A stretch of DNA of 64,000 nt. It comes from Malacoraja senta (lineage: Eukaryota). The stretch spans positions 2,170,001 to 2,234,000 of the forward strand of contig CM075991.1 in assembly GCA_038087875.1 (NCBI GenBank). The letters run 5' to 3'. Position numbers and translations under genes: made by a program. The notes below the pieces were generated by a model, which saw only the letters and a list, made by a program, of their open reading frames with translations, searched no databases and was not told the origin of the DNA. Shown here one piece after another: positions 1-64,000 of this stretch; positions within the stretch are counted from its first letter, which is position 1; each line of letters opens with the position of its first letter.

Positions 1-1106
1 GTTAGATCGCATGGGATCCAAAGATAGCTAATGGCCTGGATAGAAAATTGGCTTCATGGAAGGAAACAGTGGGTGGTGGTGGAACATTGTTTTTTGGACT
101 TGAGGACTCTGATTAGTGGCATGCTTCAAGGATTGGTGCTGGATCCACTGCTGTTTGTGTTTTACATCAACAATTGGGATGTGAACCTACAAGACATGGT
201 AAATAAATTTGCAGATTACATTAAAGTGGCTGGTATTGTAGACAGTGAAAATAGTTGTCAAAAAGTGCAGCAGGATCTTGATCCGTTGGCAAGGCGGCAG
301 AGGAATGGTTAATAGAGTTGAATTCAGATTAATTTGAGGTACATCATTTCAGGAACACTAATCATGATGGGATCTTCACTGTAAATGTCAGGACTCTGGG
401 GAGTTTTGCAGAGCGGAGATCTCAGAATGCAGGTGAATAGTTCATTGAAATTGGTAGCACAGGTTGACAAGGTGGTCAAAAAGGACTTTAGCACTTTGGC
501 CTTCATCAATCAGGATTTTGAGGATAGAAGTTTGGATGTTACAGCCGTACAAGGTGCTAGTGAGGCCAGAGTTGGAGTATTGTGATCAGAGTTGGTCACC
601 CAGCTGTAGAAGATGTTGTTAAACTAGAAAGAATGTAGAGATTTTCCTGTACAAGGATGTTGTCAGGAACTGAGGGACTGAGCTATAATGACTGGATGGG
701 CAGGCTAGGACTGTATTCTGTGGAGAGTGCAAGGATGAGAGGTGAACTTAGAGAGTTGTATATGATCATGAGGGGTATGGACAGGATGGATAGTCTATTA
801 CCCATGTAGGGGAATCAAGAACCAGAGAATTAGGTTGAAGGGGAGGGGGGCAATATTCAATAGGAATTTGAAGGGGAACTTTTCCCAAACACAGGGTGAT
901 GGGCATAAGAAATGAGCTGCCGGTGGAGGTACTGTAACTGAGGCAGAAACAATAACATTTAAAAGACATACGCACAGGTACATGGAAAGGAAAGGTTTAG
1001 AGGGATATGGGCCAAACATGGCCAGGTGGAACTAGTGTAGATGGGGCACCTTGGTTGTCATGGTCTAGCTGGGTCAAAGGGCTTGTTTCTTTGCTGTATG
1101 ACTCTG
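1..1106 (+). mobile_element. CR1-type LINE, decayed 3' part (RT C-terminus and 3' UTR)
   Basis: ORF 31-312 has SGMLQGLVLDPLLFVFYINN...KFADY, a decayed SGVPQGSVLGPLLF/FADD motif. Downstream CR1 C-terminal motifs and the tail gggtcaaagggcttgtttcttgctgtatgactct follow. Confidence 0.85.
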
Positions 1107-1139
1107 AGACACCCTTAGGCACCCGACCGTGTAGCTATG

Positions 1140-2006
1140 ACCTCCAGTGTTGGACTTTTCCACCCTTGGCTAAAAGGTTCTGACCATCTACCTGTCCATC
1201 CCTCTCATAATTTTGTTTACTTCTATCAAGTCTCCCCTCAACCTCCGACATGCCAGCGAAGCAAAGTCAAGACTATCCAACTTCTCCCTGTCGTTGAAAC
1301 CCTGACAACTGGCAACTGAAAAGTCCTTTCACCAGAGAGAGTGCAGTCCTGACCTCCCATCTACCACATTGGAGACCTTTGAACTATCTTTAATAAACGT
1401 TATCAGACTTTTTCTTGCACTGAATGCTGTCCCCTTTATCTTGTACCTCCACACTGTGGACAGCATGATTGTAATCATGTATAGTTTTTTCATTGACTGG
1501 ATGGCATGCAACAAAAAGCTTTTCACTGTTCCTGAGTGTATGTGACAATAATAAACTAAACTAAACTAATCAGGTAGCATTCTGGTAAATCTCCTCTGCA
1601 CCCTCTCGAAAACCCCCACATCTTAAGAACTATCTTTCTGGTAGTGGGGCGACCAGAACTGAAGACAATACTTCAAATGTGGCCTAACCAAAGTCCTATG
1701 TAGCTGTATCGTGACTCCCAGACTCTTGTATTCAATCACCCTCGCAATGCAGGCAAGCACACAATTTATCTCCTTTACACCTTGTCTACTTCTGCTGCCA
1801 CCTTGAAACTATGAAATTGGACACCAAGATCCCTCTGCACACCAATGCTTTTACGGTCTTGCCATTAACTGCATACTCTCTTCTTACATGTTATCCCGCT
1901 CTGTCTTCTGGCAGCATTCCTCACTATCGGCAACTCCATCAATATTAGTATAGTCAACAAACTTACTCAACAACCCATCTACATTTACATCAGGTCATTT
2001 ATATAT
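1140..2006 (-). mobile_element. CR1 fragment, antisense, interrupted by a Rex-type 3' end
   Basis: Reverse complement of the same CR1 C-terminal region (ctggtaaatctcctctgcaccctctc, gaccagaactg..acaatact) seen in other copies. Confidence 0.7.
1305..1567 (+). mobile_element. Rex/Babar-type LINE 3' UTR fragment with (TAAAC)n tail
   Basis: Matches the 3' UTR of the copy at 57160-57745, whose ORF encodes PSGKRYRSVKTHTSRFRDSFFP. Confidence 0.65.
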
Positions 2007-3705
2007 TGTGACAACATGTCCACTTCAAGGTCTGCTCCGATTCCTAGCCACGGGCAAAGGAGCAACAGTTGGATCTGATTAATGGTTATTGGACCAATTC
2101 ATCTGATCCTTGTCCTTATAAACCCTGGGGGAGAGGGAGGTGGGAGAGGGATGATCTTGTTTTGTGAAATAAAGCCCATTCTGTGAGTTCACCTTACTGT
2201 GTGTTCCAGTGTGTTTATTGCTGATGTGGTGGAGAATGTGGGCCTGAGTACTGAGTCCTGAGGGACTGATCTGGCATTTATTTGAGACCAGCATTGATTA
2301 ACAGTGAGTTGCCTGAGAACTATAGCAGCAACCCAAGAGTAGACCCATAACTTTGCTTAGGTAACAGAATCACTGCTGCTTTGTGCCAGTGAAGGCACAT
2401 TGCCCTGGGGTGCATGTGAAAGCATACCTAAGCTTTTTAAAAAAACACATTTCAACTGACTGCTGAGAGGGAAGGATGGGGGTGTCAGGAATTGGATGCA
2501 CATCTTGGCTCCATACCTGAGTGGTGAGACCCGGCAGGCTTACTTATTGCTACCTGTGCAATGGCTGCAGACTGTGATGCCGTCAGGACAGAGGTACTGC
2601 ACTGCCTTGGCCTTTACCTCGTCGTCATGCCACAGCAATTCCATGACTGGAAGTACCACCCCAACATTCTCCCTGACCTGAGATGCCCCAACTAAGGAGT
2701 CTCGCCACTTGCTGGCTCCAGCCCGACCGGCATAACTCTGAGGACGTTGTGGATCGTGTGGTAATGGAACATTAAGGAGCCTGCCAGCTGTGGACCAGGG
2801 TGCAGTGGTACCTCAGGCCGCCCGACCTAATAAGGAAATTATTGAATGTGCTGAAGGAGCCCAAGCGCTACAAGCTGTGAAGCCCCGACTGGCTCAGCCA
2901 ACAGGCAGGAAGGAAAGGCATGAGCACCCCTGACAACCAGAACTTGAGATGAACTCATGTCCATAGACCCAGGACTCCCCTTGTTCCAGTACAACCCATG
3001 GCTGACAATCTGCACCATCCATGGGGGCCAGGAGAAAGGACAACCACCCTGAATGTGCACCCTCTATATTAATGACCAGCCTACATCAGCTTCATTGGAC
3101 CTCGGCAGCTACATTACTCTGGTCTGGCCAGAGCTGTTGCACACAGGCCAACAGCTATCTCAGATTCTACCACTGACATGGTGATGTACGCCATGTTACA
3201 GCTGCCTGCATATGTATTGCCACCAAGCAGCATAGCTGCTCACTCACTGTAGGGGTGGTTAAAGGATTTCTGGTTCTACTCCTCGTTGGACAAGATTGTC
3301 CGGGTTTTGAAGACCTATTCACCGGCCACCATAAGGTCTGAACCACATGTTTTTGGAGACATACAAGGAACCGCGGGGACCTCGTTCACACCTGCTGTAC
3401 CCTGCTGAAAATGAGTCGCCGGGTAGAGATGATCAGAATGAAGAGAAGACAATAGACGAGGAGCTGGAGGGAAAACAGAGCAACGTGGAGATCCTCAATG
3501 ATAGGTTCCAAAAGACGTTGATGCAGGTTGGAACTGAATTCAGAGCTTGCTAGTGAGCACAGTTGGACAGAAGAGTGAAAATGAACAGCAACATGAGAAT
3601 GGAGATGACCTTTCCCACCCTTTGATCAGACCTTCTACAAATCCTGAGATTGGCACAACCTGGAGGGGAAATGTGACGACACTTTCCTTTAAGGTCCTTG
3701 AGGGG
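2007..3705 (+). mobile_element. Decayed Gmr1-like Gypsy LTR retrotransposon (5' LTR, PBS, SCAN-like gag, protease)
   Basis: TGTGAC start, TATA-like (about 2115) and AATAAA (about 2168), then PBS. Peptides: LAPYLSGETRQAY (ORF 2496), CWLQPDRHNSEDVVDRVVMEH (2710-2772, SCAN-like), INDQPTSASLDLGSYITLV (3068 onward, protease-like) and VGQDCPGF. Right boundary is uncertain. Confidence 0.7.
2227..2243 (+). promoter_or_regulatory. Primer binding site complementary to tRNA-Ala 3' end
   Basis: TGGTGGAGAATGTGGGC is the reverse complement of GCCCACATTCTCCACCA, a vertebrate tRNA-Ala(AGC)-type 3' end. Confidence 0.75.
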
Positions 3706-3889
<184 letters not shown>

Positions 3890-4478
3890 TGACTTTCTCA
3901 GCTCTGGCGGCTGAGAAGTTTTGAAGCGACCTTTCAAGGTTCTTGTTGATGGAAGAGGGACAGAGGCAATGAGATTTCAAAGTTTGACAAGTTTGGACTG
4001 CTGAAACTTTCCTTTGTTAAAGGATTTCTCCATGTGAGGAGTTCCTGAGTTCTTCTGGACCGCGGTGGGAGCAGCTGTAGCTGGCGGATTGCCAAGAGTG
4101 CCTGGAGACCGAGGGGTAGGAAAGACTTCGGTGTCTTTGACGTTTCTAGCACCGAATCTCTGCCTCCATGCCGTTTTGCACAGAGCAGCTGCCTGGGCTT
4201 AATGAGAGGAAGGTACTTTTTGCTTCCAGCAGTTTCCGGAAACTCGGAAGGGCTTTAAAGAGCCTCCCAAAAGCTGCTCTCGGCTGTGAAGTTGAGCATG
4301 GGGATTTTCCTTACTCAGCTGGAGGGAACAGCTTCTGTGACTGTCTGTGAGATCGCTTTTGAGCTGAGTTGCAGGTGTCCCTGGTGCTGGTTTGTGCCAC
4401 TGTCAAGATGGCGGGGCTCGGTCTCGGGGTCGGAGTTATGCAGCTGTGGCTTCGGCTGCGGTTTCGGGGCCAATTGAG

Positions 4479-4897
4479 GATTCATTCATTCAATTCATTC
4501 ATTCAATTCATTCATTCAATTCATTCATTCAATTCATTCATTCAAGAAGTTTATTGCCATGTCAACAAGTTGATAGGAATGTGTCTTGGTTCGCTCTCAG
4601 ACAGATACAATTCAGTACAATACATCCACCACATACACCACAATAAATAATAAATAATACAGACAATATCGTACGAAGGACAATATATACAGGAAGGACA
4701 GTACCCAGCAGCGTCATGTTAAGGTGCAAGTGCAAAAGAAAATGCAAAGTGATTAGTGCAAATTCAAATATCTGATGGCTTGGAGGTAGGTGCTGTCTCT
4801 GAAGCGAGATGTTTTACTTTTAATGCTTCTATATCTCCTTCCTGATGGGAGGAGATTAAAGAGGTGATGTGCCGGGTGAAAGTGGTCTGCTATGATT
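4479..4897 (-). mobile_element. Rex/Babar LINE 3' fragment with (TGAA)-type tail, inserted in Tx1 ORF1
   Basis: Minus strand encodes HPAHHLFNLLPSGRRYRSIKSKTSRFRDST. An (ATTC)/(ATTCA) array lies at 4480-4544. Confidence 0.75.
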
Positions 4898-6159
4898 TAA
4901 AAAAAAAAAATTGTTGTTGATTTTTTTGAGCCTTATGTTGACTTGGATGGCAGTATCTATGGGATCTCTGTCCAAACCGGGTTCCTGTGGAGCAGGGATG
5001 CAATAACGTAGGGTTTGCATGACCTTTTCAAGAGGGATGTTATTGCCTCTTCCGAGCTTGCAACAGGGAAGGTTGGGATGATATTAACGTCCCAGGAGGA
5101 TGTGGCCCTGGCATTGGAGAGGGGGTTCACAGTGGAGGGGGTCTTTATACCAGTGGAACCGTGGGTGTCCACTATGAAACCGGTTCTCCTGCGGAATTGT
5201 CCCACGTTTCTCCGGGATGCACAAATTCTTCCACACTTGGAAAAGATTGGTGAGGTGCGGTCTAAGCTTATTAGGCTTATGCACCCCGGGAATGACCCGA
5301 ATGAAAAAAGGGGTCTTGAGTTTCAAGAAGCGGGTTTTCATGAAGGTGGAAGAGGGGATGGGCGCTGAGGGGAGCTTCGTTGTGGAGCATCGGGGTGCCT
5401 CCCACCGCGTGTATTGGAGTTGGGGAGAGGCACGGTGTCATGCGTGTGGAGAGTTTGGACATCTCCGCTGGGATTGTCCCAATTGCCGGGCCACTGTAAG
5501 AAATACTAACGTAGCAGCCCAGGATTGCATTGCTGGCCCGTCCGGGGTGGCCTGTTATGCCTCAGTGACCCGGGGCGGTACCGATGATTCGGCTGGGGCT
5601 GCCAGCTTCGCCTCGGTGACCCAGGGCGGCACTGCTAACCCTTCTGGAGCGGCCAGCTCCACGTCGCCGGCCCAGGGCAGTGATGGCCCCTGTCCCCTAC
5701 GTCCTGAACCTGTGGTGGTGGTTGACGGCGAGGCGCAGGGGAAGGGGAAGGGTGAAGGGAGGGAGGGGGATTGGGTTGTGCAGAGGAAGAAAAGGTCTAA
5801 GATGAAGAGTAAGCTCCTCCAAGCAAGTCAATCGCAAGTGGATGGGCCCTTGCACAAATCTGAGCCCACCCAAGGAGTGCCTGTTGGCCCCAGTGAAGGT
5901 CCAAAATGCACGTGGTGTGGCTAAGTTAGGAGCTGAGGTGGGTCAGAAGGGGGCAGGGGAGGTAAAACGTGGGGTGGAAAAGAGGCAGCAGGTAGTGTGG
6001 AGGCGGAGGACCCTTCCTTTATGGAGGTCACCGTACCGCCGCATGCCAGTGTGACTAAAAGAAGGCCTGGGCCCGGAGAGGGAGAGCAAGGTCGTGGGCC
6101 CAAAGTAAGGGGGACGGCTACTTCGAGACCTTCCACCCTGATGAGGATGGTGGCCACGA

Positions 6160-6445
6160 ACTGGTGTCCTCTGGGCCGGAGGTTGGCACTTTGTTTCAGG
6201 GACCTTCCGCGGGTGTTACAAGACTAGTTACTGGGGTTGACTCCCCTGTAAATGTGTCCTCTGGGCCAGTGGTTGTCCCCTCGTCTCAGGGGCCTTCCGA
6301 GGGAGTTATTTCACTGGTTATTGGGCATAACTCCCCAGGGAGTGTGTCCTCTGGGTCGGAGGAGGTCCCCTCAATTCAGAGGCCTTCTGAGGGTGTTGGA
6401 ATACCAGTTATTGGGGTTGGCTCCCCTGGAAATGTGTCCCCTGGG
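6160..6445 (+). repeat. Degenerate tandem repeat of about 90 bp within Tx1 ORF1
   Basis: gtgtcctctggg...ggccttc.gagggg...gtta.tgggg..ctcccc recurs 3-4 times. Confidence 0.7.
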
Positions 6446-8911
6446 ATGGGGGATGAGCAGAGTCAGCCTGAACGGGAAGGCTCGGGAGTTCCAATGTTCC
6501 AGTCTGTGCTCCTTATTAGAGCCAGTGGAGGTGCTGTGGGGTGTGCTACCTCACCGGCTGAGGTAGTAGGGGAAATTCCAAAAACACCTGCTCTTTCAGT
6601 GGGTCTTGGTAAGGTTGCTCCCCTGGTGGTGGAGGGTGGAGACTCTCTGGGTGTTGCCAGTGGAGCGTGTACTCTGGGTGCTGTGGGGGTCGTGGCTGTG
6701 ACCCTCTTTTGGATTCGGGGATGTGCCTGCGCACCACGGGCCCTGGGGGTGCCTCTTGTGTTTCTTCCCCAGGCCCAGATGTGGGGGGTGGTGGGAGAGT
6801 TCAGGAGCCTGGCCTTTCACCGGACAGCTCGTTGCTGACAGGGGTATTGAGACCCTCGCTCGGCATTGATCCTGGGGGTGGTGTCATGCCGGAGGAGGGG
6901 GAGAGTGATGGGGCCGGCTTGTGCAGTGGGGTGCGTGAGCTTTCAGCGAGCTGTAGTCCTTCGAACTCTGACAATGACTTTGAGTGCAGTACAGGGGAGG
7001 ATGCTGCTCCAGGTGTGAGTGGGTTGGTGGATTGCCCGGACTCCAGGGCTGTGTCTCGAACGGTCGTTATCTGTGAGATTTGGGACTTTTATAAAATAAA
7101 CAGGAGTGCTAGGACTAGAATTGAAGCAGCGCGGAGATGGTGGACAAATCTGTCGGGGTTTATCAAGACTCTTGATATTATTCTAGGCAGCAAAGACAGT
7201 GATCTTCCTGAGTCTGAGAAGCGTCAGTTTGGGGACTTTTTGAAGATCCTCAGAGAGAAAGTGTCTGAGTCCACAAGGAGTGTGAGGAACACATCCTAGT
7301 GTGTTTGCACATTCATAGTTGCTACTTTCCCACTGGTATTAGAGGGGGCTTTCGTAGATTTCATCATCTGTCCTCAGAGAGGGGAAATATGCAGTGAGTT
7401 TTCTGCAAGAGACGCATACTGTTGTCAGTGATGAACCCACCTGGCGACTGGAGTGGGAAGGGGGTGTCTACATGAGCCACCGCAGCACAAATTCGAGTGG
7501 GGTGGCTTTTCTGTTGGCCCCGACTTTTCGGCCAGAGATCCTGAAGGTGCAAGAAGTCGTGCCAGGTCGTTTGCTCTATCTGGCCGTGAGCCTGGATGGC
7601 ATGCCGTTGCTTTTTATTAACGTGTATGCCCCCAGCACCGGCACGATGCAGGCCTGCCTACTTGGTGCCGTGCTCGGACCACTGTCTGGTGCGTGTGGAC
7701 ATTAATGCAGCGCGCACACAGGCTGGGTCCGCGTACTGGCATTTTAATAACCGGCTGCTGGAGGACCGGAGTTTCCGGGAGTCATTCAGTCAGTTTGGGA
7801 TGAAGTGGAGAGAGAGACAGAGGAGCTTCTCTTCCCTTAGGCAGTGGCGGGATGTGGGGAAAGCTCACATTGTCTCTTTTGTAAGGAATACACGTGGGGG
7901 TCGACTGGAAGGCGGGACTCAGCGGCCGAGAGGCCTGAGAGGGAGTTACTCGATCGATGCAGAGTCTCGCCTGGGTCGGATTGGTGAGGACTCCTGTGAA
8001 TGGGGAGAGTTTCAGGAGAAGAAGGAAGCCTTGAGGAACCTGCTGCTTGAGCGGTCCCGAGGCGCTTACGTGAGATCGCGGGTCCAGGTGATGCAAAATC
8101 TGGACCGAGCTTCACCTTTCTTTTTCTCTCTGGAGAAAGGGCGGGGAGCCCGCAAAAAGCTCATAGAGCTGCTCGCAGACGATGGCTCCTCTGTCACAGA
8201 TCCAGAGAGGATCAGTGCTTTAGTCCAGTCCTTTTATGGGTCCCTGTTCTCGGCAGATGGATTCAGCGGGGAGGCTCAGCGGGTCCTGTGGGAGGGTCTA
8301 CCGACTGTAGATAGGGAGGTGTTTGTACTTCTTGATGACCCCTTATCATTGGAGGAGTTGACTCGTGCCCTGCACCAGCTCAGGAGGGACACGTCCCCTG
8401 GGCTGGATTTGTTAGAGCTTTCTGCGATATCCTGGGGGGTGATTACATGAAGGTTCTGGGGAGAGCCTGGCGACTGGGGAGATGCCCCTCTCGTGGTGCA
8501 GGGCAGTTGTTGTCTTGCTGCTCAAGAAGGGCGAACTCCGCCTGTTGAAGAACTGCCGCCCGGTCTCTCTCCTCTGTATGGAGTACAAAGTTTTTGCACG
8601 GGCGATGGTAGATCGCCTGGGCTCCGTGCTGTCTCAACTGATTCACCCTGACCAGTCCTATACAGTCCCTGGCCGGTCCGTTCAGGATAGCGTCCACCTG
8701 GTTAGGGACCTGATTCATCTATCTCAGGGTACCGGTCAGTCAGCTGCCTTTCTGTCTCTTGATCAGGAGAAGGCTTTTGATAGGGTAGAGCATGACTACC
8801 TCTTCGGGACGTTGCAAGCAGTTCGGATTTGGACTGCATTTTGTGGCCCGGGTCCGGCGTTTGTACGCTGCAGTGGAGTGTCTTGTGTAGGTTAATGGTG
8901 TGTTGTTGGCT

Positions 8912-9607
8912 CCATATAACCATATAACCATATAACCATTACAGCACGGAAACAGGCCATCTCGGCCCTTCAAGTGCATGCCGAACATTTTTTTTCCCCA
9001 TTTATTTTTCCCTTCTTCCTTCCCCCTAGTCCCATCTACCTGCCCTCAGACCATATCCCTCGATTCCTTTCCCATCCATATACCCATCCAATCTATTTTT
9101 AAAGGATAAAATCGAACCTGCCTCCACCACTTCCACTGGAAGCTCATTCCACACAGCTACCACTCTCTGAGTAAAGAAGTTCCCCCTAATGTTACCCCTA
9201 AACTTCTGTCCCTTAATTCTCAAGTCATGTCCCCTTGTTTGAATCTTCCCTATTCTCAATGGGAAAAGCTTATCCACGTCAACTCTGTCTAACCCGCTCA
9301 TCATTTTAAAGATTTCTATCAAGTCCCCCTCAACCTTCTGCGCTCCAAAGAATAAAGACCTAACTTGTTCAACCTTTCTCTGTAACTTAGTTGCTGAAAC
9401 CCAGGCAACATTCTAGTAAATCTCCTCTGTACTCTCTCTATTTTGTTGACATCCTTCCTATAATTTGGCGACCAAAATTGTACTCCATACTCCAGAATTG
9501 GCCTCACCAATGCCTTGTACAATTTTAACATTACATCCCAACTTCTATATTCAATGCTCTGATTTATAAAGGCCAGCACACCAAAAGCTTTCTTTACCAC
9601 CCTATCT
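8912..9607 (-). mobile_element. Young CR1 3' fragment with (CCATATAA)n tail as read on the + strand
   Basis: ORFs 9026-9322 and 9319-9600 encode the CR1 ORF2 C-terminus (LVRPILEYGVQFWSP, NFFTQRVVAVWNELP). Confidence 0.9.
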
Positions 9608-9804
9608 CCAAAAAGAAGTGCATGTTAATGTTTGCTGCTTTAAATATGACTGCTGGGGGACTAGATGGAGCACAGGCAAGATGCATTATCATCCTTACCC
9701 TCAGGGGAAGGGTGATAATGTGGAACCTGTCTCTCTATAAAGAACTTTCACAGATTGATTTATGCATCTGTGACGTACATAGGCTTAAATCTTTTATCCC
9801 TCTG

Positions 9805-10075
9805 ACTGTACTCGCTGGAGTTTAGAAGAATGAGGGGGGACCTCATTGAAACATACAGAATAGTGAAAGGCCTGGATAGAGTGGATGAGGAGAGGATGTT
9901 TCCACAAGTGGGAGAGTCTAAGACTAGAGGTCATAGCCTCAGAATTAAAGGATGTTCTTTTAGGAAGGAGATGAGGAGAAATGTCTTTAGTCAGAGGGTG
10001 GTGAATCTGTGGAATTCTTGGCACAGAAGGCTGTGGAGGCCAAGTCAGTGGATATTTTTAAGGCAGAGATAGATA
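9805..10075 (+). mobile_element. CR1 3' fragment, left half (continues at 14240-14390)
   Basis: ORF 9830 MRGDLIETYRIVKGLDRVD. The intact copy at 63328-63765 shows the join aggcagagatagatagattcttgattag. Confidence 0.85.
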
Positions 10076-13000
10076 CAATAGATTTTACTTCGGAGTCACG
10101 TGAGTGATTCCATGAAGAAGTCCCGCCAGAGCGCATGCGCGTCATTACGTCTGACGCATTGGCGTACGGACCAGCGGGAGGACAGAGCTCCTCCTGTGGT
10201 AAGTAGTTTTAAAGTAATTTTTTTTAAACTCCAGCTAAGTGGGAAAACTTAGCTGGAGTAAGAAGTTGTTTTGCTGTGGTGCCGTGCTTTGTTGGGTTTT
10301 TACAGGGCACCATGGACAAGATGACCAGGGGGAGGCGAGCCGCAAGTAAAGCAAAGGAGAGCCGCGGGAATGTGGTCTGTGAGCGGCTGCCTCGTACCCC
10401 TGCACAGTCGCCGACCGGGAGCGGGGCGACTGCAGACTTGGTGCTACAAAGCACCAAAGCACAGAGCCAACGCCAGTCGGGCATAAGGGTAAGGGAAAAG
10501 TCTGCGAGGCCCTCAGACTCAACTGATTCGGGCCACGACGAATCCCGTACGGGGCTGGATACTGTTTTTAAACGGTTATCCCAAATGGAGCACCTCATAC
10601 AGGGCTTGCTCCAGTAACGCACACTCCGGGGGGAGGAGTCGTGTGGGCGGCAGGCTGCAGAAGAGGCCACGCCGGCAGCACCTGGAAGAGGGCTGCTCGA
10701 TAGCACCCTCATTGATGAGGTGAGTGCAGAGGGGCAGCTAAGTTCTGACCCCGACTCTGACGGTGACTTCGATCCTTGCGAAGACGGACGTTTTCAGAGG
10801 TCCCATCTCTGGCAGCACGATTCGCTGTCCCGTCAAAGTCTGGAGAGGCACTGGGAGATGAGCTGGCCCCCACGATATAGAGGGCTGCTTGATAGCACCC
10901 TCATTGAAAAGGCGACTCCAGAGGGTCAGCTGAGTTCTGACCCCGACTCTCACGGTGAGTTCGAGCCTAGCGAAGACAGCCGTTGTCAGAGGTCTTATCT
11001 CTGGCAGCACGACTCGCTGTCCCGTCAGAGTCTGGTACCGCCAAGAAACAGGAGACCCGGGTAACTGCGAGTTGCTGGAGGTGCCAGCAGTGAACCAGGT
11101 GATATGGAGCCAGATGCGCGTGGGCATGAGTGCCCAGGAGATGAAGCTGCAGAGAATCCTGAAACTACTTGGCTCAGGAATCACGGCGTTCGCTAGAACA
11201 GTGGATGGAAGGCATCTGTCGGAGACACAGCAAGAGGTACTAGGGTTGCTTTGTAGTGCCCATTTTGAGATAAAGTGTCTCAGGGAAAGTGCCATTCGGC
11301 CCACCATTAATCCCAAGGTTGCAGCACTCTGCCAGCCCAGCAACATACAGCCGGCCAACCTACTCTTCGGAGATGACCTCGCCAAGTGTGTCTAGGAGAT
11401 GGATTATGAGGCAAAGTCGGTGGGTTGATCAAGCCACCGGGGGTCGGCAAGTTTCCAAAAAAGAAAGTACCCCTACAAACGAGGGACAGATTGGTCTGGA
11501 CCAGGAACAAGTCGGCCGGCAATGCAGATGTGCAGGTGGCATTCAGCAGCGGGAACACGGTCAAACATCTCTATTTTCCAAGATGGCAGATGTGCAGGAG
11601 TGGGCGCCGTTTGTATGGCCGCCTGCCTGCAGTCCGTCCTCTAACTCTTTTATTGTCTGAACATTTATTTTTTGGAGTCTATTCTTTCTACGTGGGGGGG
11701 GGGAACTGTTTTAACCCCAGTCCTACCTGGTCAGAGATGCGGTTTTCCTCCAAATCGCGTCTCCGGTCTCCCCATGCGGCCTTCCATCGGGCTGGGACGG
11801 CGTTTCCTGCCGGGGACCACAGCTTCGGCGGCGCAGCGCTGGGACATCAGCAGGGAGCGGGCGATGCCTTGCCGGGTCGCCGCTCTGGAGTGCTGTGGCC
11901 GCCGACCACCAACATCGGGCAGCCGCAGTCTGCGGTCTGCGGTTTGAGGGCGACACCGCGGAGTCGAGGCTCCAACCGGCGCGGCCTGAAATCCACGGGC
12001 GTCGCAGTCTCCGGGGAAGGAGCGGCCGCTCCAGACATTTCCAAGCTGCTGAGGACTTTTCCACCCGATGCGGGTGGGCAAACAACATCGGGCTGCCGTT
12101 GCGGCGACTGGCTGCAGTAGCCTCAAACTGGCCCCGACCTCGGGTGGACTAGGAGGAGGAGGAGGACTGGACATTTTGGTGCCTTCCCTCACAGTGGAGA
12201 GTGGAGATTCTACTGTGGGGGGATGTTCGTGTTTGTGTAAAATCTCTTATAGTGTGTTGTCATTTTTTCTATCTCTTTTTATTATTTGTATGGTTAGTAA
12301 CTGTAAAGCACTTTGGCTTTTGATTCAAATCAATTGGAAAATGTGCTATATAAATAAACTTATTATTATTATTATTATTATAAACGTTGGCTTTCCCGCC
12401 AGGGGCCGGGGACAACGGGATCCATCAGGTACCAAGGAGGTAGGTGGGCCTGGTTCTCAGGTGCACATATCAAATGTGACACAACTAAAATCTGGGGGTA
12501 CATTACATCGGTTCCGGGATGAATGGAAGCAAATTACCTCAGATCTGTTTATACTGAGTATTATTGAAGGGTTTCGAATGGAGTTCAATCCAAATTGTGA
12601 TTTGCACATTCAGCATGTTCCTGGGAGAACTGTTCAGTTTTCATTAACAGAACAGATGGAGGTTCAGACTGCGCTTGGAAGCTTATGTGATAAAGGTGTA
12701 ATTGGAAAGTCAGTTCACCAACCCCATCAATTTGTGTCTAATATTTTCCCAGGCCAAAAAAGGATGGTGAATGTAGTATAGACATTGTAAGATGGAATTG
12801 TCACTGCCAAGCAACTGGGTCCAGAGGATGCTATATGGCGACTATAGAGCTTAAAGATGCCAATTACTCAGTGTCTGTTCATTTGCAGGATAGAGGATAT
12901 TTGAAATTCACCTGGATGGATCAACTATGGCACAAAATTGTTAAAACCTATAATAGGCATGCTGAGAGGCCAGGGTCAGGTGCTCATGGCTTATCTCGAT

Positions 13001-14239
13001 GATATCTTGATTACAGGGGTATCCAAGAGAACAGCTGAAGTAACCGGTGGTAGTTGTTAAATCCACTTTTCAAAGATTGGGCATTAATCATCCAGAGAAA
13101 TCCAAATTAACACCTGACTATTTGGGTCACAATTGATTCAATTAAGTGACTCTGCCCAGGGAGAAAGGGTAGAGCTAATTGACAGCTGTATCAAGCTAAT
13201 GGAGGCACTAAGGATACATTCTGGTCATTATAATAGACCCATGCAGTTATCAGCAGAGGCTGTTTCTGATTTGCAATGGTGGATTCACCAGGTGTCCAGT
13301 AGTTCGAGAAACTTAGTGCTTGAGCAGCCTTCCATGATTTTGCAGATGAATGTCAGTGCACTCGGGTGGGGTGTCACGGATGCGAGTTTCAGCTGTGGAG
13401 GCAGATGGACTGAGCAAGAGGCATCGCTTCTGCAGACATGGGGAATTAACTATAAAGAGCTTTTTATGGATAAGGCTTATTGCTCTAACAAAGGTAACCT
13501 GCATGTTCAGTTTCAGATTGACAATACTACGGCAGTGGCATATATATTAATCACATGGGTGGAATCACATGGGCGGCATCTTGTGACAGATTGGCTAATC
13601 AAATTTGGGCCTGGTGTATTGAGAAAGATATTTGGTTTTCAGCTATTTATCTACCAGGTAGATTCAACATAGTAGCAGACGCCAGGTCACGAAAGTTCCA
13701 TGACAACACAGATTGGATGTTGAACCAGGAGGTGTTCAATAATATAGTACTTATATATGAATGCCAGATATCGATTTGTTTTGCATCGAGGTTTAACCAC
13801 CAGCTGCCTAAATATGTTTCATGGGAACCAGACCAGGGGGCAGTTGCAATTGATGCTTTCTCGCTACATTGGGGTGGTATGTTTTTATATATTTTCCCAC
13901 CATTCTGCCTCATAGGTCAGAGTCTGCAAAAAATCAAGCAGGATGCCGCTTCGGGGGTGCTTGTAATACCTAATTGCCCGACTCAAGCTTGGTTCCCTTT
14001 GATGTTACAGTTAGCGATCCAACCTCCTTTGGTGGTTCCCAAGCATAGGAATTTACTGGAGCATCCGCTAACACGGGAAAGTCATCCGTTATGTGACCGT
14101 ATTTGACTTGTTAATTTGCAGATTTTCAGAAGGCGATACCTGGGGCGAGGACTGTCTGGGCGAACGGTGGACATGCTCACTGCAGCCTGGAGAAAGAGTA
14201 CTCAAAAGCGGTATATTACTTATGTAAAAAATGGGAACT
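10076..14239 (+). mobile_element. DIRS-type tyrosine-recombinase retrotransposon (gag-like ORF, RT, RNase H, MT-like domain, start of YR), decayed
   Basis: Gag-like PGNCELLEVPAVN..IW and LLFGDDL. RT GGTLHRFRDEWKQITSD, LKDA and YLDD (12992-13003). RNase H ALGWG, DNTTAVAYI, YLPGRFNIVADARSR. MT-like FASRFNHQLPKYVSWEPD..IDAF..W..FPPF. YR N-terminus AAWRKSTQKRYITY. Confidence 0.85.
11566..12381 (+). mobile_element. GC-rich non-coding retroposon with L2-like 3' tail and (TTA)n, inserted in DIRS
   Basis: Starts near CCAAGATGGC and ends tgtaaagcactttgg...gaaaatgtgctatataaataaac(tta)n. No LINE coding motifs were recognised. Confidence 0.6.
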
Positions 14240-14390
14240 AATTCTTGATTAGTACGGGTATCAGAGGATATGGGGAGAAGGCAGGAAAATAGGGTTAGGA
14301 GGGAGAGATAGATCAGCCATGATTGAATGGCGGAGTAGACTTGATGGGCCGAATGGCTTAATTCTACTTCGATCACTTATGACCTTATGA
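14240..14390 (+). mobile_element. CR1 3' end, right half of the copy split by DIRS
   Basis: attcttgattagtacggg...gggccgaatggc...ttatgaccttatga matches 63615-63765. Confidence 0.85.
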
Positions 14391-14659
14391 CTGAAGCACT
14401 TTTAAAATGTAAATTATAGCATTACATCCGTGCTTACATTGCCGAGTCCTCACGGTGTTGCACAGAAACAATGCAAGAATGTCACGACTTTAATATATAT
14501 GGCACCTGACGGGAATAAGTAAAATAAATAATCTCTGAGACATCTTGGCCTTGCCTCAGTGACTAGGCAGTGTTATTATGAATCGTTTATAGCTCTCTCA
14601 TGTATCAACAACTTTTCACGTAAAACAATCCTGTTAGTTTTACGTACACATCGGGAACT

Positions 14660-14868
14660 TTAGACTTTACTTTGGAAATACATGCACGGAAGCATGCCCT
14701 TCAGCCCATCAAGTTTGCTCCGACCTGCGATCACCCCATACACTAACACTATCCTACACTCTGTGGACAATTTACAATTTTACCAAAGACAATTAACTTA
14801 CAAACCTACACATCTTTGGAGTGTGGGAGGAAACCGGAGCACCCGGAGAAAATCCATGTGGTCACTCT
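14660..14868 (-). mobile_element. V-SINE (HE1-like) fragment
   Basis: Reverse complement of the V-domain (gggaggaaaccggagcacccggag) and CR1-like tail. Confidence 0.75.
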
Positions 14869-14877
14869 GCAGAAGAT

Positions 14878-15190
14878 ATCGAAATTGACAAGGCATCGAA
14901 ATTGACAAGGCATTGAAATTGACAAGGCATTGAAATTGACAAGCATTCCCCTCGTTCGACACTTAACTCTATTAAACAATGTTACATACACCCTTTAGGA
15001 TTTTTAGCTTGCGGTAACAAAAATACATTTTTAGCTGTTAAATAAGAAATTTGTATTTGAAAACACCTCCTTGTTTCACAGAATGACCACTAGGTGTTTG
15101 GAGTGAATCCCTTACATGGATATAGCAGACAATTGGCAATAATGGACACCATTCCCTTCCCAATGGTCGGTTATAACGAGGGTTTACTGT
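14878..15190. mobile_element. Probable pogo/Tigger-like MITE remnant containing a 17-bp x4 tandem repeat
   Basis: (cgaaattgacaaggcat)x4 at 14878-14947. Right end ataacgagggtttactg|ta resembles a CAGTAAACCCTCG TIR with TA. No left TIR was found. Confidence 0.45.
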
Positions 15191-15359
15191 ATAGATGGGT
15201 ACTGACTGCACAGAGAACCACTAGTGACCATATCGCATGGGAGGAAAGGGGAGGTGGGTGAATGAATAAGCCTCATATGAAGGAAACGGGAATATGTGGA
15301 AAAGGGAAAGGGAAAACCCGGAATTCATTGCAGGGATGAATAATAATTGGGGAGATTTG

Positions 15360-15610
15360 GGTGTCTGGCGCTGTCAGGCAACAACTCTACCACTGCCCCA
15401 CCGTACCACCCTAAGAGATTTACAGAGGCAGATTAACCTACAAACCTGCACGTCCGTGGGATGAGGGTGGAAACCGGAATACCCAGAGGAAGCACAGGTG
15501 GTCACAAGGAGAACGAGGAAACTCCACACAGACTGCATCCGAGGTCAGGATCATATCCAGATCTCTGGGGTTGTGAGGCAGCAGCTCTACCCGCTGCGCC
15601 ACTGTGCGGG
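15360..15610 (-). mobile_element. V-SINE fragments
   Basis: gcagcagctctacccgctgcgccactgtgc is the reverse complement of the tRNA-derived head. Confidence 0.7.
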
Positions 15611-16446
15611 GATGGGAAATGGACAGACGATATTTCTGGTCGGGACCTTTCTCCAGACTGATTTGGTAGTGATTTCCCATGGGGTTCACTGCCGAGGACT
15701 TCATAATGCAGAGAGCATTATAAACAGTGGAGCGATTCACCCTGGAAAGGGGGGAGACTTCTCTCTGAGTTGGACCCAGGAAACTGAAGCAGACTCACGT
15801 AGACTTAATATTTTCTTGAGGTTATTAACGACAGATAAATGGATGGGAAGGGTTTAGAGGGCTATGGGCCTCATGCAGGCAAATAGGACTACTACAAGAC
15901 GCCAACTTGGACGGCATGGGATTGACATGTTTTGTATTTTTCCTTTCTAAAGATGCAGTGTATTTTGGTGACTATTGCACACTGCAGACCAGAAGCGCCT
16001 TCAATACCCAGATATACCAGATCCACACAAAATCTTTTTTGGGGGCAACTGTTTATAATGCTCTCTGCATTATGAAGTCCTCGACAGTGAACCCCATGGG
16101 CAATCACTACCAAAGTGCCTGCCCACACAGTCAGTACACCTCTCCTACACTTGTCTCCCATACTAAGTCACCCCAACCCCCCCCCCTCCCCCCACTCCCC
16201 CCCCCCCCCCTCCGCCCCACCTTTCCGTCCCAACTCCAGTCCCGTCCCGACCCCCCTGGGAAACTGAAGGGAGCGACAATCAACTGCCACGGATACAAAT
16301 AATGTCATACACAAGAAAGGGCAGATGCTGGTTGACAAAAAGTGAACACAGTGCTGGAGTAACACAAAGACGCAGCAGAATTTTGGAAACGTCATCCTGT
16401 CACCCATTCCTTCTCTCGAGAGATGCTGCCTGTCCGGTGAGTTAAA

Positions 16447-16733
16447 GAGTGCCCACGGTAGACTCACGAGTCACTACGGTAAACTCACGGGCTACTACGT
16501 TCTTACAATGAGTTTAAAAGTTTAAAAATTTTACTTCAAGAGTAAATTTGACTCGTGGAAATCTTTCATCATGTTGAAAGATTTTCACGAGTTAACAAGT
16601 TTCCCGAGTACCTGCCGTTAGCGTTACGAGTTCCGACGTTCCCGCTACGTTAATTCTACGTGATTACCACGAGTTTGATTTGTTTTAAACTCGGGATCAC
16701 TCGTGGGCAGACTCGCACCGTAAGACAGGGCCA
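16447..16733. mobile_element. Harbinger/PIF-like MITE remnant with central palindrome
   Basis: Right TIR gtaagacagggcc. Near-perfect 42-bp palindrome actcgtggaaatctttcatcatgttgaaagattttcacgagt. Confidence 0.55.
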
Positions 16734-16734
16734 T

Positions 16735-17035
16735 TTGTTTAGTTTAGTTTTGTTTTGTTTAGTTTAGAGATACGGCACGGAAACAGGCCCTTCGGCCCAC
16801 CAAGTCCACACCGACCAGCGATCCTCACACACTAACACTATCCTACACATACTTGGGAAAATTTACATTTATACCAAGTCAATTAACCTACAAACCCGTA
16901 CGTCTTTGGAGTGCGGGAGGAAACCGACGATCTTGGAGAAAACCCAAGCTGGTCACGGGGAGAACGTACAAACTCCGTACAGTGAAGCACTCTGGTCTCT
17001 GGTGCTGTAAGTCAGTAGCTCTACTGCTACGCTAC
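16735..17035 (-). mobile_element. V-SINE (HE1-like)
   Basis: (TTTAG)n tail, ggaaacaggcccttcggccc, and V-domain. Confidence 0.85.
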
Positions 17036-18221
17036 CCTGGTGTTTGGATTTTAAACCTCTGCTCTAAAGCCCATTGTACACCACCACCACTGGGTCTGTG
17101 AAATATCCTTATCCAACGCTGCATCATGTAACAGAAGGCTTATCATTTTTTGGTAAATATATGTTCAGCTGAGAGTACAATGTGCTGAACAAATGCACCA
17201 TGTTGCTTTGGTATTTAATGTCCTTTGACAACTCAGGAACCTGTATCACGTCTACAAATTAAGAGTTAGTCACCAGCCCGATAACGAACAGTTCAAAAAC
17301 TTTCTGCTCAGTAAATCTTCTCAGTCACTGGGCAACCATCTACACGTCTGGACTTAGCAAATTGACGAGAGAGTATATCACATGCCTGCAGCTGCAGGGA
17401 GGTTGAAGTGTTAACCTGTTGGGTGAATTGCCATTCCATTCAGCAGAGGAAAGACCAATCGATCTTGTTTAAATTTGACTAATGAAACACAGTGAAGAAG
17501 TGCATAAAACAAGCTGGTGGACAAGCAGTGAGAGAACAAGTGGGCCTACAATGCATTAGATCGTGCTAACAGTAAGTCCTTCTAAACTTCAATATTAATT
17601 TTTACCGAAGATCGACACAAAATGCTGGAGGAACTCAGCGGGACAGGCAGCATCTCCGGAGAGAAGGAGAGAAGGAGAAGTGAGAATTCTCTGCCTCAGA
17701 GGGTGGTGGAGGCCGGTTCTCTGGATGTTTTCAAGAGAGAGTTAGATAAAGATAGCGGAGTCAAGGGATATGGGGAGAAGGCAGGAACGGGGCACTGATT
17801 GTGGATGATCAGCCATGATCACAATGAATGGCTCGAAGGGCCAAATGGCCTACTCCTGCACTTATTGTCTATTGTCTATTGAGTGGGTGACGTTTCGGGT
17901 CGAGACCTTCTTAGCGTAGCGGGTGCCTGGGGTTGGTGGTGGAGGTAGTTATGATAGTTTAATTTAAGAAGCCATTTGATAGATAAAAATGGATATGAAG
18001 TGCTGATGTAACTCAGCAGGTCAGGTGGCATCTCTGGAGAACATCTCTGGAGAACATGGCTAGGTGACTTCTTCAGACTGAGAGCCAGGGGAAAGAGAAA
18101 TGAGAGATACAGACGGTGATGCGGAGAGATATGGAACAAAATGGAGGAACAGCACCTCATATTCAACTTGGGTAACTTACTGTCCAATGGTATGAACTAT
18201 TGAACCTTTAGTAACACCCCA

Positions 18222-18392
18222 GATAGACACAAAATGTCAGCGGGACAGGCAGCATCTCTGGAGAAAAGGAATGGGTGACGTTTCGGGTCGAGACGGGTCT
18301 TAAGAAGGGTCTCGACCAGAAACGTCACCCATTCCTTCTTCTCCAGAGATGCTGCCTGTCCCTCTGAGTTACTCCAGCTTTTTGTGTCTATC
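18222..18392. mobile_element. Palindromic Penelope-derived mini-element (head-to-head terminal repeats)
   Basis: gatagacacaaaa...gggtgacgtttcgggtcgagac is followed by its reverse complement. Confidence 0.75.
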
Positions 18393-18472
18393 TGTGAGGA
18401 AAGGTTCATTGTTAGCTGAGACGAAGGTGACAAGTCACAATGAGGCATAAAATCAGTGACATTAATCAATAG

Positions 18473-19637
18473 CAAGGGTCCTATAGCGAGCAAGATAGTC
18501 CACTCCTGCTATATCCAATGGGCTGACGTGTAGTACGCAACAGAGCGGAAATTCGGCCTTTTCATCGGCCATTTCAGTAACCCGACCCGACTTTGTATAT
18601 CCCTCTCGCAGTGTAATCAGCGTTGCGGGGGAACAGTTTGTGTGTGTGACATAGGGTTAGATTCATAATTTTGTTAATTCATATTTCTGTTAAAGTTTGT
18701 TAAAGATTAATATGTTAACAAATTATGATTCTGTTAATTGTCTTTTTTAATGTTAAAAAAAAAATCTTTTTAAATGGCTCATGTGCTGTGTTTGCGTTGA
18801 TTTTTGTATTACACTTGCACTCTGTAATTCATCTAATCACACTGTTCACAACTGCAGTATTTGGAAACATAATAGCAATATGAAGATTCCAGTTGCCCTA
18901 CTCTTGGAATGTTCCTTAATGTTCCTTAATGGTTTTTTGTGTCCATGGAATTGTTTTTCAACAATAAAATGGGTTTGGTCTTCCCAATAGCCAGAGAGTG
19001 GAATGAGATTGGTCTGTAATGGTGGGGTTATCTAATTGAAGTATTTAACAAAATAAGATTTGTATTGAGCTAGATTAAAAAACAATGTATAACTTAAGGA
19101 TGGTTTTATTCAGCGACCATACAACTGATTAGATTGTGTAGGAAAGAAACACACATACACACACATATATGGATGTGATATAGATGTATATAATCATATA
19201 ACACACACATATATATTTCTCCAGATTTTTATATATAATGATAAACTTTATTTCGGACACAAGGCCCAGACAAGGGACAACATTACATAAAAACACATTG
19301 CAAACCTCCCCGCAACTTTACCCTGGCGTCCCAGCCGTGCTGATCCGGGCCAGACTTCCCACACGCTGTGGAAGGAACATAGGCATCTTTTTCCTTTTTG
19401 TTGTGAGCAGAAAGAAAATAAGGAGAAGATTTTTACCAAAGATCTTTGATTTTTACGAGGATGTTTCCGTAAACGGCTTCCTTCTCCGCACTAGTATCTT
19501 TGTCCGCTAATGGGATCTTTGGTGTGGAGACGGAAGCCGGTTACGGAAATGGGGCTGAAGATTACCCATGACTCTGCCCGTGACCCTACTACGGCTTTTT
19601 CGTCGAGTGGACTATCTTGCTCGCTATAGGATCCTTG
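18473..19637. mobile_element. Non-autonomous DNA transposon with 33-bp TIRs
   Basis: caagg(g/a)tcctatagcgagcaagatagtccactc at 18473-18505 and inverted at 19605-19637 (1 mismatch). No TSD was found. Confidence 0.8.
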
Positions 19638-19808
19638 GTGAAGCCCTCTGTGAAGTGATCTTGCGGCCTGCATAAATGTAGGTGTAGTTTTACTGAATGT
19701 GGAAGGTCACACGAGATGAAGTACTTCATGTTGGTGAAGCCACACCCAGAGTAAACATCAGCAGTTTAGGGAGAGAAAGTTAGCAAGCTGGCTGGTCGGA
19801 AATAAGCA

Positions 19809-20485
19809 AAATGGAGGAACAGCACCTCATATTCAACTTGGGTAACTTACAGTCCAATGGTATGAACTATTGAATTTTAGATAACCTTTAGTAACACCCC
19901 AGATAGACACAAAATGTCAGCGGGACAGGCAGCATCTCTGGAGAAATGGAATGGGTAATGTTTTGGGCCGGGACCCTTCTTCAGACTGAGAGTCAGGGGA
20001 GGGGATGAGTAGAGATATAGAGGGGTAAGGTGTGAAAATGAAAGATCAAAGCAGACGATGGTGAGGAAACGTAGTAGAAAGGAAAACTGCATATATTGAT
20101 TTAAACCGAGATAGACACAAAAAGCTGGAGTAACTCAGGGGAACAGGCAGCATCTCTGGAGAGAAGGAATGGGTGACGTTTCTGAGTCGAGACGGGTCTG
20201 AAGAAGGCTCTCGACCCGAAATGTCACCCATTCCTTCTCTCGAGATATGCTGCCTGTCCCTATGAGTTACTCCAGCTTTTTGTGTCCATCTGTGAGGAAA
20301 TGTAGAACGGTTCATTGTTAGCTGAGGCGAAGGTGACAATGAGGCATAAAATCAGTGACATTAATCAAAAGGACAATGCAACTAGTTGGAGACCTAGGGT
20401 GGTGGAGGGACAGAGAGAGAGAGAGGAAGCAAGGGTTACTTGAAGTTAGAAAACACATTTCATACCACTGGGTTGTAAGCTGCAC
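19809..20485. mobile_element. Penelope-derived fragments including palindromic unit 20110-20290
   Basis: Same terminal repeat. Includes gaggaacagcacctcatatt.., from the GIY-YIG C-terminal region also seen near 28020. Confidence 0.7.
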
Positions 20486-20929
20486 AAGCGAACATTAACA
20501 ACACCACCCCACCCTCCTCCTTTCTCCCCCACCCCCCGTTTCTCCCCCCCCCCACTTCCCCGTGGCCCACCTGGACATTTACCTTATAACTCCCCTCCTC
20601 CCTACATTCCTTCATCTGGCTTCACAATTCACACAATTCACAGCTCTTCAATTCTTTTGTCCACACCATTTTTTTAATCTCCACCCTTTGTCCAAACAAA
20701 TCTGCCAATCAAAAATCCTTGTCTGTGTTCACCTATTACAGCGAGGCATGTCCGACCCCTCCTCCCTTCCAACTTTCTCTTGTTGCCTATCCATCATCTG
20801 CTTGACCTGCTACGTTCCTCCAGCACTTTGTGTCTTTTTCTCAAGATTCCAGCATCCGCAGTTCTCCGTGTCGAGTGCCAAACTCTTAATCCATTCCGAA
20901 CATCGGTCTCCACCTTCAGTGTCACTGGG

Positions 20930-22860
20930 ATAGGGGTGAGGGATAAAGAGGAGGGGGGTTTAGGAGGATGTCACGGCTGTGTTCAGAGGTGACATTACGG
21001 ATGGTTCGTCTAGTGAGGCTGTATGTGTGGAGCTGAGGAACAAGAAAGGGATGATCACCTTGTTGGGGGTGTACTACAGACCCCCGAATAGTCAACGGAA
21101 ATTAGAAGAACAAATATGCCAGGAGATTGCAGACAGTTGCAGGTCAAATAAGGTTGTTTTTAGTAGGGGACTTTAACTTTCCCAATATAGACTGGGAAAT
21201 TCATGGCATGAAGGGTTTAGATGGGGTGCAATTACTCAAAAGTGTTCACGAGAGTTTTCTCAAGCAGTATGTGGAGGCCCCCACATGTGAGAGGGCAACA
21301 CTGGATCTAGTATTGGGAAATTGGAAGAACAAGTTAATGAAGTGTGTGTGGATGAGCCTTTTGGGACCAGTGACCACAGTTCGATTAGCGTTGAGATAGT
21401 TATGGATTGGGACGGAGAGGGTCCACGTGTTAAAATGCTCAACTGGGGTAAGACCAACTTTGAGGGTATGAGAGAAGGTCTCACTCAAGTTAACTGGAGC
21501 AGGTTATTAGAGGGGAAAGGAACATCGGCCAAGTGGGATGTTTTTAAAAGTGTACTGAAGAGAGCTCAGGATGTGTACGTCCCCGTTAGAGTGAAGGGCA
21601 AAGCAGGCAAACGTAAGGAAGCTTGGCTGACGAGAGGAATGGAAACAAGAAGAATGCATGGGACAGGTGTAGGCAGCTAGGATCAAGTACATCCCTGGAG
21701 GAGTTTCGGGAACTAAGGAATAAACTATAAAAGGAAATCAAAAGGGCAAAAATGGGCCAGGAAATAGCTCTGGCGGGTAGCATCAAGGAAAATCACAAAA
21801 TATTTTATAAATACTCTACAAAAGGGGGAAAGGGGTAACTAGAGAGAGAGGGGGATCTCTGAAGAATCAAAGCAGTAACCTCCGTGTGGAGCCACAGGAG
21901 CAAGGTCCTCAATGAGTATTTCTCCTCTATATTTACCGAGGAGAAATAGGATGGAGAAAATTGGAGCAGTCACTGGAAGTGTCTTGAGAGCAGTCATGGT
22001 TCCTTGAAGGTCGAGTCGCAGGTAGATGAGGTGGTCAAAAAGACTATTGGCACTTTGGACTTCATCAGTCAGAGTATTGAGTATAGAAGTTGGGAGGTCA
22101 TGTTGCAGTTGTATAAGACGTTGGTGAGAACGCATTTAGAATATTGTGTTCAGTTCTGGGCACCATGTTATAGGAATGATATTGTCAAGCTTGAAAGTGT
22201 TCAGAAAAGATTTACAAGAATGTTGCCAGGACTAGAGGGTGTGAGCTATAGGGAAAGGTTGAGTAGGCTGGGACTCTATTCTTTGGAGCGCAGGAGGATG
22301 AGGGGAGATCTAATAGAGGTACACAAAATCATGAGAGGAATAGATCGGGTAGATGCACAGAGTCTTTTGCCCTGAGTATGGGAATCGAGAACCAGAGGAC
22401 ATAGGTTCAAGGTGAAGGGGAAAAGATTTAATAGGAATCTGAGGGGTAACGTTTTCACACAAAGGGCGGTGGGTGTATGGAACAAGCTGCCAGAGGAGGT
22501 AGTTGATGCTGGGAATATCCCATCATTTAAGAAGCAGTTGGGGTCAAGGAAAGAGCGTTCATGTCGCAGCCCTATTTCCACCAATCTTTCCACCACCACG
22601 CACAAGAATCGCAAGACAGACACCATTGTATGCAGATGCCGAGAAGCGTGCTCAGCTCTGGCTGAACAACTTCTAATCTTGTGTTTGGACCCGATAAGAA
22701 GAAGAAGAAACAGTTAGATAGGTACATGGATAGGACAGATTTGGAGGGATATGGACCAAGCGCAGGCAAGTGGGACTGGTGTAGCTGGGACATGTTGGCC
22801 AGTGTGGGCAAGTTGTGCCGAAGGGTCTGTTTCCACACTGTATCACTCAATGACTCTATC
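20930..22860 (+). mobile_element. CR1 LINE with endonuclease region, internal deletion near 21995, and 3' end
   Basis: Endonuclease motifs GVYYRPPNS, GDFNFPNIDW, LDLVLGN and GTSDH, then LVRTHLEYCVQFWAP and the CR1 tail. Confidence 0.9.
22540..22704 (+). mobile_element. Short retroposon 3' fragment with (AAG)n tail
   Basis: Flanked by a near-TSD aagaa(g/a)cagtt (22529-22539 and 22705-22715) inside CR1. Confidence 0.6.
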
Positions 22861-23197
22861 TAATTGGAGAAGGACAAACTTTGGCGTGCACCCAACAATT
22901 GTTGGAGTTTCAATGCAAGGAAATATGTGCAGCTAAAGGCTGTTGTTTGGTACGTTTTTAGGTTCCCGCAGAGAGATGAGCTAAGGTTTGATACAGATGT
23001 CACAAGCACTGTTTGGAGAAAGGATGCAGCCTCACGCTCTCCTGTTAATGAACACTTTTAAATTTTATTTATCAAAACTATATTTATTTAATTATTTATG
23101 ATAATATTTACAAAACAAACAATACCCACACACCTACCACCATAATACAAAGTTACCAAATATTCTTATTACTAAATATTAAATGATTATTACTAAG

Positions 23198-23460
23198 GGC
23201 GGCACGGTGGCGCAGTGGTAGAGTTGCTGCCTCACAGCATCCTGACTACTGGTGCTGTCTGGAAGGGTTTTCTCCAGGTGCTGCGGTTTGCTCCCACACT
23301 CCAAAGATGTGCGGGTTTGTAGGTTAATTGGCTTCGGTAAAGATTGTAAATTGTCCCTAGTGTGTAGGATTGTGCTAGTGTGCGGGGATCGCTGGTTGTT
23401 GCGGACTGGGTGGGCCGAAGGGCCTGTTTCTGCACTGTATCTCTAAACTAAACTAAACTA
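23198..23460 (+). mobile_element. V-SINE (HE1-like)
   Basis: Head ggcacggtggcgcagtggtagagttgctgcc, V-domain, tail gggccgaagggcctgtttc...(TAAAC)n. Confidence 0.85.
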
Positions 23461-23926
23461 CAATCCTGATCCAGGATTCAGTTAACCCCCTGCGGTGCCC
23501 AGCGGTCCCGGAAATCTCCCATGTTGCCCGCAGACATAACGTGTTCATTCTCACAGGACATGCAGGCACTGACGTAACCCAGGAAAAGGGGCAGGCAGTC
23601 GGCTCGGACACTGAGGGGTGACAAGACAGCACCCGTAGTCGGGACACTGGCCCTGTGTCACGAACCCTCAAGATAATGACTGTGGAATGTTTGGGATTGA
23701 ACATCTAATGACGTAGTGTACATACTACAAGCACACATTGACTCATCTGGCCACTGTGAATAAGCACAATACAATGGACCACACTGTGTAACTATGTGAT
23801 TTATTAATAGGGATGAAGTATGAACGGGGATGGGAAATAAATGCTTCCCTTCCCGTGTCACGGAGATCGCTAGAATGAATTTTAAAATTCTTTGTGGAAA
23901 ATGGACCCGATTGGGATAATAAGCAA

Positions 23927-24378
23927 AGGCACGGTGGCGCAGCGGTAGAGTTGCTGCCTTACAGCGCTTGCGGCGCTGTAGACCTGGGTTCGATCCCGAC
24001 TACAGGCGCTGTCTGTACGGAGTTTGTACATTCTCCCCCGTGACTGCGTGGGTTTTCTCTGTGGGAGATTCTTGGACCAGAGGCCGTAGCCTCAGAAGAA
24101 AAGGACGTTCCTTTAGAAAGGAGATGAGGAGGAATTTCTTTAGCCACTGGCTGGTGAATCTGTGGAATGCATTGCCACAGACGGCGGTGGAGACCAAGTC
24201 AATGGATATCTTTAAGGCGGTGATTTACTGAGTCTTCATTAGTATGGGAGTCAAGGGTTTTGGGGAGAAGGCAAGAAAATGGGGTTGAGAGGGAAAGATG
24301 GATCAGTCATGATTGAATGGCAGAGTAGATTTAATGGGCCGAATGGTCTAATTCTGCTCCTGGAACTTGTGAACTTCT
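23927..24378 (+). mobile_element. V-SINE 5' part fused to a CR1 3' fragment
   Basis: SINE A/B boxes to about 24060, then gtgggaga...ggaccagagg CR1 sequence. Confidence 0.75.
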
Positions 24379-24484
24379 AGAATCATAGAGTCGTAGAGTC
24401 ATGCAGTATGGAAACAGGCCCTTTGGCCCAACTCGTCCACACCGGCCAACATGTCCCAGCTACACTAGTCCCAACTGCCCGCCC

Positions 24485-25185
24485 CAAAACTGTCATCTTG
24501 TTTGTTTCTATGTGTGTGAGTGTGCGTGCATGCCCATCTGTGATCTGTGATTCGGTGATGTCATCAAATTATGCCAAAATGGTACATGATAGCGCTACAA
24601 TTTTTGGACCACCTTACTCACAATTGTCATGTGGTAGTTTGCATCAATTTTCCGTCAGATTGATGTTATATTTCACAAGTTATTCACATCTTTAAATTTA
24701 CAAAACGCCAATTTGAGAAAAAAAATCTTCCCTCTGCACTAGCACTTACAGCTATGGTGTCACAATAGGATTGTAGCCCTGCACGCTACAATGCTGCTAT
24801 CCCAGGACACTGAGTCCTGCCAGCCCTAGGACATGCAATTGCAAACTACAATGTTGCAATTCCTTTTTTTAATATTCCTGGCAGCAAGGATTTTTTTAAA
24901 AACGTTTAATGAGGAAGGGTGCATTGTTTTTAATATCCCTGGCAGCAAGGATTTTTTTTAAAGTTTAATGAGGGAGGGTGAATAAGGGGAAATGGGTCAC
25001 CCTTGCGCAGTTGGGGAACGGGTTGCGTTGGAGGACCAGGGACCCAACGGGTCCCACTTAGTGTAGTATATTACTAAAACTCTCCTCTTGTTTGTTTATA
25101 TGTGAGTGTGTGCGTGCCTGTCTGTGATCTCTGATTCGGTGAAGTCGTCAAATTACGCCAAAACGGTACATGATAGCACTACAAT
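24485..25185 (+). mobile_element. Helitron-like non-autonomous element, head-to-tail with a second partial copy
   Basis: 3' hairpin GGGACCC-aac-GGGTCCC (25039-25055), then acttagtGTAG|T (CTAG-like). It is followed immediately by a repeat of the 5' sequence aaaact.tc.tcttgtttgttt. Confidence 0.6.
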
Positions 25186-26729
25186 CAGTACTCAGCTTGT
25201 ACATCAGTATTCAGTTTGCTCCCAATCTGCTGGAACAAGCCCTGCCTTGTGCAGGCTGAGCCAATTCCCAGGCCCACGCAGGGAACATCCACAAATGCAA
25301 ACATCCTACGAGCAGAAGCTTGCCGGAGGCCAGGGTGGGAGTGAGCTCCGTGCCGCAGTTAACCCAGTAGCCAGAGACAGACTCCCGGAGCTCTGTGCTT
25401 CCTGCCTAAACGTGTAGCAAACATTAGCAGAGACGGGACCGAGACGCTGACAGACATCAACAGGTAGTTCTGGTCTTGTCGGGGGGTCCTGACCGTGCAA
25501 GGAGATGATCAGACAACGATGGGGGTGAAGATGGGAGATTGGTTCCAAGTAAGGAATGTAATTAAACTATGTGCCTGCTCCACCCTTAATGTCACGGCCA
25601 AGACTAGCCCAGCTCTGCTGGCTTCTCTCCAAATGAATGCCAGCTGTGCTTTTCACTCTGATTTTTCTCTCTCGTGAATTCATTTCGAGAGTTCATTTCT
25701 TGCGAAATGCAGTGCAGAGCGGTGCCAGGAACGTTTTTCCTTTGCTGTGATACTCAGTCTTGGAAGTAGTGCCGGAGAATCGGGATCAGGAGCAAGAACC
25801 CTGGCTGAATTTTAGCTGCCTGTGTCTGAATGGCACTGACGTTAACTTTCCCAAGTACAGACAACAGTCTTCAGCACCCCTCCCCGTCTCCACCCCCCCC
25901 TCTGTCCCCATCACCCCCACACCCACCCCCATCACCCCACCCCGTCTCCATCGCCCCTCCCCCGTCTCCATCGGCTCTTCCAGTCTCCTGCGCCCCTCCA
26001 GGTCCCCATTCCTCCTCCCCCTCACCACCCCCTCCCTTTAGCTCTACATTTACTCCCTTTCATACCAGGTCCCACCATTCGCACCCTTTTGCCTTCCCCA
26101 CTTATCACCTCCAACCTTTGTTTCCATCTCCTCCCTCCCCTCCCCTCCCCTCCCCCCCACCTGGCTCATCTGCCAATCAATCCTTCCTTACCTCAAGACG
26201 AAGGGTCTCGACCAGAAACGTCACTTAGTCCTTTACTCCAGAGATGCTGCCTGACCCGCTGAGTTACTCCCATCTTTTTGTGTCTAACCTCCTTACCTAG
26301 ATCCATCTTCGGTGCATAACCAGCATCTGCAGTTCCTTCCTGCACATTTTCTCTGCTCCACTGCGAAATCTCTTCAAGGTGTGTCTACTTTGAAGACGTT
26401 CTTCTCCTCTCTCCGATGAGAGTTCAGCAACATCTTCTCTCGCTGCTCCCCCTCTGTGATTCCTCCTGCTCCCCGACTCTGCCACCATGTTGCAACCCAG
26501 ACCTGCTGCCACAAGCATGTGTGTTGTCTTGGTGCTTGCCTGCGCCTCCATCTATCACCTGGCAGCTCAGCCCCATTGCTCCCCCTGACTTCTCCCTACC
26601 AGCTCTCCATCCAAACACTCTGAAGAAGGGTCCAGACCTGGACTGTCAACTGTCCATTTCCCTCCATGGATGCTGCCTGACCTGCTGAGATCCTCCAGCA
26701 TTTTGGGGGGGTTTTGCTAAAGAGTCCAG

Positions 26730-26901
26730 TGTGGCAGCGAGGCGCGTGTCACGGGGTCGTTATCTGAGTTGTTATTTTAGGCCGGGCAACGCCCGTGTCA
26801 GCTGAGGAGTAGGGAGCTGTATGCAGAAGAATAAACACATCTAGAGCACACACTTGTGTCCAGCTAGTTTTTGACTGGACTCCTGCCCAGTCCCCGCCAC
26901 A
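26730..26901 (+). mobile_element. Solo LTR (Gypsy-like), 172 bp
   Basis: TGTGGC...GCCACA termini, internal AATAAA, and a 4-bp TSD CCAG on both sides. Confidence 0.8.
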
Positions 26902-27169
26902 CCAGCATATACAGTCTCCCTTGTTGTTATGAACCTTACAGGGTGGGGAAGCCGCCACGGCTTCCTTATTCACTTCCAGGTCGTGCCTGCCACCGCCACC
27001 ACCGACCCTCACCTGCCGCGACAATCGACTCCGCCAATCCTCACCTCAACTCGCCTGGATTCCAGGCCCAGTTCCGGACCCACAGTCTTTGACGAAGGAC
27101 ATCGACCAGAAACGTCACCTATCCATGTTCTCCAGAGATGCTGCCTGACCTGTTGAGTTTATGTTCAAA

Positions 27170-27490
27170 TTCTGCAATAGGAGCAGAATTTAGGCATTCG
27201 GCCCATCAGGTCTACTCCCCCATTTGATCATGGCTGATCTATCTCTCCCACCTAACCCCATTCTCCTGCCTTCTCCCCACCCATACTAATCAAGAATCTA
27301 TCTAACTCTGCCTTAAAAATATCCATTGACTTGGCCACTACAGCCTTCTGTGGCAATGAATTCCATAGATTCACCACCCTCTGACTAAAGAAATTCCTCC
27401 ATCTCCTTCCTAAAGGAACGTCCTTTTATCCTGAGGCTGTGACCTCTGGTCCTAGACTCTCCCACTAATGGAAACATCCTCTCCACATCC
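27170..27490 (-). mobile_element. CR1 3' fragment
   Basis: Reverse complement of the 63328-63765 family. Confidence 0.8.
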
Positions 27491-27649
27491 AGTTACTCCA
27501 GCACTTTGTGTCCTTTTGTGTCGATTTGGAGCATTCATCATAATCATACAGGTATCCCAGACTGGCTCTGACCAGACAAGTGGTTAGGGAGAAATGTTTC
27601 ATCCAGTATTCCTGGATGTTTGGCCTCTCCCTGCTCTCATCTTGATGTG

Positions 27650-28595
27650 ATAGACACAAAATGCTGCAGTAACTCAGCAGGACAGGCAGCATATCTGGAT
27701 CGAAGGAATGGGTGACGTTTCGGGTCGAGACCGTTCTTCAGACTGAAAGTCATGGGAGAGGGAGACACAGAGATAAGGGAGGGGAAGGTGTCAAAACAAG
27801 ACCGAAAGAGATGAGGATCAAGGAAAATATGGAATAGATCATTGTTAGCTAGGAGATGGTGACAACAAAGCAGAGGGAAAATGTAATCAGGGAAACAGTC
27901 AGATTGGTCGGAGAACTGGGAAGGGGGGGGGAAGGGGAGAGAGAGAAAGCAATGGTTACCTGGAGTTGGAGAAGTTAATGTTCATACCGCTGGGGTGTAA
28001 GTTGCCCAAGCAAAATATGAGCTGCTGTTCCTCCAACTCTGACAATGGAGGAGGCCCAGGACAGAAAGGTCAGTGAGGGAATGGGCGGGGGAGTTAAAGT
28101 GTTTAGCAATCGGGAGATCAGGTAGGTTCAGAGGGACTGAGCGGAGGTGTTCAGCGACATGATCGCTGAGCCTGCGCTTGGTCTTGCTGATATATAGGAG
28201 TCTACAACTGGAACAGCGGATACTGTAGATGAGGTTGGAGGAGGCGCAAGTGAACCTCTGCCTCACCTGAAAAGACTGTCGGGGTCCTTGGATGGAATAG
28301 AGGGCGGAGGTACAGGGACAGGTGTTGCATCGTCTGGGTTGCAGGGGAAGGTGCCCGCAGAGGGGGTGGTTTAGGTGGGAAGGGATGTGAACCAGGGATT
28401 TGCGGAGGGAACGGTCTCAACGAAAAACAGAAAGGGGCGGAGATGGGAAGATGTGGCTAGTGGTAGGATCCCGTTGGAGGTGGTGAAAATGTCGGAGGAT
28501 TATGTGCTGTATGGGGTGAAAGGTGAGGACTAGGGGGACTGTGCCTGTTGCCAATGGGGGGAGGTGGAGTGAGCAGAGCTGTGGGATATCTAGGA
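27650..28595 (-). mobile_element. Penelope-like element 3' part with GIY-YIG endonuclease and terminal repeat
   Basis: ORF 27982-28266 FTCASSNLIYSIRCSSCRLLYISKTKRRLSDHVAEHLRSV...IAKHFNS. Confidence 0.85.
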
Positions 28596-28597
28596 GA

Positions 28598-29068
28598 TAT
28601 TAGACTCACTGGCCTATAGTTGCCAGGCTTTTCCTTGCAGCCCTTTCTTGTATAGAGGCACAACATTAACCACTTCCAGTCTTCTTGCACTTCACCTAAT
28701 GTTGATTTGTAAATCTCAGCCAGGATGCCCACAATCTCTTCTCCAGCTTCCCACAAGAGTCCTTGGATATATCTGATCTTGCCCAGGAGTTTGATCCACC
28801 TTCATACACTTTAAGATGTTCAGCAACTCCTCGACTGTAATCCTGACCATCCTCAAGACACTTCCATAAACTGCCCCAAGTTCCCCAGTGTTCACAACCT
28901 TGCCCAACTTCTTTGGCTCCACACAGAGATGACCGCTTTGGTTTCTAAGGGACCTTATTCTGGCTGCAGTCAATCTCATTCCCTTATTGTGTTTGTAAAA
29001 CCTCTGGATTTTCCTTGATATTATCTGCCAGAGCTATCTAATAGCCCCCTTATGCTCTTCTGAGTTCC
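28598..29068 (-). mobile_element. CR1 RT N-terminal fragment
   Basis: Motifs KEKPGNYRPVSL and TPGQDQIYPRTL. Confidence 0.8.
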
Positions 29069-29121
29069 TTGTGCCAACCAGCACATGTCACCAACCAGAG
29101 CTCAGTACAATTCTACTATGA

Positions 29122-29330
29122 AGATAGACACAAAATGCTGGAGTACCTCAGCAGGACAGGCATCATCTCTGGAGAGAAGGAAAGGGTGACCTTTCGGGTC
29201 GAGAGGAATGGTCTTGACCCGAAACGTCACCCATTCCTTACCTGCAGAAATTCTGCCTGACCCGCTGAGTTACTCCAGCATTTTGTGTCTATCTTCGGTG
29301 TAAACCGGCATCTGCAGTTCCTTCTGACAC
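29122..29330. mobile_element. Palindromic Penelope-derived mini-element
   Basis: Inverted terminal-repeat pair plus a tail of about 35 nt (cggtgtaaaccggcatctgcagttcctt). Confidence 0.75.
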
Positions 29331-29512
29331 AATTCTACTATGTATCCATCCTGCAGCTTTGTAAATGGATGTTCTCTTTCCCAGGTTCGTTACTTATCCT
29401 GAATTCAACTCTGGAGGCTGAATTAATAATTATCCACTAATGAGATGCGCAAAAGCCTCAAGTTCACATTACCTTGCACTGGCATCAGTTTTACTCGCTG
29501 CTTTTCAATACT

Positions 29513-29905
29513 GTGGCATGGTGGCGCAGCGGTAGAGTTGCTGCCTCGCAGCGCCAGAGACCCGGGTTCGATCCTGACCACGGGTGCTGTCCGTATGGAG
29601 TTTGTATCTTCTCCCTGTGACCGTGTGGGTTTTCACCTGGTGCGCTGGTTTCCTCCTACATTCCAATGACGTGTGAGTTTGGGTTAATTGGCCTCTGTAA
29701 ATTGTCCCTGGTGTGTAGGATAGAACTAGTGTCTGGAGATTGATGGTCAGTGCTGTCAGTGGGCCAAAGGGCCTGCTTCCATGCTGTATCACTGCTAAAC
29801 TAAACTAAGATAAGATAAATTAAACTCAATTAAACTAAGCTTAACTAAACTAACCTAACCTAACTAAACTAAATGAAATGAAGCTAAGCTAAGCTAAACT
29901 AAATT
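29513..29905 (+). mobile_element. V-SINE with expanded (TAAAC)-like tail
   Basis: A box, B box gggttcgatcc, and V-domain. Confidence 0.85.
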
Positions 29906-30897
29906 GAGCAGCAAGTGAAACAGCATTTGTTTTAAAACGAGGTGCTAGCAATCCAGAAATCCTGGGTCCATTCTGATTAATGTATCTATATTTTGATATA
30001 CATCGATGTTTTTAAACACTGCGGGATCCTTCTGCTTCCCAACCTTCCGCTTTAATGACATGGTGTTCACGCACTTCTCTCCTTCCTACACATTTCGTCT
30101 GCTCCACTGTGAAATCTCCTCAATTTATGCCTCAATTTATGCCTCCTTTGAAGACGTTCTCCTCTTCTCTCCGACGAGAGTTCAGCAACATCCTCTCTCG
30201 CTGCTCCCCCTCCTGCCCTCTCCGACTCTACAACCACCTTTTAACCCAGACTCGACTGTTCTCACCCAGCCCACAGCGAACAATGCCCTGTTACCTTTCT
30301 CATCGTTACTTTTTTGCATATCTTTCATTCATTTGTTCTATATCTCCCTACATCACCGTCTATATCTCTCGTTTCCCTTTCCCCAGACTCCCAGTTTGAA
30401 GAAGGGTCTCGACCCGAAATGTCACATTCCTATTCTACGGAGATGCTGCCCGACCCATATAACCATAACAGCACGGAAACAGGCCATCTCGGCCCTTCAA
30501 GTCCGTGCCGTACATTTAAAAAAAAAAAAAAAAAATTATTAAAAATAAATACTTCCCCCTAGTCCCATCTACCTGCACTCAGACCTGCTGAGTCACTCCA
30601 GAAATTTGTATGTATCTTCAGTTTAAACCAGCATCTGCAGTTCCTTCCTGCACATCCCAGCCTCACTGGCCGGGGTCCTGAACGTGTGATGCATTAAGGT
30701 TGAGCTTTCTTCTCTGTGGTCAGTGTTGGAAGTGACTAGCTCCACCTTCTGTGCCAGGTTAGTAAGCGCCCCCTGCTGGTACTGTTTAAAAATGTTTTGG
30801 TCAATTTTAGCACCTCCGCCCGCTGTTTCGCCTTTATTATCATCTTCCAATTTAACATACGGCAATATAGGTGCTGACAGTGTGGTTTCCAGCACAT

Positions 30898-31082
30898 AGG
30901 GGCGGCAAAGTGGCGCAGCGGTAGATTTGCTGCCTCACAGCGCCAGAGATATTGGCTACGGCGCTGTCTGTACGGAGTTTGTACGTTCTCCCCGTGACCT
31001 GCGTGGGTTTTCTCCAGGAGCTCCTGTTGCCTCCCACACTCCAAAGACGTACAGGTTTGTAGGTCTCTAAACTAAACTAAAC
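30898..31082 (+). mobile_element. V-SINE, internally deleted
   Basis: Head, V-domain and tail are present. Confidence 0.8.
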
Positions 31083-31530
31083 ATTGGGGAAAACAGATGC
31101 AGATAGGGCAGAATCTTTACTGATTATTCCATTCAATAAACAATAGACATAAGGTGCAGGAGTAGGCCATTCAGCCCTTTGAGCCAGCACCGCCATTCAC
31201 TGTGATCATGGCTGATCATCCACTATCAGGCCATTCAGGCCGTGACATAGAACAGTATAGAACCTCTCCCTGTAGCTCAGGCCCACGAGTTCCGACAACA
31301 TTTTCGTAAATCTTCTCCGCACTCTTTCCAGCTTAATGACATTTTTCCTATAGTGTAGCAATGTTACAAAATTTTGAGATTTTAAAAATAAAGTCTGCAA
31401 TTTATCCCATCAGATAAAGAAGTTTAATTTGACACCTAATTCACTTTCATATCTTCAGTATTAAAAAAGTTATGGCCATTTTCATACTCGGAAATTAGCA
31501 TCTTGTTCCCTATTGCTTTTCCATTGACTT

Positions 31531-31730
31531 NNNNNNNNNNNNNNNNNNNNNNNNNNNNNNNNNNNNNNNNNNNNNNNNNNNNNNNNNNNNNNNNNNNNNN
31601 NNNNNNNNNNNNNNNNNNNNNNNNNNNNNNNNNNNNNNNNNNNNNNNNNNNNNNNNNNNNNNNNNNNNNNNNNNNNNNNNNNNNNNNNNNNNNNNNNNNN
31701 NNNNNNNNNNNNNNNNNNNNNNNNNNNNNN
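31531..31730. other. Assembly gap (200 N)
   Basis: Run of n. Confidence 1.
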
Positions 31731-31821
31731 TGTCCTTCTATTTGTTTCTCCCTGACCCTAGGCAGCTTGCTACATGAACTAAAAAAGAGGTGTCTCTTTG
31801 ATTTAAACCAGCATCTGCAGT

Positions 31822-32139
31822 TTCCACAGGGTAATAAGTTCCTTTGCCGTGGTACCCCTATTATTCTTCCAAATTATCTCCTTTTTAACAACGTTGAAAT
31901 TCTTAGTTCCTCCCAATGGCCACAATTCATTTCCCAATTTCGTAGTTAATCGCCCTGACAGTTGTCTGAGTTGTTTCGATTTCTCAGGATGTCGTTCTCA
32001 TATGATGTGCAAAGCACTGTTTGGTTCGGTCGTAATATCTACACAATTACCCATTATGCTTATGACAGATTCTTATTATTTCACACTTATTTCAGATCAA
32101 ACACAGTTACCAATTATTTTCCCTTCAGCGATATTTGAT
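31822..32139 (-). pseudogene. Endogenous retrovirus gag matrix-like N-terminus (one in-frame stop)
   Basis: From ATG at 32054 (minus): MGNCVDITTEPNSALHII*ERHPEKSKQLRQLSGRLTTKLGNELWPLGGT. It has an MG start and a WPxxGT motif, and is contiguous across the L1 TSD with the PBS/LTR at 38798-39298. Confidence 0.6.
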
Positions 32140-35100
32140 CACTGACCTATTTATCTTTCTTTCCTTTTAAAATCTTTTTATTAATTTTTTTCAAAAACAA
32201 AAACAAAACAACAACAAAAATAATGATAAACATAACAATGATATTGCTACATAGGGATCAGGATTACATTAATAACAGGCATAACCTAAATATGAGTCCA
32301 GTATCAAAATACACATTGAGTATAGACCTCCTGGTCTCTATGTAAATATAGTTAAATGTTTAAAAGATAACTTGTATATATAAAAACAAAAAGATAAAAA
32401 GAAAAAAGAGAAAAACAATACCCCCTAAACTAGAAAAAAAAAGCAAAACAGAATCTGGGCTGCAAATAATTTCAACAATTTAAGTCCCTGTTTGTCGTCA
32501 AGTCCGTTTCACCGTATAAAGGTAAAATAATTATTACAATAGTTGGAGAGGGGACAATTTATGTCGTGTGAAAATGTTGAATAAATCTTCCCCAAGTCCT
32601 ATCAAATTTAACCAAGGGTTTAACAATGTCACTCCTAATTTTTTCTAAATTTAAACATGATATCGTTTCAGAGTACCAATATCGGAGGATTGTGGTCGGA
32701 GGATTAGAGTCTTTCCATTTAAATAAAATAGATCTTCTGGCAATTAATGTGGTACAAGCAATCAGCCGATGGGCGGAACGGGACAGATGAGTAGAATCTA
32801 ACATTGGTAGCTCAAAAATTGCAGTAATAGGATGAGGTTGTAAATCAACATCTAAAACTACAGAAATAGTATCAAACATTTCTTTCCAATATTTTTCCAA
32901 AAGTGGGCAGGACCAAAACATATAGGTCAGTGTTCAGAGTTACATCTGTCACAGGTAGGATTTATATGACCATAGAAACAAGCTAACTTATCTTTTGACA
33001 TATGAGCTCTGTGAACCACCTTGAATTGTATCAGAGAGTGTCTTGCACACATTGAGGAAGTATTAACTAATTGAAGAATCCTCTCCCATTTCTCTATAGG
33101 TAGAGAAATTTGGAGTTCTCTTTCCCAGTCATACTTAATTTTATCAAATGTATCTATTTGTATTTTCAAAATCAACTCATAAACAGTCGTTATTAAACCT
33201 TTCTGATAAAGGTTCAAATGTTTTTAAAAATTCCCAGATTTTGGTTTGATGTGGTAACGGAAAAAAGGGTAGAATAGCCTTCAAAAAATGTCTAATTTGT
33301 AAATATCTAAAGAAATGTAAGTTAGGTAGATTATATTTATTGGAAAGTTGTTCAAAAGACATAAAACAACCATCCAAATCACGAAAAGCTGCTAATCCCT
33401 TCCTCTTCCATAACAGAAAGGCTTGATCAGTACTAGAAGGTTGGAAGAAAAAATTAGATATGATAGGACTCGATAAGATAAAATCATTCAATCAAAAAAA
33501 TGTCCGAAATTGAAACCGTATTCGGAAAGTATGTCTTATTATTGGGTTAGTCGTATATTTATTCAATCTCATAATTGTAAAAGGTAATGAGGCCCCTAGA
33601 ATAGAAGCCAATGATAGCCCTTGCATAGAATCACGTTCAAGATTTATCCATCCTGGGCATTGGGTATCTTCTAAATCTTTTGCCCAAAACGTTAGATAGC
33701 GAGCATTAACTGCCCAATAGTAGAATCTAAGGTTCGGCAGTGCCAAACCACCGTCTTTTTTTGATTTCTGTAAGTATTTTTTACTTAGTCTGGGATTTCT
33801 ATTCTGCCATATATATGAAGAAATTTTGGAGTCAATATTATCAAAGAAAGATTTAGCAATAAAAATTGATATCATCTGAAATAAATTCAAAAATGTAGGT
33901 AGGATAAACATTTTAATAGCATTGATTCGGCCGATTAAAGATAAGGACATTGGTGACCATTTAATAAACTGTTGTTTGATATGGTCAATTAGAGGCCTAA
34001 AATTGGCTTTAAATAGATCCTTGTGTTTCTTGGTAATCTTAATGCCTAAATAAATAAAACATTTGGTAGTCAATCTAAATGGAAACTGTCCATAATTCGA
34101 AATTAGATTATTTAATGGAAAAAGCTCACTCTTACTAAGATTTATTTTATAACCAGAAAAACTACTAAATTGATTAAGTAGTGCTACTATTGCCGGAATA
34201 GTTTTCTCTGCGTTAGAGATGAATAATAACAGATCATCTGCATAGAGAGATAGCTTATGTGTCTTATTCCCATGGACAATACCAAAAATATTAGGGGATT
34301 CCCTAATAGGTCAAAGGTTCCAAAGCAATATCAAACACTAAAGGTCATAAAGGACAGCCCTGTCTAGTACCTCGAAAGAGCCTGAAAAAAGGGGATCTGA
34401 TTATTGGTAAGTACAGAAGCCTGAGGTATATGATATATCAGCTTGATCCAAGAGATAAATTTTGGAACAATCTTAAATTTTTCAAGTGTATTGAATAAGT
34501 ATTCCCATTCTACACTATCAAATGCCTTCTCAGTATCAAGTGAAATGACACATTCTGAAGTTTTATTTGACGCTGTATATACGATATTCATTAATCTCCT
34601 AACGTTAAAGTATGAGTAACGATTTTTAATAAAACCTGTCTGATCTTCAGAAATAATTTGCGGTAAAATATTTTACAATCTCATAGCTAATATTTTGGAA
34701 AGAATTTTGGAATCTACATTTAACAGTGATATAGGTCTATATGATGTCACTTCAGTAGGGTCTTTATCTTTTCAAAGAATTAAAGAGATAGATGCTTCAT
34801 AAAACTATTGTAGTAATCTATTCATTAAAATGGCTTCTTTAAAAACCTTGCATAGCCAGGGAGACAGTAAACTTGAGAAATCCTTAAAGAATTCCACTGT
34901 ATACCCATCTAAACCAGGAGCTTTACCAGAATTCATCGAGAGGATTGCTTTCTGTATTTCTTCCTCCATGATGGGTTCATCTAACAACAGAGACTCATTA
35001 TGTGGTAAGTTTGGCAAGTTCAGTTTCTTTAAAATCTCATGCATTATATTGGAATCAGTAGGAAATTCTGATTCGTATAGGGAGGTATAAAATTCCTGAA

Positions 35101-35665
35101 AGGATTTATTAATTTCATCATGGTCTACTGTCAATGTACCATCCCGTTTACTCACTTTAATAATCTGACGTTTGGCTGACACAGCTTTCAACTGATTGGC
35201 GAGTAATTTGCCAGATTTATCACCATATATATAAAATTGACATTTGGTTTTAAGTAGCTGATTCTCAATCGGTGATACTAATAACAAATCATGTCTCAAT
35301 TGAAGTTCAACTCTATTCTTATAGAGTTCTAGAGTTCTAGACTAGTAGCTTTTGAATATTTTTTATCAATTTCATTAATCTCATCAGGCAATATACGTAT
35401 TTCATTTTGAGGGTTTTGAAATAATTTGTCCACGAATATATGCCTTAAAAGCATCCCAGACTACACCATTGGACATTTCTTCAGTAGAGTTTGTTAAGAA
35501 GAAAAAAGCAATCTGATCTTTAATAAAATTAACAAAATTTAGATCTTGACACAGAGTCGTATTAAATCGCCATTGTTTAGCATTAAACTTGGAATCGGGT
35601 AGTTTAATTGATAGTTTCAATGGTGCATGATCAGAAATAACAATTGCATCATACTCACGCAGTGA

Positions 35666-35841
35666 CCAATGAAACAAGAGACATTTATTTGTCACATGTG
35701 CCAGTTGGCACAGTGAAATGTGTGATCACCATACAGCCATACAATAAAAAATAAAGAACACAACACACGATAGAGTTCAACACAAAACATCCCCACCCAG
35801 CAGAATCAAAAGTTTCCCACTGTAGGGGAAGGCACCAAAGT
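35666..35841 (-). mobile_element. Short retroposon with Rex-like tail inserted in L1 ORF2
   Basis: TSD CAGTGA (35660-35665 and 35842-35847). The body resembles 12165-12300. Confidence 0.65.
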
Positions 35842-36571
35842 CAGTGATCTTCTGTAAACTAGCCGAGAATCTATTATAAAGTAGTCAATCTTACAGTAAC
35901 TGATATACATGAGAGAAAAAAGTATATTCTTTGTCATTAGGGTGTAGGAATCTCCAGACTTCTAACATTCCAGAGTCAAGTAAAAAAGAATTGATAAAAC
36001 TAGCTGATTTGTTTGGAAGCACATGATCAGATGCAGATCTGTCCATCGAGGGGTTCAAACAGCAGTTAAAATCTCCACCCATTATCAAAAGAAGTTCATT
36101 TAAATTAGGAAAGGATGCGGCTAGCTGTTTAAAAAACTCAGGGGGATCAATATTAGGTGCATAAACATTCACCATAACAACTTATTGGTTATGAAGAACA
36201 CCAGTGATCATCAAAAATCTACCATATGGATCAGAAATTGTTTCATAATGAACAAACGAAATTGAGGAGTCAATAAAAATAGAGACTCCTTTCACCTTTG
36301 CCTGTGAATTTGAATGAAACTGCTGTCCTCTCCAAAACTTAAAGAATCGTTGATTATCGTCTTTCCTTACATGAGTTTCCTGAACAAAGATAATCTGAGC
36401 ATTTAGTCTTGTAAAAAAAAAATCCTCCTAATGGGATGGTTCAGGCCATTCACATTCTATGAAAGGAAGTTAATAACTTTATCCATATTGTTTGTAAAAA
36501 TCATGTGGAATGTAAAGGGTTAATATCTTAGAGCATAACAGTTCATGATACTGGAAGGAGAACAATCAAAA

Positions 36572-37176
36572 AGGCCTGTCTCACGAGTCTGCGGTCATTG
36601 GCGGCGAAACGGGAAGAATCTGCCGCCATAGACCGCACACTCGTGAGAACGTACAATTCCTGGGCCGTGCGGCGGTGTTCCCAACACCGCACGGTGCTAA
36701 AATAAAATCGACAATGTCGAAAACCATATACTCACCGCAAAACCTCCACCAGTGATGCACAAGTGCGGCACGGCCACCCGCAAAGGGCCGCCGCCAGTGT
36801 GGCTCGAGCGCCGTGCGTCAAACCTCCACTGCCACAGCCTCCGCCAGTGAGGCACGTGCCACCGCCAGTGAGGCACGTGTGCTGCACGGCCGCAGGCACA
36901 GCCACCGCTACAGCGCCGCGATCAGGATGGCCGCCGCCACAGCCGCCGCTGGTGAGTCACGTGCGGCGGGCCGACGTCATCGCAGTCGGCCCGCCCTTTT
37001 TTTTACTTACCGCAAGCACATGGGACCCGCCGTGTTTGAATTAACTCGGCCCCCGCGCAGCATCCGTGCGGCGCTCCGGTGGATAGGCTCGACGCTCTCG
37101 CCGTTGCCGCGCGGTCCTCGCTACCGGTGACGCCACACTTCACCGCCGATGACCGCAAACAGGTAAGACAGAGCCT
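36572..37176. mobile_element. GC-rich Harbinger-like MITE inserted between L1 ORFs
   Basis: Imperfect TIRs of about 40 bp: aggcctgtctcac..tgcggtcattggcggcgaa and ttcaccgccgatgaccgca..gtaagacagagcct. Confidence 0.7.
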
Positions 37177-38797
37177 TAAGGCAGAGCCAGAAGTGACGAT
37201 ATTTCAGACATTTTTATAGTTCAAATTCTGCCCAGATAGAAAAAAACGAAACTGAAAGGAAATGTCCCCCCCCCCACCCATGCAAAGTCCGAAACTGACC
37301 AGTAGACAGTCAGCACGCTACCTAATCCCTCCCCTACCTCCATCTCTCCTAATGACAGCACCCAACGTAAAAAGAAGGCATATTTATCACTCAATAGCCA
37401 AAACAAATTAATGTTATGGTTAAAAAGTGCATGTTAACTGTGAAAAACAAGAGCTACTTCATATTATTTATCCAGGGTCAAAATATGAAAAACAAGAACT
37501 GCTTCACTTTGTTTATCTAAAGACAGGGGGAAAAAATCCTTTGATGGACATTTTAAAAGTAGAAGAGCTAAGAAAGAAGATCTTAAAAGTTAGTATATAA
37601 TACCATTACATTAAATTAACAGTATCGTAGAGAAGGTAAAAGTTATGGTTTGATACCATCATACTAAAATTCTAAAAAGTAATTAAAGAATAACTCATCC
37701 AATTAAATTCTTAATCATTTACAAAATGATATATTGTCAAAATAGGAACAATAAATCTCCAATTGTAGCTTTGTCGACTATGAGTAACTCCCTGCCGCGG
37801 CTTCAGCCCCATAAGCCTCCAGAAAGCTGGAAGCTTCTTGCGGATTGTTTAAAATATTGGTTGTTACCATTAAAGAGTCATATACGCAGTCTAGCTGGAT
37901 AGAGCGCAGCTGTTTCTTAAACAATTCAGACATTACATTATGGAAAGACTTTCTCAATCCCATAAGCTCACGGCTATCATCAGGAACAAACCAAAACTTG
38001 CATCCTTCATATTCAACCATGCCCAACTTTTTTGCTGCTCGGAGGATATTCTCCTTCATCTGCAAAAAATGAAACTGAACGATCAAATGTCTCGGTTTAT
38101 CTTGGAGACCAGATTTCTTCCCGAACTTGTGTGCGTTATCCAAAATTGGAAGATTTTCATAGTGCTCGGTGTTGAAAGTCTCCTTTATCATTTTAGGCAT
38201 ATTTTATAACATTATCCCCTTCTTGACCTTCAGGCAAACCGACAATTCGCAAATTCAGTCGACAGCTTCTGTTTTCCAGATCCATGTTTTTGATCCTGTA
38301 TTGCTCGAGTGCCTGAGTATTTTCATTCATTTTCTGTTCCAGTATTTCAATCTTCAAATCTCTTTCCTGGCCCAAGGTACGCAAGTTATCAATTTGTTCC
38401 TTCTGTTCAAGAGATTCGTCTTGTAACATAATCAGCTTGTCTTGAACTTCCTTCAATTTGCTCGAAATTCCTTTCATAATTTCTTCCAAACTGCAGAATC
38501 TTGTTTTCATTTCTCCGTTCATTTTCGATATTGCTTCTAAGATACCAGAGTCGAAAGCTGTACCTTCCCCACGCTCCTTCCTTGGAGAAGCTCTTTTTCC
38601 TCTTGTCTCCATCCTTTACACGATTGAAGCGTATAAAAGTGTTATCAACACTTTAAGAAAGGTTAGACTGTACCTTGAAATCAAGTAATAACAAGTAACA
38701 TTGAAAGAGTGGTAAGCAAGAAGTTAAAAGTTAAGGGAGCAAACAAAGTTACAACCTTTACAGCATGCTGCCACTAAGAGCACTGACCTATTTATCT

Positions 38798-39298
38798 GCC
38801 TCTTCCAGTATTCGTCAGACTAACCTGAATCTCACCGGGACACCACACGAGAGTTAGCGAATGGCCGATTCGTCGTCAGACCAGCGGATTAGAGGAAAAC
38901 CGAAGTAGCAAAAGAAAATGACTTACATTGGGGGCCCAATTACCACTCACCGCGGTCCGAGACAACTCAGCTCCTTGATCGCCAACTCGCAGTGACTTGT
39001 CCATTGAGATCCCACTTCTGACACCAAATGTGAATTTTAGTTCTTTTATCTTTATATTGATAATTTAGTCGAATACAGTGGTTGAGTCCAACAGATTTTA
39101 CCGTCCGCGGGGCTTAACTCCAAGGTATCTGTTCGGACTCCGACCAGACTCTTCACAGACCTAGCAGAGCAAGCAACTTGACGTACAGTTGATCACATAT
39201 TTATACAGAGTTGTAGCAATGATGTTTAACACAATATCCACTTCAAATCAATCACAAGCTGTACCCATTCACACGATACTTGCCACTTATACAATTTA
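38798..39298 (-). mobile_element. ERV-like leader, tRNA-Leu PBS (39009-39026) and part of the 5' LTR
   Basis: The + strand ATCCCACTTCTGACACCA equals the tRNA-Leu(CAA) 3' end. On minus, the LTR ends ..TTCACA-tt-TGGTGTCAGAAGTGGGAT, with a TATA-like gtataaata and donor-like GTGAGT/GTAAGT in the leader. Confidence 0.7.
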
Positions 39299-42200
39299 CA
39301 GTGCATTCAGAAAGTATTCAGATCCCTTCACTTTTTCCACATTTTGTTACATTACAGCCTTATTCTGAAATGGATTAAATTCACTTGTTTTTAAATCAGC
39401 ATTCTACACACAATAGCCCATAATAAAAAAGCTAAAACAGGTGTTTAGAATTTTTTGCAAAGTAATTATAAAGAAATAACTGAAATATCACATTTACATA
39501 AGTATTCAGACCCTTTACTTTGTTGAGGCACCTTTGGCAGCGATTTCAACCTCAAGTCTTCTTGATATTCTTCATAATAAAATAATAATTTTGAAATTTA
39601 AATTAAATAAATTATTATCTGCCAAACTTATAAGACTTTTTCAAATTACAAATCAAGAGCACTTTGAATTTGGGGATAAACCGCATAAACATTTGGCTCG
39701 CCAGCTAAAAAAACGAGAAAAGGAACATACTATACCAAAGATCAAATCAGATAAAGGGGAATTATTAACAACACCAAAGGATATTAATAATAGATTTGCG
39801 CAATTTTATGAGAATTTGTATACATCTAAAACGACAATTGATTCCAATAATATCACAAAGTTCTTGGATACCTGTAATCTTCCAAAGTTAGAGCTGAAGG
39901 AACAAGAGGAACTGGGTGCACAAATCTCAATTAAGGAATTAGAAGATACAATAAACTCACTAAAGAATGGAAAAACACCAGGCCCTGACGGATTTACTAA
40001 TGAATTTTATAAAAGCTTTTATGATAAAATAATACCAAGATTACAAAAAATGTACCAATATGCTTTTAAAAAACGAATACTACCTGATACATTAGCGGAT
40101 TCAACGATTACATTAATACCTAAGAAAAATAAAGACTTAGAAGAACCTGGTTCATATAGAGCTATAGCATTGTTAAACACAGATCAAAAAATATTAGCGA
40201 AAACATTAGCTAGAAGATTAAGTAAATACATTAGTAAATTAATAAACCCAGATCAGACGGGGTTTATCCCTAAGAGATACTCATCTAACAATATGAGACG
40301 TCTATTCAACATAATGCACTCACACAAATCTGAAGATCAAGAATTATCAATTATTTCGCTGGATGCTGAAAAAGCATTTGATCAAGTAGAATGGAATTAT
40401 ATGGACAAAGTATTACAAAAATTTCAACTGGGGGAGAATTTTATTCTATGGATCAAGTCACTATATAACAAACCTACAACTAGAATACTAACTAATAACA
40501 TATTATCCTCGAAATTCCAACTATCAAGGGGAAATAGACAAGGATGCTCATTATCACCACAGCTGTTTGCTCTCATTATTGAACCGCTAGCAGAAAAAAA
40601 TAGAATACACCCTGATATCCATGGATATAATACTAAAGATTCATATAATAAAATATCTTTATACGCGGATGATATATTACTGTACATTACAAAACCTCAA
40701 ATCACTATACCAAATATATTAAATTTAATTGAAGACTTTGGATCTTTTTCTGGATATAGAATAAATTGGAATAAAAGTGAAATTATGTCAATAAAACCGA
40801 AAGATTCAACACATCTTTTAAAATTCCCTTTTAAAATAGCTACAGAAAATTTTAAATATTTGGGAATCGAAATTACCAGACAATATCAAGGTATGTTTAG
40901 GGCAAATTTTGACCCCCTACTTTATAAATTAAACACACTAATTAAATTCTGGAAAACGCTCCCAATGTCTTTAATAGGCCGAATAAACGCAATAAAAATG
41001 ATCTTTTTACCACAAATTTTATACCTATTTCAATCGATTCCTATATATCTACCAAAGAAGTTTAAAAAAAAAACTGGATTCAGACATTACTAATTTTATA
41101 TGGGACTATAAATCACATAGAATACAAAGAACACACTTGAACAAAGCTAAAGTATTAGGAGGCTTAGCACTCCCTAACTTCATGTATTATTATTGGTCAG
41201 TAAATATTAAAAATATGATTCAACTGATGGATAACTCCGCCCAGCAAGTGGACTGGATTGTAATGGAGAAAGAGGATTGCTCCTCTAGAAACATTGGAGC
41301 GATCCCCCTTTCTCCAATGAAATTGAATAACATAAATTATAATAAGAACCCAATTATTCATAGTACAATCCAAATTTGGAAACAAATAAAACAAAATTTA
41401 AAATTAAGAAATTTATCACTTTTATTACCTATAGTCAATAACCCTTCGTTTAATCCTTCTATTATAGATAAAGCTTATACACAATGGGATAGACTAGGAA
41501 TTAAAACGCTTGGTGACTTTATGAAACTGGAAAATTACTTTCATTTCAACAATTACAAATAAAATATAAACTCGGAAATAATCAATATTTTAAATATTTT
41601 CAAATATGCGACTATTTGAAAAAATATACAAAAGATCATTATAATAACCCAGTAGATGTATTGGACGAGGCAATGCAGATAAAAGTGGAATCAGCAAACT
41701 CAATATCATATTTGTATAATATTATCTTAAATGTACAAATACCATCTACGGAGGGTATCAGAAGAGACTGGGAACAAGAGTTAGCTATTAAAATTTCAAA
41801 GGAAAGTTGGAATGAATACTTATTAAACGTGCATAAATGCTCGATTAATATAAGACACACTTTAATACAATTTAAAATTTTACATAGATTACATTATTCG
41901 AAAACTAAAATTCATAAGATTTTCCCAAATGTATCATCTATTTGTGATAAATGTCAATCCCAAGAAGCTACTATAGCGCACTCATTCGTTTTCTGTACAA
42001 AAATTCAAAAATTTCGGAATGAAATTTTTGAAATCTTTACAAATTTATTTAAAACAAGACTGATACCCAAAGCAGAATGGATTATCTTCAGTATAACGGA
42101 AGATGGTCCAGAACTAAATGTGTTTCGAAAGAAACTAATGGACAATGGGTTAATAACTGGAAAAAAGCTAATTCTAAAATTTTGGAAGAAGGCTCCAATA

Positions 42201-42705
42201 CCAACTATAAATATGTGGATTTCAAATATGTTTGAAACATTACACCTAGAAGAGATAAGACTCCTCCTAGCAGGTAAACCAGATCACTTCCACCTGACGT
42301 GGTCTGCATTTATAGAATTATTACAAACATAGGGTGCAAAAGTACTTAAAAAAAAAAAATTTGAGGTCAGTTAAGGGGGGATGATAGTTGAAGAGTTGGT
42401 ATGTCCCATTTACGTAATGCTCATAAAAATATTTGTTTCTCTCTTTTTCCTCTTTCTCTTTCTCTTTCTCTCCTAGGGTCTATTTCTTAACTTTTTTTCT
42501 TTTGTTTTTAATTTTGCTCTTATAGGGTCTTTGTCCTTTTTTGTTGTCACATTTCCTACACTTTCACTTTTTCCTTCACTTTCTTCTTTCTTTCAATCTT
42601 TTCCTTTTCTAGTGTAAAAAATAAATGAGTACATTAATTGTAAGAAGATATAAATGACGAGTACTAATGTATGTGGTTGTAATGTAATGTACTTCTAATA
42701 AATAA

Positions 42706-42736
<31 letters not shown>

Positions 42737-42837
42737 GTCTTCTTGGGTATGATGCTACAAACTTGGCGCACCTGTATTTGGGTCATTTTTCTCTGCAGAT
42801 CCTCTCACGCTATGTCAGGTTGGATGGGGAGCGTCGA
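39299..42837 (-). mobile_element. Tc1 transposon right-end fragment, split by an L1 insertion
   Basis: ta|CAGTGCATTCAGAAAGTATTCAGA TIR. The minus strand encodes a decayed RCAK..ASYPRRLE..IAAKGASTK transposase C-terminus across the L1. Confidence 0.8.
39565..42734 (+). mobile_element. 5'-truncated L1 (ORF2 RT and C-terminus, poly(A)) with 11-bp TSD
   Basis: TSD aagtcttcttg at 39554-39564 and 42735-42745. Motifs KTPGPDGF, LDAEKAFD, RGNRQGC and YADD. Poly(A) at 42711-42736. Confidence 0.93.
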
Positions 42838-43167
42838 TATATCTTGTTTCCTTTCCTAAGGTCATAAGTGATAGGAGCAGAATTAGGCCATTTGGCCCAT
42901 CAACTCTACTCCGCCATTCAATCATGGCTGATCTATCTTTCCCTCTCAACTCCATCCTTCTGGCTTCTCCCTGCGACCCAAAACACCACCTATTCCCTTC
43001 TCTCCAGAGATGCTGAGTTACTCTAATTTTTTGAGTCTGTCTTTGGTTTAAACCAGCATCTGCAGTTACTTCCTCCCATTAGAACAGTGCAGCAGAGGGA
43101 CAGGCTGTCGGTGCCGAACATGATGCCAAACCCAATTCTTATCATGCCCGCACATAATCCATATCGA

Positions 43168-43380
43168 TACGATAAGATAGAACTTTATTTTTCATAGGAG
43201 GGAAATTGATCTGCCGACAGTCATAAAAACACAAAATACATGAAACATGAAATTAAAGTGAGGAGTGGAAAGGATTGGGGATGTGCAAAGATTCGGGTGG
43301 AGGGCGGGGGGGTGGGAGGGGAGTCAGTCTCAGTCTACCCCACAACAGAAGGGGGAGGAGTTGTACAGTTTGATAGCCAC
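43168..43380 (-). mobile_element. Probable Rex-type LINE 3' end inserted in a CR1 tail
   Basis: gataagatagaactttatt...gttgtacagtttgatagccac interrupts CR1 3' sequence. Confidence 0.45.
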
Positions 43381-43781
43381 CCTTCTGCATTCCCTCCATT
43401 CCCTGCATATCCAAAAAGCCTCTTAAACACCACTATGGCATCAGCCTCCGCCACCAGTGTGTTCCAGGTACCCACCAACCTCTGTGTGAAAAAAAGGACA
43501 CACACTACCTGTGTAACTCAGCGGGTCAGCAGGGACCCTTCCTCAGACTGATTGCAGGCAGGATGGTGAGGGCGGGGAGGGTATTATCTACATAAACATT
43601 TGTTCTATGTACCTTTTCATATCTCTCGTTTCCCTCTACACTGACTCTCGGTCTGAAGAAAGGTCTCGACCCGAAACACCACCTATTCCTTTTCTCCACA
43701 GAAGCTGCCTGACCCGCTGAGTTACTCCAGCATTTTGTGCCTATTTACTTATAACGGAGAGATTCCATCAGAATCCCCCAG

Positions 43782-44057
43782 TCACGGTGGCGCAGCGGTA
43801 GAGTTGCTGCCTTGCAGCGAATGCAGCGCCGGAGACCCGGGTTCGATCCCGATTACGGATGCTGTCTGTACGGACTTTGTACGTTCTCCCCGAGATCAAA
43901 AAGACGTGCAGGTTTGTAGGTTAATTGACTTGGTAAATGTAAAATTTGTCCCTAGTGGGTGTAGGATAGTGTTAATTTGCGGGGATCGCTGGTCGGCACG
44001 GACCGGTGGGCCGAAGGGCCTGTTTCCGTGCTGTATCACTAAACTAAAACTGAAATA
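43782..44057 (+). mobile_element. V-SINE
   Basis: Head, B box and tail are present. Confidence 0.85.
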
Positions 44058-44129
44058 ACACTTCAGATTAAATTATTACTGGTGAAAGTTCCAATCAAAT
44101 ATTTTACTTAATCTCTCTCTCTCTCTCTC

Positions 44130-44927
44130 AAATCAAATCAAATCAAATCAAAAACTTTATTTGCCATTTGTGCTTACACACATAGGAATTCTTGTGCGGT
44201 TGTTCAGAGAGTCAAGTCAAGTCAAGTTAAAAAGACACACAGAAAAACACATAATCTATAAACTATAAACACATATACTATGATATGTTATGAGGTGGGT
44301 GAGGACATCAGTTCATTTTGTTTTGGCCAAGAGTCTCACTGTGGCAGGGAAGAAGCTCTTGAAAAAGCGTGTTCTGTTTGTGGCGATGCTGTCCGCTCAT
44401 CTGTGCCTGAGGTTGTCTGTGCAATTTTTGTGTTTGAGCAGGGAGTGAGCTGGATGTAGTGTGTCTCTGATGATTCTCTCTGCTCTTTTTTGACAGCGCT
44501 GTGTGTAGATTGTTTCCATGGAGGGAAGTTCCGTTCTGATAATCCTCTCTGCAGTCTTTATGACTCTTTGCAGAGCCTTCCTCTCTGTGTGGTGTTTCCA
44601 TACCACACCGTAATGCCTGTGGTGAGGATGCTCTCTATCAGTCCTTTGTAGACGTGGGTGAGAGGGAGACAGTGCAGACCAGCTTTTCTGAGCAGCCTGA
44701 TGAAGTACAGTCTTTGCTGGGCTTTTTTCACTGTTGCGGCAGTGTTCAAAGTCCAGTTCAGATCTGATGTTACTTGTAATCCCAGGTATCTGTAACTGTC
44801 AGCCCTCTCCACCACAGTCCCCTTGATGATGAGGGGCTGCAGGGGGGGTGGATTTTTTCTGGTCCATTATTATTTCTGAAGTCCATTATTATTTTTATTG
44901 TCTTGTCTTGTCTGTGTTGAGGCTGAG
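44130..44927 (-). mobile_element. Rex/Babar LINE 3' fragment flanked by (TC)n on both sides
   Basis: Motifs LSLNTDKT, VERADSYRYLGL, KKAQQRLYFIRLLRK, IESILTTGITVWYG and HPAHSL. (TTTGA)n tail. (TC)9 lies at 44112-44129. Confidence 0.85.
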
Positions 44928-44976
<49 letters not shown>

Positions 44977-44993
44977 CTTTTTCTTTCTTTCTT

Positions 44994-45032
<39 letters not shown>

Positions 45033-45039
45033 CTCTCTC

Positions 45040-45111
<72 letters not shown>
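44928..45111. repeat. (TC)n/(TTTC)n microsatellite
   Basis: Directly visible. Confidence 0.98.
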
Positions 45112-45114
<3 letters not shown>

Positions 45115-47866
45115 AATTCAATTTAAAACTTTATTGGCATGATACAAAAAACATTGTTATATTGCCAAAGTATGAAACATGACATACATATTTAAGATGC
45201 ATAAGTATAAATACAAGTATACAGTGCATAGATAGATATGTTCCTGTACATAAACTCGCAAGAGGCCTATAGCCTTTTATTGATTGCTACACGTTCTTGC
45301 AGCTGTAAGCAGTACAACAGGATAGCTAATTTAGCAATTCAATATTAATTTCTTAGTGTCAGTTAATGTCAATTAGTGTGTGTGTACATATGTGCATATT
45401 GGTCATTCACCGTCTCTCAGGTTATGGCATGCTGTTACGTATTGGGCACCAAGATGTGCCGTATTTCCTTCACCAAGGATTATTCTTAGTTTTGATGTAT
45501 CGTCTAGTTCCTTAAAGTCAGGGGTTGCCTGACTGAGTTTGTCAAAGTATGTTTTCCTTGTTTTGTCAAATTTTTTGCATTTTAGGAGGAAGTGCACCTC
45601 TGTTTCAACCTCATCTGTCAAACAGTGGCCACATATTCTGTTTTCTCTTGGTTGCCAGAATCTCTTCTGTCTTCCTTTTTCAACTGCCAAATAGTGGTCA
45701 CTTAGCCTGTATTTGGTGAGGGTCTGTCTCTGTTTTATGTCTCTAACAGTTGAGAGATAGTCTGCCAATTTATAATCTCTTTTTAGGGCACAGTAGCATT
45801 CTAATCTGCTTTGGTTTTTGGTTTCTTTATCCCAATGTTCCAAATATGTTTCTTTACATTGTTTGATAATTTGGTTCACTCAAACTGGTGATTGGGGATA
45901 AGTATTGATCTGAGGCTGGTTAGGATTTAACTGGATAGGGTTTAACTGAATGGGGGTAGTTAGTCTCCATACCAACTGACACAGGGAACTCTTTTCTGGG
46001 CTCCCCTCTTGTGTTTTATGGGCTTTAAACTGGAGGGTATCTGGTGGGCTAGATTTAAGGTGATTCCAAAAATTTAGTGCTCTTTTCTGGATATTTATTA
46101 TCAGTGGGTATCTGCCTAATTCTGCCCTACATGCGTTTGTTGGTGTTTTCCTTTGGATGCGGAGGATGTTCCGACAAAATTCCGCATGCAGGGCCTCCGT
46201 TGTATGTTGTTCCCATTTACTATAACTATGGTGACTGACGGCCCCCATACTTCACTACCATAAAGCGCAATAGGCTGGATTACACAGTCAAATATTTTAA
46301 GCCAGATTTTAATGGGAATTTGGATGTTGTAGAATCTTCTTTTTATTGCATACATAGCTCTTCGGGCTTTCTCTTTTAGTGCATTTACTGCCATATTGAA
46401 GCTCCCTGATGCTGCAACAGTTAGACCAAGGTAAGTATAGCTCATAGTGTGTTCGATAATAACACCATTGAGAGTAAATTTGTACTTATCTTCCTGACAT
46501 CTGGTTTTTTTCTGGAAAATCATGATATTGGTTTTCTTTAGATTTACTGCCAGGGCCCAATTTTGGCAGTACTCATCAAGTAGGTCCAACTGTTGCTGCA
46601 GTCCCTGTTCTGTGGGGGACAGCAGAACCAAGTCATCCGTATAAAACAGAGATTTTACCTCTCCGTCCAGGAGACAGAGGCCCGGCGCAGTGCTCTGGTC
46701 CAGCTTTATTGCCAAATCGTTTATATATAAATTAAACAGTGTCGGGCTCAGATTGCAGCCTTGCCGGACGCCTCTTCTCTGGGTGAAGAGATCAGTGCGT
46801 TTGTCCCCAATTTTAACGCCACATTTATTATTCAGATACATTGATTTGATAAGGTCATATACCTTTCCTCCTATACCACAACAGAGGAGTTTGTAGTAGA
46901 GCCCTTCGTGCCAAATAGAGTCAAATGCTTTCTCAAAGTCAATAAAACAGGCAAATATTTTTCCATTTTTTGCTTGGTGTACATGTTTTTCAATGAGAGT
47001 GTGGAGGGTGTAAATGTGGTCAGTGGTACGATGTTTTGGGAGGAAGCCAATTTGGTTTTTACTGAGAATGTTGTGTTTGTTAAGGAAATCCTGCATTCTG
47101 TTATTTATGATACTGCAGAATAACTTCCCTAGGCAGCTACTGACACAGATGCCGCGGTAGTTATTTGGGTCTAGTTTGTTTCCACTCTTATAAATGGGTG
47201 AAATAAGCCCTTGGCACCAAATATCAGGGAAATAACCTGAACGTAGTATGATGTTGAACAGCCTAAGTACTATGTCCTGCATCTCCGGAGTGCTGTATTT
47301 GAGCATTTCATTTTTAATGCTATCTGGACCACAGGCTTTCTTTGAGTGAAGAGATTTTATTTTTAAGGTCAGTTCTTCCAAAGTAATTGGGAAATCAAGG
47401 GGGTTTTGATAATCTTTGATTACTATTTCTAGTGTTTGGAGTTTTTCTTTGATATGAGAGTGATTTGAGTTTATTTTATTTATTGGGATGTCTTTATATA
47501 GATTTTTGAAGTGTGCTCTCCAGATATCACCGTCTTGAATTGGTAATGTTTGTAGTTTTGTTGTGCTCATGTTATTCCACATATCCCAAAATTGGTTTTG
47601 ATTTATGGAATTTTCAATTTCTTCAAGTCTTTTGTGAGTGTGATTTTGTCTTTTGTTCCTAATCGTGTGTTTATACCTTTTAAGAGTTTCATTATATCTA
47701 ATGCGTAAGTCTGGATTGTTTGGTTGACGGTGTTTTTGGTTCGATATTTTCCTCAGATCTTTTCTGACATTCTTACACTCGTAGTCGAACCATTTTTCAT
47801 GGTTGTTTTTTTTGATAATTTTTCTCTTCTGTTTCACAAGGTCAGATTTAATAGCTGCCTTGTGAA

Positions 47867-47869
<3 letters not shown>
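45112..47869 (-). mobile_element. RTEX-like LINE, 5'-truncated, with largely intact RT
   Basis: Long ORF with KACGPDSI, NYRGICV, FIDFEKAFDSIWH, GVRQGCNLSPTLFN and YTDD. C-terminal RLSDHYLAVEKGR..RENRICGHC..ETEVHFLLKC. Tail aataaa...ttgaattgaa. Clade assignment is from motif recall. Confidence 0.75.
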
Positions 47870-47920
<51 letters not shown>

Positions 47921-47928
47921 GTCTCTCT
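47870..47928. repeat. (TC)n microsatellite
   Basis: Directly visible. Confidence 0.98.
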
Positions 47929-47939
47929 ATCACACACTA

Positions 47940-48998
47940 TTTCTACAGCCCCAGCCTTATCGGATCGAACACGGCGGATAATCGAGTATTTACATACAAC
48001 CTGGAGTTAAAAATGCAGAGAAAGTCGATGCAAAGAGCGCATGTTCTCTCTCCTGAACTCGGGTCGGTTCCATCGGCTGCGAGGCAATTTGTAAAGCCCC
48101 GGCGGTACTGCGCTGCGCAGCGCCTGGTACACTGTGGGACCTCACACAACAGTCGAGAGGAGCGGAGATCAAACATCTCCTCGACTCGCTGATAATTCTG
48201 CACCAAATACCGAAAGCGTGGAAGAGAAGGTTTCTGCTTACAGTTGAGGAGGTTAAACTGAAAAGTCAACGTGATCTCTTACGTTAGTGTGAGGGGCTGT
48301 GTGTGTGTGTGTGTCTGTGAGTGTGTAGGTGTCTCAGTGTGTGTGTGTGTGTGTGTGGTGTGTGTGTGAGCGTGTGTGTGTGAGTGTCTGAGCGTATCTC
48401 AGTGTGTTTCAGTGAGTGTGTGTCTCAGTGTGTGTATCTCAGTGTGCGAGTGTGTCAGTGTGTGAGTGTGTGTGCGTCAGTGTGTGTAAGTGAGTGTGAG
48501 AGTGTGAGTGTCTATGTGTCTCAGTGTGTGTGTGTGAGTGTGAGTGTCTGTGTGTCTGTGTGTGTTTGTGTGTCTCAGTGTAAATGTGTGTCTCAGTGTG
48601 AGTGTGTATCTCAGTGTGTGTATGTGTGTGTGTGTCTGTGTATGTGCGTGTGTGTTTGTGTGTCCCAGTGTGTGTGTCTGTCCGTGTGTGTCTCAGTGTG
48701 AGTGTGTGTGTGTGCGGAGCTCCCCCTCTTAAAGCAGCTTGTGAAAAGCAGTGGAGTCAATGAACCAGAGCGTGTCATCAGGCAGCGCAGGCAGGGTTTC
48801 GCTGCCAGATCCGCTCCGCTAGCGGTGCTCGGCAGAGTCTCTCGGCAGAGTTAGCCCGTGTGCGCTGCGAGTCGGGATGGGACAGGAGAGCGGGACGTAT
48901 ACTTTGCAATGAGTTGTCCGCTGTTGGGCTGCGGGCTGAGCCTAGTTGTGGATGGAGCAGTGAGTGGACCGGTGTGAGGTCTCCCGGCCGGAGGAGCG
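47940..48998 (+). promoter_or_regulatory. CpG-rich putative promoter/5' UTR of adra2b
   Basis: Non-TE, CpG-dense sequence immediately upstream of the ATG. The TSS cannot be determined from sequence. Confidence 0.5.
48297..48713. repeat. Degenerate (TG)n-rich tract
   Basis: Directly visible, with recurring tctcagtgtg units. Confidence 0.95.
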
Positions 48999-50258
48999 AT
49001 GGAGTGCCCCGCCATCCGCGGCAACGCCAGCTCGCTGTGTAACGGGAGCCAGCAGGTGGTGTTGGGAGAGCGCCTCCTGTCGCTGCCCTACTCGGCCCGC
49101 ACCACCGCGGGCATCGCCACCGCCATCAGCTTCATCATCGGCGTCACCATCATTGGCAACGTCCTGGTCATCATCGCCGTGCTGACCAGCAGGTCGCTAC
49201 AAGCCCCTCAAAACCTCTTCCTGGTGTCCCTCGCCGCCGCCGACATCTTGGTGGCCACCTTGGTGATGCCATTCTCCTTGGCCAATGAACTGATGGGCTA
49301 CTGGTACTTCAAGAAGGTTTGGTGCGAGGTCTACCTGGCGCTGGACGTCCTGTTTTGCACGTCTTCCATTGTCCACCTCTGCGCCATTAGCCTGGATAGA
49401 TACTGGTCGGTGACCCAGGCCATTCAATACAACTCCAAGAGGACGCCCAGGAGAATCCGCTGCGTGATCCTCACCGTGTGGCTCATAGCGGCGGTCATCT
49501 CCTTCCCCCCTCTCATCTCCATGGACAAAAACCTGGGCGGAGAAGAGATCCCCGTGTGCCGGCTGAACGAGGAGCGCTGGTACATCCTGTCCTCCAGCAT
49601 CGGCTCCTTCTTCGCCCCGTGTGTCATCATGGTCCTGGTCTACATCAGGATCTACCAGGTGGCCAAGACGAGGACGAGGCGGTCGCCGGGCGGCCGAGAA
49701 GCGGGGCTGGCCAACGCCACCGCCTCCAACAAGCGGCGGTCCAACGAGCCGACCTCGCTGTCCCGCGGAAACAAGGTTCAGGAGATCGGAGGCGAGGGGA
49801 AGGAGGGAGCTGGAGATTCTTCATCCTCGGAACAGGAGGATTGCTCCAACCAAGGGAAGTCCCAGACAAGGATTGAAGCTGGGGGGTCCCACAAGCAGGC
49901 AGCTTGCTCGTGCCAAAGCCAAGCCGAGCACTTGGCCAAGCGGCAAGCTCCACTGACGCCCAACGCCATCAGGAAGAAAGCCATCCAGACCCGCGAGAAG
50001 AGGTTCACCTTCGTTTTGTCGGTCGTCATTGGCGTGTTTGTTCTCTGCTGGTTCCCATTTTTTTTCTCCTACAGCCTGACCGCTATCTGCCCGGCCACTT
50101 GCTCCATCCCCCCCGCTATCTTCAAGTTCTTCTTCTGGATCGGCTACTGCAACAGTTCCCTCAACCCCGTCATCTACACCATCTTCAACCAGGACTTCAG
50201 GAGAGCCTTCAGGAGGATCCTCTGCCGGGAACACAAGGGCTCTCTGTACCGCGTGTAG
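48999..50258 (+). CDS. adra2b: Alpha-2B adrenergic receptor (intronless class A GPCR, 419 aa)
   Basis: Good Kozak context gcgATGG. Subtype-B-like motifs [77 protein letters not shown] and [33 protein letters not shown]. Confidence 0.93.
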
Positions 50259-50276
50259 GCGGCAGGTTGCGGAGCC

Positions 50277-50700
50277 GGGGGGGGGGAGAGGGTGAGGGTG
50301 GGGGGGGGGGGTAAGGGGGATGATGGTGGGGGGGGGGAGAGGGTGAGGATGGGGGTGGGGGTGAGGTTGAGTTGTGAGGGTAAGGGTGGGGAGATGGTGA
50401 TGAGGGTGAGGGTGAGGGGAGGGGAGGGTGAGAGTGGGGAGAGGGTGAGGGTGAGGGTAGGGGTGGGGGTGAGGGTGAGGGTGAGGGTGGGGTTGAGGAA
50501 GGGTGAGAGTGGGGAGATGGTGAGGGTGAGGGTGAGGGTCAGGGTGAGGGTGGGGTGGGGGTGGGGGTGAGGGGAGAGGAGAGGAGGAGAGGGTGAGGGT
50601 GGGGAGAGGGTGGGGGTGAGGGTGGGGATGAGGGTGGGGAGAGGGTGGGGATGAGGGTGGGAGAGGGTGGGAGAGGGTGGGGGAGAGAGTGAGGGGAGAG
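50277..50700 (+). repeat. G-rich (TGAGGG/GGGGT)-type repeat
   Basis: Directly visible, starting about 20 nt after the stop codon. Confidence 0.95.
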
Positions 50701-50748
50701 TGTGCACGGAAAGCGAGGATGCAAACCAACAAAAACCAACATTTTCCA

Positions 50749-50754
50749 AATAAA
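50749..50754 (+). terminator. Candidate polyadenylation signal of adra2b
   Basis: First AATAAA after the stop codon, with T-rich sequence about 40 nt downstream. Confidence 0.5.
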
Positions 50755-50809
50755 CCAATGGCATGTGACGATACCGCTATCTTAGTTCAGTGATTTCTTT
50801 TCAAACGAG

Positions 50810-51085
50810 CGGGGCCGCGGCGTATCGTTCAGTTGCTGCCCCGGCCACAGCGCCAGAGACCCGGGTTCGTCCATGACTACGGGTGCTGTCTGTGTGGAGT
50901 TTGTACTTTCTCCCCGTGACCTGCGTGGGTTTTCCAGAGATCTTCAGTTTCTTCCCACGCTGCAAAGACGTGCAAATATAAAGTTGTCCCTAGTGTGTGT
51001 GTGTGTGGGGGGGATAGTGTTAATGTGCGGGGGTCGCTGGTCGGCGCGGATTCGGTGGGCCGAAGGGCCTGTTTCCGCGCTGTAC
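50810..51085 (+). mobile_element. V-SINE
   Basis: B box, V-domain and CR1-like tail. Confidence 0.8.
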
Positions 51086-51567
51086 CAAACGGGTTCGATC
51101 AATGTGCTGAAGAATGCTGCGGAAGTACACAAAATGCTGGAGTAACTCAGCGGAACAAGCAGCTGAGAACAGTCAGAAGAAGGGTCTCGACTAATTCCTT
51201 CTCTCCAGAGATGCTGCCCGTCCCGCTGAGTTACTCCAGTTTTTCGTGTCCATCTTCGGTTTGAACCAGTATCTGCAGTTCCTTCCGACACATTTCGATC
51301 TATGTGCTGTCTATGTGGAGTTTGCACGTTCTCCCTGTTACCGCGTGGGTTTCCACCCGCTGCTCCGGTTCCCTCCCACATCCCAAAGACGAGTGGGTTT
51401 GTAGGCTAATTGACGCGAGTGTGCACGATAGAACTAGTGTATGGGGATTGCAGGTCCGGTGCGGACTCTGTGGGCCGATCGGCCTGTCTCCTAAATCTCT
51501 ATCACTGTGTCTCAAAAGTTAAGTACAAGATTGAACATTTGTGGTGAATAAATTGTCCATATTGCTA

Positions 51568-53178
51568 CAGTACCCTCCATAATGTTTGGGACAAAGACCC
51601 ATAATTAATTAATGTATTTATTTGCTTCTGTGCTCCACAATTTGAGATTTGTAATAGAAAAAGATTCACATGTGGTTAAAGAGCACATTGTCAGATATTA
51701 ATAAAGGTCATTTTTATACATTTTGGTTTCACCATGTAGAAATTACAGCAGTGTTTATACAAAGTCCCCCCATTTCAGGGCACCATAATGTTTGGGACAC
51801 AGCAATGTCATATAAATGAAATTAGTCATGTTTAGTATTTTGTTGCATATCCTTTCAATGCAATGACTGCTTGAAGTCTGTGATTCATGGACATCACCAG
51901 TTGCTGGGTGTCTTTTCCTGGTGGTGCTCTGCCAGGCCTGTTTTGCAGCCATCTTTAGCTTATGTTTGTTTTGGCAGCTAGTCCCCTTCAGTTTTCTCTT
52001 CAGCATATAAAAGGCATGCTCAATCGGGTTCAGATCGGGTGATTGACTTGGCCACTCATGAAATTGACCATTTTTTAACCTTTGAAAAACTCCTTTGTTG
52101 CTTTTTGTTTGTGATCATTGTCTTGCTGTAGAATGAACCGCTGGCCAATGAATTTTGAGGCATTTGTTTGAACTTGAGTAGATAGGATGTGTCTATACAC
52201 TTCAGAATACCATCAGCAGTTGTATCATCAATGAAGATAAGTGAGTCGGTACCTTCAGCAGCCATACATGCGCAGGCCATAACACCCCCACCGCCGTGTT
52301 TCACAGATGAGGTGGTATGCTTTGGATCTTGGGCAGTTCCTTCTCTCCTCCATACTTTGCTCTTGCCATCACTCTGATATAAGTTAATCTTCGTCTCATC
52401 TGTCCACAAGACCTTTTTCCAGAACTGTGGTTGCTCTTTTAAGTACTTCTTGGCAAACTGTAACCTGGCCACGCTATTTTTGCGGCTAACCAGTAGTTTG
52501 CATCTTGCAGTGTAGCCTCTGTATTTCTGTTCATGAAGTCTTCTGCGGACAGTGGTTATTGACAAATCCACACCTGAAGAGTGTTTCTGATCTGTGGGAC
52601 AGGTGTTTGGGGATTTTTTCTTTATTACAGCGAGAATTCTTCTGTCATCAGCTGTGGAGGTCTTCCTAGGCCTGCCAGTCCCTTTGCAATTAGTAAGCTC
52701 ACCAGTGCTCTCTTTCTTCTTAATGATGTTCCAAACAGTTGATTTTGGTAAGTCTAATGTTTGGCTGATGTCTCTAACAGTTTTATTCGTGTTTCTCAGT
52801 CTCATAATGGCTTCTTTAACTTTCATGGCACAACTTTGGTCCTCATGTTGAAAGACAGCAATAAAAGTTTCCAAAGGTGATGGAAAGTCTGGAGGAAAGA
52901 CGAGGTGCTGAGAGCTCCCTTATACCTGCATTAAGGAGGCAATTAAACACACCTGAGCAATTACAAACACATGTAAAGCCATGTGTCCCAAACATTATGG
53001 TGCCCTGAAATGGGGGGACTATGTATTAACACAGCTGTAATATCTACATGGTGAAAATAAAATGTATAAAAATTGCCTTTAATAAAATCTGACAATGTCC
53101 ACTTTAACCACATGTGATTTTTTTCTATTACACATCTCAAACTGTGGAGTACAGAGGCAAAGAAATAAATAAAGACTG
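51568..53178 (-). mobile_element. Tc1 transposon, near full length, IR/DR type, frameshifted transposase
   Basis: TA|CAGT...ACTG|TA ends. Inverted repeats of about 230 bp with direct repeat ccataatgtttgggaca; the right IR lacks about 30 bp. Motifs GRPRKTS, WKKVLWTDETKINL, VKHGGG and WPSQSPDLNPIEH. Confidence 0.92.
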
Positions 53179-53779
53179 TATATCTGTTGGTTATTAGTTA
53201 AATATCACTGTCCCTTCTGGGCGGGGAGTGGAATCGGCTATCGATTTTATATAGAAGTTATTGGAAGAAAAAATAAGAGTTGGTCTTGGCATCATGTTCG
53301 GTGGAGACATTGTGGGCCGAAGGGCCTGTTCCTGTGCTGTACTGTTTAGGTTAAAGGCACAGGAACAGGCCCTTTCAGCCCACAACGTCCGTGCTGAACA
53401 TGATGCCAGGTTAAGTTGACCTCCTGACTGCATGCAATCCATATCCCCCTATTCCCTATCTGAAAGGATCTGCAGATGCTTGATTACAGAGTGTCATGTA
53501 TTCTGTTTAAGTGGTTTACAGCACTTGGATACCCCCCCTTTCCCCTCTCTCTGACCCACCCTGGTGCACAGTCACTGCTTCCACACCCCACACCCCTTAG
53601 ACCAACCCATTCCACTTATATCCCTTTCAGCTGATCAAAACCACCTTCACTGTATCCACCTATCTCTTACCAGGCTTTGCCCCAACCCATTTTCTCCAGC
53701 CTCCCCCCACCCCCCACTATTATGAGCCTGAAGTAAGATCCTGACCCGAAACATCACCCATCCATGTCGCTACAAATAT

Positions 53780-54003
53780 TGAAGATAGACACAAAATGCT
53801 GGAGTAGCTCAGCGGGTCAGGCAGCATCTCTGGAGAAAAGGAATGGGTGACGATTTGGGTTGGAACACTTCTTCAGTTTGAATGGGGTTCCAACCCAAGA
53901 CATCACCGATTCCTTCTCTCCAGAGTTGCTGCCTGTCCCACTGAGTTACTCCTGCATTCTGTGTCTATCTTCTGTGTAAACCAGCATCTGCAGTTCCTTC
54001 CCA
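53780..54003. mobile_element. Palindromic Penelope-derived mini-element
   Basis: Inverted terminal-repeat pair plus tail. Confidence 0.75.
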
Positions 54004-54346
54004 GAGATACTGCCTGACCTGCTGAATTACTCCAGTGCTTTGTGATTTTTTTTTTGCAAATCTAAAAGCCTCTTAAACACCACTACCATATCTGTCTCCA
54101 CCACCAACCCCTGGCAGCGGGTTGCAGATACACACCGCATGTTAAAAGAACTTGTTCTGCACATCTCCTTTAAACTTTGCCCCGCGCACCTTAAAGTTAT
54201 GCTCTTTGGTCTCTGGAGAGGAAACCCTTGTGGTGCAGTATAAGAGCAGAAGCGAAACTTTTGCCAGCATTACCCTCCCTGTAATTCTCCTTCATTAGCC
54301 AGGATGCAGACAGGTAGCTTTTCTCCCCAGCAGGAAGTCTGACCCT

Positions 54347-54630
54347 TTGGGGCGCAGCGGTAGAGCTGTTCCCTTACAGTGCCAGAGGCCCATGTTTGAT
54401 CCTGACTATGGGTGCTGTGTGTACAAAGTTTGTACATTCTCCCTGTGACCACATGGGGTTTCTCCGGGTGCCCAGGTTACATCCTATACTCCAGAGACGT
54501 ACGGGTTTATACGTTAATTGGCTTTGGTAAGTTTTTTTTAAATAGTCCTTAATGTGTGTAGGTTAGTGTATGGGGTGATCGCAGGTTGGCGCAGACTCGG
54601 TGGGTTGAAGGGCCTGTTTCCACACTGTAA
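54347..54630 (+). mobile_element. V-SINE
   Basis: Head, V-domain and tail. Confidence 0.8.
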
Positions 54631-54699
54631 CTCAAAGGCGAAATTATGTCTAAAGACAATGAAACTGCCAACTTTGCATTTTTAGACCTCGTATTGGTC

Positions 54700-54975
54700 A
54701 GTCAGTTTCTTCCCAGCTGTGATCAGGAAACTGAACCGCCTGCCAACACCTAGAGAGCAGCCCTGACCTCCCATCTACCTCATTGAAGATCCTCGGGCTA
54801 TCTTTAATTGGATTTTACTGGCCCTTATCTTGCCCTAAACATTATTCTCCCTATCATATATCTGTGCTCTGCGGACGGCTTGATTATAATCATGTCTAAT
54901 CTCTCTGCTGACTGGTTAGCACACAACAAAAAGCTTTTCACTGTACGCGTGACAATAAATTAAACTAAACTAAAC
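54700..54975 (+). mobile_element. Rex/Babar 3' end
   Basis: Matches 57450-57745. Confidence 0.7.
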
Positions 54976-55240
54976 ATAGATGTGGCCCTTATGGCTTATG
55001 TGGCCCTTATGGAGAGAAGGCAGGTACAGGATACTGAGTTGGATGATCAGCCATGGTGGTCGGCGTGGACCCGGTGGGCCAAGGGTGATTTCCAAGGTGT
55101 ATCGCTAAATTAAAACGAAACTAAAATCCCCCTTTATCTTTGCACTAAGCTCGATAGACTTTATCCTGTACCTGTACACTGCGTTTCACTGTACTTGATA
55201 CATGTGATAATAGTGAACTAAACCAGACCAAGCTAAATTA

Positions 55241-55460
55241 AAGATCGACATAAAATGCTGGAGTAACTCAGCGGGACAGGCAGCATCTCTGGTGAGAAGG
55301 AATGGGTGACGGTTCAGGATCGAGACCCTTCTTCAGATGTAGGGTTTCGACCCGAAACGTCATCTATTCCTTCTCTCCGGACATCCTGCCTGTTCTGCTG
55401 AGTTACTCCAGCATTTTGTGTCTATCTTCGGTGTAAATCAGCATCTGCAGTTCCTTCCTA
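55241..55460. mobile_element. Palindromic Penelope-derived mini-element
   Basis: Inverted arms of about 95 bp plus tail. Confidence 0.78.
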
Positions 55461-56427
55461 AACTAAACTAAAGATTGGCGTTGGTTAGGATGGAGACAGA
55501 GGACTGCCCACTTATCAAACTGTGAAGTGTAGGTAAATTGAGATCTAAGTAGTTAATAAACAGCACAGTTCAGTTCCAGTTGTAGAATGCAGCTGGTCTG
55601 TCCAGTTACAGAGCCAATATTCCCAGATAAGTGAATAGCAAATCAACAGAACTGGACACAAGCCTTTACACCAAAGATACTAGAGCAAGCCTTCTACGAT
55701 ATTTGCTTTACACTGTGCAGTGGCTTTGCTTCATTTTATAATATAATCCTGAAGATGCAGCATTTTCTGACACGGATCAAAAGGACTCGAGCTCTCAGAT
55801 GCAGACTAGCTTTCAGCCTCTGGTTCAGCAATGAAATATATCCCCCTTCCCCAACACCCCCCCCCCCCCCCCCCCCCCCCACCTTCAGCCCACAAGTTCT
55901 GCATTCCTACTGAGAAGAAAGAGCATAATGCAGGCATGAAAGCAATGCATGAACGCGCCAATCAATACAACGCTAGGGGGAGGTCTACTGTGCTGGGGGG
56001 GCAGAGATCGGGGGGGGGGGGGAGGTAGAGATGGGGGGCAGAGATTGGGGGGGGGCATAGATGGTGGTAGGGGCAGAGATGGGGGGGAGGGGGTCAGAGA
56101 TAGGGGGGGGGGAGTGAGGGTTGATGGAGCTCTTATTATTTTGTCCATAACACCTAACATTGCTATCTTCAAGTTATTAATAGTACGGGCTCCCACTCCC
56201 TATCCAGCTCCAGAGTTTGACATCCAAAAGCGCTGAGTGAAAAAGAAAATCATTATGTCTGGTTTAGATATTTTACAGATAATATAAAATCTATATTCCT
56301 GGCTTGCAGCCCGAAGGGAATAATCGTTTGCTATCGACAGTCATCTTCGACATTTCTCTCAGGTGCCGTATTGGGAGGGCAGTCGATTTAATACTCTGGT
56401 TTGGCTATGACGTTCTTTCCAACTGTT

Positions 56428-56607
56428 TTAGACACAAAAATGCTGGAGTAACTCAGCGGAACAGGCAGCATCTGTGGATGGAAGGAATGGGTGACGTCTC
56501 CGGTCGATATCCTTCTCTCCGGAGATGCTGCCTGTCCCGCTGAGTTACTCCAGCATTTCGTGTCTATCTTCGGTGTAAACCAGCATTTGCAGTTCCTTCC
56601 TGCACAC
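56428..56607. mobile_element. Palindromic Penelope-derived mini-element
   Basis: Inverted arms plus tail. Confidence 0.75.
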
Positions 56608-57159
56608 TTCTTTCCATCTGTTTCCCCACAAAGGTAATTTGCCGACCCCCATAATTGGCCGAGACTCTGGGTGGTGTAGCTGGTCGAACCACTGCCCTTA
56701 AGGGTCTCGACCCGGAACGTCACCCTTTCCTTCTCTCCAGAGATGCTGCCTGTCCCGCTGAGTTACTCCAGCATTTTGTGTCTATCTTCATACAAATGTA
56801 TAACTGAAAGCAGTTCCCTCATCCCCACGGATGATCATAGACCTTCCATCTCACTGACCCAGCGTCTCAATGAGAGGGAGGTAGCTAACATACCCGAGGA
56901 ATGTAGCACCGTGCCAAAAGACCACTTCAAACATCTGGGGGAGATGGCAGGCTTGTTGTTGAAGCAGCTTGTTTATGCACTCTCAGCCACATCTCTATTA
57001 CATTTGGCAAACATACTGTTGACCATGGTATGTGTAGATAATTTATAACAAGTTGGGATAGTCAACAAATGACTAACTGACACAAAGCTTCACATTAAAA
57101 ACCTGGTCAGATATATAATGGGGGGAAAAACTCCGAGCTTTGTTTCTTCAGCCACAGCC

Positions 57160-57745
57160 CCATAGAAAGCATTTCATCAGGATGCATCGTGTCACGGTTT
57201 GGGAAGATTTTATATTATCTGTAAAATATCTAAACCATCCAAGACCGCAGGAAAATGCAGAGAATTGTGGACGCAGCCCAGACCATCACACAAATCAACC
57301 TCCCTTCCATTGGCTCCATCTACACCTCACGCTGCCTCGGCAAGGCCAGCAGCATAAACATGGACCAGTCTCACCCCAGTCACCACTCTTCTCCCCTCTC
57401 CCATCAGGCAAAAGGTATAGAAGTGTGAAAACACACACCTCCAGATTCAGGGACAGTTTCTTCCCGGCTGTTATCAGGCAACTGAACCATCCCACCACAA
57501 CCAGAGAGCAGTGCTGAACTACTATCTACCTCATTGGACACCCATGGACTATCTTTGATCGGGTTTTATCTTGGTTTTATCTGAACGTTATTCACGTTGT
57601 TCCCTTGATCCTGTCTCTGTACACTGAGAATGGCTCGATTGTAATCATGTATGGTCTTTCCGCTGACTGGTTAGCACGCAACAAAAGCTTTTCACTGTAC
57701 CTCGGTACGCGTGACAAGAAACTAAACTCAAATTAAACTCAAACT
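57160..57745 (+). mobile_element. Rex/Babar LINE 3' fragment
   Basis: ORF 57140-57517 LFSPLPSGKRYRSVKTHTSRFRDSFFPAVIRQLN, followed by a (TAAAC)-like tail. Confidence 0.8.
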
Positions 57746-57949
57746 CATCTACAATTTAGTTTTTGCCCCTTCTTTTCCTTGCCCAAGTTCTCTTCAAAAC
57801 AACCTAATTGAAACATTTCATACCGGCAGGTGGTTTTAATATTTGAACCAAGACAGTTCCTCTAACTAAGAGGCCCTCACCCAGCTCTGCGTTGGAATGT
57901 CAGCCCAGATATCCCCACTCAGGTCTTTGGTCAGTCGACAGACTCACAA

Positions 57950-58232
57950 TATAGAAACATAGAAAATAGGTGCCAGTGTAGGCCATTCAGCCCTTCAAGC
58001 CAGCACCGCCATTCTATATGATCATGGCTGATCATCCAAAATCAGTACCCCGTTCCTGCTTTCTCCCAATATCCCTTGATTCCGTTAGCCCCAATATCTA
58101 ACTCTTTTGAAAACATCCAGTGAATTGGCCTCCTCTGCCTTATGTGGCAGAGAATTCCACAGATTCACAATTCTCTGGATGAAAAAGTTTTTCCTTATCT
58201 CAGTCCTAAATGGCCTACCCCTTATTCTTAAT
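57950..58232 (-). mobile_element. CR1 3' fragment
   Basis: (ATAGAAAC) tail and gtaggccattcagccc sequence. Confidence 0.75.
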
Positions 58233-58285
58233 ATCGTGACTCAAAGCCATTTGATAATGAGGCTGGGAATTCTTAGATGATATTA

Positions 58286-58595
58286 GGGTGGCACGGTGGC
58301 ACAGCTGTAGAGTTGCTGCCTAACAGCGCCAGAGAACCGGGTTCGATCCTAACTATGGGTGTTGTCTGCACGGAGTTGGCACGTTCTCCCCATGACCTGT
58401 GTGGGTTTTCCCCAGGTGCTCTGGTTTCCTCCCCCACTCCAAAGACGCACAGGTTTGTAGGTTAGTTGGCTTCGGTATAATTGTACATTGTCCCTAGTGT
58501 GTGTAGGATAGTGTTAATAAATATGCGGGGATCGCTGGTCGGCACGAACTTGGTGGGCCGAAGGGCCTGTTTCCATGCTGCATCTTTAAACTAAG
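58286..58595 (+). mobile_element. V-SINE, full length
   Basis: Head, V-domain and tail. Confidence 0.85.
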
Positions 58596-58637
58596 CTAAA
58601 TTAATTTCTGTTCCTTACCTGGAAGTGGGGTGTCAAA

Positions 58638-58837
58638 NNNNNNNNNNNNNNNNNNNNNNNNNNNNNNNNNNNNNNNNNNNNNNNNNNNNNNNNNNNNNNN
58701 NNNNNNNNNNNNNNNNNNNNNNNNNNNNNNNNNNNNNNNNNNNNNNNNNNNNNNNNNNNNNNNNNNNNNNNNNNNNNNNNNNNNNNNNNNNNNNNNNNNN
58801 NNNNNNNNNNNNNNNNNNNNNNNNNNNNNNNNNNNNN
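58638..58837. other. Assembly gap (200 N)
   Basis: Run of n. Confidence 1.
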
Positions 58838-59018
58838 TATCCAGTCTTTCTTCATATGAAAGTCCTGACATCGCAGGAATCAGTCTGGTGAACCTTCTCT
58901 GTACTCCCTCTATGGCAAGAAGGTCTTTCCTCAGATTAGGAGACCAAAACTGTACGCAATACTCCAGGTGTGGTCTCACCAAGACCCTGTACAACTGCAG
59001 TAGAACCTGCCTGCTCCT
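58838..59018 (-). mobile_element. CR1 fragment
   Basis: Encodes LVRPHLEYCVQFWSP. Confidence 0.85.
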
Positions 59019-59167
59019 ATAATGAGCAAATGGGATTCAGTTCAGCTCCAGTTGCCGATAATCTTGTCGAACCATCCAGAGATTATGAACGCCTTGCTTT
59101 TAATTCTAAACTCCATCGCACTAAAGTGATACACACTATAGAGGGAACGAAAATGAATGAGATTATA

Positions 59168-59425
59168 TGGTGGCACAGTGGTAGCGTAGCTGCCCGACAG
59201 CACCAGCGACCCGGGTTCAATCCTGACAACGGGTGAGGTCTGTACAGAGTTTGCATGTTCTCCCTGTGACCACGTGAGTTTTCTCCAGGAGCCCCGGTTT
59301 CCTCCCAGACTCCAAAGACGTGCAGGTTTGTGGGTTAATTGCCCTCTGTAAATTGTCCCTGTGTTCAGGTTAGAACTAGTGGGCGGTCAGTGGGCCGAAG
59401 GCCTTGTTTCCAAGCAGAATCTCTA
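59168..59425 (+). mobile_element. V-SINE
   Basis: B box, V-domain and tail. Confidence 0.8.
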
Positions 59426-59861
59426 AAATTATAACATTTATTTTTCCATTCCCCTTCTATCGGGTTTCAAATTCTTTGTGACACACAGATTGCTTTGTGC
59501 CAGTGCTGAAGTGGATAAGTTGTCCAATTAGTTGGAATGCAGGCTAGTCATTATCGGACTTCAAGAGGGAAAATGCTCATTTTCTTCTGATAAATCCTTG
59601 CCTGTTCTTTGTGTGCGAACGTGCTGTCCCCAGTGTGAGATGGGGCATACACTCCAGCCTTGCTGGAGACACACAGTTTTCCCAAGGCATCTGATCGCTT
59701 GCTGCGTTCAATAAATGTTCTGTTCTGTTTGCAGCCTTCACTAACAAACAGTTCTGCTGACTGCGACACTTTCATCACACCCTTGATGCACTCTCGTCAC
59801 ACTGAGTTACACCTTCAACAGTCAGGAAGCCCCCTTGATCTGTGCGCACAGTTCCAGCTCC

Positions 59862-60160
59862 TAGTTTAGTTGAGAGATACAGCGCGGAAACAGGCCCTTC
59901 GGCCCATCGAGTCCGCACTGACCAGCGGTCCCCGCACATTAACACTGTCCTACGCACACTTGGGTCAATTTACATTTTACATTATACCAAGCCAATTAAC
60001 TTACAAACCCTCGCGTCTTTGGAATGTGGGAGGAAACTGAAGATCTTAGAGAAAACCTACACAGGTTACAGGGAGAACGTACAGACAGCACCCGTAGTTG
60101 GGATCGAACCTGGGTCTCTGGCGCTGTAAGGCAGCAACTGTACTGCTGCACCACCATGCC
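59862..60160 (-). mobile_element. V-SINE
   Basis: Reverse complement of a full SINE. Confidence 0.85.
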
Positions 60161-61129
60161 TCAACACATGCTTTGCTTTGAGATTGCCAGCTGGCCATTG
60201 CAATTCACCCAGTGGCCAGTCATCACCTTGGGATTAGACAATGCCAGCATGTTTCACAATACATAGTAGCACTAAAACCTGTCTGAAGAAGGGTCCCGGC
60301 CTGAAACCAACTATTCCATGTTCTCCAGAGATGCTGCCTGACCTGCTGAGTTACTCCACCAACTTGTGTCTTTTTTTGTAAACTCGCATCTTCAGTTCCT
60401 CGCAGCTCCAATCCTGTTACATTTGCCATGTACCTTGCATTGCTGTAGAGGCTGCTAATAACAATCGAAAGGAGCACGAAGAACAGTCTCATAAACTCAA
60501 CCCGTTCTAAATAAACAAATGACTTGATATGCAGTCGCCAAGCTCGGCCCCGAAGACCTGAGAGACGAGGAGCGCTTGGCGATGACAGACAAGAAGATTA
60601 GATATAATTCTTTATTCAGTACTTCACTGGAAACTCATGTGGCTGTGGTGGCAAGTCTAGGCCAGAATATGTGAAGGAAGGAACTGTAGATGCTGCTTCA
60701 AACCAAAGATAAACCAAAGCTGGAGTAACTAAGTGGGTCAGGCAGCATCTCTGGAGAGTAGGAATGGGTGACGTTTTGGGTCGAGACCCTTCTTCAGAGG
60801 CAGTCTCACCTGTTCCTTTTCTCAGAGATGCTGCCTGACCTGCTGAGTTACTCCAGCTTTTTGTGTCTATTTGGGTCAGAACATGATTGTAGATCAGGAG
60901 TGCGGCAAGAATTACAGAGGGGAAGTTGTGAGAGAGGGTCTTACAGAACTCCTGTCGGAGAGAGGAGAGAACTCCTTGAGGAGTTTACGCAGATGAGCAG
61001 TAAAATGTAAACACAAGGAACTGCAGATGCTGGTTTCTAAAAAAAGACGCAGCAGGTGAGGCAGGTTCTCTGGAGAACATGGATAGATAACGTTTTGTGT
61101 CGGGACCCTTCTTCAGATCATTAGACCTT

Positions 61130-61395
61130 TGGAGTTTAGAGATACAGCCCTTCGGCCCACCGAGCCCGCACCGACCAGCGACCCCGTACATGAACACTTC
61201 CCTGCATACGAGGGCCAGTTAACTTACAAACCTGTACGTCTTTGGAGTGTGGGAGGAAACTGAAGCACCCGGAGACAAACCACACGGTCACAGGGAAAAT
61301 GTACAAACTCCGGACAGACAGTACCTGTATTCTGGATCGAACCTGGGTCTCTGGTGTTGGAAGGCAGCAACTCTACCGCTGCGCCACCGTGCACC
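61130..61395 (-). mobile_element. V-SINE
   Basis: Reverse complement of a full SINE. Confidence 0.85.
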
Positions 61396-62036
61396 CCAAC
61401 ACCAGGTGTTGAAGTGGTTGTAATAATGCAAGCTATTCCTTGTTGCAGAGTGTAGGAAATCATAAAGATTATTGCTCATTGATTCTCCGATGCCTGAGGA
61501 TCCTCAACATGTATCGTTGCGTAGGAGCGATTCCTCTACGGACAGAGAGGATGTACTGATGGGAGTTAGATGCTGCAATCTTGAGATGCAGAGAGCACAA
61601 TGAGAGATATCTGACTCTACAACCTCCAGCACTTTTCAACTTCTTACTTTCAGAAGAGGATGAAAAGCAATGAAATAAAATTCTCAGCTGTCACTTAGAA
61701 CATAGAACATTACAGAAGATAGACACAAAAAGCTGGAGTAACTCAGCAGGACAGGAAGCATCTCTGGAGCTGGATCTCATTCCTCATCTCATTCCAGCAT
61801 CCCATTCCTTCTCTCCAGAGATGCTCCCTGTCCCGCTGAGTTACTCGAGCTTTTTGTGTCTACCTTTGGTTTAAACCAGCATCTGCAGATCCTTCCGACA
61901 ATTACATAGAACAGTACGCACAGGAACTGCCCCAAAATGTTTGCACCGAACATAATGTCAAGATAAACTAATCTTGTCTGCATATCTACTCCTATGGATC
62001 ACAGGAAGAGCCTAAGTATAACCCCTGACACCCTTA

Positions 62037-62479
62037 TGGCCCTGTCACACTTGGCGATTTTTAGGCGACTGTCATAGTCGTAGCAGGTCGCTGAAAAACC
62101 AGCGACTGGACTAATGGGCCTGCCCCACTTAGGCGGTTTATAGGCCACTGCCGGCGAATACGGCAATGGAATTCACTGAAGTCAGCACCGGTGACAACCT
62201 ACGTCACCTGGCAACAACCTACATCACCCGGCAACAACCTACGTTAACCTGGCGACAACCTACGACAGCACCTACGTCAAGCTATGCTCATTGGCGTCAA
62301 AACCACAGTCGCCACTGTCACCGAAAATTTTTCAACATGTTGAAAATCCAGCGGAGACCAAAAAGACGTGGGTGACTGAGGAAACTACCTACGACCAGAC
62401 AAGCGACACCCCGGCGACTAACGGCGACCATGTGGCGACAGCCTAGTCGCCTGTAGTCGCCTAAAGTGGGACAGGCCCA
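62037..62479. mobile_element. PIF/Harbinger-like MITE with TTA TSD and a second internal left TIR
   Basis: tta|tggccctgtcacactt...aagtgggacaggccca|tta inside a CR1 tail. Inner taa|tgggcctgccccacttaggcg at 62115. Central ttttcaacatgttgaaaa palindrome. Confidence 0.75.
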
Positions 62480-62494
62480 TTACTAATCAAGAAT

Positions 62495-62925
62495 AAGGTC
62501 ATAAGTGATAGGAGTAGAATCAGACAATTCGGCCCATCAAGTCTAATCTGCCATTCAATCATGGCTGATATCTCTCTCCCTCCTAACCCCATTCTCTTGC
62601 CTTCTCCCATTAACCACTGACATCCGAACTAATCAAAAATTCCACAGGTTCACCACCGAAAGGCAAAGAATTCCACAGATTCACCACCCTCTGACGAAAG
62701 ATATTTCTCCTCATCTTCCTAATAGAACGTTCTTTAATTCTGAGGCTATGACCTCTGGTCCTAGACTCTCCCACTAGCGGAAACATCCTCTCCACATCCA
62801 CTCTATTCAAGTCTTTCACTATTCGGTAAGTTTCAATGAGGTCCCCCCTCATTCTTCTAAACTCCAGCGAGTACAGACCCAGTGCCGACAAACGCTGATC
62901 AAAGGTTAACCTACTTATTCCTGGG
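62495..62925 (-). mobile_element. CR1 3' fragment
   Basis: ORF 62610-62891 LGLYSLEFRRMRGDLIETY. Confidence 0.85.
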
Positions 62926-63327
62926 ATCCATCAATCTCCCCCACCACCTTTCTGTATCGAGCTACTGGTAAATTACATCAGGCTCTTTAGATATGCAATG
63001 TAGAACAGGCCATTTGGTCCACTGCAGTCATGCTGACCATCGATCACCCATTCACACTAGTTCCATGTTGTCCCACTTTCCCATCCACTGGGGGCAATTT
63101 ACAGAGGGCCAATTAGCCCACAAACCTGCACATTTGGGATGTGGGCGGAAGCAGGAACATCCAGAAGAAACCCACGCGGTCACAGGCAGCCGAGATCAGG
63201 ATCGATCCTGGGCCTCTGACGCTGTGGGCCAGCATCTCTACCAGCCGCACCACTGTGCATAAGTATCCCTTTGGGGTGAGAACCGCAAGCAGCCAAGCGG
63301 AATGGCCCTCAGATTCACATCAAGCCT

Positions 63328-63765
63328 TTGACGGCACTGGGCCTGTACTCGCTGGAGTTTGGAAGAATGAGGGGGGACCTCATTGAAACTTACCGAATAG
63401 TGAAAGGCTTGGATAAAGTGGATGTGGAGAGGATGTTTCCACTTGTGGGAGAGTCTAGGACCAGAGGTCATAGTCTCAGAATTAAAGGACATTCCTTTAG
63501 GAAGGAGATGAGGAGGAATTTCTTTAGCCAGAGGGTGGTGAATCTGTGGAATTATTTGCCGCAGAAGACTGTGGAGGCCAAGTCAAGGGGTATTTTTAAG
63601 GCAGAGATAGATAGATTCTTGATTAGTACGGGTGTCAGGGGTTATGGGGAGAACGCAGGAGAATGGGGTTAGGAGGGAGAGACAGATCAGCCATGATTGA
63701 ATGGCAGAGTGGATTTGATGGGCCGAATGGCCTAATTTTTCTCCTATGACATGACCTTATGACCT
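63328..63765 (+). mobile_element. CR1 3' fragment
   Basis: ORF 63328-63672 plus a (TATGACCT) tail. Confidence 0.88.
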
Positions 63766-64000
63766 TCACAGCAGGGTCAATGATCAGAGGAGAGAATCTT
63801 CGTATATTGCTGCAGTCGGTTCAGTTACAGTCATTAAGGGGTGACTGTAGTATTAAGGCTGCTGCTTCATGAACCACAGGGGCCAAATGATTGACTCCTC
63901 TCTGGTATGTGGCTTGCCAGATCATTCAATAAACAGACGTGCCGTTTCTCATTCGCTAGAGTCTGTTCAGTTCCTGGTCCACACATCCACACAGAGAATC

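Follow-up and report, generated by a model that had tools for sequence, protein, structure and literature searches.

A likely minimal hammerhead ribozyme in the pseudo-LTRs of a Penelope-like element of Malacoraja senta and its decayed copies in a 64-kb window

The window, that is, the whole stretch of 64,000 nt analysed here (Malacoraja senta, contig CM075991.1, positions 2,170,001 to 2,234,000 of the forward strand), contains at 20194-20229 a short motif that had been proposed, from the letters alone, as a hammerhead-like core in an abundant Penelope-derived repeat. Direct reading confirmed the sequence at this place, with C3 of the hammerhead (HHR) at 20198 and the predicted cut after 20225. 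The copy belongs to a hairpin insertion (Table 1) placed in the spacer of an older minus-strand fragment of a Penelope-like element (PLE), and that fragment's own HHR is the copy at 19984; the spacer of the fragment is a dispersed repeat. The arms at 20109-20182 and 20218-20291 of the insertion were 91% complementary, and as RNA the insertion was predicted to form a single long duplex (-140 kcal/mol, z -19) with GAAA and the cut site buried. We regard the 20194 copy as a mutated retrocopy that is predicted to be inactive. The copy at 18295 had a common internal junction and a common right flank with the 20194 copy, so it is a rearranged duplicate of the 20194 event and no independent insertion; this exact junction occurred nine times genome-wide. 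At 18473-19637, inside the duplicated PLE spacer, there is also an element with 33-nt inverted ends (97%), which is probably a MITE.

Table 1 Coordinates of the hammerhead copies and associated features in the window
Feature	Position	Strand	Description
Decayed minimal HHR copy	20194..20229	+	CUGAAGA 20198-20204, bulged A 20205, stem II 20206-20217 (one mismatch), GAAA 20218-20221, helix III broken (C15.2U)
Head-to-head hairpin insertion	20075..20291	.	217 bp; two 5'-truncated pseudo-LTR (pLTR) ends
Left arm of hairpin	20075..20193	-	pLTR end with long tail; truncated inside stem II, without CUGA
Right arm of hairpin	20196..20291	+	Begins 2 nt before C3, stops at short 3' end (about +93)
Left target-site duplication	20061..20074	+	14 bp; 13/14 identical to right one
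Right target-site duplication	20292..20305	+	
Host of the insertion, older PLE 3' fragment	19900..20490	-	Endonuclease C-terminal remnant about 20440-20490, spacer, HHR 19957-19984, arm; boundaries by eye
Rearranged duplicate of 19807-20371	18137..18472	+	Contains the 18295-18330 copy
Truncated HHR copy	17881..17914	-	5'-truncated, without CUGA
Truncated HHR copy	56700..56787	+	From bulge/stem II onward, without CUGA
Decayed HHR copy	30394..30456	+	Pyrimidine spacer upstream
Decayed HHR copy and arm	43650..43739	+	
Decayed HHR copy and arm	60281..60370	+	
Head-to-head pair	60716..60873	.	HHR with G12A in minus arm
5'-truncated PLE	27649..28587	-	Linker and GIY-YIG remnant, 226-nt spacer, HHR, arm

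All ten copies that had been named beforehand were present in the window, and, as had been noted for the copies checked beforehand, none of the listed copies was intact. The changes were G5U and C11.1A in copy 18299, a stem II mismatch and C15.2U in copy 20198, C3U and C15.2U in copy 30396, G10.1A with loss of helix III in copy 43653, C11.1U with loss of helix III in copy 60283, and G12A and G16.2A in copy 19984; copies 27741 and 60797 each had a sole change (G10.1C and G12A, respectively). A 115-nt query gave 35 BLAST matches in the 64-kb window, and the loose pattern CTGANGA-N4-25-GAAA gave 14 matches vs 5.1 ± 2.2 in shuffles, with 14 or more in 0 of 100 shuffles. The window also holds, on the plus strand at 48978-50258, an intact single-exon ORF resembling an alpha-2 adrenergic receptor (Pfam 7tm_1; best PDB matches alpha-2A/2B, E 6e-140). 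Directly 3' of a LINE RT fragment, the stretch 22528-22591 (+) scored 27.4 bits against the CPEB3 HDV-like ribozyme model (gathering score 35), a partial match whose alignment covers the first helices only. Broken ORFs at about 10200-14100 (+), with RT, RNase H and methyltransferase-like pieces and weak Pfam matches, presumably belong to a DIRS-type retrotransposon, and a Tc1-like transposase remnant (Pfam HTH_Tnp_Tc3_2) lies at 52056-52919 on the minus strand.

The Penelope origin of the repeat was borne out, as the motif was found in the pLTR of a Neptune-type PLE. Copies with a long ORF were found by a genome search with the endonuclease remnant at 28587-27968 (minus strand), which lies 226 nt upstream of the HHR at 27714-27741. 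The full-length copies L101, L243, L245 and L246 had the order HHR, ORF with RT and GIY-YIG, HHR, and their ORFs were 1,250-1,302 codons long, with the first ATG of the element about 160 nt after C3. Pfam analysis of the L101 ORF, to whose protein the window remnant is 66% identical, gave RVT_1 at E 6.5e-6 and GIY-YIG at E 1.2e-3, both under the gathering score, and the protein has the motifs DKG, YIDD and LIYCIRC..IYIGET. Its linker between RT and endonuclease contains CX4CxxC (CNRKRCNTC), which fits the CX2-5CxxC linker given for Neptune and Nematis elements in PMC8557442. The element would thus be Neptune-type, an assignment made by a linker that Nematis shares and not by an RT tree. As in endonuclease-bearing PLEs generally, we found a single ORF with RT and C-terminal GIY-YIG, pLTRs from partial tandem copies, inverted 5'-truncated copies and an optional tail, which in such elements has 30-40 nt. 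All 144 scored RT matches were 99-100% identical to the query, so one subfamily is very young. The motif belongs to an autonomous and recently active element.

The motif in both pLTRs probably represents a minimal hammerhead (min-HHR) of type I and of the PLE kind, a membership that would rest on the full set of hallmarks and the expected position rather than on covariation or activity. The core order CUGANGA, GAAA and NUH stood up in the sequence, and so did the ACGU palindrome of helix III (15.2-16.2), whose pairing would need a dimer. In the youngest subfamily this palindrome is extended to AACGUU, and the predicted self-duplex energies were -3.1 kcal/mol for ACGU and -5.5 kcal/mol for AACGUU. 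The extra A after CUGAAGA had been called non-canonical, but an unpaired nucleotide between 9 and 10.1 is a published min-HHR hallmark (PMC4209133). The G10.1-C11.1 pair was G-C in 95 of 134 copies and G-T, by CpG decay, in 20. The sequence-only reading had also closed stem I with GGGU/ACCC, which is indeed present in the 18295 and 20194 copies (one event) but is junction sequence and not the native stem I. Genome-wide, 6,050 exact copies had CAGT directly before the core and 428 had GGGT, and a script sorted 30 GGGT loci into nine antisense stem II overlaps, five other inverted junctions, five short sense duplications and 11 unrelated flanks, so that GGGT was the element spacer in 0/30 by these classes. 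The native stem I consists of 2 bp, U-A and G-C, paired in 88% and 91%, with a third pair in 7% of 102 copies; helix I of the min-HHRs in print measures 4-5 bp, the 2-bp D. virilis variant excepted. The native stem II has 4 bp.

Structure prediction did not place the hammerhead fold at the minimum for monomer or dimer (monomer about -4 vs -9 to -13 kcal/mol), and the Rfam covariance models gave no hammerhead match at E ≤ 10 in the window or in an intact young copy (L243:3200-3600); the Rfam miRNA matches were the hairpin insertions. We also rejected a permutation of the motif that would be cut at NUC|AGU, ahead of the core, because helix III could not form. On the whole, we consider it probable that the motif in both pLTRs of this autonomous PLE is a min-HHR that would cut only weakly and as a dimer, and that the window copies are retrocopies predicted to be inactive.

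To see the abundance of the motif, exact patterns were counted in the 1.94-Gb genome. The intact core with stem II left open had 75,706 matches (control 1), about 39 per Mb, while a 29-nt subfamily pattern had 16,343 (control 0) and a second subfamily pattern 16,346 (control 0). We also sampled 89 stretches chosen by position, 942.6 kb in all and including the window, and counted 31 strict cores there (25 having a stem II of 4 bp) and 324 downstream arms; the latter figure extrapolates to roughly 670,000 arm copies. Since inserted copies decay neutrally, comparing core with flank across copies is a weak test and a comparison between subfamilies is needed. We compared 73 distinct endonuclease-linked units, with four clusters of at least two members, and between spacer-defined subfamilies (45 pairs) the spacer was 50% identical, the 28-nt HHR 89% and the arm 84%, which meant that the arm was nearly as conserved as the core. 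Among 137 core-spanning copies (the 324 arm matches less those that scored below 30, started late or had no alignment across the core), a second allele of at least 10% was seen at 0/10 non-CpG core sites vs 14/58 arm sites, a contrast that is not significant (Fisher p = 0.11) and is biased, as only copies aligned across the core were admitted.

Three lineage variants affected pairing or the cut position, namely U-A to U-G in stem II, the same change in stem I, and C17U, and these, like the loop changes also found inside the motif, are all tolerated. At the subfamily level we found one-sided wobble variants only and no two-sided compensatory change; A-U double changes at pair 10.2 were left out as covariation, being expected from two transitions. 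A readable HHR was present within 520 nt of 34 of 50 endonuclease fragments, but the most divergent ones (46-58% identity) mostly had none at this distance, so no deep-branch covariation was scored. An A.A combination at pair 10.2, which breaks stem II, was considered as evidence against pairing and set aside as a passenger copy inside a MITE, uninformative on selection. Of the 657 double-changed matches, the first 100 were counted by eye and 69 of them belonged to this A.A subfamily; 10 of 12 fetched loci had the same palindromic insertion carried by a 700-bp MITE. This MITE has terminal inverted repeats and TTAA flanks (L231-L242, e.g., C1:41618900-41620500), has spread the captured PLE hairpin, and is taken by us to be Kolobok/piggyBac-like. 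The catalytic G12 and helix III lie in CpG dinucleotides (positions 11.1-12 and 15.2-16.2), which decay fastest; G12A was present in 30% of the 137 copies, and 23/137 were intact. The ribozyme would be under selection in the master elements only.

We then looked at the ends of the copies. Of 237 arm-anchored copies, 92 had their 5' end at -6 to +2 of C3, about 10 per nt vs 0.1-0.4 upstream of -15, while only eight began at +26 to +30 around the cut, so no excess of copies starting at the cut site was seen in this set. The pile-up at the 5' edge is not a gap in the subfamily library, because the solo copies in this zone had a pyrimidine spacer upstream in 2/55 and an upstream sequence resembling another in 4/55. 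The same edge was found at 13 of 30 unselected young loci, which end within 6 nt of C3. Duplications of 8-17 nt flanked 23 of 70 young loci (the 30 unselected plus 40 hand-picked, 32 of the latter chosen for short 5' ends), and 22 of these 23 had 0-4 element bases before C3. The 3' ends formed two groups about 35 nt apart, at +80-104 (132/247) and +120-134 (91/247). We saw no cap-derived extra G at the 5' junctions of copies. At L172, L211, L214 and L267, the first 9-12 nt of the core were duplicated at the 5' junction, which is expected if RT jumps back after running off the RNA end. As the 5' ends pile up at the 5' edge of the ribozyme and not at the cut site, uncut RNA was likely the template for the copies, and the RNA 5' end likely lay at the ribozyme edge, as judged from DNA junctions only.

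These ends also bear on the suggestion that the genome is seeded with a retrozyme-like family, that is, a non-autonomous family in which the ribozyme cuts tandem monomers that then circularise and reinsert. A high copy number, a type I HHR and a dimer-type helix III would all suit such a family, and retrozymes, described as derived from pLTRs, are reported in the one chondrichthyan genome of a preprint (bioRxiv 10.64898/2026.07.22.740005). However, the motif sits in an autonomous, active PLE, the HHR unit was in 0/35 tandem-repeat rows of the window, copy ends were off the cut site, and upstream of the HHR there was either the endonuclease C-terminus or unrelated flank. Neighbours within 200 nt in the 942.6-kb sample were also head-to-head in 54 of 79 pairs, with 15 same-strand and 10 tail-to-tail pairs. 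As regards most copies in the window and the 0.94-Mb sample, the retrozyme reading is largely refuted, and we consider it very improbable.

What fixes the 5' edge can be read in more than one way. Conservation between subfamilies starts exactly at TCAGT, where copy 5' ends pile up and which we take to fit the initiator consensus. The motif could thus be kept mainly as a DNA internal promoter or protein-binding site, with a vestigial hammerhead that no longer cuts; as a promoter, it would have its initiator at TCAGT and downstream TFIID elements over stem II, GAAA and GTC. With +1 at the A of TCAGT, positions +18 to +29 match the MTE consensus (PMC8384218) at 9/12 (8/12 in the youngest subfamily), with a chance of 0.003 (0.017 for 8/12) at a fixed place chosen post hoc, and the match is partly explained by GAAA alone. 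The pLTR of D. virilis Penelope contains an internal promoter of the Inr/DPE type (PMC2377424). In the present motif, stem I has only 2 bp, and structure prediction disfavours the hammerhead. Against a promoter alone, all min-HHR hallmarks occur together (core boxes, bulge, G10.1-C11.1, palindromic helix III and NUH triplet), lineage variants keep the pairing and the H rule, and promoter and ribozyme are not mutually exclusive. We therefore hold a purely promoter or binding role to be unlikely. A hammerhead that doubles as RNA polymerase II core promoter is a little less unlikely, and we put it forward tentatively: RNA would start at TCAGT, 2-3 nt before C3, MTE/DPE-like elements would lie in stem II, GAAA and GUC, and the ribozyme would be a switch, triggered by dimerisation, that decaps the element mRNA. 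If this overlap is true, the 5' end of the RNA leaves no sequence for a longer stem I, run-off cDNA synthesis on the uncut leader accounts for the short copies in their hundreds of thousands, and cleavage only clips a capped 31-nt leader and does not release the element from a precursor.

Alternatively, TCAG|T could be a 3' splice site, with splicing giving a longer stem I as in D. virilis Penelope, in which an intron ends at helix I (PMC4209133, PMC2377424). Every subfamily has a pyrimidine tract before CAG, and many have GT at the ORF stop. On the other hand, there was no common upstream exon, only 4/55 solo copies resembling another upstream, GT is absent from the ORF stop in the youngest subfamily, and an AG|GT donor would restore the same AGU; we think splicing at this place distinctly less likely than either promoter reading. 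The repeat was also seen in assembled, putatively RNA-derived contigs of three of four runs (X1, X3 and X6) from other organisms, which hold no information on starts, ends, strand or level. Among the 40 run-contig rows listed, no splice joint at CAG was found, and the two HHR variants present were the same as tolerated variants of M. senta copies.

For the preferred reading, a min-HHR in an active PLE, we suggest the following course. The element protein would nick DNA and begin RT at an internal point of the RNA, about 93 or about 125-130 nt past C3, and RT would pass through the uncut hammerhead and often run off the RNA 5' end 0-5 nt before C3, giving solo copies of 95-135 bp. Where both target strands are primed, two cDNAs could be joined head to head via short overlaps, as in 20075-20291; we infer such two-strand priming as the source of the hairpins, while PLE palindromes have been explained by self-priming on antisense RNA (PMC3846280). 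In master elements, the ACGU palindromes (AACGUU in the youngest subfamily) of two RNAs would base-pair with each other, and the RNAs would be cut after GUC or GUU, probably with help of the element protein in pairing or cutting. In an anole element, RT starts internally, and HHR cleavage needs protein and is dispensable for insertion (PMC11167929).

As a motif, a min-HHR in a PLE pLTR is ordinary and has been published since 2014. What a young active family at high density offers is thousands of natural experiments. The role of PLE hammerheads is still described as open (PMC8557442), and since copy ends place the likely RNA 5' end at the ribozyme edge, a promoter-plus-decapping role is directly testable.

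Our literature search, with most subscription journals and repeat databases outside its reach, found neither this family nor transcription starting from the HHR edge described, and two PMC4209133 supplements searched had no shark or skate terms. Metazoan non-LTR retrozymes (PMC7229834, bioRxiv 10.64898/2026.07.22.740005) resemble the present family in the type I HHR, the pLTR link and the high copy number, and those of vertebrates are dimer-dependent, with up to 120,000 copies in axolotl. They are, however, defined by tandem HHR units of about 170-400 nt and circular RNA, whereas the family here is known from DNA and does not show the tandem arrangement in the window and the 0.94-Mb sample. 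Closer are the min-HHRs that Cervera and de la Pena (2014, PMC4209133) described from PLEs, including fish elements of the Xena, Poseidon and Neptune types. They agree with the present motif in the type I core, in the nucleotide left unpaired between 9 and 10.1, in G10.1-C11.1 and in the palindromic 15.2-16.2; they also occur once per pLTR, and most of their copies are dispersed, single or opposite-strand truncated. Compared with that paper, stem II is 4 bp here vs 7-8 bp in Schistosoma, stem I is 2 bp vs 4-5 bp (2-bp helix I is given there only for D. virilis), and the 75,706 intact cores compare with about 4,000 in coelacanth and 9,000 in X. tropicalis, counts obtained by different search methods.

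The Anolis Poseidon element PAc (Frangieh et al. 2024, PMC11167929) likewise has two internal RT starts that define the tail, the HHR upstream, and uncut RNA as insertion template, which here is inferred from copy ends. PAc belongs to the Poseidon clade, and its ORF starts inside stem II, whereas our element has a Neptune-type linker and a later first ATG; the fixed 5' end at the HHR edge is not described for PAc in the available part of that paper. Finally, the hairpins here resemble inverted-pLTR PLE insertions (PMC3846280, PMC8557442), with head-to-head 5'-truncated copies, a tail at one end, microhomology joins and target duplications (about 8-10 bp there), but unlike those, the arms here are about 100-130 bp and very numerous.
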